64,000 nucleotides of DNA from Pseudogymnoascus verrucosus (lineage: Eukaryota): assembly GCA_001662655.1 (NCBI GenBank), contig KV460216.1; one strand, written 5' to 3'. A model generated the notes under the pieces. The model had not been told where the DNA came from. It did not search any database and saw only the letters and a program-made list of their open reading frames with translations. Positions 1 to 64,000 of the stretch are shown one piece after another. Every line of letters begins with the position of its first letter. The first letter of the stretch is position 1. The position numbers and the translations under genes were made by a program.

Positions 1-802
1 TGGTGCTTCAGCCGCATCCCAATATCTATTTATAGATACCACTAACAACTGACTTAACCGGATCTACCCTTACTATCAAGTGACTTCCTTGAGCGCTTAA
101 TTTGGAGGTACCTACCCATGTGGCGACGTTGTATGGCAAAACTCCGTAGTCACCATAAGGCTGAAAATGATTTGTTAGCATCGTGGTGAGGCTCGGAAAC
201 CTAGACCAAAGTGTTCTATGAGTTAAAAGACGCAAAGAGCTCGTGGTGATGCTACAGGTCGAGGGGTTCTATTATACTTCGAATTGACGCAACGCCCTCC
301 GCAATTAGGTGCGACGGCATACTTGTAAATTTCAATGTAGCTGGGGCTTGAACTATTCAAGAGTAGTCACATAACATGACTGACACAAAAATGCTGGAAT
401 TTTCAATGGATTCACAAATTTAGAATCAATTGAATTCAAAGTACTAATGGCTCGTCTTGAATCGTTAATTTGGCACAGCAAGTAATCGAAGATACAGGAT
501 GCGGCCATTCGATTCGAGAGGCCTGAGGCAGATTTGGTAAATCGACCAACCATCCCCCGTTTTCATGAAGCTGTCGTCGTGTTCAGTGGCTTGTAGACCC
601 CACGCCACAAAGGACGGGAAGCAAGAAGCCGTATTGTGCATAATTCTAAAAACAGTCTTTTATGCTAACGAGAAACTGAAGTCGGGAATTAGAGAATGAC
701 AAAACCCGATTCCAGGCATCAACTTTTTGGTTGCTAGCTCCGGAAAAACTGACGAAAAGCAGCGCCAGTTCTTCTTTTCCGTTACCCCGTTTCCGACAAC
801 AA

Positions 803-884
803 TCTTTGATGGTCTAACGGTCATGATTTCCGCTTGTCATGTGACAAAGCGCGGGAGACCGGGGTTCGACTCCCCGTCAGAGAG
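803..884 (+). tRNA. tRNA-Asp(GTC) with 10-nt intron (840-849)
   Basis: Acceptor stem TCTTTGA/TCAGAGA, D-arm TGGTCTAACGGTCA, anticodon GTC at 836-838, intron after A37 containing TGACAA (complementary to the anticodon loop), T-loop GGTTCGACTCC, T5 terminator at 918-922. Confidence 0.95.
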
Positions 885-1383
885 AATTTCCTCTCTGAGC
901 TCATGGCTCAGAATATATTTTTGCTTATTTTTTTGTTTTATCGCTGAAGCCATTCAGTTTTAAACCGTTATTTCAATACCTTTTTTGGAGCTGTGTCGAA
1001 GCTGCGAGGAGGGTAAACTGGTTAGCGTACACGAAGAGCAGGCGACTCTCTTCACGCTCAGAAAACAGGCTCCAGGGCATCATATCAGGGTCCTGCCAGG
1101 GAGAGAGTATTGAGGATAGCGCGCTTAGCCAAATTCCCCCCAGTTGACAGTGGTGAAACAGGTCTAAGATGGCCGTGGGGTGCTCTCCTACCAACTAATA
1201 CTACTATTTTCATATCTACAGCGTCGGAAAACTATCACTTCGTTCACATTAATCTGCGTCTATTATATACATCGCAAGATAATCTCTTCCTCTACACTTT
1301 ATATATCATCGCAACGCAGCGCCGCCCTGGCGACAAGGGACCATTCTATCTACGTCGCCTTTCGCGACGCGTCGATCAAAGTG

Positions 1384-2094
1384 ATGTCAACACTATCCAC
1401 TTTCCACCTCTTCCCCAGCCTCCCCGTCGAGATCCGCCTCAAAATCTGGTCTTTACTCCTCTCAATTCCTCGATCGGTAAGATGTACCCAAAACATCATA
1501 AGTCATGCCGCCCCTCGCGTTATCAAAGTCTGGGATACCGATACTCCATCCCCGCCTCTTCTCCACGTGAACCGCGAATCTCGGTACGAAGCCCTCGCCG
1601 TCTATGCACCATATTTCGCCACCCCTTCTAATCCACGACCCATATATCTCTCCCTCCCTCAAGACGTGGTCAGGTTCACGGATGGCCTCCTGCCTTATAT
1701 CCCCGATGGACCCCTGAATGAGATCCAGCATATGATTACGGATACGAAAGATTGTGCTTATTTTGGGTACTATCACATGGGCACTCTAAAGAGCATGAAG
1801 AGGCTGAGGGAGCTGGAGATATATGCAGAGAAGGGCCTAGTCTATGGAGGGGATGATACGGATCGGTTTATTAATTTGCTCGTGTCAGAATTTGAGGACG
1901 CGATGGAGGCTGATCCAGGGTGGGAATGTCCAAAAGTCAGGATTGTCGATGCGCAGACAGGAAAGGACTTGAGGTTTATTGAGGGTGGGGCAAAAATACC
2001 AGGATGGGTACCTGAGGAGTAAGTATTTTCCATGGAATTTGGGGATTATGCTGACTGAATTAGAATTGTCTATGTATATGATGATGAATATTAG
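1384..2094 (+). CDS. 2EXR-domain protein
   Basis: FHLFPSLPVEIRLKIW...PLLHVNRESRYEAL is the 2EXR signature. ATG at 1384. Probable terminal intron 2019-2063 (GTAAGT..CTGAC..TAG); the unspliced form stops at 2022. Confidence 0.8.
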
Positions 2095-2291
2095 ATGCTG
2101 GGTACGCGTATTTGCATTTGAATACGATTTATTCCCTTCTCATCCATCGCAGTAAGCAGTGTGTTTCACGGGCACAATTTCTCCTCGGTCACATATTCTA
2201 TTTGCATGCCAGTAGGTTTCATTTACTTGCGATTAGTGAGCTGGACATTGCCAGCATTGCTAGTCTTCTCATTCCTCCGATAGCTCTAAGC

Positions 2292-4040
2292 TCATAGCTC
2301 TGGAACAATCTCGGTCGCCGAGATGTACTGCGCGGCACCCGTGTACCTCCAGCGCTTGAAGTACGCGTTTCCACCAGCCGAACAGTCCAATCCAGTTCCA
2401 GCTCCATTGCAGGTGGCATAGGCACCCACCAGACTCCCTACAAAACTTCCCCTTCCACCACTCACAAGGCGCGCGGATGCCGTCCCAAGTATGATTCTGG
2501 CATTCGGGTTTGCAGCTGGCATAGCAGCGACGTTATAGTGGGTGGCATTTGCTGTCTGGATCTCCAGTCGAATTTGGCCGGAGCCCCAGCTTACTGGCAC
2601 GGGGATAATGGTTGGTTCGGGAGATTCGATTGTGCCAATGGTGCGGAAGCGGAGTGATAGCTGGGGCTTTGCATTGCCCTTGGAGGTTGATGCGTCTGGG
2701 GCGAGAAGCACGATTCCAAGGTCAATATGGTTGAATTGCGTAAGGAATAGTGTGACACCTGCCTCCTGTCCGACCACCCGAGGGCTGAATGATACATCAG
2801 TAGTGAAGGTGAACAGAGTGTCTGTCTGACGGCGGCCGATAAATGCCAACCCCTTCTGGCCAGTGAGCTCGGGTGTTACCAAAGACTCTGGCGTTCCTGT
2901 CAAGTTGTTTCGGCTAGGCACAATCTGCAGACCCTTGGCTGTCACTGAGATTGCATTGGCTCGTGGCACACGCCAGTACACTAGGTTTCGTGGTATGGCT
3001 TTCCCCAGGGGGAAGTCGTACACATCTGGATCGGCGTTGAATGGTCCGTCTCCTGGTACGTCACGGCTAGTTGGCGGCAATGGCCATCCACTCATTTCGC
3101 CTCGCACTGGGTCTAGTACTGGCCACTCGCCCTTATCCCATCTTGCTGAGAAGAGCACAGCTTCACGGCCCATGGGGAACACCTCAAACTCTGGCCCAGT
3201 GCGGGTCGCGAGACACATTCCCCACCACTTCCCATTAGTATCTTGAAACAGATCACCATGTCCAACAGTCTGGAAGTATTCATCGGTACCACGGTTCGTC
3301 AGAATTGGGTTACTGGGATTGGCCTCATAAGGGCCGGTAATCTTGCGAGATCTTGCAATTGTGATGGAATGATCCCGTTCAGTCCCTCCTTCGGCAATCA
3401 ATAAGTAGTACCAGCCATCTTTCTTGTGAATATGCGGGCCTTCGGGCCAGACGCCTCCAGTGCCATTCCAGATATTGATCGGAGGTTGGCTGAGCTCGCC
3501 AGTCTCGAGGTTGAGCTCTTGGAGTAGAATGCCATGCGTGGCAGAATATACCTTGCCGTCATCGTCCCAGAACAGATCTGGATCGATATTTGTGGGCTTG
3601 AATGTTACTGGGTCGCTCCAGGATTTCTCATTAAACGGATCCCTTGTTTTGAATACGACGCCGATGATGCCATCTGGTAAACCGAGATACTCGCAGATCA
3701 CATAGAATTCCCCATTGCGGTAGCGTATTGTTGGCGCATACATGCCGTCTTGTTGACCAACAGTGCTTGCGCTGACGCCCGGGAGTTGGCTTTCCCGGTT
3801 CCACACATGGCTTACGAGTTTCCAGTTGATTAAATCTTTTGAGGCATAGATGGGAATTCCTGGAAAGGAAATGAATGTGGAGATCGCACAGAAGAATGTC
3901 CCCTTGACTTGGATACACGAGGGGTCAGAGTGCCATCCTGGTAAGACTGGATTATAGAATGTAGAGTTTCCCAGGCTTGCCAATGGCGAAGCTATGGCAC
4001 CAGCGAGTAGGGCCAGAGGTAAGCCAAATGAGAGCTTCAT
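2292..4040 (-). CDS. Secreted GH43 beta-xylosidase/alpha-L-arabinofuranosidase with C-terminal beta-sandwich domain
   Basis: Signal peptide; NPVLPGWHSDPS, IDPDLFWDDDG and WPEGPH motifs carry the three GH43 acidic residues; single 582-aa ORF. Confidence 0.93.
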   Translation of the reverse strand: MKLSFGLPLALLAGAIASPLASLGNSTFYNPVLPGWHSDPSCIQVKGTFFCAISTFISFPGIPIYASKDLINWKLVSHVWNRESQLPGVSASTVGQQDGMYAPTIRYRNGEFYVICEYLGLPDGIIGVVFKTRDPFNEKSWSDPVTFKPTNIDPDLFWDDDGKVYSATHGILLQELNLETGELSQPPINIWNGTGGVWPEGPHIHKKDGWYYLLIAEGGTERDHSITIARSRKITGPYEANPSNPILTNRGTDEYFQTVGHGDLFQDTNGKWWGMCLATRTGPEFEVFPMGREAVLFSARWDKGEWPVLDPVRGEMSGWPLPPTSRDVPGDGPFNADPDVYDFPLGKAIPRNLVYWRVPRANAISVTAKGLQIVPSRNNLTGTPESLVTPELTGQKGLAFIGRRQTDTLFTFTTDVSFSPRVVGQEAGVTLFLTQFNHIDLGIVLLAPDASTSKGNAKPQLSLRFRTIGTIESPEPTIIPVPVSWGSGQIRLEIQTANATHYNVAAMPAANPNARIILGTASARLVSGGRGSFVGSLVGAYATCNGAGTGLDCSAGGNAYFKRWRYTGAAQYISATEIVPEL

Positions 4041-4127
4041 TATGAACTGCGTTTTGAGTCTTCAATTGTGGCGGACAGAATCAGTCTGGCTCAAACAATA
4101 ACGGCACTCGAATGAGCTTATGTTCTT

Positions 4128-4423
4128 CCCCAGTGCGGGGTAAGCCACCAGATATTAACTACGATAGCTTCCATCTGAATAATCTATGGTGCATATTTAT
4201 CAAGAGTTGGGGCTAGAAGCTACTAAATAAATACGACTGCGTTCGCGTCGTAGTAGGAGGAAAATTGTGTCTCCGTGAGACTATTCGCTTTCGTGAGTGC
4301 TCCGAGTATTCTTTAGGCTAAATTTCGGAGATCTTCCTGGGGCACTGCTCCCCCCCAGTATGTTGCTAGGCTCTATATGATGAAGTGTTGAAGATCAGCA
4401 AGACCGTTGCGATATATTTAGCC
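4128..4423. promoter_or_regulatory. Putative XlnR (GGCTAR) and CreA (SYGGRG) sites upstream of the GH43 gene
   Basis: GGCTAGA 4211-4217, GGCTAAA 4316-4322, TTTAGCC 4417-4423; CCCCAG 4128-4133 and GCGGGG 4135-4140. Short motifs, but in the expected context. Confidence 0.5.
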
Positions 4424-5600
4424 TAAATTCGTGATGAGGATCTGTGTGTCGTCTTTAATTGGCCTATCAACGCAACCATGAACTCCTCTCAATTTGTGTT
4501 AATGTCTTTGAGTAACTGTATGCAGGAGCATATACTGTGGAGAACTTCCTCCTTCAAGATTCGCCATTATATTACGTGGTTCCGTCAATCCTTGGAGTCT
4601 TTCGATGCCGTGGGTGTGATACGACATGTCTAGTAGGATTTGCTGTACATTAGATATCTAATGCCACTTTTTGTTATGGCCAACGTCCCTCAATCTGATT
4701 CACCTATAAATGACCAAAAATCGGCGTAGTCACTTGCATGTTTTAAAAATGACTTATTCACGCTTAATATTTCCTTACAGGGAGGAGCCCCCTGCATCTG
4801 GTCCGGCGAGATGCATCTCATAATGTGCCCTTCCAGACCGCGTTGTCTCAGCGCCACAACCAACGGCGATTACCAGATATCGATATACAGATGCAAATAA
4901 TATTTAATTAAAACAAACATATCAGATATTTTTATATGCGTATATTTCATTAGTGCGGGGCCTATAAATTTGATAACATCCGTTCTCATACTGCGGGATG
5001 CTGTGCTATGTATAAAATCTAAGACATAAAAGGTCATTCCATACCTGTGAGCTAGTAACACAAAGTCCCTTACTGCTTGTCCCTTGATGCTTGTATGTGG
5101 ATTCCATTCCTGTGGATGCACACGAATAAGACATTTTCTAGAAAACCTACTTGGCATGCCAATTAACAAATGTATTGTTGCTAGATGGACCGAATGATAT
5201 ATTCTCTGTTTTAATCCGTAGCACAATAGATTTGCTCTCTCCGGTAGTTGTATTTCGGTCTTACCAGTATGCAACAATGCAATGTTAGAATGAGGGATCG
5301 GGCATTAGAACTGGCGGCAATGGGCGTCTCTAACAATATTGGCCATGGATTGATTGCCTTGCATTCGATTCTCACCGTGAGTCAGGTGGCAGGCTGCCTT
5401 GTGCCGTGTCGTCGAGACAAGCAAGACATAACTCTCAATTTCCCAACTCTTCACTTAATAATTCCCATCTCAGCCGTCCTTCTCTCTCATCATATTCCGT
5501 ATTTTTTTTCGTGCTCCATATCATACTCACAAAACTCAGTATTGATTACTTATTGATATCAAACCCCCCAAAAGATCTCTCAACATTCTAATACGCAATA

Positions 5601-6928
5601 ATGGGGCAAACACAATCTAGATTGGGCTTCAATACCAGTTCTAGCAACTATGGTAAAGTTACGGAGCAAACTCTTGCGTCAGCGGATATCGATGTCAAAA
5701 CACAGGTCACTACTCCCGGCAAAGACTCATGGTACTATCCAGTCGACATCGAGAACGATCTTCAAGACGTCGATCTCCCGCCAGATGCCAAGGCCGAGGT
5801 CTTAAACACTGCATGGGAGTATGTTCGGTGCTCGGCACCACAATACACCAACTGGGAGCGATATGTTGCCTTCATGCGAACCATAACGATATGTACTATC
5901 GCCGAGTTTAAGGGGAAACTTGTGGACGTGTCTGCTAGTGACAACATCATGGGCTATGACGTGGGTGCCACTCTCGCTACCCTTTTCAAAGGCACTCCGG
6001 GGCATGCAGACATGGCTCGAGAGTATCGTGCCTTTCTCCTGCTCACAGCCGATAAATCCAGCTCCAGGCGTGATGGTGAGCTATTCCGGCGTTATGTGAA
6101 CGCACTCGCGCAGTCCCCAAGGCACTGGTAAGTCAAAAGACAATATATTCCACGGACAATTTCTCTGAGTAGGCGTAGCAGTGCTGACTTTTGCAACGAC
6201 ATAGGTTCCGCATGCGTGATTGCGACGCATTGGTGAGGTACACCATAGGCTGCGCGTTGGTGTCCAATGACCATGACGATGTTTGGTTTACCGACGAGCA
6301 GTTCGAAATTCTGAGCGAGATCTACATCACGCTCTACGATGCCGTGGCATTTTTCAAGCATCGCTCGGAGGGGGAGACGCACAACACTTTTGCCTACATG
6401 CCCGAACATCTCCGTGTTAAAGCCTACCAACAGTCCCGTCAGATTCTCTGGGGTTTGGATACGGCCTGGGCTCACCATCATGGGCGTCAGATTGCCATCA
6501 ACTTTATACGCCTCACATCCGGGCCCACCCACATAATGATGCGGCGGTACCGCTTCGTCGAAGAGAATCTGACCATTGGCAAACGCGAGACCGACGAAGT
6601 CATTGGCCACGCACGTACGAATGCTAAGCTTTGGAATCGCATTGACGGCACCAATAGGGGTGTTAATGACACGCAGCGCTATAAGGACCTCCTTGCCCAG
6701 AGCGACGACCTGATGTTCCCTGAACTGGCCGGCTTCCTCGAGAGCGGTGGGGATGGTAGCTGCAAGGACTGCCGCTACCGTGCTTCCTATGGTGCTGAGA
6801 CGCCACATGAATTTGGGGGCGTCAAACTATGTGGCGGCTGCAAAGAGACGTGGCAGGAGTATATGGAGTCATTGCCAGAGCGTGCAAAGAAAGTCTTTCC
6901 TGAGATTGCATCAGTTAAAGCTCGTTGA
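5601..6928 (+). CDS. aba3: ABA3-family non-canonical sesquiterpene cyclase (alpha-ionylideneethane synthase-like)
   Basis: Exons 5601-6127 and 6205-6928. WYYPxDIxNDL, AWEYxRC, ELFRRYVNALAQSPRHWFRMRDCDAL, KHRSEGET, MMRRYRFVEENLTIGK and CxxC...CxxC match Botrytis BcABA3 as recalled. Confidence 0.9.
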
Positions 6929-7085
6929 ATACACACGCCACAAAATTGAATTCAACGCGTGGGGAAACATTAGCAGTAATCATTTTATTAGATTTCAATA
7001 TAAAGTGGGCGTTGTTAGAAAATATGCTATATATAGACTGCAATTGTACAATATATAGATCGTATGGTGTGTACCCGTCTTCAGG

Positions 7086-8561
7086 TTAAGTGAATTTCCA
7101 ACCTCCGGTCTTGCTGGAAAAAAATCCCTCGGGGTCATACTTGGCCTTTGCTATCTTCAAGGTTTCGTACCCTCCATAAGTCTCAAGTGGATTCTGGTCA
7201 AAGCTCGCATCGTTAATAAACAACGGTAGTCCCTTAGCATTAGGAATTGCCTCCACCATCGCCTTGAAGCTGGCTTGAATTCGCTTGTAGTTGGCAGCCG
7301 TGGTAAGAGGCGGGAGAGTGATCAGATAGTTAATCCACATCCACGGCCCTTCAGGCATTTGCATGGCATTTCCACCCTCGTAAGCGTTCGATGCATCGGT
7401 GAGTGACTTAGCAACAGGCTGGAAGTCGAGAGATATGAGAAAATAATCCCCCTTGTGGCTCTCGGCCCAGGCGTTCCAGTTGGCGTACACATCATGGACA
7501 GCAGTGCCATGAACACGTTGAACCGCGACCCGGAATGTGTTGGCACCTCGGGAAAGCTCCCCTGACATAGGAGCCGGCATGTTGGTCACCTCTGGGTAGG
7601 TCTTGATTGACATGGTGTTGAGGAACGAAGGGATGCTAGTAAAGTTCTGGAAGGCATCTCCTGCGTCCGGACCATCGTAGACGAGGAAGATGATAATAAA
7701 TTCATCAAGGTTAAGGGTGAGATCTGGTGTGGGGAGCTTTTCGTATGTTCCAATAATGGATGCCTTGGGGTCCGTGTTGTAAGCGGCGAAGTTGTTGATA
7801 GCATCGAGAACATCCAGAGTTTGTTCGAAGAGGTAAAAAATGTTTCCAGCGAAGAACTGACCGGCTGGGCGCGATTGAACCGTGTACTTGGTGACAACGC
7901 CGTAAGCGTTGCCTCCTCCCCCACGCGAAGCAAAGAAGAGGTCGGGGTTGGACTCTGGGGAGGCAGTAACTATTTCTCCGCTTGGCAGAACAATCTCAAG
8001 AGAGCGGAAGGAATCGCAAGCCATGCCATACTGGGGCGAGATAAAGGACAAGCCACCTGATAGTGCGAGACCAGTGCCGACGCCAGCCAGACGGGCGCCG
8101 ACAACTGTGCGTCCAAGGGGTGCGTAGAACTCGTAGAGGTCGCCAAACTTGTTTCCAGGCTCATAAGTTGCGAGAGTAGTCTCGGCGTCGTATGATTTGC
8201 CATTCATCTTTTTGAGGTCAATCAAGACCCCTTGGTCAACGGATGAGAAGAAATCATTCGGGTTATGACCACCGGCTTTGATGGCAAACCGAGAGCCCGT
8301 CGTCCGAATAACCTTGATGGCGGTGGAGATGTCTTGGGCGGAAGTTGGGTAGAAGATACACGACGGGGTATAACTGCTTTGGCGAGAATTCCAGTATGTG
8401 TACCGACTGCTTATAAAATCAGGGTGAAGTATACTGTTGATGACTTCTACATTCGATAGAGAAGACTTCAAGGTAGCACAGGCTGCGGGACCAACCAGTG
8501 CCTGCCCAGTTACGAGCGTTGACAAAAAGGCGACGCCATAAAGGAGGCCAATGGGCGACAT
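7086..8561 (-). CDS. Secreted FAD-linked oxidoreductase (BBE/VAO family, AA7-like)
   Basis: Signal peptide; FAIKAGGHN covalent-FAD His motif; GGGGNAYGVVTK; C-terminal KAKYDPEGFF. Confidence 0.9.
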   Translation of the reverse strand: MSPIGLLYGVAFLSTLVTGQALVGPAACATLKSSLSNVEVINSILHPDFISSRYTYWNSRQSSYTPSCIFYPTSAQDISTAIKVIRTTGSRFAIKAGGHNPNDFFSSVDQGVLIDLKKMNGKSYDAETTLATYEPGNKFGDLYEFYAPLGRTVVGARLAGVGTGLALSGGLSFISPQYGMACDSFRSLEIVLPSGEIVTASPESNPDLFFASRGGGGNAYGVVTKYTVQSRPAGQFFAGNIFYLFEQTLDVLDAINNFAAYNTDPKASIIGTYEKLPTPDLTLNLDEFIIIFLVYDGPDAGDAFQNFTSIPSFLNTMSIKTYPEVTNMPAPMSGELSRGANTFRVAVQRVHGTAVHDVYANWNAWAESHKGDYFLISLDFQPVAKSLTDASNAYEGGNAMQMPEGPWMWINYLITLPPLTTAANYKRIQASFKAMVEAIPNAKGLPLFINDASFDQNPLETYGGYETLKIAKAKYDPEGFFSSKTGGWKFT

Positions 8562-9549
8562 GGTCAGCAGTGTTTGTCTTAGGATGAGTTCAAGTATGTG
8601 GTTTTGCGTGTAAGCATTTCCTACTTATCAGACAAATACAGCAAGTCTAAAGAGGACCGTGAGGGCAGTATTTATATCTCATGTCAGCGCATCACAATGA
8701 TCGTCTTCCATTTAAATAACGCTTTCAGGGGCTTACCGAGGCGGTGATAAGCTTACTACGGTACTAGACAAGCAGGGCCAGATGCAGAAATGCCGACGCT
8801 AGAACAGGGTACCCCACTGCAAATCCACACTCTAATGGGTTACCCCACAAGCAACTCGACCCTGATTGCAACCCCGCATAGACATAAACGTGGGGTTGTC
8901 TCGCATGTGATGCTCATAAAATATCAAAAATCCCCTTCGGGGCTTGTTAAAGTTCAATTGTTGTGATAGAAACGGGAACAGAATATGATAACTTGAGACA
9001 AAGTCTGGAGACGGAGAAAGCTTCGTTGTAGAGCGAGCTAGGAAGCGTGTGTTCACAATTGCGTGTTTTGTGGGAATAAACGCTTCTTTAACATTTAGCT
9101 GCTCCAATATTTAGCATGTAGCCTTTTACTAGCACATGCTAGTGATACTAAGGATTCGAACACGAAATGTCAACATGCGAATGCGAACGCGAGTACGAAC
9201 GCGACAAGGAAACAATTGACGACCTCGCAAGGCTATATACTAAGGCCAAATGTGGATATTTCTAGCTTGTGAAAAATATGCTGAGTCAGCTACTGCCCAA
9301 TTCAGTTTATTTAGCCTATCTCAGTAATGTGCGCTGCCGGCCACGGAGCTGTGGCTTATTTGCCGCCATCAATGCGAAACGCGGAGAGTCCAGACGCCGC
9401 GAAAAATTAATAAATATCTGATAGTGGTCGTCATATGACACATTTATTGTTCCTCAAAAGCAGGCCATTTCCCGTTAGAAATGGATTTCTTTCAATGTTC
9501 TCTGCTCGTTGTGTATGTAAAATCCGAGTAAGCCAGAATTCTAATCAAG

Positions 9550-10151
9550 ATGCGCTCATTCACTTTCCTCGCCGCTGCGTCGCTCGCCGCCTCGGCCGCC
9601 GCTGTGCCGCTGGACGTCTCCAATGATATCGCGGAGAGGCAAACAAAACCCTACCAAATCCGTGGTGTTCAGGACCCGATATATCATCTCTACCTCCAAT
9701 CTCTACCGGGCGATGGCACACCTGTCATGGGCCCTGAGGCAACGTCTGAATACTTCACAATCGGCAATACCATCCAGAGCACAAATACGTCTCTGTATTT
9801 GAATATTGGCGAGGCAAGCACCTCTTATCTCCCGCTGACATTTGACGCCACGGCCACCACGACGGCTTGGGGACTCGAGGGGGATACTATTATTACCACG
9901 AATGGAAGCCCATATGGACGCCGTAAGTGTTATCCTCATTTATTAGGTCCATCACAGGGGGCGAGTATCAGAAAATGCCGGATCCCGCAAAGAGTCCACA
10001 GACTGACTGGGAGCCATTAGAATTAAACTTCCTTGTCTGCAATGGCGCTACAGCGGGCTATTATGACCTGTTTTTGCAGAAGGGAAGTGATACGCCCGCA
10101 GGGAAGACGTGCAGCAATTACCAGACAATCCATTTGCCATGTTTATGTTAA
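9550..10151 (+). CDS. Small secreted protein of unknown function
   Basis: Signal peptide plus pro-region; intron 9923-10020 joins ...PYGR to QLNFLVC...; four Cys in the last exon. Confidence 0.75.
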
Positions 10152-10519
10152 GCTGAAGAAATCGACAGTGCAGGTAAGGAAATGGGGACAGTGTGGGGAT
10201 GCTCAAGTCGCTAGGAGCGATATGAATGGCATGCAGTGAGATGACACTGAAATCTTACCTGCTGTACATACTTCAGTTCTTACAAATATTTGACAAAACA
10301 TTGCACGAAACACAGTGGATGAATATGCGAGCTTCACGAGACCAGGGATCTGATAAATCGCTCGCGCTTGCCAGATTCTTCAATGGCAACACCATAATCT
10401 GATTGAAGTGACTGGAAAAAGATTCGGTATTATTATTATAATCGGGATTGTATAGTACAAAATATAACAACCTCTACGTGCATTATGCTCCTATTACAGC
10501 CTTTGCCTACCGAGGCGGA

Positions 10520-12468
10520 TCATCTTGTCCCATTAGAGAGCTTCTGCGGCTCTGGCATCCTATATTTATGCTGATACTCAATTGCATCCAATTCTTCCTG
10601 GTGCGTATCGTCCGCGGGTAACTCCCCCCGTGGCATATCCTTCCCGGCTGATAGCTCCACCTCAGCTCCCTCTGAGCCACCGTCGCCCTCCTTCACGTTT
10701 TGATACCCCTGGTTGCCTTGGTAATCTGTGGCAGCAAGTGCCCCGCTATTTCTATTAATTGCCTTGGGTTTCCGCCAGCAGAACCACCACAGTAGAAATC
10801 CAGCAAGCGCCACCGCGAACACTCCTCCGACAACGCCGCCAGCTATGTCGCCGACATTTGTCTTGCTCCTAGTCTCTTTCTCAGGTTCAGGTGTATGCGT
10901 GGGCGTGGGTGTGGGCGTGGGCGTGGACGTGGTTTTAGGCGTTGTCGCGGTGACGGATTTGTTGAAAATAGAATTTAAAGCGGCATCGCCCCAAGTGGAT
11001 GGGAATGCTGAGTTGCTCGAGTAGAATCTATTTACCATATCTGGCCTGGTATACGCTTTCGCGTCAGGATTATAGCTGTCGCTCCACGTAAGTGTCGTGA
11101 GATCGAAGATCTTCATGGCGGAGTTCCAGGAGTCAACGTATGATGACCAATCCACGCCCGAGGGGTGCTGATCACCGCCGACGGAAAGCATCTGCCGCTG
11201 ATTATGCTGGGAGATGGACTTTTCGCCAATTTTTTGGCACTTGTGGTTGTTGCGCCAGGTGCTGGCTGAGGTGGGTACCTCGAGCCAGTGAAATGCAGGG
11301 AGGGTTAGGATGTAAACCTTGCTGAGGGTGGCCACTGCTGCAGAGTTGGAAGAGCCCACGTCGCCTCCGTAGATAAAACTGTCTTATGTTAAAATAGGGA
11401 TGGCGAGCGCAAAGTGACAGAATATACGTACATTTCGTATGAAGAACTATTCGCATTACTAGCTCCTACAGAGCAGAATGAGTATCGCCCCGTCGGCGCA
11501 TTCGTAGCCGCTTGGGTATAAAATGTATCCGTGTAAATATCATAAACATCAATAGAGCCAAGGTCTGCAAGATCTAATGATGCCGCTCCCCTGTCCACTG
11601 GGTTCTTCCCGCCAAAGAAAAGTAGCACGCCCTCTTCGCCATACTGCGGAACAAACTGTGCCTCGCCCGCGAGACTGTGTGGTGTAGTCCGTGATACGTT
11701 GCTATATGTCTGGGTTGCGTAGTCATAGGTTACAAAGTCTTCCATCACCATTTGTATGGGTACTCCTTCCCCACCGTCGGGAACTACATTATAAGTTATC
11801 GTGCCGCCAAAGCTATAATGCTTTTTATCGCTGCTTGTCGTGAGGGCGTATTCGATACTGGAGGTGAGAGGGAAAGAGTCTGAAATTGACTTCGCGAATT
11901 GGCGCGACCAGTTCACGTTACCGTTTTCGGGAGGCGTAAAGCCCCAGACTTCAGGCGTCACATTCGCTTCATATGTAACATGGTCGTCTTTGAAGTTTGC
12001 GCTGTAGTATGCCCCGCCGTAACTGTAGACAACGTTATGTATCGTATCGTGGTAGATCTCTGGCCGTCGGGACGGCTTGAATTCTTCGGCGTGATTAGAG
12101 ATTATTGCATCGACAGTGGAGGTGGACCAGGACTTGGAAAGGTCAATTGCGAAAGTCTGGGAGTCTATGAAGGTCTAGAGGTGAGCTAACGAAGGGGGTG
12201 AGGAGAGGAAGCGTACTTGGTAGATAGGTCATGACACCATCATCGTTATGATGGATTTCGCCGCCATGGAGGTAGAGCCAGTTGCCTACGACAATTGCTT
12301 TTGTGAAGGTTAGATCCGCATGTCTGCAACAGCACTACTCCTTGTAAACCTCAACTACGTACAAGATGGCCAAAACCACGATTTAAATCCTTTTGGGAGA
12401 AACGAGGCTGGTGTGGCATTGACGCTGGAGATTCGAAGTCCGAGAAGAAGTAGGATAATGAACCTCAT
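10520..12468 (-). CDS. Kelch-repeat single-pass membrane protein (multi-exon)
   Basis: ATG 12468 (MRFIILLLLGL), Kelch GG motifs (YLHGGE, YSFGG, LFFGG, IYGG), S/T/P stalk, TM segment IAGGVVGGVFAVALAGFLLWWFCW, cytoplasmic ExELxA motifs. Confidence 0.8.
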
Positions 12469-14627
12469 TGTCGCATCTGGCGCGACGGCGCAGGGCGTAG
12501 AGTGCTATTTCCAACACGATGGAGTTGATTCGCTACATCAACCAAAGCATATGTAGCATACATAAGAAAGAGAAGGGGTCCTCGGAGGAAGAGAGGGGAG
12601 GGCAGAAATACAATAGTATCCACTCCGGTCAGCTGGCAGTAACTGCCACAACGGCCACAGTGTGGGGTTTTAAATGAAGGCTAAATTCTAAGTCTTGGCC
12701 CCTTGTCCCTGTCCATCTGTCGAAGCGGCCTTGCTCCTATTAACACAACACAACACATGTCAACAAAAACGTCTCAGAGCCCCCTAAGCGCCACTCGAAT
12801 CCACGATAATGAGCAACGGTTGTAAACTTAGAAGGTGGAGACGAGGATGCCCCGTAGGATTAGCCGCGGTGCTTGAGCGAGGGTTTCTTGGATTGAGATA
12901 TGGATGGTGGTGATTCTACGGCGGCGGCACCTTTCCGGAAATTGTTTCCTTGGCCTTTTGTAGCGGTTTCCTTGGCCTTTCGTAACGAGTCTCTGGCACC
13001 TGTTTACGTAACGCCCAAGCTAATTTATGTGTCCAAGCTATAACCGTAAGTAAAATGAGGCTGATGGTGAGTTGAATAGAAAGCGTATACCCTTTGATGC
13101 ACATGGGATGCATTTATGCGTACCTGTCGGTGCGTGCCGTGCCGCTGTCACGACGGTGGCGGTGTCGATTGATAAATCACATGACTGCAGACGGCCAGAT
13201 TGGGCATTTGGCCAACAGGAAAAGGGGAACGAAGCCGCGATGATCGGAGGATGATGCGGAATTGCTATTTGTAAGATTCTCAAAATTCAATATCAACGTG
13301 GGTGTATAAAAGCAATACTTTTACAGCAACATGTGCAACCATATTGCGTGATCTACATCGCACACAAATATGTTTTTATGCCGCTGCTCATTCGTCCTTG
13401 CCGCCGTCAACCCGAGGGCGATTGAGTGCATTTTGAAGAATTCTGCAAATTGAATTATAGGTGCGGTGCGACTCCCGAAACCAAGCCACTGCTCAACATT
13501 TGCACAAGTTTGAGACACACGCCGTCTATTTGAAATGGAAAAACGCCCATTCAAATACTGCTAGGGCTGAGGTCAGGCGACATCACGCAGGTCATGACAT
13601 GGCGCATCCGTTAGGGTCACGATTCGTTTCTCAAATCTCATGTCGCGGCTACGAGAGATCCAGAGCTGGGGAGCACAGTAAGGGGTGGCCACCGGCATCG
13701 TCTCCGGGCTCCGCGGTTGGAGTAATGTTTGCTTATTTGTCTGTCGTACTCCAATAACTTTAAAACCATACGTACACGCTCAATCGCAGCGTCATTACAT
13801 TCGGTGCTGCTTGTTTCTCCAAAATAGCAGCAGTGTGTGACACCAAGCTCCGTGGGTTGCACGCTTGACTTGTCGTGGAGACGTTGTTCTCGATGCGGGT
13901 TCTTCCAACGTCCCAGTTACTTTTGTCGATTCTGCAATTGAGCAGACTCATCGTGGGAGCGCGCAAGCTGTGGAATAAAGCCGGGGTCACAGAGGACATG
14001 AGGTCCAATCATTGCGTTTGTTTCGGTACTGAACTCGTTCAGTTTTCGGTTTCCCTCAAGCACGGATATAGCGACGACGATCGATCCAGTCCCTCGTGCT
14101 GGTGGTCCGGAAACCCGCCGTATCCCACGGCGTTCGTGGTGATCGTTGCGTCCTGTCGTGGTTGTGTGTCTTCGTCAAACTCGATAACAGTGATGATATC
14201 AGAAACTCGAATCGCACAATAGAGATCTGTGTGGAATCTGATATCTTTAGGGCCAGTCAGCTGCTGTTTTGCGTGCACAGCGGCTGTGGTGGTCTTCAAA
14301 TGGCCTATGAGATGCTCCCGGAATATTCATCAGGAACCGCGTGGAGTCCTTAATCTCTCACACCTTGGTGGATATGTTGCTGTGTTTTAATATCCGGCCG
14401 CTTTGGCGGCCAGACTGCAAAGTTTGCAGTACCTACGGTCGTTGCTAGCATTCAGAACACCACAAATGCAGTGGAAAATTTATACTCGCCCCTATGTCTG
14501 ACACTGGAATGGACACCTATATGAATAGTTACAAGCCCCATTCCCAGGGCCATTCTTTTAGATCTGACGGCCCAGCAAGTACAACTATTCTCTTCCATAA
14601 ACCTAAGGTCTATTTGAAGTAGTAGCA

Positions 14628-15002
14628 ATGGCAGCCAGCTTAAAGGCATGTTCAGAACCAAGCCGAAGGTAAAGCTCAACTGCTGATATATTCCAACCCC
14701 CCAAACCCCCCCGGATTCTCATATTGGTCCGCTCTATTGAACCGTCTGGGCTAAGCGCGGAGACTAACAAAGGAAGCTACAGAGTTATATCGTCTTCCAA
14801 GCCAACCAAAAATATAAAACAGACAACGCAGAGATCCAAGCCACCCAAAGTTCGAGAGACGTCAGCGCAACTCCAACGCTTCCTCGATGAGGAAGACGCA
14901 GACTACAAGTCTCTTGCCATTCCAGGGAGCGAGTCTCACCACAAAACTGCCAAAGAAGAGCGCCGCAAGGCTATCAATGAGGCAGTTGCACGTGAATACT
15001 GA
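14628..15002 (+). CDS. Possible 86-aa hypothetical protein (2 exons)
   Basis: ATG 14628; intron 14669-14782 (GTAAAG..CTAAC..CAG) joins in frame to the 14724-15002 ORF. No recognisable domain. Confidence 0.4.
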
Positions 15003-16235
15003 GCGGTAATGCTGCTGGAAGCTGCAGTGTGCCAATGGTGGGGTGGGGAGGAGAGTACAGGTCTGTTTTGGAATGATACCATTGGGCTCCTAGGCCTCGA
15101 GGAGTTAGGTTGATGAGAGATACCCGAACTGCTTCGTTTTCGGGGGGATATTAATGTACTTTGCGTATTGTTGCAATTGAAAGTTGTCTGAATCCGCTCG
15201 TATGCATTGACCAACATCTCTGGTGGTACAGGCTACGAAACCAAACGTCAACCGAGTTGATCACTATCATTCAAATCAATCATATTGCCCTGATCGGTAC
15301 TGTCAGAAGCGTCCAACTATTATCCACATGTTCATTTGGGACCCCGCTGACTACAAGCCCCAGCCTCGATCTCTCTCCTACCATTTCTCACATGCATTTG
15401 ATAACACCTTCAACTGATTAATTAATCAGCACTTTCACAGGCATGGTGCCATATATAGTATCCATCCGCTGCTACATCCGCCATGGCACGTGTCAAAGAT
15501 AGTTTGAAAGACATCAATTGGTATTCATAATAGCGCTGGTGAACGGAGCAGCGGACCAGTTTAAGGATAGGGTTTGTCTCTTTAGCTCGACTTCCAAGGA
15601 ACTAGCTCCTTAAAGGATGCAATATAGCTGTAATACGACGATAGAATGCCGAGGTTTGTCCGCGAATATTCGCTCATATAACCAATGGCCAGGTCCATGC
15701 CCTTGCGTCCGGGCAGAATTCACCTGCCGGTGATTGAGCATCTTTCGTTTAGTGATAGTTTCTATATATCCTAGCTGTTGTACACAGTTCGTCTTCGGGC
15801 CTTTGGGTGGCAAGACAAACTTAAGCATACACGTTGCAAGCGGATTATTATTCCTCCACATCAAACCCCAAACGTTCAACCCCACGCATATCACATCATC
15901 CGCTTCGATTAGCCTCGTACAGCTTCCCCGCACCATCCATGGTGGTAGATCGAGGGGTTTGTCTTGGCAACCTAATAATTCCACCATATAAAGCCTCCAT
16001 CTTATATAGTGCCAGGGACAGGTCCAAAAAACTTTCTATACGTGGAACTATCCGGTAAATAGAATCAGTGATATGCCGAGCTATTCATTTATGCCTTTCT
16101 TTACCATGTCCTCCGAGTAAGTTAATCTAGAAATTCGGCTTTGCCGTCTCGGTAGTGGCTTTCCATTCGTGCGAGTTATAGTGTTCTCCTTATATTCAAC
16201 TGGATCCCTCTTGGATTTCTCTAGTATCACGCATC

Positions 16236-17437
16236 ATGAAGCTCTCAACCGTATTTTACGCCTTTCTGGCATCAAGCACCGTATCGGCCCTGCCCTTGGA
16301 GTCTGATATTACAGATATCTCTGTCCGTGCTGACTCTAGTCTTGTGGGTTACCTTGGAGTCTTCTTCCTGGGAGACGCACCAAATGTCTACTTCTACTTG
16401 AGCAATGGAAACAATGCGCTCTCCTTCAAAGCTTTGAAGGGCGGTCAGGCAATTCTCGACCCATCTTCCGGTACGGGCGGAGTCCGCGATCCGTCTATTA
16501 TCAACGGTGGTGGATCTGAGGCTGGCAAAAAATGGTATATCATGGGAACCGATTTAGATATCGCAAAGGTAAACTATGGCCTGAAGATGTCCCCTATCAT
16601 CAGTTTTATTTGGCCAGGATCTGACACGAAGGCAGACCACCTGGGACGCATCTCAGCGTAAAGGGTCTCTCAGTATTTATATCTGGGAAAGCACAGATCT
16701 AATTAACTGGGGCTCTGAGAGGTTGATAAAAGTTGAGAACGACCAAGCTGGAATGGTGTGGGCGCCTGATGCAATTTGGGATGCGAGCAAGGGTGAGATC
16801 CCAAAACCTGTCTTAGAAGGCGATGGTTATATTGACACCTCTCCAGGCCAATACTTGGTTCACTGGGCATCCAAATTCGTAAGACGCCCGCTACCTTATA
16901 CTATTCACTTCCTAACCTGAATTGCAGTACTCCACGTCCGACTCCCAGCACACTGGAACCCCTGGTGCCAGCCAAATCCGATATGCTTACACCAGCGACT
17001 TCAAAACCTTCACCTCGCCACAGACTCTCATCGCCGCCTCAACTCCCGTCATCGACCTAGCAATCTTACAGCTACCACAATATGGCGCCAATAGCTACGC
17101 ACGCTTCCTTAAGGATGAGTCCGCCTCACTCGTCTACATGGAACGGTCAGACAACGGTTTATTCGGTACCTGGACACGACCCGGCGGCGCCTCGGCTTGG
17201 ATTCACACTCAGGTTGAGGGCCCATACGCCTACCTAGATAATCAAGTTAATGGGAAGGTCAACCTGCTGTTAGATTATTATGGCAGTGATGGGTACAGGC
17301 CATTTACGTCAACGAATCTGAATGCCAATGCCTGGGTGGATGGGGATCGAACGAATTTCCCAACGTACTTGAGGCATGGTTCGGTTATTGGAATCAACCA
17401 GGCGAGATATGATGCGCTGAATGCGAAATGGGGGTAA
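16236..17437 (+). CDS. Secreted single-domain GH43 glycoside hydrolase (arabinosidase-like), 3 introns
   Basis: Signal peptide; GVRDPSI, MVWAPDAIWD, VIDLAI and VEGP propeller motifs across spliced exons. Confidence 0.88.
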
Positions 17438-17869
17438 GAGGACGATCTAGATGGCCACGATCGCATCCTTCACATAGTCGGGTACGAGACAGTATCTTGG
17501 CTTTTAGTTCATAGTACAAATATATAGTAGCTCTGGGGGTTAGTCGACTGTATATACTGAAGAACTCCACCTCGTAACTCAGTTTACATACCAGATATAT
17601 ATTATGAAGCTATCCATAGTCCGCAATTCCAGATGAAGTAATCGGTGGTAATCGTGGGATTCGTCTGTGGCGTATTAGCTTGTGAAAGTGTGGGGTTCTA
17701 TTTTAGGAAGGGGCCACCCACCGGAGTCGTACGTACCTGCCCCACTCTTTCCAAGCGCGTTCCTGCCTTGCATTTACAATATCAATGCCAACATCATATT
17801 AGCCCGCAAACTCTCCTGCTTCTCATCTGTTTCGGTTTCTTAATTTGTGAATACATTTGTAACTCCGCG

Positions 17870-19214
17870 ATGTAGGTTCCTAGGCCCTCTCCTGCCCTGT
17901 CGCATGCTGACCGCCGCATAGGGCTCATGCTCCTCCAGATACCGCCGCCAAGCACCCACGCCTGACGGCCGCTGAGGTGACGGCATTGCCTAGCTACCCA
18001 TCAGTGACGTGGAAACTTCAGCCAACACAGGAGGGAAAGTTGAAAGTTGCAGAGGGGAGAGGAGGTCCTTTGAACATTTCATGGGAGGTACACGGAACGG
18101 GAAAGACGAAGGTTATAGTAAGTCACGAGACACCGCATGGCATGTCGTACACGTGATTACGAGGAGCTAGATGTTAGAAAAATGATGGAACTAGACTAAC
18201 AAGCTATTATTCAGGCGATCACAGGACTTGGAGCCAACAAGGTAAGTTCATAGATCCCCGCATGAATTATAGAGGCTAACACAAGAATAGGCAGCATGGC
18301 AACGCCAAACATTAAGGTTTGGCCACGAGCAGGGAGATCAGTACTCCTTCTTGATCTTCGATAACCGCGGTATTGGCCGCTCTGACAAGCCTGTCATGCG
18401 CTACTCGACCTCCGAAATGGCGAAGGATGTTGTCGAGCTCGCAGATCACTTAGGCTGGACTCAGGAGCGGGAATTGCACGTTATTGGGGTGTCAATGGGC
18501 GGTATGATCGCACAGGAACTCGTATGCAGCCTTATCCACCATAGCCTTGATCATTTCTTGGTTCAGTCACTAACAGTTCTTCAGGGTCAACTCATACCCG
18601 AGCGCATATGCTCACTTTCTCTTTTCTCCACTCTTGCACGTTTCCAGCGCACCGTCCCTTTCCTGCAAAATGTACGTAACAGAGTCAGCATGTTTTTGCC
18701 CAAGTCCCTTGATCGCACCATCATCGACGTCGCCTACAACATGTTCCCTGACAGCTGGCTCGACGCTCCCGACACCCTACACCTGCCTTCCTCAACCACA
18801 CCCGGCTGCCTCCCTGCCGCCGGCCACACGGACTGGGAGTCGGGCGCGTACGGCCACTTCCCGACCAACTTTGCGCGCATCGCAGCGCAAGATCTAGAGA
18901 AGCGTTCGGATACAGACAGCTTTGGACCGAAGGGTTTCATTTTACAAGCCATTGCTGCGGGGTGGCATGACATGAGTCCAGAGCGGCTGAAGGAGCTTGG
19001 GGACAAGGTGGGGAGGGAGAGGATTTTGGTTGTGCATGGAACCGAGGATCGCATGCTGACGTTCCCTCATGGGGAGGCTCTAATAAAGCAACTGGAGCCT
19101 GGACAGAGTTACGTGAGGGAGGGGAGGGGACATGTTCTTTTGATAGAAGAGCAGGACTGGCATGACGAAACTATAGCGAAATTATGGGCGAAGACTGCTT
19201 CGTTATCGGTTTAA
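17870..19214 (+). CDS. Alpha/beta hydrolase (multi-exon)
   Basis: WEVHGTG, FDNRGIGRSD, GVSMGG nucleophile elbow, HGTEDRM, GRGH. Start codon probably split AT|G by intron 17872-17921. Confidence 0.85.
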
Positions 19215-19661
19215 GTTTGCGGGTTCGTATCAAGGAGCGACTGGAAGGGGATAAGTTGCCGTGTTTGACACCACTATGAATAGGGCCGATAGGGAGCGCC
19301 AACGATTTTTTTGGTAAGGCTTATTACTTGACAAATTGGTTTATAATACCTATTATAAGAACTATTTTAGCCTAGAGTAATAGACTTCGCCCTTACAAGT
19401 GCCAGTGTTTATTTAGAGAAAGTGGAGCTCGTATTTAAATCCAGCCCGGTGTAGTCACATGATTTGGTGTCGCAGATATCAACTATATTGACCCTTAGCC
19501 GCGCGTCATACCACGACACAAGTTCTATTTCTGTCACTTCTTCGACGGTATAAGCTAGTTTTCCTATCCGAACTACTCTAAATGTTATTTTTCAATTAGT
19601 ATACCCCAGAATACCTCGAGGCTCTAGTTTCCTGCAATAATTTTGTGGATTAGACGGCCAA

Positions 19662-21057
19662 ATGCGACGCAGAGTGCACAAGAAGTCGAAGAGTGGATGC
19701 CAGGAATGTAAGAGAAGACACATGAAAGTAATATATCCCCTAAAGATTTTTATTATTGGGTCAATATTGCTCCAAAAACCTCGTCATTATTATACTACTC
19801 TGGGTTTTGTGTTCAGCTAGCTAATTATTACTACAGTGTGATGAACGGCGCCCATCATGCGTCAATTGTACCACGTCAGAGCGTTCCTGTCTTTATCTTG
19901 ATACTGGGCGCAAGCCGCCGATTGTATCGCCTGCTTCACCGGCCAGTTCACCAGCTTTGAGCAACGCAAGTCATGCAAGTTTTGCTGGTTCTCCAGCTGC
20001 CACTTCGGCCACGGCAGTACGTGTGAACGGCTCCTTTTCACCTCTTGGAAGCTCGCCAGTGTCATCGGACCGCCAAAGCCAATTCACGCCATCTACCATT
20101 TCTCCAGTTATTGCCGGTTCAACGATTGGAGAAGCACTGCCTCATGGGGTCAATGGCACGGTTAACATGCTGCATATGGAGCTCCTCTACCACGCATTGC
20201 AGGAGAAGTCTTTATACGTCGGCGCCAGCCAAAGTTATTCCCAGACCATGACCGATATGGTAATTCCGCCAGCTTTGACCCATCCATTCCTAATGTACGA
20301 ATTACTTGCGTTGTCAGCCCTTCATCTCGCCGTGGTACAGCCAAACCGACAACAACTTCTTGAGAGCGTCGCTGCAGAACTTCAAACAGTCGCCCTCTCA
20401 TCATTCAATCAAACATGCCATCAAGTTACACCAACCAACTGTCTCCCAATGTTCGTTTTCTCCTCGTTCATAGGTAACCATGTATTCTACACCACGTTCA
20501 AATATCACAGCGACAACTTCCACAGCTTCCTCGAAGAGTTCGTCAAGTATATGCAAGTCCACCGCGGTGTCCGGTCCGTTATTTCCAACAACTGGGAGAT
20601 GCTACGCGAATTATCAGCTAAAGCGCTCATGCTCGAGGATGAGAGCGATTTGCCACAGCGCGGCCAACCGCAGGGTAACGAGTGCGACAGCCTTCGCCAC
20701 CTCCTCGAGGCAGCTGACATTAGCCCCGCGACCAGAGAAACATACATGCAGGCCGTCGAGAGCCTACAATGGGGGTTTGACGCCCAGCGCGTGCGACATG
20801 TAGTTGGTCTAGCGTTTGCCTGGCCGATTCAAATTTCCACTGAGTACTTGGATCTGTTGAAGCAGCGCAGGCCGGAGGCGCTCGCTATTTTGGCACATTT
20901 CGCTGTGATGCTGCATTCGCATCGTGACGCCTGGCTGGTTGGGGGTTCTGGGAGGTATATTATCGAGTCTATCTCGGGGTACTTGGGAACGTATTGGGAG
21001 AATTGGTTGGCTTGGCCGAGTGCGGCTCTTGCCGAGTCTTCTACGCCTGCGGAATAG
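19662..21057 (+). CDS. Zn2Cys6 transcription factor, Upc2/Ecm22-like
   Basis: HKKSKSGCQECKRRHMK|CDERRPSCVNCTTSERSC (intron 19728-19836); HMELLYH, PFLMYELLALSALHLA and FAWP...RPEALAILAHF of the Upc2-type C-terminal domain. Confidence 0.9.
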
Positions 21058-21471
21058 GATTTTGGAATTAAACAGGAGTTTCAATCAGGAGGTTCGAAAA
21101 ATAAATGCCAAGAATTCCTTGGGGTGATGTGCTATTTTGGTAGGAGTTGGAAAATGAAGATTTGGTACACTATAAATATATATTAATTTCTCACGAATCA
21201 AAAATATAATAATTCACAGATGACGAACCACCAATTCTCGAATGAAGTTATAATTCATACCAAGATTACAAAGCAGTCTCTTATACGGAAATCCGGAAAA
21301 CTATTGGCAGCATGTCTTATTTGGTAACTATATCGAATGGGTGCTATCTCGCTATTCAAAAACAACTATATCAAAATCCTCTAATAACGCCACAGCAAAT
21401 AAAACTATAGTAGATGACAAATGAAAAACACTCTCGATTCTCCCTTCTATAACCCGATCGAGGTTTCGAAC

Positions 21472-22391
21472 TTATGCTTTCGAGCTCATGCTTTCAAGCT
21501 GAACACGCTCTGCATCGTGGATCTTCGCAGCCGTGAGGGCGCCTGGATGTCTCCAGTAAAACAACACCGTCACACCAAACATCAACGTCGCATCGAACAC
21601 ATACAGCGGCCACTCATTCATCAGAAGATAACCATCGTTGCCCATCACATACTCCGCAACACGGAAGATGCTCCTTATCATGATCAATGCACTGACCATG
21701 TAGAGCATACCCAGATACTGCTCCCATTTGGCGTCAATGGTGTAGCTCTCGGTTGTCGGATTCTTGCGAATCTTAAGGTGGAAGAGGACAGCTGTAAGCC
21801 AGAAGAGCCCAAACATGAGGAGTTGGATGCCCAAACCGCCCAAAATCATGTTCTGGCCGAGCTTGACCTTGCTTTGATCCCCACCAGCCATCATTCCACC
21901 ACCTCCGCCCTGGACCATAAAAGAGAAGACATCGCCGCCCACGAAAATCTTGGTGAGCCATGTTGGTCGGATGATAGAAAGATGCCCTCCATTGACAGCG
22001 TTGATGATTCGGCCGAGGGTCATGTAGATGGAGGCAGCGAAGAGGGCAGGCGGGAGGAGAATAAATAAGTTCTGGATGATGTAGGGCATGAGTGCATCGG
22101 TTCGGTTATGGGCAGCCGCTCGCGCGCCAAAGCCAATAACTTCGACTATCGTAGAGGTTAGACTTGGACCAGAGACTGGAATAGGCCACGGAACGTGGAG
22201 GGGCAGGGTAGAAGGATCGTACAAAAAGCCCCGATGGTAAAGGCGAGACAAAACCAGGCGCGAGTCTTGCACAAGCGCCATAAGTGCGCGACCGTGGCGA
22301 TTATGAAGAGGATGCAGAAGATAACTGCCGCGGGGGTCGAGGGAAGATAGTGCCACAGATAGTAGCCATTGTGAGACTTGAGTTCAGTCAT
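21472..22391 (-). CDS. RTA1-family lipid-translocating exporter
   Basis: HYLPSTPAA; intron 22146-22222; ILLPPALFAASIYMTLGRI, KIFVGGDVFSFMVQGGGG, IRSIFRVAEY, EWPLYVFDATLM. Confidence 0.92.
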
Positions 22392-22680
22392 CCTGACAAT
22401 CTAGGTTATACCTGATGTAAGGAAGCCGAATGTCGAATTGAACAGTGAAGGAATGCTCCGATGTAGTGGTAAGGGGCGAGAGCTCAAGAAAGAGAGGCAA
22501 GGAAAGGGACGAAGAGAAAGGCAATGGAAGATTGGGTATAAATGAAGTTGAGTAGTCGAGTGTGTGACTTTCAACCAGAATGAGAAGGGAGAGGGGACTA
22601 CTTATCTTTTCTACACATGGGTATTATTGTCTATGGAAACAGACCTTTGGTGCATCAAAAGCTCGAAGTAAGAGGAAATC

Positions 22681-22938
22681 TCCGCGTATCGCAATGAACC
22701 GTACCAGAAACGGGCAAGCGCTCTATAAATTTAGCTTGCGCGTACAATATGGCATTGATGGAGTAGACCTGATTCATGGCAACGGGCAGAAATTGGGGTA
22801 TGGCGTAGTGCATATAGCTAAGAGCTTTACTCGTATATCCCATGGCATTTCACGTACTTGCGCGTATTTGCGCGTATCCTGCACGTATTAGGAAGTCTAT
22901 ACGGCGGTATACGCGTATCGGATAGCTATACGCGTATA
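22681..22938. promoter_or_regulatory. Array of CGTA(T/C) motifs (SRE-like) in the RTA1/DPH2 divergent promoter
   Basis: TCGTATA 22831-22837; about 10-bp periodic C(A/G)CGTA(C/T) units 22851-22890; palindromes ATACGCGTAT 22909-22918 and TATACGCGTATA 22927-22938. Confidence 0.55.
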
Positions 22939-23075
22939 AAAGAAATTAGTTCGGAGCTAGGCTAAATTAATCAAGCACTATCATTCTGCCGCCAGTTGCC
23001 GATCATCCCACCACAAATTATTGTTCCCCGCCAAATCCGAGACGAGGCTGAGACACCACATACATAACCAGCCCG

Positions 23076-24755
23076 ATGGAAGGAAACCTTGTTGCGCCGC
23101 CGGTGCTGTCGACGCCAGACGCACATCTATTCGAAGACCCTACGCCTGTTGCGAAGAGCTCGTTCGGCAAAAGGTTGAGCGACGATGATGTGCGACACGT
23201 TTACGAGATTGTCCGGACGGCGGGGGAGATCCGAGCTGGAGGATGGAGGCGAGTCGCTCTACAGTTTCCAGACAACATGCTGAACGATGCGCCGAGGGTT
23301 TTCGAATTTTTACAGAAGGCGCTGAAAGATTTGTCCCCAAAGGCTGCGGAAGCAGACGCTGGTGTGGAGGATGTGGCCAAGGCTGTGCAAGAGCTGGATA
23401 TTGCGAAACAAAATATAGCAAAGCAACCATCCGAAGACCGACTTTTTATACTGGCAGATACATCATATGGAGCATGTTGTGTGGATGAGATCGCAGCAGA
23501 GCATGTTGACGCCGACGTAGTGGTCCACTATGGCCGTTCTTGCCTGTCGCCCACGGCGAGGCTTCCCGTCATCTACGTCTTTACAACCCATAAGCTTCCG
23601 ATTGAACCCGTGATAGAAGCATTCCAGCAAACATATACGGAAAAGGATAACAAGATTATACTCATGGCCGATATTATATACTCAGACCATATACCCACGA
23701 TACTCGAACAAGTAACGGCTCTGGGCTACACCGATGTCTTCGCCCCATCTATTATTCACGACCCAGCATCGCCTCTCCCAAATCGAACAGTACCTTCAAC
23801 TGTCGAATCTGGGGAAAATAAGATGCAAGATTATAGTTTATTCCATATATCAGAGCCACCTCGGAGTCTGCTCCTTACGCTATCCTCGCGGCTCAAGTCG
23901 ATGCATATATACCCGACCGATACGGCAAATCCACAAGCTCTAGAAGCTCAAACATCCCGTCTCTTGATGAGGCGGTATGCTACACTCACATCCTTAAATA
24001 CCTGTTCCATTTTTGGGATTCTCATAAACACGCTCTCCGTTAAAAATTACATGCCGACTGTCGACGCCATAAAGGCACGGATTGCTGCGGCGGGAAAGAA
24101 GAGTTATACGTTTGTAGTAGGCAAAGTCAACGCTGCAAAGGTTGCAAACTTTTCGGAAATCGGGGGATGGGTTGTCATTGGGTGCTGGGAAAGCAGTCTG
24201 CTTGATAGCACAGAGTTCTTCCGACCCATAATCACCCCTTTCGAGCTTGGTCTAGCATTGATGAGCGATGAGGAACGGGTATGGACAGGTGAATGGAACG
24301 GGGATTTCAGCGACATTATTAACAAGCCACTCGTACCCCGGACAGTTAAAAAGGATGCAGATGAGCCTGGTGATGAAGACAATGAAGGCTCGGATGAAGA
24401 AGAAGACTCAGCTCCACCAGAATTTGACCTCCGGACTGGCCGTTATATAAGTCACAGCAGGCCCATGCGTCCGTCGAAAACAACCCAGTCAACCTCCAAT
24501 GATGCGACAGGTGAAACCGGGGTACCAGCATCAAGTGCCCTGATGAAGCGTGCAAACGGAGACTTGGCTATGATCAACGGTATAGCAAGCCCTGGCGCGG
24601 AATATCTACGTTCCCAGCGAACATGGAAGGGGCTTGGTAGTGATTTTGAGGTTGCCTATGATAATGATGACGGGCAGCTGGGTGCGCAAGTGGAACAAGG
24701 TAGGGGAGGTGTCGCAAGAGGATATACCGTGGGTGGTGAGGGCGATAGACACTGA
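23076..24755 (+). CDS. DPH2: Diphthamide biosynthesis protein 2
   Basis: VALQFPD, ILADTSYGACCVDEIAAEH, VHYGRSCLSP, GKVNAAKVANF, RTWKGL, GRGGVARGY. Confidence 0.95.
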   Translation: MEGNLVAPPVLSTPDAHLFEDPTPVAKSSFGKRLSDDDVRHVYEIVRTAGEIRAGGWRRVALQFPDNMLNDAPRVFEFLQKALKDLSPKAAEADAGVEDVAKAVQELDIAKQNIAKQPSEDRLFILADTSYGACCVDEIAAEHVDADVVVHYGRSCLSPTARLPVIYVFTTHKLPIEPVIEAFQQTYTEKDNKIILMADIIYSDHIPTILEQVTALGYTDVFAPSIIHDPASPLPNRTVPSTVESGENKMQDYSLFHISEPPRSLLLTLSSRLKSMHIYPTDTANPQALEAQTSRLLMRRYATLTSLNTCSIFGILINTLSVKNYMPTVDAIKARIAAAGKKSYTFVVGKVNAAKVANFSEIGGWVVIGCWESSLLDSTEFFRPIITPFELGLALMSDEERVWTGEWNGDFSDIINKPLVPRTVKKDADEPGDEDNEGSDEEEDSAPPEFDLRTGRYISHSRPMRPSKTTQSTSNDATGETGVPASSALMKRANGDLAMINGIASPGAEYLRSQRTWKGLGSDFEVAYDNDDGQLGAQVEQGRGGVARGYTVGGEGDRH

Positions 24756-26104
24756 TTTGATGTACCCGTTTTAAGGGTTGGAATAAAATGCATCGACCAT
24801 GGGATACCCTAGAATCTGCCATTTACGTCGGACAGAAAGTGTTTTATGAGCGCAAAATAAGCCATATTGGATGATACAGAGATATTTGGATGGCATTGTG
24901 AGAACCATAATAGAATGTCGATCCGGAATAATCCAATCCCCTACTTGTCCGCGACCAGGTTTGATGGGATGAAGTGAGGCATCTCTCCCTTGAAAAGTCA
25001 AGGCGGCTGTGTTCTTCATGCGTAGGAGAATTAAAAAGCTTCAAAATGATGAACGGAATATTTTGATTTTTGTTGTTCGATAGTCGCAGGCATCATACGC
25101 CTGTCTGATTTGTCGGTTGTCAGGGCCGAACATCCCCGCGATGTCCCGTCAGCCACCCTTCTTGGTCCATGCGTCGCTTCAGACCACCTGAAACTCCTTG
25201 TCGGTCTCAAAGGCTGTCTCAACATCACCCTAAAGTAACAGCAGCCGCTCCGCTATGGTTTTACAGTTCGCCCCGAGGCAACACCTCAATTCGCATTGAA
25301 TTGTAATGACCGAACCCCAAGAACAGTTGACTACCAGGGCGGAGTTGATAACCAACAAGTATTTCATATCCCACAGAGCCTTTAGGAATCTTACAACCCC
25401 TGAATTACGATTTCCGTACCTAGATGAAGAGATTACAGACTACCATGAGGAGGTCGCAACGATGGTGGGGCCCAAAGATGGGGAGCCTCAATAACCCTAG
25501 TAGCTCCTTGAGACGCTTCAAGCCGTGGACGTTTCCAAGGCACCTCAGAACATTCTCGTCTGATATCCCCAGCAACGCCCCCCACGTACCACTTCCAACG
25601 TATGGCCGAAACACCACATACCCCATGGTTGGCGGTTGGCCCTGGCCCCAAAGTCAAGGGTCTGTTGTAGCAAGACATGGCAAAGAGGGAGCTATGGGCG
25701 CTAAAAGACGCCTCTTCCTGCTCTATACCGCCGCACAGGCTTGTTCGGATATCATCCGGTCTGAGGATATTAATTCCGTCTCGATCTCCTGCATGGCCCT
25801 CCTCTTGGCAGGGATGAGACGGCGCAAAGTGGGCTGGCAACCCCCAATTCTGTCCGAATCTTACAAGAATACGACAAGGTAGGATCTCCATATAAGGTCA
25901 GACGAGACCCAGAATCATGTCTCTTTCTTTCCTCATCACTTCTTCAAACTTTCCATCGAGTCCTTTGTTTCTATTCTCAGTTCTGTGAACTTTCGCTTCT
26001 ATTTACATTCATTCTTTAAATCAGCGTCGGCAGGCCCACCTTCATTTAACTTCAATTCTACGATCTTTAAGTGTCAAAAAACCAAACCCATCAAATCAGG
26101 AAAT

Positions 26105-27244
26105 ATGCAGTCCAAGGCTATCCTTCTTTCTCTTCTCATCGCCTACGCCGAGGCTAGATTTGGCCAGGAGCAAGAACCTATCAGTGCCATTTCAGCTGTC
26201 ACCAGTGGCGGCGGCCCCGGTGTTGCCGCTACCTTAGCTGGAGGTGCCATCAGCACCCTTCTCGGCGCCGCAAACCCTTGCGCCAAGGTACGACCCACAA
26301 CGCCCTTTAATATGAAGTCAGCTACTAACAAATAATAGCTCCAAGCTGCCGACGAAATCATTGCCAAGCTTGGCACTGGTGCTGATGCCGTAGCAGCAGC
26401 CATCGGCCTCGTTGCTGCCGAGCAGAACTTCAACCCCTTCGCGACCGACATCCCCAGCATCTGCGGCGACCCAACCCTCCCCGCCACTGAGGTTCTTCGT
26501 GGTGTTGTGCCGCTCGTTGACCCTGCCGTCACCAACTCTGCCACTGAGAATGCCAACTCGGCCAAGTCGAAGACGGCCCCTTTCAATGCGAAGGGCCTTA
26601 GTGTTGCGCAGGTCATGGTCAACAATGGCTTTACTAGCCTGAAAGCAGTTGACCTTTCTGGAGCTACCGTCGATGTCAAGGCAGGTGCTGCTGCTGGTGC
26701 AAATGCCGGTACCAACACTGGTGCTAATGCCGGCGCTGGTGCTGCTGCTGATGCCGCAGTTACCACGGCTGCTGCTGCCGCTGCTAAGACAGCTGTGGCT
26801 GCGGCTGATTGCCCACCGGCCACTGTATTTGTTACTGTTACCATGGGTGCTGCCGCTGCTGCTGATACTGCTGCCGCGAACGCCGGAAACAACAACGCCA
26901 ACAACAATGGAAATGCTGCTACTGGAAACGGTGGAGCCCAAGCTTCCGCGGGCGGGTTCGACTTCGGAACCTGCACTCCTACCATGAAATTTGTCGGTGG
27001 ACTTGGCAACCGCCCTGCCACTGAATTCACCTTCCAGGCCATTGACCCCGTTGTCGCCCTGGGCCAACAGGAGGCTCTCAACCCCAACATCATCACCAAC
27101 AGGATCTGCGATCAACTTACCAACGTCTGCAACGCCGGCGCCTCTGGCAAGGCCGCTTGCCTCGATGCAAAGGCACAGATTCTCGCGCTTGGCACAAGGG
27201 ATGCCTCCACCGCAGCAAAGTGGAACTCGCTGCTCGGTTTCTAG
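26105..27244 (+). CDS. Secreted Ala-rich cell-surface protein
   Basis: Signal peptide MQSKAILLSLLIAYAEA; intron about 26288-26338; Ala/Asn-rich linker; Cys-containing C-terminal domain (FDFGTC...ALNPNIITNRICDQLTNVC). Confidence 0.8.
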
Positions 27245-27560
27245 AGTGTCTAAAGTAACACCCTGCAGCCTTCTGGGGGTATTCTGAGCTAGTGTACGAA
27301 TGATTGGCGTCGGGAGTTCGTAGTGTTTATGATTAGATGAAGGCAGTTTTGCTATTCCTGTGATGGGTATTTTGGAGGCTACCCCGATAGTTTGTTAGCT
27401 TATACTATCTGAATATATATTTACCTAGCCGCATCGTTGTCTCTGCAAAATTTTATCCCCGACACATTTGATTTTGACCATAATTAATCGACTAATATGT
27501 GACAATTTCAGTTTAATAACTCTTGTGATAACGACCATAGTGCCCATGGATTTAGAGCCT

Positions 27561-27664
27561 TAGGGTGAGCAACTCAAGCTGACTCATGAGTCTACAAAAT
27601 TATTGACTCACGACTCATGATTAAGTATAAACTCATGAGTCTATGAGTTTTTTTGCTCACCCTG
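27561..27664. mobile_element. 104-bp non-autonomous hAT-type MITE
   Basis: TIRs TAGGGTGAGCAA / TTGCTCACCCTG (11/12 match); perfect 8-bp TSD TAGAGCCT at 27553-27560 and 27665-27672; internal repeated ACTCATGAGT motifs. Confidence 0.88.
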
Positions 27665-28181
27665 TAGAGCCTTGACTGTTAACTTCGAAGCATTAAGGTC
27701 GTAAGTGTGTGATGTTATCTGTCTATGAAACGAGAACTTTGAAAATGATCCTTCATTAAAATAATTTTATTCATATTTAATAAATTCACCACAACCTAGT
27801 AATATTAGCCATCTGTAAAACTTCGGCTCTCTATTAGCCGTTTGTTTAATAGTAGAAATTGTAACAGGAGTTACATTATCAATGGACGCCTCCTTCCACT
27901 TGTAAATAATTGTTGACTTCACAGAAGCTCAAGATCGCCAAACTAATAAATTGACAGCGCACGGACCACAAGGCTGAAATTCGCCAACCTCCTCCAGTCC
28001 AACCTGCCCCTTCCCTCTCAACGAAGCAAACAATACTCCACGAAACACTACTATCACCACCTTCATTTGCATAAAACTTACGCCAGTCATAACATATCGA
28101 CAATAGCGATGACCATTCTGCCATGGTTTATCGACGCAAACTACTTCTGAAACCAGCAGCGCGTCTTTGATTCTGGCCCAA

Positions 28182-31100
28182 ATGTCAGCCTCATCAGGCG
28201 CAAGCTTGACTACGCTCTCGAGACCCAGGATAGCCGTTGTCCTGGTCACTGTCCTGGCAAGTGTGTATGGTATTTACTACCTACACAGTAGCAGCGATGG
28301 CACCGAAACGACCGCAGAGCCTATTGCACCGTCTGGACCTGGACTTCACCGCACCAACGCAATTCGGCGTCGCCACCGACGACCAGCCCCCCGAACAGGC
28401 GATGGAGCTGAGGACAACCCAGACACATCTCACGATGAGTCCGAAGATACGGATGGTGAAAGCGGGCCAGTGGTTCTGAGACCCCTTACCGATGGCGAAA
28501 CGGTAGTCGACGAGGCCGCATTTGACGAATTCGACGATCCCTCGTGGAACCGACAGCGTGCTGGACAGCATATGGTACAACTGCTATTTCGAATATCCGA
28601 AGATGCTACAAAACGAAACGCATACGTCCATCGTGGAACGCTATGTAATGCTTGCGGAGTTGTTCCAATCCGCGGTATTAGGTATCGCTGTGCAAACTGT
28701 GCGGACTACGACCTCTGCGAATCCTGTGAATCCCAAGGCCACCACTACAGGACGCACGTTTTCTACAAGATTCGAGTTCCTATATCCAACTATGCGCCGA
28801 GGCAATTGCAGTCGGCGTTCTATCCTGGCGACCCAGACACTGCCGTGAAGATGTTGACTCGCGAACTCACGACAAGGCTCACAAGAGAGACAGGCCTAGA
28901 TCGGCCCGAAATCGAGGCGTACTGGGAGCAGTGGACATACATGGCAAACACAGAGTGGCGCGACGACCCAGACGCACTTTTCCTGGCCATGGACCGACGA
29001 ACATTTGACCGCTGCCTTGTTCCGTCCGACGGAAATCGCTATGCGGCGCCGAATCTCATACACGACCGCATGTTCGCATTCTACGACCAAAACAACGACG
29101 ACTTAATCAGTTTTCCGGAATACCTACAAGGGCTGGCGTTTAGGAAAAGCAAGAATAAGCTCAGAAGGGTATTTGATGGGTACGACATCAACGGAGACGG
29201 ATTCGTTGATAGAAAAGATTTTCTACGGATGTTCCGGTCGTACTATGTTTTGTTCAAGAATATGCGGAAAGATATGCTGGATAGTATGGATGAGCATGCT
29301 GTTAATAGTGTTGAAGCACATCAACTCGTTCACAGCAGGCAACCCCTGAGTAGTGCTTTCGGCCGCGATGGTCGATTTGGACGTGCTTCGAATCCACGTA
29401 CTCCTGGGGAAGGGAAACAACCCAATCCCGACGGCGACCTCGAAATCGTCGATGGTAAAGGGATTGTAAATCCAAGCGGCGATGACCACGGCGACAAAGC
29501 AGACGTATTTAGAGACCCCCTTGGTCGAGCCATGAACGATTTCCCCCCGGACGGGACTGGTAACTACTGGGGAGTCGTGTCATCTCCCCCAGCCACGCTG
29601 GAAACGTTGCAAAGTAGGGTATTGGAGAATATTTTGTCAACTCGGAGTCAGCAGGAAAATACTCCACCCCGGAACGAACGATCTGGAAATCAGGAGCTAC
29701 CAGACGAAATTGATGTGAACTGGCCCCCAGAAATTGTTGAGCCTTGCGATGTATCCGAAGTCCTCGGTATGGATGTGCCGTTCGATCAGGTGCCTCTCAG
29801 CCAACGTGCTAAAATTATAGACGAGGCTTCAAGACGACTGCTTCGCAACGCCCATCTGGAGCAGGAGGCAATTACTAATAACCGCATGCATGAACGGTGG
29901 AGGAGGCGCCAGTTTTATACTGATGAAGAGGAAGGAGTAGAGGCACCTGCGGACTGGAAAGTCGAAGAAGATGTCCCTCTTGGCGAGACGAAATCGGAGG
30001 AAGCTCCTCAAATACCAGCCCCATCTCCTCGCTCAAGATCGTCTTCGAAGGTTAGATTTGCAGAAGACATGGATGACTACGAGACCAGATCGAATCCATC
30101 AACGTCATCGCGCAGTGTTCCAGAGCGTTGGGGTGGAATGGAGATACCCGAAGCAGAGAAGGACGCAGGAAAAGATGTCTTGTACCAAGTCGCCCAACAG
30201 GCGTTCAATGAGCTTCTTGATAATCTCTTCAAAAACGCGGAGGATGCTGCTATAGCTTCGCTTTCGTCTAAGAAGACCAGAGCCCTACACCGCCATTTAT
30301 TTACAAATGTATACTTTGAATGGTGGGCTGAGCGGGTTGACATGAGCTACGCCGAGAAAGACAACAAAGAATCTGATGATGCGGATAAGAAGAGCCTCGA
30401 GGCTGAGCTTGCACGCCACATGCAAAGGGAAATCAGATCATGGAACGAAGAACCGAGTGCCACATTTATTGAGATAGAGGAGACGCGCCAGGTCCCTCTA
30501 GATGTACTCCTCGCTACATCGGGATATTCAGTCGAACAGGGCACCGAAGTCACCGAATCTAGTGCTATCCCCAATGAAGATATAGCAGTACATGACGCCT
30601 CGTCACCCGAAAGTCAGAGTTTGGATACACCAGTCGATGAGCACCACCGTGACCTACTGGAAGTCCTCCGCGGCCCCATCCCAGACCAAACAGAACCCCC
30701 GTTGCCCACCGACGAAGACGACTTCACAGATATGTTGCAATCATATCGTGATCCAACCCTACCCCAATTCCGGCCTTCAGCCGTATCGCCTCCCGCCTCC
30801 AACCCACCACCCCCAGAACCCCAAGACATACCACTGCCAACAACCGAAACCTCCGAACCACTTCGCCGTGAAGGCAGCGACCGCTCAAACCACGAACGCT
30901 CGCGCACCTCCAAACGAGGCAGCAAAGCTCATCGCAGCCGCGCTAAGAACTCTACTGAGTCCTCATCTCCCAAACTCGAGAAAACCCCACTCCGCGACCT
31001 ACAAAAAGAGCTTCTCACCGAGATGAAAGCGGACGCTACTGTGCCGACCGAAGTCCACCGTAGCCTTGCGAAGTGGGACTGGATGGCACTATACAAGCTG

Positions 31101-31337
31101 CGCGAGATGGAGAGTACAGAGGCTAACGCGCGGACGCGTGGTGGATGGGGCCGGATCGGCTGGGTCGAGTTCGAGGATATCGTGCGCCTACGGGATGCGG
31201 CGTGGCGGACGGAGAAGCGGGAGTTGAAGGAGGCGGGGAAGGCAGAGGCGGGGAGGAGGATCATGAAGAGGGAGCAGGATGTGGAGAGGATGGTGGAGTA
31301 TCTGGGGAGCTGGATCGAGATGTGTATCCCGGGATAA
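28182..31337 (+). CDS. ZZ-type zinc finger and EF-hand protein with N-terminal TM anchor
   Basis: HRGTLCNAC...RYRCANCADYDLCESC...H..H (ZZ); EF loops DQNNDDLISFPEY and DINGDGFVDRKDF. Confidence 0.9.
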   Translation: MSASSGASLTTLSRPRIAVVLVTVLASVYGIYYLHSSSDGTETTAEPIAPSGPGLHRTNAIRRRHRRPAPRTGDGAEDNPDTSHDESEDTDGESGPVVLRPLTDGETVVDEAAFDEFDDPSWNRQRAGQHMVQLLFRISEDATKRNAYVHRGTLCNACGVVPIRGIRYRCANCADYDLCESCESQGHHYRTHVFYKIRVPISNYAPRQLQSAFYPGDPDTAVKMLTRELTTRLTRETGLDRPEIEAYWEQWTYMANTEWRDDPDALFLAMDRRTFDRCLVPSDGNRYAAPNLIHDRMFAFYDQNNDDLISFPEYLQGLAFRKSKNKLRRVFDGYDINGDGFVDRKDFLRMFRSYYVLFKNMRKDMLDSMDEHAVNSVEAHQLVHSRQPLSSAFGRDGRFGRASNPRTPGEGKQPNPDGDLEIVDGKGIVNPSGDDHGDKADVFRDPLGRAMNDFPPDGTGNYWGVVSSPPATLETLQSRVLENILSTRSQQENTPPRNERSGNQELPDEIDVNWPPEIVEPCDVSEVLGMDVPFDQVPLSQRAKIIDEASRRLLRNAHLEQEAITNNRMHERWRRRQFYTDEEEGVEAPADWKVEEDVPLGETKSEEAPQIPAPSPRSRSSSKVRFAEDMDDYETRSNPSTSSRSVPERWGGMEIPEAEKDAGKDVLYQVAQQAFNELLDNLFKNAEDAAIASLSSKKTRALHRHLFTNVYFEWWAERVDMSYAEKDNKESDDADKKSLEAELARHMQREIRSWNEEPSATFIEIEETRQVPLDVLLATSGYSVEQGTEVTESSAIPNEDIAVHDASSPESQSLDTPVDEHHRDLLEVLRGPIPDQTEPPLPTDEDDFTDMLQSYRDPTLPQFRPSAVSPPASNPPPPEPQDIPLPTTETSEPLRREGSDRSNHERSRTSKRGSKAHRSRAKNSTESSSPKLEKTPLRDLQKELLTEMKADATVPTEVHRSLAKWDWMALYKLREMESTEANARTRGGWGRIGWVEFEDIVRLRDAAWRTEKRELKEAGKAEAGRRIMKREQDVERMVEYLGSWIEMCIPG

Positions 31338-31465
31338 TGGGAGTTGGGGTGGGTGCTGGCTGATGGCTATGTGGGTGATAAGGCGCTTACAATGTATATT
31401 ATGGGTTCGCAGTAGCGTTAATATGGCTTCCGAATAAGGAAGGGACGACGGCTAGATGGCAAGAG

Positions 31466-31657
31466 CGAGCATAAGGAAGGCACAGGAGCTTCAGATAGAA
31501 GGTGCGAACCTGACATACAAATAAAATTATGGAAGGCACGTACGTATTTTAAAAGGAAGGTGCGATGGTCTACTGTGATAAACATGCAAATGGACCTTGA
31601 AAGTTCTAGAATTCAATTCCGGCATCTGTAGTAATCTTCGCGCTGCGCCCATGTTAT
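31466..31657. repeat. Diverged direct repeat, copy 1 (copy 2 at about 32676-32889)
   Basis: Shared blocks in the same order: CGAGCA.AAGGAAGGCAC, GGAAGGCACGT, GGAAGGTGC.ATGG, AGAATT, CTTCGC.CTGCGCC. Confidence 0.65.
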
Positions 31658-32108
31658 AATCCTGGGCGTCGCCGAAACGGTTTGGTGTTCCTGAAGCACA
31701 CATCGTTACCCCTGGCGCCTCGGCATTGTGGAACCCCGGTTTGGGACTTGGCAAAGCATCATTTCATAGCTCTTCAAACCACGCGTGTATCACATCACCA
31801 CCCGTCTAATTTTCCCATTTGTCCCAATGGCAATGATCTCTGGGTAGAGTAGTTCCCGTCCCATTTGTCTTGGCTCTGTTGCAAAACTTGTCTCAGGAGT
31901 TGTCTTTGCACAGAAAAATGCCTACATAACCCGCACTCTCCCCTCGTCTGTTTCCTCTCCTCTCCTTCACGCCAATCCTCATCATCCAAACTATCTCCTA
32001 ACTTATTCTTTTCTACCTTGCAAATTTTAATATCGTCGCCGGTCGACAGCCAGTCTTTCTAGAAACCATCAAAAAATTATTCTTATATACACCAATATCA
32101 CCGCCATA

Positions 32109-32368
32109 ATGCAGTTCAAGATTCTCGCCTTTGCCTCGTTCCTCGCTGTTGCCATTGCAGCACCCGCTGTTCAATCTAGCGGAGGTAAATATGCCTCTCC
32201 GCATATATGCTACTGAATACAGCTAACAACTATTTTGCAGAGGTCGTTGTCCGCGCACCGCTTCCTGCAGTCCTCAGCGAGACCGCAGCAATGAGCAACG
32301 CCAATGGAGAGGTCGTTCCTTTCTCATCGACTGAGGTTCACCAGCCACTCAAGGCTGCCGGGAAATAA
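32109..32368 (+). CDS. 67-aa small secreted protein (absent from the ORF track)
   Basis: MQFKILAFASFLAVAIAAPAVQSSG|EVVVRAPLPAVLSETAAMSNANGEVVPFSSTEVHQPLKAAGK; intron 32185-32240 (GTAAAT..GCTAAC..CAG). Confidence 0.8.
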
Positions 32369-32675
32369 ATTGATGGAACGGTTATAATTTAAAGGGACAC
32401 TGTACGAGTGCTGCCTTGTGTGTGAGGGTTCAGGTTTTAAATGGAAGAAGGGGCGTATCTAAGGATGGAAACGAGTCGTTGTGGGATAGGGACATCAGAA
32501 AGTGATGGGATTCGGTCGTCGAAATAATGTGCAGCTATAGATTCGATACTTCTATAATCGTACTGTATTCTGTCTATGTCGTCTTCTTGTGCCTCATCTT
32601 GACCTGTCATCATTTTTGGACCATGGTTGCGATTCTAATGCACAAGAGAGGGCTTCCTCATGATTACGGAAGTAC

Positions 32676-32889
32676 CGAGCAGAAGGAAGGCACGAGGTTT
32701 CAACGGAAAGCGCGAAGCTGTAACATGAGGCACTAACATGCCATGGAAATTAGAAGAGGGAAGGCACGTCTTTTGAACGGGAAGGTGCAATGGGTCACTT
32801 CACTAAAGACATATAGCATATGACTTTGGATTGAGAATTTCATTGCTTGCATAATAATCTAATATTCTTCGCACTGCGCCTATCGTACA
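32676..32889. repeat. Diverged direct repeat, copy 2
   Basis: See copy 1 at 31466-31657. Confidence 0.65.
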
Positions 32890-33030
32890 GTTATTAGAGA
32901 CCCTATCTCCCCCCAAAAATAGCCCTCAAAAATACCACGGCGGCGTACTCGCTGATTGATCTCTGAAATGTTGTCCCCATCCATTCTGCCATTTCAGATC
33001 AGGAACGTCGTAACATCTTGCACAGCTCGA

Positions 33031-35048
33031 TCAGACAGCGATTGAAAACCTTCGTGTCCGTCTATGTGTCAAGTCGAGAGACAGCCTCCGTGTGTCACTG
33101 TGTCGCTCTTGCAATCCGGCAACATTTGAAGTGGCTTGTAGCATCTCATGGCTGCAAGTCCCCATCTGATACTTTGCAAGCACATCTGAGAGCTGAGGCG
33201 GCGATATGGTAGACATAACTGAGCTAATTCCAGTGAGGTCGTCCCTCCCAGCTACAGCCAGATCTAGACGTGGACATAGCGCAACGGGCGCTTGGTCTTG
33301 AGCACCCTGGGTCTTAGTAATAGGGGATGGTTGCCCCGGAGCCTTTAGATCCCGACTGCCCCAACCGATATCACATACCGTGGCAAGCGTCCACAACCTA
33401 GTAATGCCATGGTAATAAACAAAGAGTATTCCGATCGGGATATACAGGACCGACCATGGCTGCTGCTTCCATACATGTCTTTCCACGAACAGCTCCGTCG
33501 GCTTGCTGCGCCAACTGGTGCGCGCCCACCGATGCATCTTTGGGCTGAGCTGGGACCACCGAGTAACGGAAATGCTTGTCCGCATGGGAGCTTCCTCATG
33601 GTTATAGAAAACCGTCTTCCATCCCTGGCTCTAACACCATCGGGCGACGAATTTGTCATCGTCGACGAGAAGAGGTCCGCAGGTTCCGAACAGCCAGGTT
33701 TCGTTGAGATATGCGTGGGCAAAATTTGAGTTCTTCACCATGTCTGTACGCATCAGAGCGGTTCGGCCAAAGATGGTGGAGACGCCTCCATCGATGTTGG
33801 ATGTTGCCGTGAGGTCGAAGTTGGATCTCTCAAGGTACATTACCGCGATGTAGTTGAGGATGTCCGTGAAAGAGAATAGCGGCAGATTCTCCCGATGCAC
33901 GCGCTTAACAGTTCCTACCAAGCCAACATGCGCATCGTTGAAAGGTAGGAGGGCATACCTCAAGAAATTATTTCCCCAGTACACCTGGTCATCAGCAGAG
34001 ATAATAATCTTTGTCGTTGCGAAAGAGACAGCTTCCAAGAACTGTGCACGCTTGTTTGCCTCTTTGACTATGATGACTTTCAGATTCTTGGATATGTCGC
34101 CGCAGGCCCTTTCTGCAGATTCCTCTTTGACTCGACTGTGGCGATGAAGACCTGCGCTGGGTTGCATTCAAGGACCGACCAAACGCAGCGTGTGAAGGCA
34201 TCCCCAAAATTGTCAATGCTGGGGATTATCACAGTGACATCTTCAGCATTATAGGCGGCATTTTTCGCTGAAGGAAGTTGCGGCCTATATGCTAAGTATG
34301 AAATGGAATGAACAACGACTTTGAGAAATTTGAAGACAGAAAGAATAATAAACCCCCTTTGCCATCGTGACAGATTGGACCAGCTGTTCCAACCACGTTG
34401 GATCTCGACGTTGAGAATGACTCCAAGGGTAAGGCAGAGAACGGACGCCACAGGGCGCCACCAGATGAATTGCAACGTCGCAAAGAATATGTTACAGAGC
34501 GTAATAGCGACAATGCGCCCAAATGTATCCAAAAAACCCACGACATTGCCATTGCTGTGGATTGATCCCACGAGAGATTTATGGACAGCAGTCCAGGGAG
34601 AAGACAGTGTGACCAAGGCTGCCAAAAGGCCAACTGATTGCCAGACACCCAGAGAGGGGAGAACGCACGAACACGCGTGCCAGAGACATGTATTGTCCGA
34701 CGAAATGTCGAACCCAGCCGCAAACGATGCCAGCGAGATGATGCAAAATGCAATGACCGTGGCCAGAAATGGTTTCCAATGGACCATCATTCTCCAAGAC
34801 TTTGCAGCGAAGGAGGAAAATCCAAGAAGCTGCGTGTGAACCAGGGAATCCAAAAAGCCGTGCGTGAAGCGCGAAACCAAGAAGCTGCGTGCAAACGAGG
34901 GTAATCCAACAAGAGGCGCTGGACACAATGTGATCCCAATAAGACAAGATTGTCCGAAGCTGTGAGGGGATTGGATAGCTGAAAGCAGCTGGTTTGATTG
35001 CTTTGATAGGAAAGCGAATAGTATTCTAACGCTCGTATATATAAGCAT
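33031..35048 (-). pseudogene. Cps1-like GT2 polysaccharide synthase pseudogene
   Basis: DVTVIIPSID, ANKRAQ, ADDQVYW, DGGVSTIFGRTA, DDDKFVARW, RWARTSWRS and WGSR motifs, interrupted by a frameshift near 34130 and TAG at 33631-33633. True 5' and 3' ends uncertain. Confidence 0.8.
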
Positions 35049-35332
35049 AAAAAGACCGGAGGAAACGAATCAACACCGAACAACAGTAACGAATGGGAAT
35101 GAAAATGAATAATTATGAACAACAACGAATTAAAAAGAAAATGAATCAACCGAGTGAACAATGGCAGAATATGCTGAACCATTCCCGTCCGAATCGACTC
35201 CGTGACCGACAGCAGAATACGTCGAGAAACTGAACCATCCCCGACTTATGTGAGGTTCAGTGGCATGTATAAAATTGAGTATAGGTCCCGACCGAGAGGA
35301 AATGGTATATTGGATATATATATCATGGCGCG

Positions 35333-35468
35333 CATATATCCCCAGTAACAATAGACGAAAGAAAGGTGAAATAGATGGATTTACATCTGTATATAGGAGA
35401 CATATATCCCCAGCAACAACAGACGAAAGAAAGGAGTAATAGATGGATTTTCATCTGTATATGAGACA
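35333..35468. repeat. 68-bp tandem duplication (2 copies)
   Basis: CATATATCCCCAG.AACAA.AGACGAAAGAAAGG...ATAGATGGATTT.CATCTGTATAT starts at 35333 and 35401. Confidence 0.85.
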
Positions 35469-36559
35469 ACAAGGGTGAAAATATCCGTATGTAGAACTAT
35501 AGGGGTCCACGTGATTGAGAATAGTGCTGACAACGGTGTTAGGGACATCAATAATCCGACTGAGGGCCTCAACCACAAAAACGAGGCTATGACATAGTGG
35601 ACTTTTTAGCACAATATATAGTCGCCGGCGCCATACCAGAAGCAGTTTGAGAGACTGACGACGCAGCTTGCGCCATCACTTCTGACAGTTAGATCATGAG
35701 ATATGAAAGGTCAAATAACAAACGGCAAATACATGTACCATCAAACTGAATTTGTGGTCTTCGGAGAGGCGGATGAGTCCAAACCAGCTCGGAATCGAAG
35801 CGTTCCGTATGATGCACCAGCTTACGCGCCTGCACACGGGACAAGAATGCCGTGTGCAGGCGCGTAAGCTGCCTGTCTGGCTGGTTTTCTTGCTGTTTGT
35901 ATACATCGTTGAGTTGCTTGTCTCACACAGTGGGGTGGAGGTTGAGGACGGGCGCGTAGATTGTTGGTTTAGGGCCCCATTTGACCCTTCTTTCCCCAGC
36001 ACAGCAGGCATGTTGTGTTGTGTTGTGTTGTAAAACAGAAACCCCTAGAAACCCACAAAACCCCCACTTTGCGACGTTTGATGGCCATTCAGGACAGCCG
36101 CAGCCGCTGTCGGCAAACAAAAATAGCGACAAACAAGCTCCTGTGATTCGCGACAAGGGTCTACGTAAGCGCAGCAGCCACAGCAACACAGCATGCAAGG
36201 CTGAGCCGACCGGCTCCGTGAAACTGACTCCCGACACAAGGCGTTGCTGCGCACTCCGTAATCACGAAGAGCTCCTTCATCTCCATAGATTCTTTTTTCG
36301 CCCCATTATCTTTTTATATTACTGTTTATTGCTCCTCCCGCCTTGAGATCTTGGCAAATTTGTTTTCTCCCAATCACTCTACGTGTGCGAACTCATTGAC
36401 TGCTTGGCATTCATCCGAACATTGAAGTGTCGTCATTGCTTTTATTCCGGCAAACATCCCCAGCAAGTCGGACTTGACTTGGCAACCCCGGATCTACGCA
36501 TCCCTTGTCCATTATATTATCACAATACCAAAAGATTGAACTCTGTGTGAGAATTGACA

Positions 36560-38224
36560 ATGAAGACAGCACTTCTCTCTGGCCTCGCAGCCACGGGATA
36601 CCTTATCTCGAGCGCAACAGCGGCGGTCCATGTATCCATCGTAAAAAACCACCGTGTCCAAGCAGATCAGCTCCAAGCCGCACAGCTCCGGAGGCGTGGG
36701 ACAGTCACCGAGTCATTAGGGAATGCACAGCAGTTTGGTCTCTACTATGCAAACGTCACCGCCGGGACACCCGCACAAGATCTGTCGTTACAAATAGACA
36801 CAGGGAGCAGCGATGTCTGGCTGCCCAGTTCAACTGCACGGCTGTGCAGGTCGAGGTCAGGATGCGAAGGAGGATCGTGTAAGTCGACCCTGATACAGAA
36901 ACAAGCTTTGTATGCGGCAGTTGCTAATGGTTGTGGCAAACAGTTGATTCGACTGCATCGTCGACATTCCAGGTTGTTGGACAAGACGAGTTTAATATTT
37001 CGTATGTCGACGGGACTGGATCTGTAGGAAGCTACTTCACCGACACATTCGGCATTGGGGGGAAGACAATTCAAAACTTTGAGATGGGCCTTGGAGAGGA
37101 CACCACAATTTCAATCGGGATCTTGTAAGTTTTGTACATCCACGGCGCTCGAACCGGAAGTATCTAACAGTCGTAGGGGAATCGGTTATGCGAATTCTGT
37201 CGCCAATGTCTTCACCGGCACTGGCACGTCATACGCCAACCTTCCACTAGCCTTGGTGAACGCAGGCCTCATTAACTCACCAGCATACAGTCTCTGGCTC
37301 GACGACATCGATTCTTCTACCGGCTCGATCCTCTTCGGTGGAATCGACACCGCAAAATACACCGGCCAGTTGCAGTCCATCAAGGTCTATCCCAGCTCCA
37401 AATCCGGAAACGTCACCTCCTTCACCGTCGCCTTCACCTCGCTACACGCAACCTCCTCGAGCGGCACTGATCTGCTTACCTCCAGTACCTACGCTCAACC
37501 CGCCATCCTCGACAGTGGGACAACCCTCACTCTCCTCCCAGACGACATCGCCGCCCTCGTCTTCGAAGAGCTCGGTGCCATCGATGACACGTCCCTTGGA
37601 GCCGTTGTCGTCCCCTGCTCTCTCGCCTCCAACTCCGGATCCCTCAAATTCGGCTTCGGCGGCGCCAGTGGCCCCACCATCAACGTCCCCGTCTCCGAGC
37701 TTGTCCTTCCCCTCACCCTCACCAACGGCGGGACCCCGAAATTTGAGAACGGCGCCGACGCCTGCCAGCTTGGCATCCAAGCCGCCGGCGACCTGCCAAT
37801 CCTCTTCGGCGACACCTTCCTGCGCTCCGCGTACGTTGTGTACGACTTAGCGAACAACCAAGTCGGCCTCGCGCAGACAGACTTCAATGCCACTGGCAGC
37901 AATGTCGTTGAGTTTGCAAGCATGGGCGCAGCGATCCCGCAGGCGACCACGGCATCAGGGCAGGACCAGATCGGCGTGTCGCAGACGAATACGGGGATTC
38001 CAAGAGGAGGAGAGGCAACTCAGACGGCGGTGGGAAGTGGCGTCGTCCAGGGCAGTGCGACGCCTACCGGGGGACTCACTGCCGCGAGTGGGTTTGCTAC
38101 TAATGCTGTGGAAAAGGAAAGTGCTGGTGGGCGGCTGGAGCCGTTGAGGTGGGGCATGTTTTCATTCCTGGGCGTGTGGATGGGCATCATGATGGTTGGC
38201 GGGGGTATGATCACCTTGGCGTGA
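36560..38224 (+). CDS. Yapsin-like aspartic protease (A1), probably GPI-anchored
   Basis: Signal and pro-peptide ending LRRR; catalytic IDTGSSD and LDSGTT; FGDTFLRSAYVVYDL; hydrophobic C-terminus; two introns (about 36879-36943 and 37126-37176). Confidence 0.93.
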
Positions 38225-38582
38225 GGAATGGACCCCGCTGTGGGTGGGGATGTGGATAACGACTTAAACTATACAATGATGGGGACGCATTTTTGGGATA
38301 TGGGTGTGTTAGGTACGGAAAGCATTATGGCGTTCTGGGACTTCTGTCCATAGATGATAGGCACTGCTGCATTGGCGTTGAACAGAGATGGGGATGAGTG
38401 GGGGGTTCGGGGTGTAAATTGTGTGCGTTTAAGATATACATAAAATCCATCATGTCTTACTTCAAGCATCTCCAAGGCCTCAGGACAAACTTATGACAAG
38501 TACCAATAATAATAGTATAGCTATCCCTGCTTTAACCTAAGTAGTTGATCAAAATAACTTGGGCGGAAAATATCTAATATTA

Positions 38583-38590
38583 TCACGTGA
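38583..38590. promoter_or_regulatory. TCACGTGA palindrome (Cbf1-type bHLH site) upstream of MEF1
   Basis: Perfect 8-bp site 145 bp before the ATG. Confidence 0.4.
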
Positions 38591-38734
38591 CGCGGCCGCA
38601 TGCCCCTGGCACTAACCGGCATCTCCCGCCTCTCCATCAAAAAAAGTTCAGGGCGTGGCCATCGTCGACGGGACTCGTATCGCTCTTTCCCCCCTTTCCA
38701 ATCCCCTCCTTTCCCGCCACATATATTCGACGCG

Positions 38735-41333
38735 ATGAGGGCAGCACGAGCAGCAGGGACAGCGGCGGCGGCTGGCGCAGCGGCGCGCCAGAGGATGGCA
38801 CAGAGCGCGCCGACGGCGGGCAGGTTCCGGTGTCTGTTTGCGAGGGAGAGCGCGACGGTTAGGGTGGGTGGATTGAGGGCTGGAGCTGTGGAGATGCAGA
38901 GGAGGGCATTTTCGGGCTCGAGGGGATTGAGGAATGAGGAGGCTGCGTAAGTTTTTCTGGGGGTTGTTTCTCACTTCCAGTGCAGGGGAAACTTCAGGGG
39001 ATGTCTAGGGAAGGGGGGGCGTCGCATTAGCTTTGGAGGGATGTCACGATTGAATGAGTCGCGCTGACCGCAATCTTTACTACAGAGCCAAGCCCGAAGT
39101 AGTTGTGCTGGGCCCCAGCCTCGAACAGATCCAGATCGACATGTCGCCCTCGGAGAAAGGACGACTCTCGAAACTCCGCAACATCGGTATCGCAGCACAC
39201 ATCGACTCCGGTAAGACGACTTGCACGGAGCGCGTGCTCTTCTACACCGGCCGCATCAATGCTATCCACGAAGTTCGCGGCAAGGATGCCGTCGGCGCGA
39301 AGATGGACAGCATGGACCTCGAGCGCGAGAAGGGAATTACCATCCAGTCCGCGGCGACGTTCTGTGACTGGAAGAAGAAGAATGTCGATGGCGTGGAGGA
39401 GATGTTCCATTTCAACTTGATTGATACACCCGGCCATATCGATTTCACGATTGAGGTAGAGAGAGCGCTGCGTGTGCTCGATGGTGCCGTGATGGTGCTG
39501 TGCGCAGTCAGTGGCGTGCAGAGCCAGACGATCACGGTGGATAGGCAGATGAAGAGGTACAATGTGCCGCGTATCTCGTTTGTGAACAAGATGGACAGAA
39601 TGGGAGCGAATCCGTTCAAGGCCGTGGACCAGATCAACCACAAGCTGAAGCTGAACGCTGCGGCGATCCAGGTGCCCATTGGCGGGGAGGACAGCTTCAA
39701 GGGTGTTGTCGATCTGCTCCGCATGAAGGCTATCTACTTTGAGGGCGAGCAGGGTACTACGCTTAGAGAGACTGATGAGATCCCACCGGATGTGCTGCCG
39801 ATTGCGCAGGAGCGCAAGAGAATGCTCATTGAGGCTGTGGCAGATGTGGACGATGAGATTGCGGAGCTCTTCTTGGATGAGAAGGAACCTACGACTGCTC
39901 AGCTCAAGGCGGCTATCCGTAGGACTACGATCGCGCTCAAGTTCACGCCTGTGATGATGGGTAGTGCGCTCGCAAACAAGGGCTTGCAGCCGGTTCTCGA
40001 TGCTGTCTGTGACTACCTCCCAGACCCATCTGAGGTGCCTAACCTGGCTCTCGACCAGCGCAAGGCCGAGGCTCCAGTCGCGCTTGTTCCATACAATACC
40101 CTACCCTTCGTCGGGTTGGCGTTCAAGCTTGAAGAGTCCAATTTTGGCCAGCTCACGTATATCCGTGTCTACCAGGGTACTCTCAAGAAGGCCATGAACG
40201 TCTTCAATGCGCGCACCGACAAGAAGGTCAAGATCCCACGTATCGTGCGTATGCATTCCAACGAGATGGAAGAAGTTCCCGAAGTCGGCGCTGGCGAGAT
40301 CTGCGCCGTGTTCGGCGTCGACTGCGCGTCCGGCGACACCTTCACCGACGGAACCCTCCCCTACTCGATGTCGTCTATGTTCGTGCCCGAGCCTGTCATC
40401 TCGCTCTCCATCACCCCCAAGAACAAGACGGACACCAACAACTTCTCCAAGGCCATGAACCGCTTCCAGCGCGAGGACCCCACCTTCCGCGTTCACGTCG
40501 ACAGTGATTCCCACGAGAACATCATCTCCGGTATGGGCGAGCTGCATCTCGAGGTCTACGTTGAGCGCATGCGCCGCGAGTACCGCGTCGACTGCGTAAC
40601 AGGCCAGCCTCGCGTCGCTTACCGCGAGACCGTCACCAAGCACGTCGAGTTTGACCACACCCACAAGAAGCAGACTGGTGGTGCCGGAGATTACGCTCGT
40701 GTCGTCGGTTACATCGAGCCAACCGGCAGCCTGACCTCGAACAAGTTCGAGCAGCAGGTCACTGGTGGTTCTATTGACGAGAAGTTCCTGTTCGCTTGCG
40801 ACAAGGGTTTCCAGGCCGCGTGCGAGAAGGGACCTATGCTTCAGCAAAAGGTCTTGGGTACCAGTATGGTCATCAACGACGGTGCAACGCACATGACTGA
40901 TTCCAGTGAAATGGCGTTCAAGGTCGCGACACAGCAAGCCTTCCGCAAGGCCTTCCTCCAGGCCGGCCCCGTCGTGCTCGAGCCGCTCATGAAGACCACC
41001 ATCACCTCGCCGAACGAGTTCCAGGGTAACATCGTCGGGCTGCTGAATAAGCGCAATGCTGTTATTCTCGATACCGAGATTGGGCCGGAGGACTTCACGC
41101 TCACGGCTGACTGCAGTTTGAATGCTATGTTTGGCTTTTCGAGCCAGCTGCGCGCGGCTACGCAGGGTAAGGGGGAGTTCGGGATGGAGTTCTCGCATTA
41201 TGCGCCTGCGCCGATGCAGATCCAGTAAGTTTGCCCTCCGTGTGGTATTTTGATGTGGATGTGTGCTGATTACTTTTCTAGGAAGGAGCTCATCGCCAAG
41301 CACGAGAAGATGCTGGCGGAGAAGCGCAAGTAG
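38735..41333 (+). CDS. MEF1: Mitochondrial elongation factor G1
   Basis: Arg/Ala-rich presequence; [42 protein letters not shown]; introns 38947-39085 and 41225-41281. Confidence 0.96.
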
Positions 41334-41784
41334 ATTTGATGTTCCGCCATGGTGGAATTTCTTTGTATTGAGAGCGACGCGCCGTCGTTTATCTCGAGTA
41401 TGTCGTTCCTGGGACGACACTTGTATTTTGATGTACAGCATATCATCACATCACCACTGTACCCCTGGCGGCGCATGATAAAAGGGCAGGGCGGTATAGA
41501 TTTTGTATATAGCACCGCATTGAATGGGTCGCGTGTTGCTGGTAATTAGGTCTAGATTGTAAGATTATGTATGAGATTGAAGCTATAGTCTGTGTTTAGA
41601 CCTGAAGTGGAGAAAGTGAGTGAAATGGCGTGCGGTGTGAGGTGTTGATGTGTTTCCTTCTACATATATTGAGATGGGACATCGCGGAATTGCAAAGCCG
41701 TCACAATTTCAAGTATCATAAATAGTAAGGTATGCCAAGTGTAAATTTCAATAACCAGAGCTACAAGTAATAGAAAACCGATGA

Positions 41785-41960
41785 GAAGAGCCTGAGAGAT
41801 ATATCAAACGTATCTTCAACAACTGAGAGAGATGTAATAAGCAGTAAACGACGACTGACAAGAACCTAAGAGATATACCAAACGTATCTTCAACAACTAA
41901 GAAAGATGAAATAAGCAGTAAATGACGCCTGACAAGAACCTATGAGATACATCAAACGCA
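41785..41960. repeat. 74-bp tandem repeat (about 2.4 copies)
   Basis: AAACG(TATCTTCAACAACT) recurs at 41806, 41880 and 41954. Confidence 0.85.
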
Positions 41961-42350
41961 AGTTCGTCGTCAACTAAGAACACTTCGAAACTAAATCTCT
42001 AGCTTGAAACCAACACAGAACGAATGTGGGTTTAATTCCCGGAAGAGTGACTCCAGATACAGAAGAACACTCGTAAAGGAAAATCAGAGGTCGTGAGCAA
42101 GGCTCGAAGCAATAAAGACCAATGGGGACACAAGTGAATGTTCCCGGAGTGTAGTTGTGGTATTCGGAAGAGTAGCTCCAGATGCAGGAGACCAGCTCAG
42201 AATATCAAAACACTCCTTGGCGATGGAGAGGGCGAAATAGAGTCTGTGGCGAGGACAGAAGGTAGGCGGTCGGAAGGAAGTGAGGGAGGAATGTGGCTAC
42301 AGTACTCTATAGAGTGACTCCAGATGCAGGAGAACACATAGAGTACAGAA

Positions 42351-44097
42351 TCACAGTCCAGGTGGATGGTGGGGGTAAATTGGGGCTGTAGAATAATACA
42401 GTGGCCAGTCGCGATGATGCATCCTAGAGAAGAGAAAATCTACTTCCCCAGTGCATCCAGGCGTGGCATTTGCATCTCCGCATAACGTATAATTGATACT
42501 ATTATCTAATAGCATCTGCGGCGAATACTCAGACTGCGTAGGTATCTGAATAAATGGCTGTTGGTAGAATGGGGTGCCTTGAGTAGAGAAATGACTTTCG
42601 GGAATGAAGATTATCGGAGAAGCGCCCATCGTTTGCCCCCTTGTGGAAAAGGGGGCATGGTTATCTAGTGGCAAAGAGTCGTACCCTACCTGAAGGGTTT
42701 GAAAATTCCTAGGGTACTGGTTGTGATAACTTGCATTGGGGTATATATAGCCCTGATTGCTATCGCGGTACCAGATTGCCGCGGCGTTGAACGGCGGGTG
42801 ATAGTTACCATCTAGCCCGAGTGGATTCAAGCCTGCACCATATATGTCACAGCTTGGTGTGGTGGCTAAGTCATGGGCGGGGTTTTGATAATCAGAAAAG
42901 GCAATCGGTGCTTCGCCGTAGGCTTCTCTGGCAGGTGACATGGTCTGTTGTTGTATGAGGGCCCAGTCTGTCGGTGGCCCAAACCGATGAAATCCATTAT
43001 AATCGCCTGGCTGGCTCGGTTCAGCTGACAACTCCCACATCGACATTTCAAAATATATCGTGAAGTTATGCACCAGTTTCGCTATTTCTTCGTGTGCAGT
43101 TTTGAATCCTTTATAGAAGTCGTCTTGTTGTCGGCAAGCTGTCTTCCAACGGTTGCTGAGTTCTTCCCAGACATGGCCAACCCAACACCAGACATGCTCA
43201 AAAAGTTGACGGCTCCCCTATCAAAATATGAGTTATAGATTACTACAAGAGATAATTATATGCCTACTTACAAACAAGTTGGCAGATTGGCCATGTTTGG
43301 CACACTTCATAGATCGTTTTAGCTTGCTCATGGCGTAGTACCATATAATCAGCTGTGAGCTTGATTCTTCGTCGATTATCAGTGAGCCGGACCGCACTTT
43401 GAGTAGAGACATTTGCAGCTGCTTATCGATTTGCTGAACTACAATCCAGATAAAATCCGACTGGAGGTCGCTACACGGAAACTGTGCATATTGAGCCATT
43501 ATGAGAAGCTTGCAAAGACCGAATCCGCGGCAAGCATACGCTATCAATCCGCAGTCCTGTTGCGTTTGTCCAACAATCTTGGGAACAAAGTGTCTGTCGA
43601 CAATTTCGAAGAGTTTTTGCACAACTGGGTTGTTCTGCTCATCGAAGAGGCCATTGACGGGAATATCGCAGGTTACTGGTTGTGGACTGTCGCCATTGCT
43701 TCCTGGTATGGTCGCCTTGAATCTGACTGTGCCGTAGATCCGGTTCACTCGTAGAGGTAATCCTTGCTGGGAAGCAGGGCCAAAGATGATCGATTTGCAT
43801 TCTATTACTAGGCGTTAGTTCGAAACGTATTTCAGTGTATAAATAAAAGTAAGGCTAACATACCTCCGCTAGATAGCATAGGCGCAAGCTTCAGTATTGA
43901 TTTTTGATCCTTCGAAGCTCCACGGCTGCATTCAGAGCAGCAGTTACCTTCTCCCATATCTGTGTACTTTTCAACGCAGTTAGCTCTATATGTAGTGTAT
44001 AGTAATAAATGTGGCATACCTGTCCTCGCGCGTAACGCCTCTTTACGCATGGCACTACTTGCACCTTTGGCCGTCTTGGAATATTGTCTGCTATCAT
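42351..44097 (-). CDS. Four-exon hypothetical protein with degenerate Zn2Cys6-like N-terminus and Q/P/Y-rich tail
   Basis: ATG 44097; introns 43967-44019, 43802-43863 and 43218-43271 join the ORF fragments into one open frame. Confidence 0.6.
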
Positions 44098-44866
44098 CGT
44101 AGAGTTGTATGAACACCGTAGGATGGTGCATGAATTTGAAAAGAGTGCGAAGCGGATCATTTAGTGGTATGAAATATGGGCGTACATACAAATACACTAG
44201 TTCTTATATTAAGACAAAATACATATGGAGCCTCGTTCGCAATGGAGTGGTCTAATATCATAGATAGCCTAGCCGGTGACAGGTAGGGACGATGGCTATG
44301 GGAAAGGAATGCAGCGCCATTGTAGTACCTTGCGCATATGCCGCCAAGCACTAGATATTGAAGTAAGACACTGATATGAAGAGAGTAATAGGCAGGATGC
44401 TGAAATATGTGACCGAGTCTCTCAAATATATGACCGACAGTCGTAGCCGAGTCCATAGAGCCCATTGTAGTAGTCTAGCCTTGCCACGCGTACATCACCG
44501 ACACGGTAAAATATATGAGGCGAAGTCACAAACGACTAATCATAGTGATCCCTATCTGCAGTCAGCATCCACTAATGCAGCGCCTGCAGATAGGTGTGTA
44601 TATAACGATAGAATTTAGACTCATCCTCCACCACTCCTGGTTGGATCGTTAAACTTGCTTAGCCAACGTTTGAACACCTCTCATGTCACCTGACGATCTA
44701 TGGAAACGTTAACTGGTGATATCCGTTACAGACTACCTGGCAGCTCTCATACCACACCCGTTATCTGCGTTTAGAGCAATTATACTCGCATCTATTTAAT
44801 TCTAAACCGACTTCGATGCTTTAAAGGTGATCTTGGTACTTCCGCCATCCGCCTCAACCAGCCTCG

Positions 44867-46969
44867 ATGGAATCAAGCGAAAGGCTGGCAAGCTTCCCTC
44901 CAAAGGCATATGGCAAATTGCAGACACCTCACAAGTTCTTCAAAGTAGGAAGGGTCTTCCAAAGTGACGACGAATTGATTTACGTTGTAGCCCGCGAAGG
45001 ATATAGCTCTTCGACTTGCTGTGAGCTACAATATGTAGGACAAAGCAGCAACATCGACTGCAGTTTGCCAAACATTGCCGCCCTTTGTCTTCTAGACTGT
45101 CCAATTAAGAGCCCTAGCGACAACCAATATCAACTTATATTAGAATGCCCCCGCGACGAGGTTTTGCCGATATATCACTTTGACTGTTCGAAATGGCTTG
45201 TACTCAACCACCAAATCGAAGTTTACAAAATTGGCCGGGTTGATAGAAAGTCCATCAAGAGGCTAGAGGCGATGTTTGCAGCTTTCAGCACTCCTTCTGA
45301 GACCATTACTAGCACTACGGTGGGGAGCACTGAGCTGAAGAGCACTAGGATGGAGAGAACTGAAATAGAGATAACTGAGATGAAGAGAACTGAGATGGAG
45401 AGAAATGAGGTGAAGAGAACCGAGATGGAGAGCACCGCGATGGAGAGAACGGAGATGGAGAAACCTGGAGTGGAGAGCACCGAGATTGAGGCATCTACTT
45501 TAAAAGCGGCTGCATTATTCTCTGCAGCATCATATGCCAACAAAACTAGCAGCCCTGCAGAAACCAGCTACGATATGACAAGTATCAGCAAGCGCCGCTC
45601 GAACAACACTGTTTCAACTGATTGGAGTGGTTGGGAATATAATAAGGATATGGGGTATGTCGCCTCTAGAATTAACAAATCTGGAAGTACGAACAGCTCA
45701 CCAACTCTTAATGCAATATATTTGAGTAGGTGCTAACTCCTACTAGAAGAGGATCCTCAATATTCTGGTATAAGTTCACCGCCTCGCATGCAGACGCCAC
45801 CGATGGAAAGCCTATGGAAAGATCTCCGTGTCGCTCTCCCACTCTATGAGAATAAGGTGAAAGGAGAAGAAGAAATATCTCAAGAGGAAGGTATCAAGTT
45901 AGCCCCGGGCTCCCACACAGAGGTATCCCAAGACCACACACCTTCTTACAACAGCTACATGGCACAGTATGCAGACCTAGCTTTCTCGCATACTCCAAAA
46001 CCATCAATTAGTGCGCATAAATACCAAGAACAAATAGCTACAGGTCCTCAAATACAGATAAATGCACTCCCGCGCCTAAAATTGTGGGAAGGTACTAAAA
46101 TCTAAGATCAAATTCTAGAATAAGATACTGAGCAACTGACATTAACAGAATTCAAAGTACACCACTCTAAGCACTTCAAACCAGGTTATGCAAGAGTTCC
46201 CTTCCTCTTTGTACTCCATATGCTAATACATTGGCTGTAGGTCTTTAAAATTGTGTGGTCTGAGCCTGAAGGAGAAACGATATCTCGTCAGAGGGAATTA
46301 ATTAGCGGTTACTCGCGAATGGCAGAATCAAAATATGGCGAGTTGGTTTATACGTCAATTCGCCGGTTCATTATTATGGCTTCGTATGAGGGCCACAGCA
46401 TCTGCTTGTAAGTCGGTCCCTTAATAATATACCTTTAGAATATAGGATTCTCATACCTAACTAGACCAATTTACACCTATGGAGGCCGGGGCACAGCGAA
46501 GTCTGGTGTTGTACCAGATCATCATGCCATAATATATTCCATGCGCCGGAGAACTTCGGATCGCGACCCCCCGAGAAAAAGCAATGGGGAGCAAGAGTTA
46601 GTGAATGCACCAATACGAATTGAACCGAAATCCCCGAGGGACGTTCTACATGAAATGTCGAGGCTTAATTATGCAAAGGCCTATACGGTAGAGCATAATG
46701 TGAAGGTGGCCTTCATTGGTCGTGTTCACGAAGACTCTAAACTCACATTACAAAAAGATTATCTTAAGATTCAGGGGACTCCCTTCAGTGATAATACGAG
46801 CGAGCCTAGTGGATCCAATTTAGATCCCAATGATGGAGATAATGAAGCCTTAAACGGCGATGATGGAACGGTATCGGATATCGACGTAGCGCGCGCCAAT
46901 GGAGCTCGAAGTGAATCAAACGAGGAAGTTCCGGAGCCGGAGCTGCAGCCGGAGCCGCAACCGTGGTGA
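44867..46969 (+). CDS. Protein with two DUF6590-like domains (N-terminal copy degenerate) and a pentapeptide-repeat linker
   Basis: FFKVGRVF...HQIEVYKIGRVDRKSIKRL, and FKPGYVFKIVWSEP...IRRFII..GHSICLPIYTYGGRG...SRLNYAKAYTVEHNVKVAFIGRV. Four introns; start uncertain. Confidence 0.75.
45321..45490 (+). repeat. 15-bp coding minisatellite (MERTE-like pentapeptide, about 11 units)
   Basis: STELK STRME RTEIE ITEMK RTEME RNEVK RTEME STAME RTEME KPGVE STEIE. Confidence 0.8.
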
Positions 46970-47151
46970 TAGTTTCCCCAAAAAAATGGAGGTCACAGGA
47001 CTTTGGGTATTAATCGAGCTTGCATCATAAACCCATAGCACGAACTATATCATATTTCGAACATTGTATTCTGGCTTAACAGTCTACTCTATCGCCGCTT
47101 TGCATACGTCAAAGCAAGTAATGTTCATACGGACAGTCTAATCAAATTTTA

Positions 47152-48797
47152 CTAACTCTCGTCCACAACTGTGGCTGTTCCTGAAGAGTTACCGCTATTC
47201 GCGGAGTACGCCCGAATCGCCTCCAAGACAGGTCGTCTCGTCGCAGGTGTATCAAACACCTGCGCGTGATCTAGATCGTCGAACCAGAGGATATCAATCC
47301 CCTTCCCTCGCCAAGGTCTATGTTTCCACCCTTCATGTAACAGCAAGCCCCCCTCCTCGCTCACATCGGGCATTATCTCCACATCTCTCTCGTCATCCGC
47401 GTCTTCGCTTCCCTCTGCCAAATATCGGCCCACAGCCTCGGTATTAACAATCAAATCTCTCCCTGCCAAACTGACCGTAACATCACGGCCCTCTAAAGCC
47501 TCCTTCCACAGCACATTCTCCGACCAGAAGAAGTGTCGCGCCAAACTGTGCGCAACTCCCATATCCATGCTGGCAAAGTACCACAGCTGGTGCTGACTCG
47601 CTGACTGCGGCTGACGCCGCGTGAAATTGTATGCCACGTCAGGTAGGTGCAATAAGATGGTCACAGGGTCGATAAGAACCATATCCGCGATCATCGGCGC
47701 CGTTTCGGCGTGCGCGAGGAGATGGGTCGCAATCACAGAGCCGTAACTGTGTGTGGCAAGCACGACCTGGGAGTAGCCGTGCTGGTTGAGGATTGAGGCG
47801 ATCTCAGCGCATAGCACGGCAGGGGATAGTGGGGCGTGGGTCAGACGGAAGGAGACGGGGTGTATTTCGAGGGCAATGATGCCAATTTGGCCGCCTGAAC
47901 CATCTCCGGCGGGAAGGTCCTTGGCCGAGTTGATGTCGGAGAGGAAGGGGACGTAGGGGTAGAGTCCGATACCGATACCGTGAATGAAGAGAACTGGGAG
48001 GTGCGTGGTCGACGTGTGGGGACGGTGCCAGTAGGTTGTGTATTTCGCGGGTGACCGCTTGGTGGTCAGAACAGCTTGTGGGCGGAATGGGAACAGTGTG
48101 AAGAATCGGGAGAGCGAGGTGCGGTGGAAATGGAACCCGGCGCGGAGGAGGTTGATGTAGGTGAGCAAGTCGACAAAGCCCACGCACTGGGACAAATTAG
48201 CTTCGTGATAATGGAAACAGTGGGACCTATACATACCATATACCAAGCCAAACTACGATGTAGCATGTCTATTGGATCGAGTGTCAGGCGAAGACTCTCA
48301 GCCTTGCCCCTCCCTGGCTCGAACTTTCTCCCCACCAGGGTCTCGTATGCAGCCACATACTCGTGCAACTCCTCCTCATCATCTCCAGCCTCTCCACCGC
48401 GGTTGAAAAACGCCCATTGTATAAACTCTTTCACATTATCATGCTTTATCTCCTCCTGCGGGGCACCCAGGAACCACCGATCAAGGTAGGTGTCTGGATC
48501 TGGGATGAACTTGTAACACTTTTCGAATAGCGCCTTTCGTTCTGCTCGAGAGGGGACGGGCGGGTGAACGGCTGCACGCTGGAGATATGCGCTGTATGGG
48601 AGGAAGACGACGAGGTAGAATAGCGACTCGGCGACAGCGATAACGTTGATCGCAAGTGGGGTGTGAGGGCGTGGTATTCCAAAGATGTAACTGGCGATGA
48701 GGAATACCGTATAGATGATGCTGGCTGGTGTGAGATAGTGTAAGAAGACGATGCAGGTGCGGATGAAGATGTATTCGAGGCGGGAGTCGTTTATCAT
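47152..48797 (-). CDS. Membrane-anchored alpha/beta hydrolase
   Basis: N-terminal TM segments; intron 48187-48236; FIHGIGIG, THSYGS, LIDPV, GRDLIV, LDHAQVF. Confidence 0.88.
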
Positions 48798-49667
48798 GAC
48801 TGCTGGTGTAGTGGGTTGTAGGATCTTGTGAGGGTCCTTCTTTTCAAGGTCTCAGGATCAAGCGGTTATGATCGTGATTCCGTCGTCGCCATGAGGTTTC
48901 CGGCTGAGGTTTATCGAGTCGAAATGTTATAGGAGTAATGGCCATAAAATATATGTCCTCCATCACAAAGTTCGAGCAGGTACGTCAGCCTTTGGTGGGA
49001 TTATAGTGTGTTGAGACACTTGAGGTCTCACGGAAGGCACGTATGGCATGTGAAAGAAGAAGCGTTGGGATGCTACCCTGGTAGATTTATTCAACGAATC
49101 ACGTGCCCGACTACTAAATATGGAAATTTTCTATCGGAGGCTCTAATCTTGGTGCTTTTGTTGTCAACACTGTCGATTTTGATGTTCGGCAGTACTGGAC
49201 TCCTAAGACCCTTGCTCTGTCTTTCCGCCCCTCATGCTTAATTAACGTGGCATGGCTCTTGACACCCTCAAAACTCCACTCGCTTCCTATTGCCCTCTGA
49301 TAGCCTTGCCAGCCACTGTCAATCTCTAAACTCTATCTTGGATATCTATGCATACTCCCATATCTCACATATCTGGAGACCGTTATGCACTGGAGAAATC
49401 ATAGTTATCATGGGGTGGTGGCCTGAGCAAGGCAGATCATCCCTTCCGAGTTAGCTTCACTTGTAGAATATCTCGAAGGTGAAACACGGTTCGGATCGCA
49501 TTGACCAAAATAACTTAAATCAGACCTCAAGAATTCCTCCAAACGCGTGAATTGTGTCCACGCGCAGACTAGATCTGTAATGAAACACGATAACAGGAGT
49601 CCCCTCTCGTATATAAAAGAGAATAATTCCGTCAAACTCATTATGCGTCATCTTGAGTCTTGAACTC

Positions 49668-52328
49668 TTATTCGGCAGCCGCAACTGGTTCGTCAACAGA
49701 CTCCATAAAGATATCAAACCCAATATGCCCTTTCGGATCCAAGTATCGGACCGCGCCCGTAGATTTGACAATTTTATTGATCTTCGTCATATCTTCGTCG
49801 GCGAGGCGAGAGAGTGCTCGGTTCTCTACCATTCTGTCCTCTTGAGCTGTTATGGGAACAACAGACACACCACGCTGGAGCGCCCAGGAAAGGAGGACTT
49901 GGGCAGGTGATTTGCCAATCGATTTTGCAATTTCAGCAATCGTTGAGAGGGTTAGCTGGTAAAATTATCAAAGGTAGCGGAGCTTATTGTGGGGTCCAAG
50001 AGAGGACCGGGGCGGTCTGAATTTGGGCCGACCGGGGCGACTGGGCGGCCTCCGAGGGGCTGGTGAGCGGTGACGTGGATCCCCTCGGCAAAGCAGAAAT
50101 CCAGAAGCTCCTGTTGAGGGAAATATCTAACAACGTATTTAGAGAAATCCCCCGAGTATGGCACAAATTAGGGGTTGCATACTTACGGGTGTATTTCTAC
50201 CTGGTTTACGGCAGGTCGGATCCGTGCAATTTCAAGGATTCGCTTTGTCTTGAGGATGCTGAAGTTTGAGACGCCTAGTTTCAAGAATTAATAAAGCTTG
50301 TGATGTGATATCGCGGGGAAGAGGTTGTCCTACCTATCAGTCTCGTCTTGCCACTATCCACCAACTTCTCCATTGCTTGCCAAGTTTGCGGGTATGCTCG
50401 CGACAGCTCGAGGTCGATTACTGGCTTTGTATCTTGTTAACACACGCAGTATTTAGATTGGGTATTTTAGTGCCCTACTTTTCCATTGGGATGGCGGACT
50501 GTACTGTGATTTGGACCTGCGGTATATGCATGGGGGACTGACGTGTTTGTTAATTTATCATCTGAAGCAATATTAAATGGGAAAACCCACAATGCATCAA
50601 ATGTAAATCCACTGAAACATTCGGGGTATTCGTTAGCTATCGTTGAGTTTCTGTTGTCGGAAAGATTGCTTGTGCTTACCATAATCGAGTTGCAGGGTCT
50701 TCAAACTTTGGTCGAGTGCTTCTTCCACATCTGAAGGGTTATGCCACGTCTGAGCTCTGAGAGACCCATCAATATAAGATGACTTTGGAAGCCATTGCTG
50801 GGAAGGAGTAGATATCTTACAATTTAGTGGTGACAAAAATCTCTTTCCGAGGAATACCGCTTTCCTTGATGGCTTCGCCGACTTCTTTCTCGTTCCCATA
50901 GGCCAAGGCAGTGTCGATGTGTCTGTAGCCCGCCCGTAAAGCATTTAGCACAGCTTTCTTGACTTGGCCATTTCCGTCGCCGCCCTGGAACGTGCCAAAG
51001 CCTACTGCTGGGATAGATATATCGTTCACATCAAATGAAGTAGAGAGAGCTTGAGCTGTTGACGCAGCTGAGATGCCCTCCACTTCCTCGTAGCCATTTG
51101 GATATTTTGCAATTAACCTCTTCATTTCATCTATAACCCTTAGTCATAATCAGTTACTAATACAATAGGCAGATAGATAGGATGCATCACAACTCTCTAT
51201 AGCTCAACTCTCCCGGAAATAGAGCTGCAGCATGCAGATTGAAGCGTATTGAATACAGGGCATTTCGGTCATCAAAATCATCCACGGGCTCTGACTTCTT
51301 CATGTTCAATTCGTATGCAAGGAAATAGCTTCTGTCAAATTTATTCCGCCCTGGTCGCCAATTTCCAAGCTCGTCTAGAATTTGTTAACAATACTAACTG
51401 GAGACGCGGAGAGATCTTTCCTCACATTCATTGTGCGCGTAAAAGCTAGAGGGGTCATATACCAATGGACAACCAGTTTCGGAATCTACGGCAGCATTTC
51501 CATACCATAAATCGCCGTGGACTAGACACGGCTTGATAAATCGCCCGTTGGACTCCATAGGCCGGAGAAGTCTTGGAATGACTTTATCTATCACAGCTGA
51601 TTTGAGTTTTTCCATTTCCTCCCATGGTCCCCCACGGTCTATGTTCAAGGTTAACATATGCCTAAAGCCACTGACGAAACATTCTTCCCAAGTATCAGCA
51701 TACCCATTCTCCTGGGGAAGATTCCCATTGTATGTTATCACATGGAAGCCGAATTTTCCGTTTGGCGATTGGCTCTTGGAGTGCAGTTCGGCCACCTTTG
51801 CGCAAAACTCGAATTTCTCCGGGAGATCTGGTCTTAGTTTATAGAATTTGCAGATATAGTAGTGGGCGTTTTGTATTTCTTTGAACGAGCCCCATAGAAT
51901 TGGCTTGGGGATGAAATCGGGTACGACAGAATGGATTTTTGACGTAGATTCAAATTCTCCATACAATGCAGCCCTCCCTTGCTCGCCAATTGATACCTAT
52001 TGTCATGTTAATATAGCAATGTAAAATGTATGTCTTAATGCTAAGTTTATCGCAAGATTTTGGGGTTCTTCGAAGGTTGATTTACCTTCATGAAATAGCT
52101 CTCATCTTCCCCAGCGTCATTCTTGCTGTCAACCCTATAAGCCGAAGCCCAGAGCGAAGAGCCAAGGCTACTGACGCCTAGCGGCCGCTGAAATAGTGGT
52201 ATCTCTGATTGAAAAGCATAAGTAAATGATCTCAGATATGCTACGGATAAGTTGTGCAAACCAGAAACCACGTCAATGTTTATCGTGGGACTGTTTTCTT
52301 GCATGTTCAATCTTGACGTTGATTCCAT
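49668..52328 (-). CDS. Fusion of fructosamine/ribulosamine-3-kinase (FN3K family) and aldo-keto reductase
   Basis: Kinase: [82 protein letters not shown]. One exon (50821-51138) encodes both the kinase C-terminal helix and the AKR start. The last junction (49941-49987) is non-canonical. Confidence 0.8.
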
Positions 52329-53158
52329 GCTTTGTGACAAACTAATTATATTGTTCCAGGTGTCTCGATGTTTGAATATATCATGAGTCGAACTCTATTC
52401 AGCGGATTTACTTCAACTTATGCGGAGTTTCGGTTTCGGTGTTGGAATCTATTTGGCCTCCCCCCCCACACTATGTAGTATGCTGCGGCGTAACTAACCA
52501 ACCTCGGCACCTACCCATCTGTTGTAGGCACGGATACTGTTGAATAAATATATCGAACCGAAATAACCTTTCCAAATGTAACTAAATTTTACACAGTCTA
52601 GAATTGCCTTTAGCCGAACATTCAGAGGAATACTGACACTATTTGTCCATAGTTCCCACCACAGGTAACCGCTTCGACATAATAGCGTATTAGCCGCCGA
52701 AGTAAACCCTCAACTGAGTCTGTGCATGATGGATGTTTCAAGTTGGCGGATAATTTATAATCCATTTGACGATTGCTCGCCTGGTTGGCGGTTGAACGAC
52801 ATGTTATCCACTTTCCTGCATAGCCATGCATTCGGCATGCAGGCTTGACAATGTACTGCACTGGAATCGCACACCTACAGCCAACAGATGGAGCGCAGAC
52901 GTGGCAGACAGATCCTACATGAGGTCCTGAAATCGTATTTTTAGTATATCTGTTGATAGGCTGCGAGGCTCGGCAACTTGAATGAGTGACCGTCAGATAC
53001 AAATTCATTTTCTCTGTCGTAATGTCCCAATCCCACGTTAACGTGCCCTCTCATTTATTACCTCAATACCTCCTGTCAGGTATATGGGATTCTTCCGCCG
53101 CTAAACCACTGTTCGGGACAGAGGACGGAGCCCCATTTGCGCCGTAACTCAGGCCATC

Positions 53159-56100
53159 ATGGATCGCGTAAGTCAAATATATGCCTTAATTATTATTACG
53201 CAGAGCCTTACCAGATATTAGTTTAGAAGGCATCCGGCGGTGGCGGCATCCCCAGCAAAAAACCCTGACCACATAGGACGATCAGTAATAGGAGCTTTGC
53301 AGAGAATTGGCCTTTCTCATAAAACAAGATCCAAAATAGAAGAAGCTTTAGATACCCCACAAGATATCAAAGGGCCGCTCGGACTTAATCTCATCCATGA
53401 CGTCCCAAAGCCTCTAATAGACTTTATTTTTGTCCATGGTCTCGGTGGCGGCTCTCGGAAAACATGGTCTATGTCACCCGATCCAATGCATTACTGGCCA
53501 AAGGAATGGTTGCCACTAGATCCTAATTTTCGCCATGTACGCATACACAGCTTTGGCTACAAGGCAGATTGGGATGAGAGGAAAGAGAGCACACTGACAG
53601 TCCATGACTTTGCCCGATCTTTGCTAGGCGAGGTTAAATGCAGCCCTGATATCCGTGGAAATAAGGTATGCCCGGAGCAAGCATTGCCGTGGTTATGATC
53701 TGATTATCCAATAGACGAAAATTGTCTTCGTTGCACATAGCATGGGTGGAATTGTCATAAAAAAGGTACGCCTTTCATGCTGCTATAGGAAGTGGCCTAC
53801 TGATTGAAAATGGCCCAGGCTTATCTACTTGCTCGAGAAGACCCGCAGTTACGAGACTTGACTCGTCGTATCCACAGTCTTTATTTTTTGGCGACACCCC
53901 ATCGAGGTTCTCACTTAGCAAAGACATTGTCAAACATCCTCCAAATATCCATTGGACCAGTTTCCTATGGCGCAAAGCCCTTTGTTGCAGAATTAAACCG
54001 CACTTCCGAAACGATCATTTCTATCAATGACAGTTTCCGACATTTCGCAGAAGATCTTCAACTCTGGTCGTTCTACGAAACAATCCCGAGCACAATCATA
54101 GGCGTAGATACAATGATTGTCGACAAATCATCGGCCACCCTTGGCTATGCAAAGGAACATTCATCACTTTTAAATGCTAATCATCGTGGTGTGTGTAAGT
54201 TTGATTTAAAGACCGATCCAAATTATCAGACACTTCGCAGGTCTTTCATTACCACAATAGACTTGATTTTATTAGAAGGTAATGTAAACCTACATGACAA
54301 ATAAGGAACGGGGACACTTCTAATATTTCCCAGCTTCTCAGGCTTCGTCTGACGTCTTAGAACTGCAGCGACAGCAGCTCATAAAATTCACGGGGGTGGC
54401 TGAGCCACCCATTGGGGATCTATCAACTCTAGAAAATATACGAGTTGCCGGTTCTGGCGGGTGGCTATTGTCCAATGAAGTCTATATCTCCTGGAGGGGA
54501 GATGAGGACGCCAAGCGACGCATTTTTTGTCTTTCTGGAAAGCCAGGTTCGGGTAAGTCTGTTTTGTCCAGCCAAGTAATCACCGATCTTCGAGACCGCG
54601 AATTGAAATGCTGCTTTTATTTCTTCAGGCGTGGCAATGCTACAAAATCAACAATTTCCGGATGTCTACGATCTTTAGCTTATCAAATGGCAAACAATGA
54701 CAATACGATACTGAAGAGATTATGCGAATTTAAGCAAGAATCTACTTCGTGGGAACAGTGGGATGAAAGGACGATTTGGCAAAAGTTGTTTCTTGGGTGC
54801 ATATTCAAAGATCACAGCTCAAATATTCACTTCTGGGTAATCGATGCTCTAGATGAGTGCCGTTTTCTTCCACTCATTCTCTCTTTATTCGCCGAAATCC
54901 CTCAACACTTAAGGATATTCATAACCTCGGGCAAGTCTCCTGAGCTCGACAACTGCTTGGCCAACATCACGCATTTTACTGAGCACTACCAAGTTAAAGC
55001 TGTTGATACACTTAAAGACCTAGAAATCTTTATTGATTCAAAAATACATCTTCTTCCTGCTAGCGACGAGAATGGGCAGCGGCTTTTGAAGCAGCGAATA
55101 CTTGCCAAAGCATCTGGATCGTTTCTATGGGTTTCTTTGGTAGTGAAAGAGCTACAGCAGGCATATTCAGAGGAAAGCGCCGAGGATATTCTGAGCGATT
55201 TGTCGACAGATATGAACGAATTCTACGCTGGGATGCTAGAAACCGTTTCCGCTAAAGGCCTTCGCACTACGACACTTGCAAAGGCCGTCTTTATGTGGGC
55301 TTTATTGTCATCTCGCCCATTGAAAGTTGATGAGCTACAACTTGTGATTAAGCTGGATATAAACCAGACTGTTCACAATCTTAGAAAATTCATTTCTGCA
55401 ATATGTGGCCAGCTGTTATCCGTCAATCAAAAAGATGAGGTTGAAGCTATTCATCAAACCGCCAAGTCATTTTTGTTACAACAGCATAATTTGCCTAACC
55501 TTAAGCTAGAGCAAATAAGTAGCCATACTCGAATAGCCCAGATATGCCTTCAAATCTTAACAGAAGACATGCAGCAATGGCAGACGAAAGGAGGCCTAAA
55601 AGATGTCACAAGGGCACAATTCCTAGAATACGCTTGCGAGTATTTCTCAGATCATATCAATGGATGTTCATCACAGGATCCAACCATATGGGATGCCCTT
55701 TTGAAGTTCTTAGACAACAATCTTCTTTTATGGATAGAACATCTCGCAGAAAAGAGAAAGTTGGGCCATATTACGCAAACTGCACATAATCTGCAAGCAT
55801 ACTTGCAGCGCCGCATCAAATGTCTGCCACCACTATCTCCACCCACGGAAAGACTCGAAGTCTGGATAACAGATCTAATTAGACTCAGCGCAAAATTCGG
55901 TCCAAATATTGATATTTCACCATCGTCAATACGTGACATAATCCCACAAATGTGCCCAGTGGAGTCTCTCATTTCGAAGACTTACAGATCTACTCAACCT
56001 GGATTATGCATAAAGGGGGAATTAGACGATATTTGGGATGATTGCTTGGTTAGAATCCACTACCCGACTCATACAACCACCGCAGTCGCCTATGGAAAGC

Positions 56101-58127
56101 ACTATATAGCGGTGTCAGCATCGGATGGCACTATATTCCTCTATGATAAGGAGTCAAACTACGAAAAATACATGGTAGACCATGGCGAAAGGCCAAAGGC
56201 TATTATTTTTAGCAGCAAGGACGAATACATGGCTTCGAGCGGTCTACGAAAAGTGAAGGTCTGGGACACGGCAGAGAAGACCCAAGTTTGGAGTTTTGAT
56301 ACGGACCACGAAGCCCTAACTCTTCTTTTTATTGACGACAATGCTACTTTAATTGCCGCCACTAAAGGCAACTACATAATCACCTGGGGATTACTTGATG
56401 GGACCGAAATAGAGCGCTGGCAATGGACGGACAGCATACACAGTACAGCTCCCTTTCCAAATCCATGTCAGGTACCAAGAAAGGCATTATTCTCTCCGGA
56501 TTCTACAACCTTGATTGTGAACTATCGTGGCCTTCCGTTGTATCTTTTTGCTCCGAGAACAAGGAAGTTTATTGGCTGTTGCAGCAGAGAAGATATCAAA
56601 CTTTTAGATAGCCCTAAAAGTTTCGCGGATTACAGCGTTGTCGATGCACTTGCCTTCAATCCAAATCCAGAAATCAACAATTTAGTTGTGTCATATGGAT
56701 TTGGGGAGATTGCAGTTTACGATTTGCATTCAGCTGACCTCTGCTTTCAAATTCCAGAAGTGTATGCTCACTACCTCGCATGCTCACCTAACGGTCGCAC
56801 ACTCGTTACTGGGAGCGCCTGTGGCACAATTAAAATATTTGAAATTTCGGGCACTAGAGGAGAGACCCTTACATCTATATACAAGATTTGTCCTCATGAA
56901 GAGGGTATCCAAGGGATTGTATTCAGCAGCGACGGCCTCGGTTTTGCTGACATCCTTCGTTCTCAGCTTCGTATCTGGAAGCCAGCTGTGCTTTCCTCCA
57001 GTAATATGAATGAAAGTGGTCAAAGCGAATTTAGTCAAGCAAGTACGCTAGAGCCACTAACTGTCACCATGCCTAAGCATACGCTTGAAGCAGAAGTCAC
57101 GGCGATGTGCTTTCACCCAGATGGGGATTTTGTCTTCTGTGGAAAGCAAAACGGGGTCATTGCCTATTTTAAGACAGCTACTGCTACTCAGCGTGGGATT
57201 CTATATTGTCATTCAGCAAACGTCAGAATAGTTTGCATCGCCTACATTAAGGAGAATTCTCTTCTTATTACTGGGGATGAAGCTGGCCGTGTGCTTCTAA
57301 CAAACATCGATGTTTCACAGCTTGAGTGCAAAACAGGCTCTGAAATCGCGGAGATACGTTTAAAAACTCCGCCGCTAGCTATACTCGTGGCACAATCTGG
57401 TTCTAGGATACTCTTCAGAAGTAGGATTTCGGCGGAGGTATGGACCACAAAAGCCGAGAAAGTAGGTGCTACAATACATCACGAGAGTGACGACAAGATG
57501 AACATTGTGAATCATCCTGTCCTAACAGGGAATTTTATCGTTATTGACCACAAAAGCATGCGAATTTATTCATGGGCCGATTCGCTACAAGCAAAACTAT
57601 CCACCGACGAGACAGCACAAGCATTAAACTTCAATGTCACTCGTTTTTCTCAGCCTTTCCAACACCCAATCCAAGATTGGCAAAATGAACAAAAGTACCA
57701 GCAGTCTTCTCGATTCATCGCACATCTCTTCAATGGAAGCGCCCATTCTACTTCTTATTCCGACTGCACCTCACTACAAGTATGGCCAGCCAACAACATC
57801 TCCGTTTTTGATTCGTTCCCGTCGCCTATTTCTATCCCGGGGTTCGATAAGAACTCGAATAAAATCTTGCAGATTATCAGCGTCGCTGGGAATCTGATAT
57901 TATTCCTTGACAAAGATTTTTGGGTTTGCAGCCTTGACATGTCGAGAATCACGACAAATGGACATGGCGTGAAGAGGCACTTTTTCTTGCTTTCGGAGTG
58001 GCAGAGAAATTATGAGGGGTTTATCATTGAATATCTTCCTTCGAGATACCAGTTTGTAGTGGCAGTGAATGGCGGTATAGTTATCATAAGTAAGGGATTG
58101 GAACTTGAGGCGCCTTGGTTCTCATAA
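53159..58127 (+). CDS. Fungal NLR: SesB-like alpha/beta-hydrolase + NACHT + WD40
   Basis: FVHGLGG, AHSMGG, ATPHRGS, NHRGVCKF; Walker A GKPGSGKS, Walker B VIDALDEC, SGSFLWV; WD-like C-terminal repeats; four 5' introns. Confidence 0.9.
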
Positions 58128-58155
58128 ATTGGAAGCTTCAATTTCACTACATATC

Positions 58156-60238
58156 TGTTCCGGCCCAACCACGAATAAGTGGTATTCGCGAATACGCTGG
58201 CCCATTCGCGAATAGGCTGGCCCAACCACGAATAGGCCAACTACAAATAGTAGAAGAGTATAGCAAATTGAATAAATTAATAATCTAAACACTATTGCCA
58301 ATAGTGTCTGCTCTTGCCCGCTTCCGCTTTGGCTTTTCTACTAAAGCTAATTCCGTACGAGTAGCTAGGCCTGATAAGTTGCCACAGTTATGATCATCAT
58401 TATGACAGTGAACACTACACTGCTTAACCTCCTTATAACAGCGGCACCTCTTTGTACTACACTACCCTTTGCATTGACATGATATTCCTACCCGTACACT
58501 TGTAGAAGCCTCTCTAGCTGCAAGCCCTAATCCTACCTGCTTTGTAGAATTAGGAATTTGAATATCAGACCATAGAGCCTGCTCTACAACACCAAGTGAT
58601 TTTGTAGGTATAAGGCGTTGTATAATACCAGAGGCTGTTATAACCTGATACCGGTGTAGGTAAGGCTCTTTTAAAATGCGTGCAAAGAGCCTCTTATTAT
58701 CAGTTGAGGTTCTATCCTCCCGTAGAACCTTTATAGAGACTATATCCCCTACTTTAAAGTGCTGTATGTCATGCTTCTTAGTGTACTTGCGTACCATAGA
58801 AACCCGTGCTCTTTGAGTAGCTGCTATAGCCCGCTCAATTATAGGGTCAGGTGTAGCTCGAAGCTCAGTCCTAGGCTGAGCTGGCACCAGAGCCCGGGTC
58901 CCACGACGGAGCTCAGAATGAAGCTGCTCTTGCGCTCGCTCAGAATTGAGCGAGGGCGCCAGCTCAGAATTGATCGAGGGCGCCAGCTTAGAATTGATCG
59001 AGGGTGCCAGCTCAGAATTGAGCGAGGGCGCCAGATCAGAATTGATTGAGAGCTCTCGCTCTTGCTGAAGCTGTAGGTCAATTTGAGCTTTAGGCTCAAG
59101 CTGGCTCTCAAAAATTGGTCCCATATTAGGGTCCTCCTGCTCAACTCCAATTGAGAGATCCTTCCGGGCCTGGCTATTAAGCCAGTCAATATGAGAGTTC
59201 CTGTCTCAGAACAGTAGCTCGGCTGGTGCGCACCTAATTGTAGAGTGGATTTGGGTGTTCATTGCAAGCGTGACCTTAAGTAGCCTATCATTCCACTCTG
59301 TAGACCCATGGTCCATTTTCCATGCTCGGAGCTTTGCTTCTACAATTCCATTTGCCTACTCAACTAGGCCTTGCGTTTGAGGTGACCGTGGTGCTCCATT
59401 TACTACTTAAATTCCATACTTTCATAGTAGGATAAGTAGAGCCCCCTTAAATTCCTTCCCATTATCAGCTTGCATAATCTTAGGAGGTAAGAAAGCTGCA
59501 ATAAAGATAGCAAAGCAGTCTACAATCGGCTTTGCATGCTTGCTCTTTAATGGATATAGCTGTGTATATTTTAAGAAGTGATCCTTTATATGTAGAATCC
59601 ACTTATATCGTCCTGACAGCTCGTGGCGCATATCAATTAAGTTAATTTGAACCCTTTCCTATGCTCGGCCTGTAGTAATAGGAACTAGAGGAGCTTTTGT
59701 AGTAGCAGGTCGATTTAGTGTGCAATTTTTACATCGCTTTACTATAAACTCTACTTCTTCTCGCTTTAGCCTATAGTATTTCTGTTATAGAATAGTCTAT
59801 GTTTTTGTCCGGCCTGCATGTAAGAGCTGTAGATGTTCATTAACAATAGTGTCAAATGCATCACTCTCTAGAACGACAGATCGTGGGCTCTAGAACTTAG
59901 AGTTAGGCTTCCGGTAGAGCTTATTATGTATAAGCATAAACTCTGTTTGAGCTCTATGCTTTAGTCGTGACTCTACTTGAGTTGTAGGCTTTAGTAGTGG
60001 GTTCTGAAGATAGAGTAGTAATTGTTGATATTTTAGGTAGTCTAGCCGCTCTCTATTAACATAGCTAAAGCTATGAATATAGGTCTGAAAGGCCGTGCGA
60101 ACATCTTGAGGGAATGGATTAATATGGGCAATAGTAGGATCCATTTTAATAGTTAAAGGTTAATGTTATGATTCTATCTACAATATCCTATAATACTACC
60201 CCGCGTATTAGGCAGCTATTCGTGGTTGGGCCGGAACA
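58156..60238 (-). mobile_element. Ginger-type DNA transposon (integrase-like DDE transposase), full length, RIP-inactivated
   Basis: 22-bp TIR TGTTCCGGCCCAACCACGAATA; 4-bp TSD TATC (58152-58155, 60239-60242); frame 60144-58285 with HHCC, QADNGKEF, PQTQGLVE and a C-terminal Cys cluster; at least nine in-frame stops and no frameshift. Confidence 0.88.
58936..59050. repeat. 24-bp tandem repeat within the transposase
   Basis: CAGCTCAGAATTGA(T/G)CGAGGGCGC, about 4.5 copies; encodes S(I/L)NSELAP. Confidence 0.9.
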
Positions 60239-60366
60239 TATCCACACTTCGTTATCACGATGAGATAACCTGGTTATGTACACTTATCATGACAGATATA
60301 ATCATCAATTACACCGTATTGGGAACGACACTCCACACGTAGATACCTATGACCCCTTTTGATATA

Positions 60367-61914
60367 TCAAACTGGAGTCATGTTCAAGTCGGATCGCCCG
60401 ATGGTTCCAATGTCCACACACCGCTCCAGAACTGATTCCCTTATTCTTTCATCGGAAATCCCCATATGCTGCGGAAACCACTCCTTAATACTCTCCTCCT
60501 GTCCGAGTATCATCATTGCCAATGCCTTACCACACAGCCAGGCATTCACCATTCCCTCCCCCGAATACCCCACGCTCACCCATTCCGCTCCCTGTCCCGA
60601 CCCCCTCCCAGTCAAAGACCCAGGCAGCTTTCCAACCCAAGGAAGCATGTCGACACTAAACCCCATATTCCCCGTCCACATGCTCTTCACCTTAAACCCA
60701 TCCCCCCCGACATTCTCAAACGCCTTCCCAAGGCCTTGCCTCAAATGCTCGGCAGCATTCTCATTTAACTCCGCATCGCTCGCGACACCCATCTCCACCA
60801 GGCCACTAAACCCTGCTTGCACAAATCCACCTCCGAACATCATCTCCCCTCCATCGTCCCATTCGCCCGCTTTAGTTTCTCTCTTCGGCAACTGTGTCAA
60901 GTAATCAAACCCAACATCATACTCAAAGCTCCACGACCTCTTTTCTCCCTGATGCGAAAATCCCTTTGGAGGGACCTGCGCCGACATCTGCCCGCGCAGC
61001 GGATAAACTCTCCCCCTAAATCCCGGAACAAGATGGCCAATATGGGCATTACTTGCGTGAATGACGTGCTTTGCTCTGATTTCACCCCTCGGCGTCGATA
61101 CAATGAAAAACCCATCCTCAGACACCGAAATACTCGTCGCAGGGGTATGTGCACAAACATGGAAGCCCTCATCATCACGCTTCAGGTTAGCCAGCACACC
61201 AGATACAAAACGATACGGCCACATAGCTCCGGCTTTCCCCTTGATAATGCCATATGCCCCCGGTACCCCCATTGACTGCATCTCTTCGGGCCCCTCAGTG
61301 GTCTTGCAAGCATCCACTTCGCCTCCAAAGTCCTCCTTAAACCCTTTAACTGCCGCTTTGCCCCTTTCCCATCCTTTCTCCCCAAAGAACACACAGGTAG
61401 ACTCCACAACTCTCATCCCACACTCTTTGCCGAGTCCCTCCTCAGCAACAACACGCATGAACTCGTCCACGTGCGCCATCCGGAAGCGCGTGATCTTCTT
61501 CGCTTCCTCCCGCCCGTACCGCGTCACTAGATCCCCATACTCCTCCCATCCAACTTCATTCACGTGGCCTCCGTTACGGCCTGTGGCACCACTGCATATA
61601 TCGCGAGCGTCGAGAAGGACGATGGGATTTTGTTTCTTGTCTTGTTTCGATAGCGAGGCGCGGTGGGATCGGACTAGGTGCCGTGCGATGGAGGTACCGG
61701 TTATGCCAGAGCCGATGATGACAATTTCAGCATCTGGAGATGGGGGCAAGGGGGGTGTAGAGAAGGCCGGGTGAAGAGGTGAGAGCCAGAACGACGACGT
61801 TGCTGGGGGCGATGTGGTGGGGAGTCCGGGGTCAGAGAGGATTCGTGTTATGGCTTCTGACTTTGCGGTGGAGGGGATGCCAGGATAAGAGAGTAAGGGG
61901 AGTATAAACGACAT
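60367..61914 (-). CDS. FAD-dependent oxidoreductase (DAO family)
   Basis: IIGSGITG, CSGATGRNGGH, PLRGQMSAQ, WTGNMGFSVD, GYSGEGM. Confidence 0.9.
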   Translation of the reverse strand: MSFILPLLSYPGIPSTAKSEAITRILSDPGLPTTSPPATSSFWLSPLHPAFSTPPLPPSPDAEIVIIGSGITGTSIARHLVRSHRASLSKQDKKQNPIVLLDARDICSGATGRNGGHVNEVGWEEYGDLVTRYGREEAKKITRFRMAHVDEFMRVVAEEGLGKECGMRVVESTCVFFGEKGWERGKAAVKGFKEDFGGEVDACKTTEGPEEMQSMGVPGAYGIIKGKAGAMWPYRFVSGVLANLKRDDEGFHVCAHTPATSISVSEDGFFIVSTPRGEIRAKHVIHASNAHIGHLVPGFRGRVYPLRGQMSAQVPPKGFSHQGEKRSWSFEYDVGFDYLTQLPKRETKAGEWDDGGEMMFGGGFVQAGFSGLVEMGVASDAELNENAAEHLRQGLGKAFENVGGDGFKVKSMWTGNMGFSVDMLPWVGKLPGSLTGRGSGQGAEWVSVGYSGEGMVNAWLCGKALAMMILGQEESIKEWFPQHMGISDERIRESVLERCVDIGTIGRSDLNMTPV

Positions 61915-62524
61915 CGCACTCTAGGCAGTGGTTTGTAGTTGTTGTGTCGTGCTCGAGATGGAGATGTGGATATGAGGTGATGTGGGGTCTACTGGTGGAG
62001 ACAGCGGATAGAAGCGGGAGAGGCGTTTACTCTTTACAAAGTATATTATTGCTATCTCTCTATATTCAACAGGGAAAACCTTGTCACAAAGTCCAACGTA
62101 ACAGGATAAAATACCCGATTTGACGGAAAAGACAGATAGCAAACAAATGTGTCGAAGTAAGCGATTGGGCAATAAAAGTCCCTTCGAAATTACCCTGAGG
62201 CGTGGATCTATTGTGAGGAATTTTGCGTAGTACAAGTTCGTAACGGCACTGTAATTATCATAGTGCAGTCAATCGACACTGTTCTGCAAATTGGAATATG
62301 GCGTCCTAAAGATTACTTAGTAAATGTCGTAAATATATAGTTTTTTTTATTTACATAGAGCTCTAGAAGGTACATTAATATTTTGAAAGAGATAGAAATG
62401 TAAAAAAGGTTGCATCCAGCAGAGCTGGTAAAAGACCGGACGAAGTGAACTGGGAGCTAATTTTACTTACTGAATAGCTACTAATAACGTAGCGAGTAAA
62501 GTTGGAATCTATTACAAAATATTA

Positions 62525-63063
62525 TTAAGGATGCTGCTCCTCAATATGTCGTTTGCAATTGTCAGATCTTGAAAACATCTTCCCGCAGTTTGTAAAGTAG
62601 AATGTGAATGTGCTGTTGCAGTGAACGTTGTCTATATGGCGTTGGCGATCTTTACGGGAAGAGAACCCCGTGGTATAATTACAGCCGGAAATGGTGCAGT
62701 CGAAGGGGCGTTCGTGGGCCTTTGAATGCTTCCTTTGCAAGGTTCAATGATAGGGCTTAAGTATAGATTGGCGGACTTACTTCCGATCGCAGAGACGTTT
62801 AAATCCTTTTTGACAAGAGTCACACTTGTGAGGGTAGTCGTGAGTTGCTGCGTGCTTTCTTTCAAAAAGTCAATAGTTGTATGTTTGGTGTGGCTTTGGC
62901 GTACTTACTCTAGATCGCGGCGACACATAAGTTTTTCTGGGCAGATATCACAGTTTAAGTTCGGACTCTTCCGTCTCCTCCTTGGCACTGGATTGCGAGA
63001 TGTCTCACTAGAGTCACCTAAAACTCGTGCTTCCTGTGTGGAATTGACTGTTTCGAGAACCAT
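62525..63063 (-). pseudogene. Four-finger C2H2 zinc-finger gene, probably a 5'-degraded relic
   Basis: CDIC..KHAATH, CDSC..KHSKAH, CTISGC..RHIDNVH and a fourth finger whose first Cys is replaced by Tyr (TAC); two introns; stops in the frame upstream of ATG 63063. Confidence 0.65.
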
Positions 63064-63403
63064 AGAGTGTGGCGTGCCGGTATTTAGTTGATGGACAGGA
63101 TATGAAGATAAGAAGGCTTCCCAGAACTGGCCGTGTTACCCCCGTGGACCAAATCTTGGGATATGGGAATTTACCTGTTATGTGCAAATGAACCTTGTGT
63201 TGGAGTGGAAAATGAACAAACTGCATTTAAAGGTGTTCCAAAGTAAGGGTTTGTTGGAAGAAGGCTTGGTGCCTGAGTGTGAACCAGCTCGCCAGTGCGA
63301 CTCAGCTCCAATGTTTGAAACAAGGGATCCCCTTGTGGTAGTGGACTTTTATAGAACAGGTGAGATTCTGTACAAAATATAATGATTCATACTGACTCAG
63401 CAG

Positions 63404-63693
63404 ATCTTGATGATGACACAAGACATAATCTACTGGGAGGACATGGCTACTCTTCTAATTACACCGATGGCGACATCTTTCGTCAGGTGCGCCGCTGTCA
63501 AGTCTCTGCTGATGAACTGGGAGAAAGGCAATAGAGAGCCAAGCTCTCACCTACTAAAAACTGGGACTTAAAGCAACTATTGAAACGAGGAATTATTCTT
63601 AACGCTTTAGACTCTCTTCTTCCAATAAAGGGGCTATTGGGAGACTTCCATCTAGGATCGTTAGATATTATTCTTCACATGAGAATCGACGAG
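63404..63693 (+). pseudogene. DUF3723-like exon fragment
   Basis: LDDDTRHNLLGGHGYSSNYTDGDIFRQVRRC...GERQ*RAKLSPTK..LKQLL...ALDSLLPIKGLLGDFHLGSL...RIDE, flanked by CTGAC..CAG and GTATGA; internal TAG. Confidence 0.7.
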
Positions 63694-63755
63694 GTATGAT
63701 TATTTACAGCCATTAGCGGTTTTATATGTTCACCTGTAAGGTTGGTACTTAGATT

Positions 63756-63970
63756 TTACATCGTGCAGGACAGCTATTCTAACAGTTTACAGTTGACATA
63801 ATGGCCTCTATTGAAAGGGAGACCTTAAACTGGCTCTGTAATAACCGGACCAAACTCTGCGCATACATTTATTCTATCTCTCGAGACGATGTGAATGCCG
63901 CTAATTTAGGTCGCCGCATTGTGTTACCCAGTAGCTTCGGAGTTAAGCAGTTACTGCAAGATGGCTTAGA
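63756..63970 (+). mobile_element. Helitron Rep-helicase N-terminal fragment
   Basis: LHRAGQLF*QFTVDIMASIERETLNWLCNNRTKLCAYIY...LGRRIVLPSSF..KQLLQDG matches the recalled Helitron_like_N consensus, with a stop and small deletions. Confidence 0.8.
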
Positions 63971-64000
63971 ACGGACTTAGAGACTTATTAGAGGCACCGC

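Follow-up and report, generated by a model that had tools for sequence, protein, structure and literature searches.

A single gene on the minus strand of Pseudogymnoascus verrucosus, at 52328-49668 of the window (the whole stretch of 64,000 nucleotides that was analysed), carries a fructosamine-3-kinase-like (FN3K-like) kinase domain (Fructosamin_kin, PF03881) and an aldo-keto reductase domain (Aldo_ket_red, PF00248) in one protein encoded by 12 exons. Judged from the DNA and from the proteins of relatives, this is very probably a genuine fused open reading frame (ORF), a translational fusion into a single protein. The kinase-reductase protein suggests a two-step removal of sugar damage and then of its toxic by-product. 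That the two activities act in one pathway is probable; that this pathway consists of ketosamine removal and deoxyosone reduction is close to an even call, if anything slightly against. The architecture is already present, unnamed, in public protein databases. A literature search at title and abstract level found neither a published description of the fusion nor a characterised member of the fungal FN3K-like kinase clade.

Gene structure and the junction exon

The gene model is homology-guided and was obtained by tblastn of the database proteins P0007, P0003 and P0006 against the window, together with reading of splice sites. It comprises 12 exons and 668 codons (668 aa) plus stop, from the ATG at 52328 to the TAA at 49670-49668 (Table 1). 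Ten of its introns are GT..AG, with lengths of 51-89 nt. The span 49668..52328 proposed in the preliminary description turned out to be the exact ATG-to-TAA span of the modelled gene. A frameshift at VDLHLMH / WVFPFN is only apparent, as a 53-base GT..AG intron leaves a 21-base exon there. In the database model P0002, the equivalent of intron 1 is translated through in frame. A related strain, X1, for which a DNA-like assembly was used, is ~96% identical: across 2,644 bases the two differ at 97 places and show 8 gaps, and 40 of 98 differences were individually listed. Three indels separate X1 from the window, two of them inside model introns (5 and 7), and the third creates an in-frame alternative acceptor.

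Table 1. Features of the kinase-reductase gene in the window.
Feature	Position	Strand	Basis or detail
Whole coding span, kinase-reductase gene	49668..52328	-	tblastn and splice-site reading
Exon 1 (ATG 52328)	52262..52328	-	Relatives read ...SEIPLFQ over exon 1/2 junction
Intron 1	52261-52205	-	GTTTGC..CAG, 57 nt
Exon 2, FMK at end (ATP-binding Lys62 at 52088-52086)	52086..52204	-	Splice-site reading and motif location
Intron 2	52085-51997	-	89 nt
Exon 3, kinase-domain core, HGDLW and YDP	51426..51996	-	PF03881 match; alignment to human FN3K
Exon 4, kinase C-lobe; WRPGR motif 51360-51346; His-Ala 51234-51229	51191..51374	-	Splice reading and profile alignment
Intron 4, GTGATG..AAG, 52 nt	51139..51190	-	Splice-site reading
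Junction exon 5, helix, linker and reductase N-terminus (Asp389, Tyr394, Lys419)	50821..51138	-	Open frame; PF00248
Intron 5	50820-50757	-	2-base insertion in X1 inside intron
Exon 6	50680..50756	-	tblastn and splice-site reading
Micro-exon 7, 21 bases, VDLHLMH, reductase catalytic His452 (50594-50592)	50591..50611	-	tblastn and splice reading
Intron 7	50590-50538	-	1-base deletion in X1 at 50578
Exon 8	50479..50537	-	tblastn and splice-site reading
Exon 9	50334..50424	-	tblastn and splice-site reading
Exon 10 (GVSNF...NQVEIHP)	50187..50274	-	tblastn and splice-site reading
Exon 11	49988..50126	-	tblastn and splice-site reading
47-base stretch, ATAAGC...CAACG, to be removed for exon 12 frame	49941..49987	-	Splice-site reading
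Exon 12, last 91 codons of reductase: PAQV, VVPITAQ, RYLDPxxHxGFDIF (49748-49707), TAA 49670-49668	49668..49940	-	PF00248; alignment

Kinase and reductase meet in exon 5, where the stop-to-stop ORF 50820-51143 (108 aa) runs from the last kinase helix (51137-51087) through a linker (51086-51048) into the start of the reductase (...TTKL) without a stop. Its sole Met lies inside the kinase helix (VIDEM), and there is none where stand-alone reductases start. The preliminary description had placed helix, linker and reductase in one exon with neither a stop nor a Met after the helix, and this ORF bears it out; the further claim that an FN3K-like kinase and an aldo-keto reductase share a single ORF is upheld by the open exon and by the matches to PF03881 and PF00248. 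Moreover, six Pseudogymnoascus database proteins (P0001-P0006) have a junction co-linear with that in the window, which argues for a fusion beyond chance; the fusion is not unique to this genome. In P0001-P0007 (six of the seven from Pseudogymnoascus) and in the window, the kinase profile is kept to at least position 334 of 341 and the reductase profile begins at position 3 or earlier. Retention of intron 4 would lead at once to a stop (TTG TGA), and the kinase-only isoform suggested in the preliminary description is possible on paper only. Splicing of intron 4 is supported by the homology of VIDEMKRL to the C-terminal helix of stand-alone kinases.

Kinase and reductase domains

Exon 3 alone suffices for the kinase assignment: the exon ORF 51394-51996 matches PF03881 with an E value of 9.6e-27 and 94.4 bits (cut-off 22.4). 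The kinase residues were located as Lys62 in FMKV, Asp224 (51513-51511) and Trp226 (51507-51505) in HGDLW, and Asp243 (51456-51454) in YDP. Equivalents of human FN3K Lys41, Asp217, Trp219 and Asp234, the roles of which are described in PMC11754801, are all present, and the window model keeps all invariant kinase columns (45/45) of the fungal orthologue alignment. Human FN3K (PDB 9cx8 and others), its paralogue FN3KRP/KT3K and the Arabidopsis enzyme 6oid belong to PF03881 like the window kinase and are its best solved matches; the human and Arabidopsis enzymes share with it the ATP-binding Lys, the catalytic Asp, the family-specific Trp of HGDLW and the metal-binding Asp. With a profile of fungal relatives, the nearest solved kinases are human FN3K (E 5.9e-37) and Arabidopsis ribulosamine 3-kinase (1.1e-33), and each of the seven solved-structure matches is a fructosamine or ribulosamine kinase, actual or putative.

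The human and plant enzymes nevertheless differ from the window kinase in several respects. Identity is ~30% or less (by eye), and the solved enzymes have no reductase fused to them. His288 of human FN3K contacts the amine nitrogen of the substrate, and activity is much reduced when it is mutated to Phe (H288F), according to PMC11754801. Read via the Arabidopsis profile alignment, this column appears to correspond to Ala in the fungal clade, including the window; the human-chain alignment ends before it. The Asn-His of Arabidopsis aligns to Gln/His-Ala in the fungal clade, the neighbouring column being Gln in most orthologues and His in the window. A W-R-x-x-R motif (WRPxR in most) is invariant in the 18-row fungal kinase alignment, and since it stands where human and plant FN3K have a segment of their own, the substrate of the fungal kinase may differ from theirs.

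In the reductase half, the junction ORF matches PF00248 from profile position 2 (E 1.2e-11) and ORF 49668-49964 matches the end of the profile (E 2.4e-07), the pieces together covering positions 2-71, 117-141 and 224-290. A subfamily HMM aligns without a break to the spliced model over positions 2-327, which depends on the removal of 47 bases ahead of exon 12. The reductase tetrad consists of Asp389, Tyr394, Lys419 and His452, so that both the kinase motifs and the D-Y-K-H tetrad named in the preliminary description are found in the modelled protein. The window model keeps 81 of 82 invariant reductase columns. At residue 608 (49853-49851; Lys270 in alignment A2 numbering) it has Ile, where 18 of 18 orthologues and X1 have Lys. 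The change falls in the motif for the 2'-phosphate of the cofactor, Lys-Ser/Thr-x-x-x-x-Arg...Asn, in which Arg and Asn are retained. In MGG_00097, the homologous residue is Lys271, which PMC11986364 includes in its list of NADP-binding residues.

Two groups of solved reductases come close. The mammalian aldehyde reductase AKR1A1 (PDB 2alr, 4gac, 3cv7) has the same NADPH aldo-keto reductase fold and Asp-Tyr-Lys-His tetrad and is the top or a near-top solved match (3e-66 with the orthologue P0008 as query, 1.9e-59 with P0003); in contrast to AKR1A1, HQPLGG is found in the fungal subfamily together with a conserved C-terminal extension of ~30 residues (RYLDPxxHxGFDIF), and the window copy has Ile at the cofactor Lys. 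For the Pseudogymnoascus reductase half, the best solved match is MGG_00097 of Magnaporthe (8yp9, 2e-62; also 8yp2), a fungal, NADPH-dependent enzyme of the Gcy1 type and the best full-length match including the C-terminal extension. However, MGG_00097 is stand-alone, is assigned to glycerol metabolism and belongs to another branch than the kinase-linked subfamily. PMC11986364 describes it as an NADPH enzyme with activity on glycerol and dihydroxyacetone, and titles in the reference list of PMC11754801 name aldehyde reductase as a major 3-deoxyglucosone reductase. Homology thus does not single out a substrate for the reductase, as the glycerol/dihydroxyacetone reductase and AKR1A1 score alike.

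The last intron and exon 12

Between exons 11 and 12 lies a stretch of 47 bases (49987-49941) with AT..CG ends and CTAAC 11 bases before its end; when it is read through, a stop follows residue 589. X1 has GTAAGC at the 5' end and the same 3' end as the window. This raises the reading that the fusion is decaying in this strain, with a working kinase and a reductase that ends at residue 589 or is crippled, the causes being a last intron that has become unspliceable and the loss of the cofactor Lys; such decay fits either function of the intact gene in relatives. Several observations favour it. The window has AT where X1 has GT, and the loss of Lys270 is confined to the window. None of the canonical splices tried restores the homologous junction: 71 GT/GC-AG pairs leave an open frame of >600 residues, but the Thr|Ile junction of the homologues results from none of them, no GT..AG appears when both ends are moved by 1-3 bases, and the 5' end does not resemble that of a U12 intron. 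At the same site, the database models of the two annotated relatives nearest to the window, P0001 and P0002, lack 20-40 residues, and P0003 and P0004 read 16 extra.

Against decay stands exon 12 itself, which apart from Lys270 keeps every invariant orthologue column. Between window and X1 it differs by 9 synonymous and 7 non-synonymous codons, and the resulting omega of 0.24 (binomial p 0.0055 versus neutrality) shows, as far as a comparison of two strains can indicate, that it is under purifying selection. Hence exon 12 would have been translated in frame until very recently, or still is, and the 47 bases would be removed somehow. The non-AG 3' end, being common to X1 and the window, moreover predates the divergence of the two strains. 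The stretch may be a spliced non-canonical intron with GT..CG ends (AT..CG in the window). Taken together, we consider decay of the fusion unlikely, though a serious contender; the reductase half may work poorly in this strain in view of the Ile at the cofactor Lys and the non-canonical ends of the last intron. These two possible defects of the window copy matter when a gene is chosen for expression.

Proposed pathway

We propose that the fusion originated within the Pseudogymnoascus lineage, from a gene pair with the kinase ahead of the reductase, in which the stop codon of the kinase, the spacer and the start codon of the reductase would have been lost to give the single 668-residue protein. 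This protein would consist of a small-molecule kinase of the FN3K family and a complete aldo-keto reductase of the (alpha/beta)8 type, with a short flexible linker between them. With ATP, the kinase would phosphorylate a ketosamine (Amadori compound), free or attached to protein, at a hydroxyl adjacent to the carbonyl. The phosphate ester would then decay, releasing the amine and phosphate together with a 2-oxoaldehyde (deoxyosone), the reactive aldehyde of which the reductase would convert with NADPH to a harmless alcohol. Since decay of a ketosamine phosphate ester is spontaneous and slow, linkage more likely gives equal dosage and co-location of the two enzymes than true substrate channelling.

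The same two domains might also work in the opposite order, as a catabolic pair. Here the reductase would interconvert a polyol or aldose and a ketose, which the FN3K-like kinase would then trap by phosphorylation at the hydroxyl next to the carbonyl, and the protein would be a sugar or polyol utilisation module rather than a repair system. Gcy1-type glycerol dehydrogenases make dihydroxyacetone, and the closest solved relative of the reductase half is such a glycerol/dihydroxyacetone enzyme. On the kinase side, the amine-contacting His288 of human FN3K appears to have no His opposite it in the fungal alignment, and the invariant Arg residues of W-R-x-x-R hint at a substrate of other shape or charge. 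Yet none of the seven solved FN3K-family matches is named for a non-amine substrate, the reductase is equally close to AKR1A1, and no sugar transporter or pathway gene was seen adjoining the gene in the window. We therefore rate the catabolic order as improbable.

Amadoriases are FAD oxidases which yield glucosone and hydrogen peroxide. These fructosyl amino acid oxidases are given as the known fungal route for removal of Amadori compounds in PMC11754801; they would act on the same substrate class as proposed for the kinase-reductase protein, but are unrelated enzymes. The only DAO-family ORF in the window, 60370-61920, was considered as an amadoriase neighbour and rejected: it has no solved-structure match at E 1e-5 and is thus not close to the crystallised amadoriases, and its NCBIfam matches are far under cut-off (pipecolate oxidase, 63 bits versus 600).

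Gene pairs and two-domain proteins in other fungi

In four other Pezizomycotina species, the locus tags of kinase and reductase follow directly on one another: Helicocarpus (AJ79_00704/00705), Aspergillus niger (IFM63309_001098/001097), Annulohypoxylon (ABKA04_008331/008332) and Cercophora (OQA88_4559/4560). Both Eurotiomycetes and Sordariomycetes are represented among them; the fusion itself occurs in Leotiomycetes. That the pair lies on one strand we infer from merged database models only. In a kinase tree of 137 rows, all 24 rows labelled as fused or adjacent fall into one clade of 65 rows (SH-like support 99), and none of the 72 rows outside it is so labelled. The Pseudogymnoascus reductases likewise form one clade (support 99); their nearest outside row is P0014 of Glonium, and the Glonium kinase P0254 falls into a group adjoining the Pseudogymnoascus kinases. 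A link between kinase and reductase beyond the fusion is therefore supported, as far as locus tags and trees can tell, by the tag pairs in four species together with the single kinase clade. Filamentous ascomycetes might then possess a dedicated, co-inherited Amadori module in which an FN3K-like kinase is paired with a deoxyosone reductase of its own, the two being neighbours in at least two classes and fused in Pseudogymnoascus, a generalisation which we put forward tentatively and with the balance leaning against it.

FN3K-type deglycation releases a reactive dicarbonyl, the fate of which in cells has so far been treated as a separate matter. If the module is real, a pair that is fused in one lineage and widely neighbouring in others would argue that evolution handles both steps as one unit, and it would be the first genomic (Rosetta-stone) evidence for 2-oxoaldehyde reduction as an obligatory, co-evolved second step of deglycation. 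The uncharacterised fungal FN3K-like clade would thereby gain a function in repair or in scavenging nitrogen from glycated litter. A ready-made test system would then be available in the Pseudogymnoascus fusion and in the split pairs of Aspergillus, Trichoderma and Xylariales.

Public databases hold 20 two-domain proteins, which suggested multiple independent fusions across classes; this idea was dropped after the junctions had been read. In nine of the 20, 14-41 profile positions are trimmed off the N-terminus of the reductase, and in two Daldinia models the Met-Asp-Leu-Pro with which the reductase itself begins is still present within the "linker". Most of the database "fusions" outside Pseudogymnoascus are thus probably merged models of neighbouring genes, and the fusion is secure in Pseudogymnoascus only. 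For the window, it is very improbable that two separate neighbouring genes were misread as one: although many database "fusions" from elsewhere resemble merged neighbours, and many species have separate kinases that end in a stop of their own and separate reductases that start at a Met of their own, the uninterrupted junction exon, the nearest in-frame Met lying inside the kinase helix rather than at the reductase start, and the junction common to six other Pseudogymnoascus proteins largely refute such a misreading at the DNA level. Within the genus, the linkers vary by in-frame indels, that of P0006 being 2 residues shorter. The AlphaFold model of P0003 (mean pLDDT 76.5, pTM 0.51) has a low-confidence linker and predicts no fixed contact between the kinase and reductase halves.

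Gene model and conserved residues

We read the region 49000-53200, listed its stop-to-stop frames and matched these to Pfam. The gene lies on the minus strand, where several short open frames match two Pfam families (see table). The preliminary description had read kinase helix, linker and reductase (IPAVGFGT...TTKL) without interruption, and the 108-residue frame 50820-51143 agrees with it exactly, with no stop and no Met downstream of the helix. tblastn of three related proteins on the window, combined with splice-site reading, gave a model of 12 exons, 2,007 coding bases and 668 residues, from the ATG at 52328 to the TAA at 49670-49668. Ten introns of 51-89 bases have GT..AG ends. The reductase appears to change frame between VDLHLMH and PHAYTAG; a 53-base GT..AG intron accounts for this, and its removal leaves a micro-exon that encodes the catalytic His and is mis-handled by at least one database model (Pseudogymnoascus P0006). 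The kinase and reductase catalytic residues claimed earlier were both located in the model. Its kinase half keeps 45/45 invariant columns of an 18-sequence fungal kinase alignment, and its reductase half 81 of the 82 invariant columns of 18 orthologous reductases.

Features of the window in and around the kinase-reductase gene
Feature	Coordinates	Strand	Basis
Fructosamin_kin PF03881	51394-51996	minus	Pfam E 9.6e-27
Aldo_ket_red PF00248, start of profile (positions 2-71)	50817-51143	minus	Pfam E 1.2e-11
Micro-exon, 21 bases, VDLHLMH	50611-50591	minus	between 68- and 53-base GT..AG introns
47-base stretch	49987-49941	minus
Aldo_ket_red PF00248, end of profile	49668-49964	minus	Pfam E 2.4e-07
C-terminal extension of reductase	49748-49707	minus
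Elongation-factor-G-type GTPase ORF	39054-41225	plus
DUF6590 ORF	46439-46966	plus
Weak alpha/beta-hydrolase ORF	47155-48252	minus
Large NLR-like ORF	53222-58124	plus	NPHP3_N/NACHT, winged helix, WD40 repeats
DAO-family FAD oxidoreductase ORF, 517 residues	60370-61920	minus	Pfam PF01266

The last gap of the model is peculiar. Here 47 bases (ATAAGC...GCTAACCCTCTCAACG) separate ...LLDPT, ending at 49988, from the next coding residues, starting at 49940. The stretch begins with AT and ends with CG, which are not normal intron ends, and carries CTAAC 11 bases before its end. The last 91 codons are in frame only when it is removed, and reading through leads to a stop after residue 589. A canonical splice was rejected, since none of 71 GT/GC-AG combinations with a long open frame gives the homologous junction. 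The only public run covering this DNA, X1, is a DNA-like assembly whose contigs show no joints, from a strain about 96% identical in the gene region; it has GTAAGC at the 5' end, a non-AG 3' end as in the window, and CTG for the CAG near the 3' end of the window's stretch. Window and X1 diverge by about 10% in the 47 bases (5/47) and in intron 10 (6/60), and by 5.4% (27/500) in exons 10-12, so that the stretch, diverging at a neutral rate, behaves like an intron. In exon 12, 9 codons differ synonymously and 7 non-synonymously (omega 0.24; p 0.0055 in a binomial test of neutrality). Exon 12 is thus under purifying selection, and its reading in this frame either continues or ceased only recently. 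Either, then, the 47 bases would be spliced at non-canonical ends, which the selection on the downstream exon makes possible, or the AT start of the window would be a very recent defect. Gene models of the two closest annotated relatives omit this region; those of two others translate 16 extra residues through it, with pLDDT below 50 in AlphaFold.

The cofactor-binding PK(S/T) motif has Ile in the window and Lys in 18/18 orthologues and in X1. The homologous Lys271 of Magnaporthe MGG_00097 is listed among NADP-binding residues in a passage of PMC11986364. It is conceivable, if doubtful, that the reductase half is impaired in this strain, which would fit either functional reading discussed below.

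Distribution of the fusion

Two-domain proteins occur beyond the window. Both Pfam domains were present in 11 of the 120 matches listed when the junction exon was searched against longer proteins and in 19 of the 120 listed for the kinase exon, at least 20 database proteins when pooled; two custom HMMs (kinase, reductase) recovered the same 20 and the window model. The complete helix-linker-reductase junction is common to six Pseudogymnoascus proteins, with slight length variation that keeps the frame. Acephala P0007 lies within the same profile limits, but its 50-residue linker has internal Met residues. In two Daldinia models the reductase's own start, MDLPDTF, sits inside the "linker", and in nine models from Aspergillus, Bisporella, Hypoxylon and Hypomontagnella the reductase begins at profile position 15-42, a signature of adjacent genes merged via a predicted intron. 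Related species encode the kinase, ending at its own stop, and the reductase, starting at its own Met, as separate proteins. Because most junctions elsewhere read like merged neighbours and relatives carry stand-alone genes, the fusion is secure in Pseudogymnoascus only, and in the window also at the DNA level. The architecture is already present in public databases, in entries titled for example "hypothetical protein" or "NADP-dependent oxidoreductase domain-containing protein". In the literature, searched at the level of listings, abstract openings and some passages, no description of the fusion and no characterised fungal member was found.

Conserved pairing of the two genes

The pairing of both genes across species is a more solid and more useful result than the fusion architecture. 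Kinase and reductase have consecutive locus tags in Helicocarpus griseus (AJ79_00704/00705), Aspergillus niger IFM63309 (001098/001097), Annulohypoxylon sp. (ABKA04_008331/008332) and Cercophora sp. (OQA88_4559/4560); these species are Eurotiomycetes and Sordariomycetes, and Pseudogymnoascus belongs to the Leotiomycetes. In four further species the two proteins come from contigs of identical length, weak evidence of linkage. A FastTree kinase tree comprised 137 of 242 kinase-bearing rows, incomplete or split kinase matches being left out. A single 65-row clade (SH-like support 99) contains all 24 rows with a fused or adjacent label, and none of the 72 rows outside is so labelled; 24/65 is a lower bound, as neighbours are known for labelled rows only. 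Kinases from Pseudogymnoascus group in a single clade (support 99), and so do its reductases (support 99) in a tree of 78 of 130 rows. The nearest outside reductase is that of Glonium, whose kinase is in the group adjoining the Pseudogymnoascus kinases. Such matching placement in both trees fits one vertically inherited pair, fused once in Pseudogymnoascus.

Putative function

The kinase half is a member of the FN3K family; among solved structures, human FN3K and Arabidopsis ribulosamine 3-kinase match it best. It shares with human FN3K the ATP Lys, catalytic Asp, family-specific Trp and metal Asp, mutation of which abolishes activity of the human enzyme according to passages of PMC11754801. 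By profile alignment through the Arabidopsis enzyme, human His288, which contacts the amine nitrogen, appears to correspond to Ala in the fungal kinase. A W-R-x-x-R motif is invariant in the fungal clade and peculiar to it. Mammalian AKR1A1 aldehyde reductase and Magnaporthe glycerol/dihydroxyacetone reductase match the reductase half about equally well, and homology does not settle its substrate. In the scheme proposed earlier, the kinase half would phosphorylate a ketosamine, which would then decay and free a deoxyosone for reduction by the reductase half. Given a conserved pair of kinase and reductase, this is the most economical reading; the apparent His288 replacement, the clade's own motif and a reductase substrate that homology does not settle keep our confidence in it tentative, a little short of even. 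A catabolic reading of the same pair, in which a ketose made by the reductase would be trapped by the kinase, seems improbable.

Because decay of the phosphate ester is spontaneous and takes minutes to hours, linkage in the deglycation scheme would more probably bring co-dosage and co-location than channelling. AlphaFold of the fused Pseudogymnoascus protein P0003 gave pTM 0.51, without fixed inter-domain packing.

A C-terminal extension, RYLDPxxHxGFDIFxExxDxP, is near-invariant in the kinase-linked reductases (alignment of 18 orthologues) and common to this subfamily and MGG_00097; AlphaFold of Pseudogymnoascus P0003 has low confidence there.

Neighbouring genes and further observations

The divergent neighbour is the NLR-like ORF. 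In Cercophora the orthologous kinase, NPHP3_N and winged-helix domains are combined in one gene model (P0132) beside the reductase gene, which may be chance or a mis-merge. A close relationship of the DAO-family ORF to the crystallised amadoriases was rejected, since no solved structure matched it at E 1e-5. No link of the GTPase, DUF6590 or hydrolase ORFs to the kinase-reductase gene is evident.

In another fungal FN3K-like clade, repeated models (P0145, P0151, P0160, P0162, P0167, P0196, P0213, P0217) join the kinase to a cytidine-deaminase-type domain (PF00383/PF18785), possibly as merged neighbours; the tree includes six of them, all on the same side of a branch with support 100 inside a 14-row clade. 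The -SKL ending of P0318 and P0320, two Xylariales stand-alone kinases of the linked clade, is the classical tripeptide for peroxisomal targeting. The fused Pseudogymnoascus protein has ...EPVAAAE at its C-terminus. In Thermothelomyces thermophilus, a passage of PMC11708020 reports the GO term "protein-ribulosamine 3-kinase activity" as enriched among genes rising during conidiation, which suggests developmental regulation of the expanded fungal FN3K-like family.
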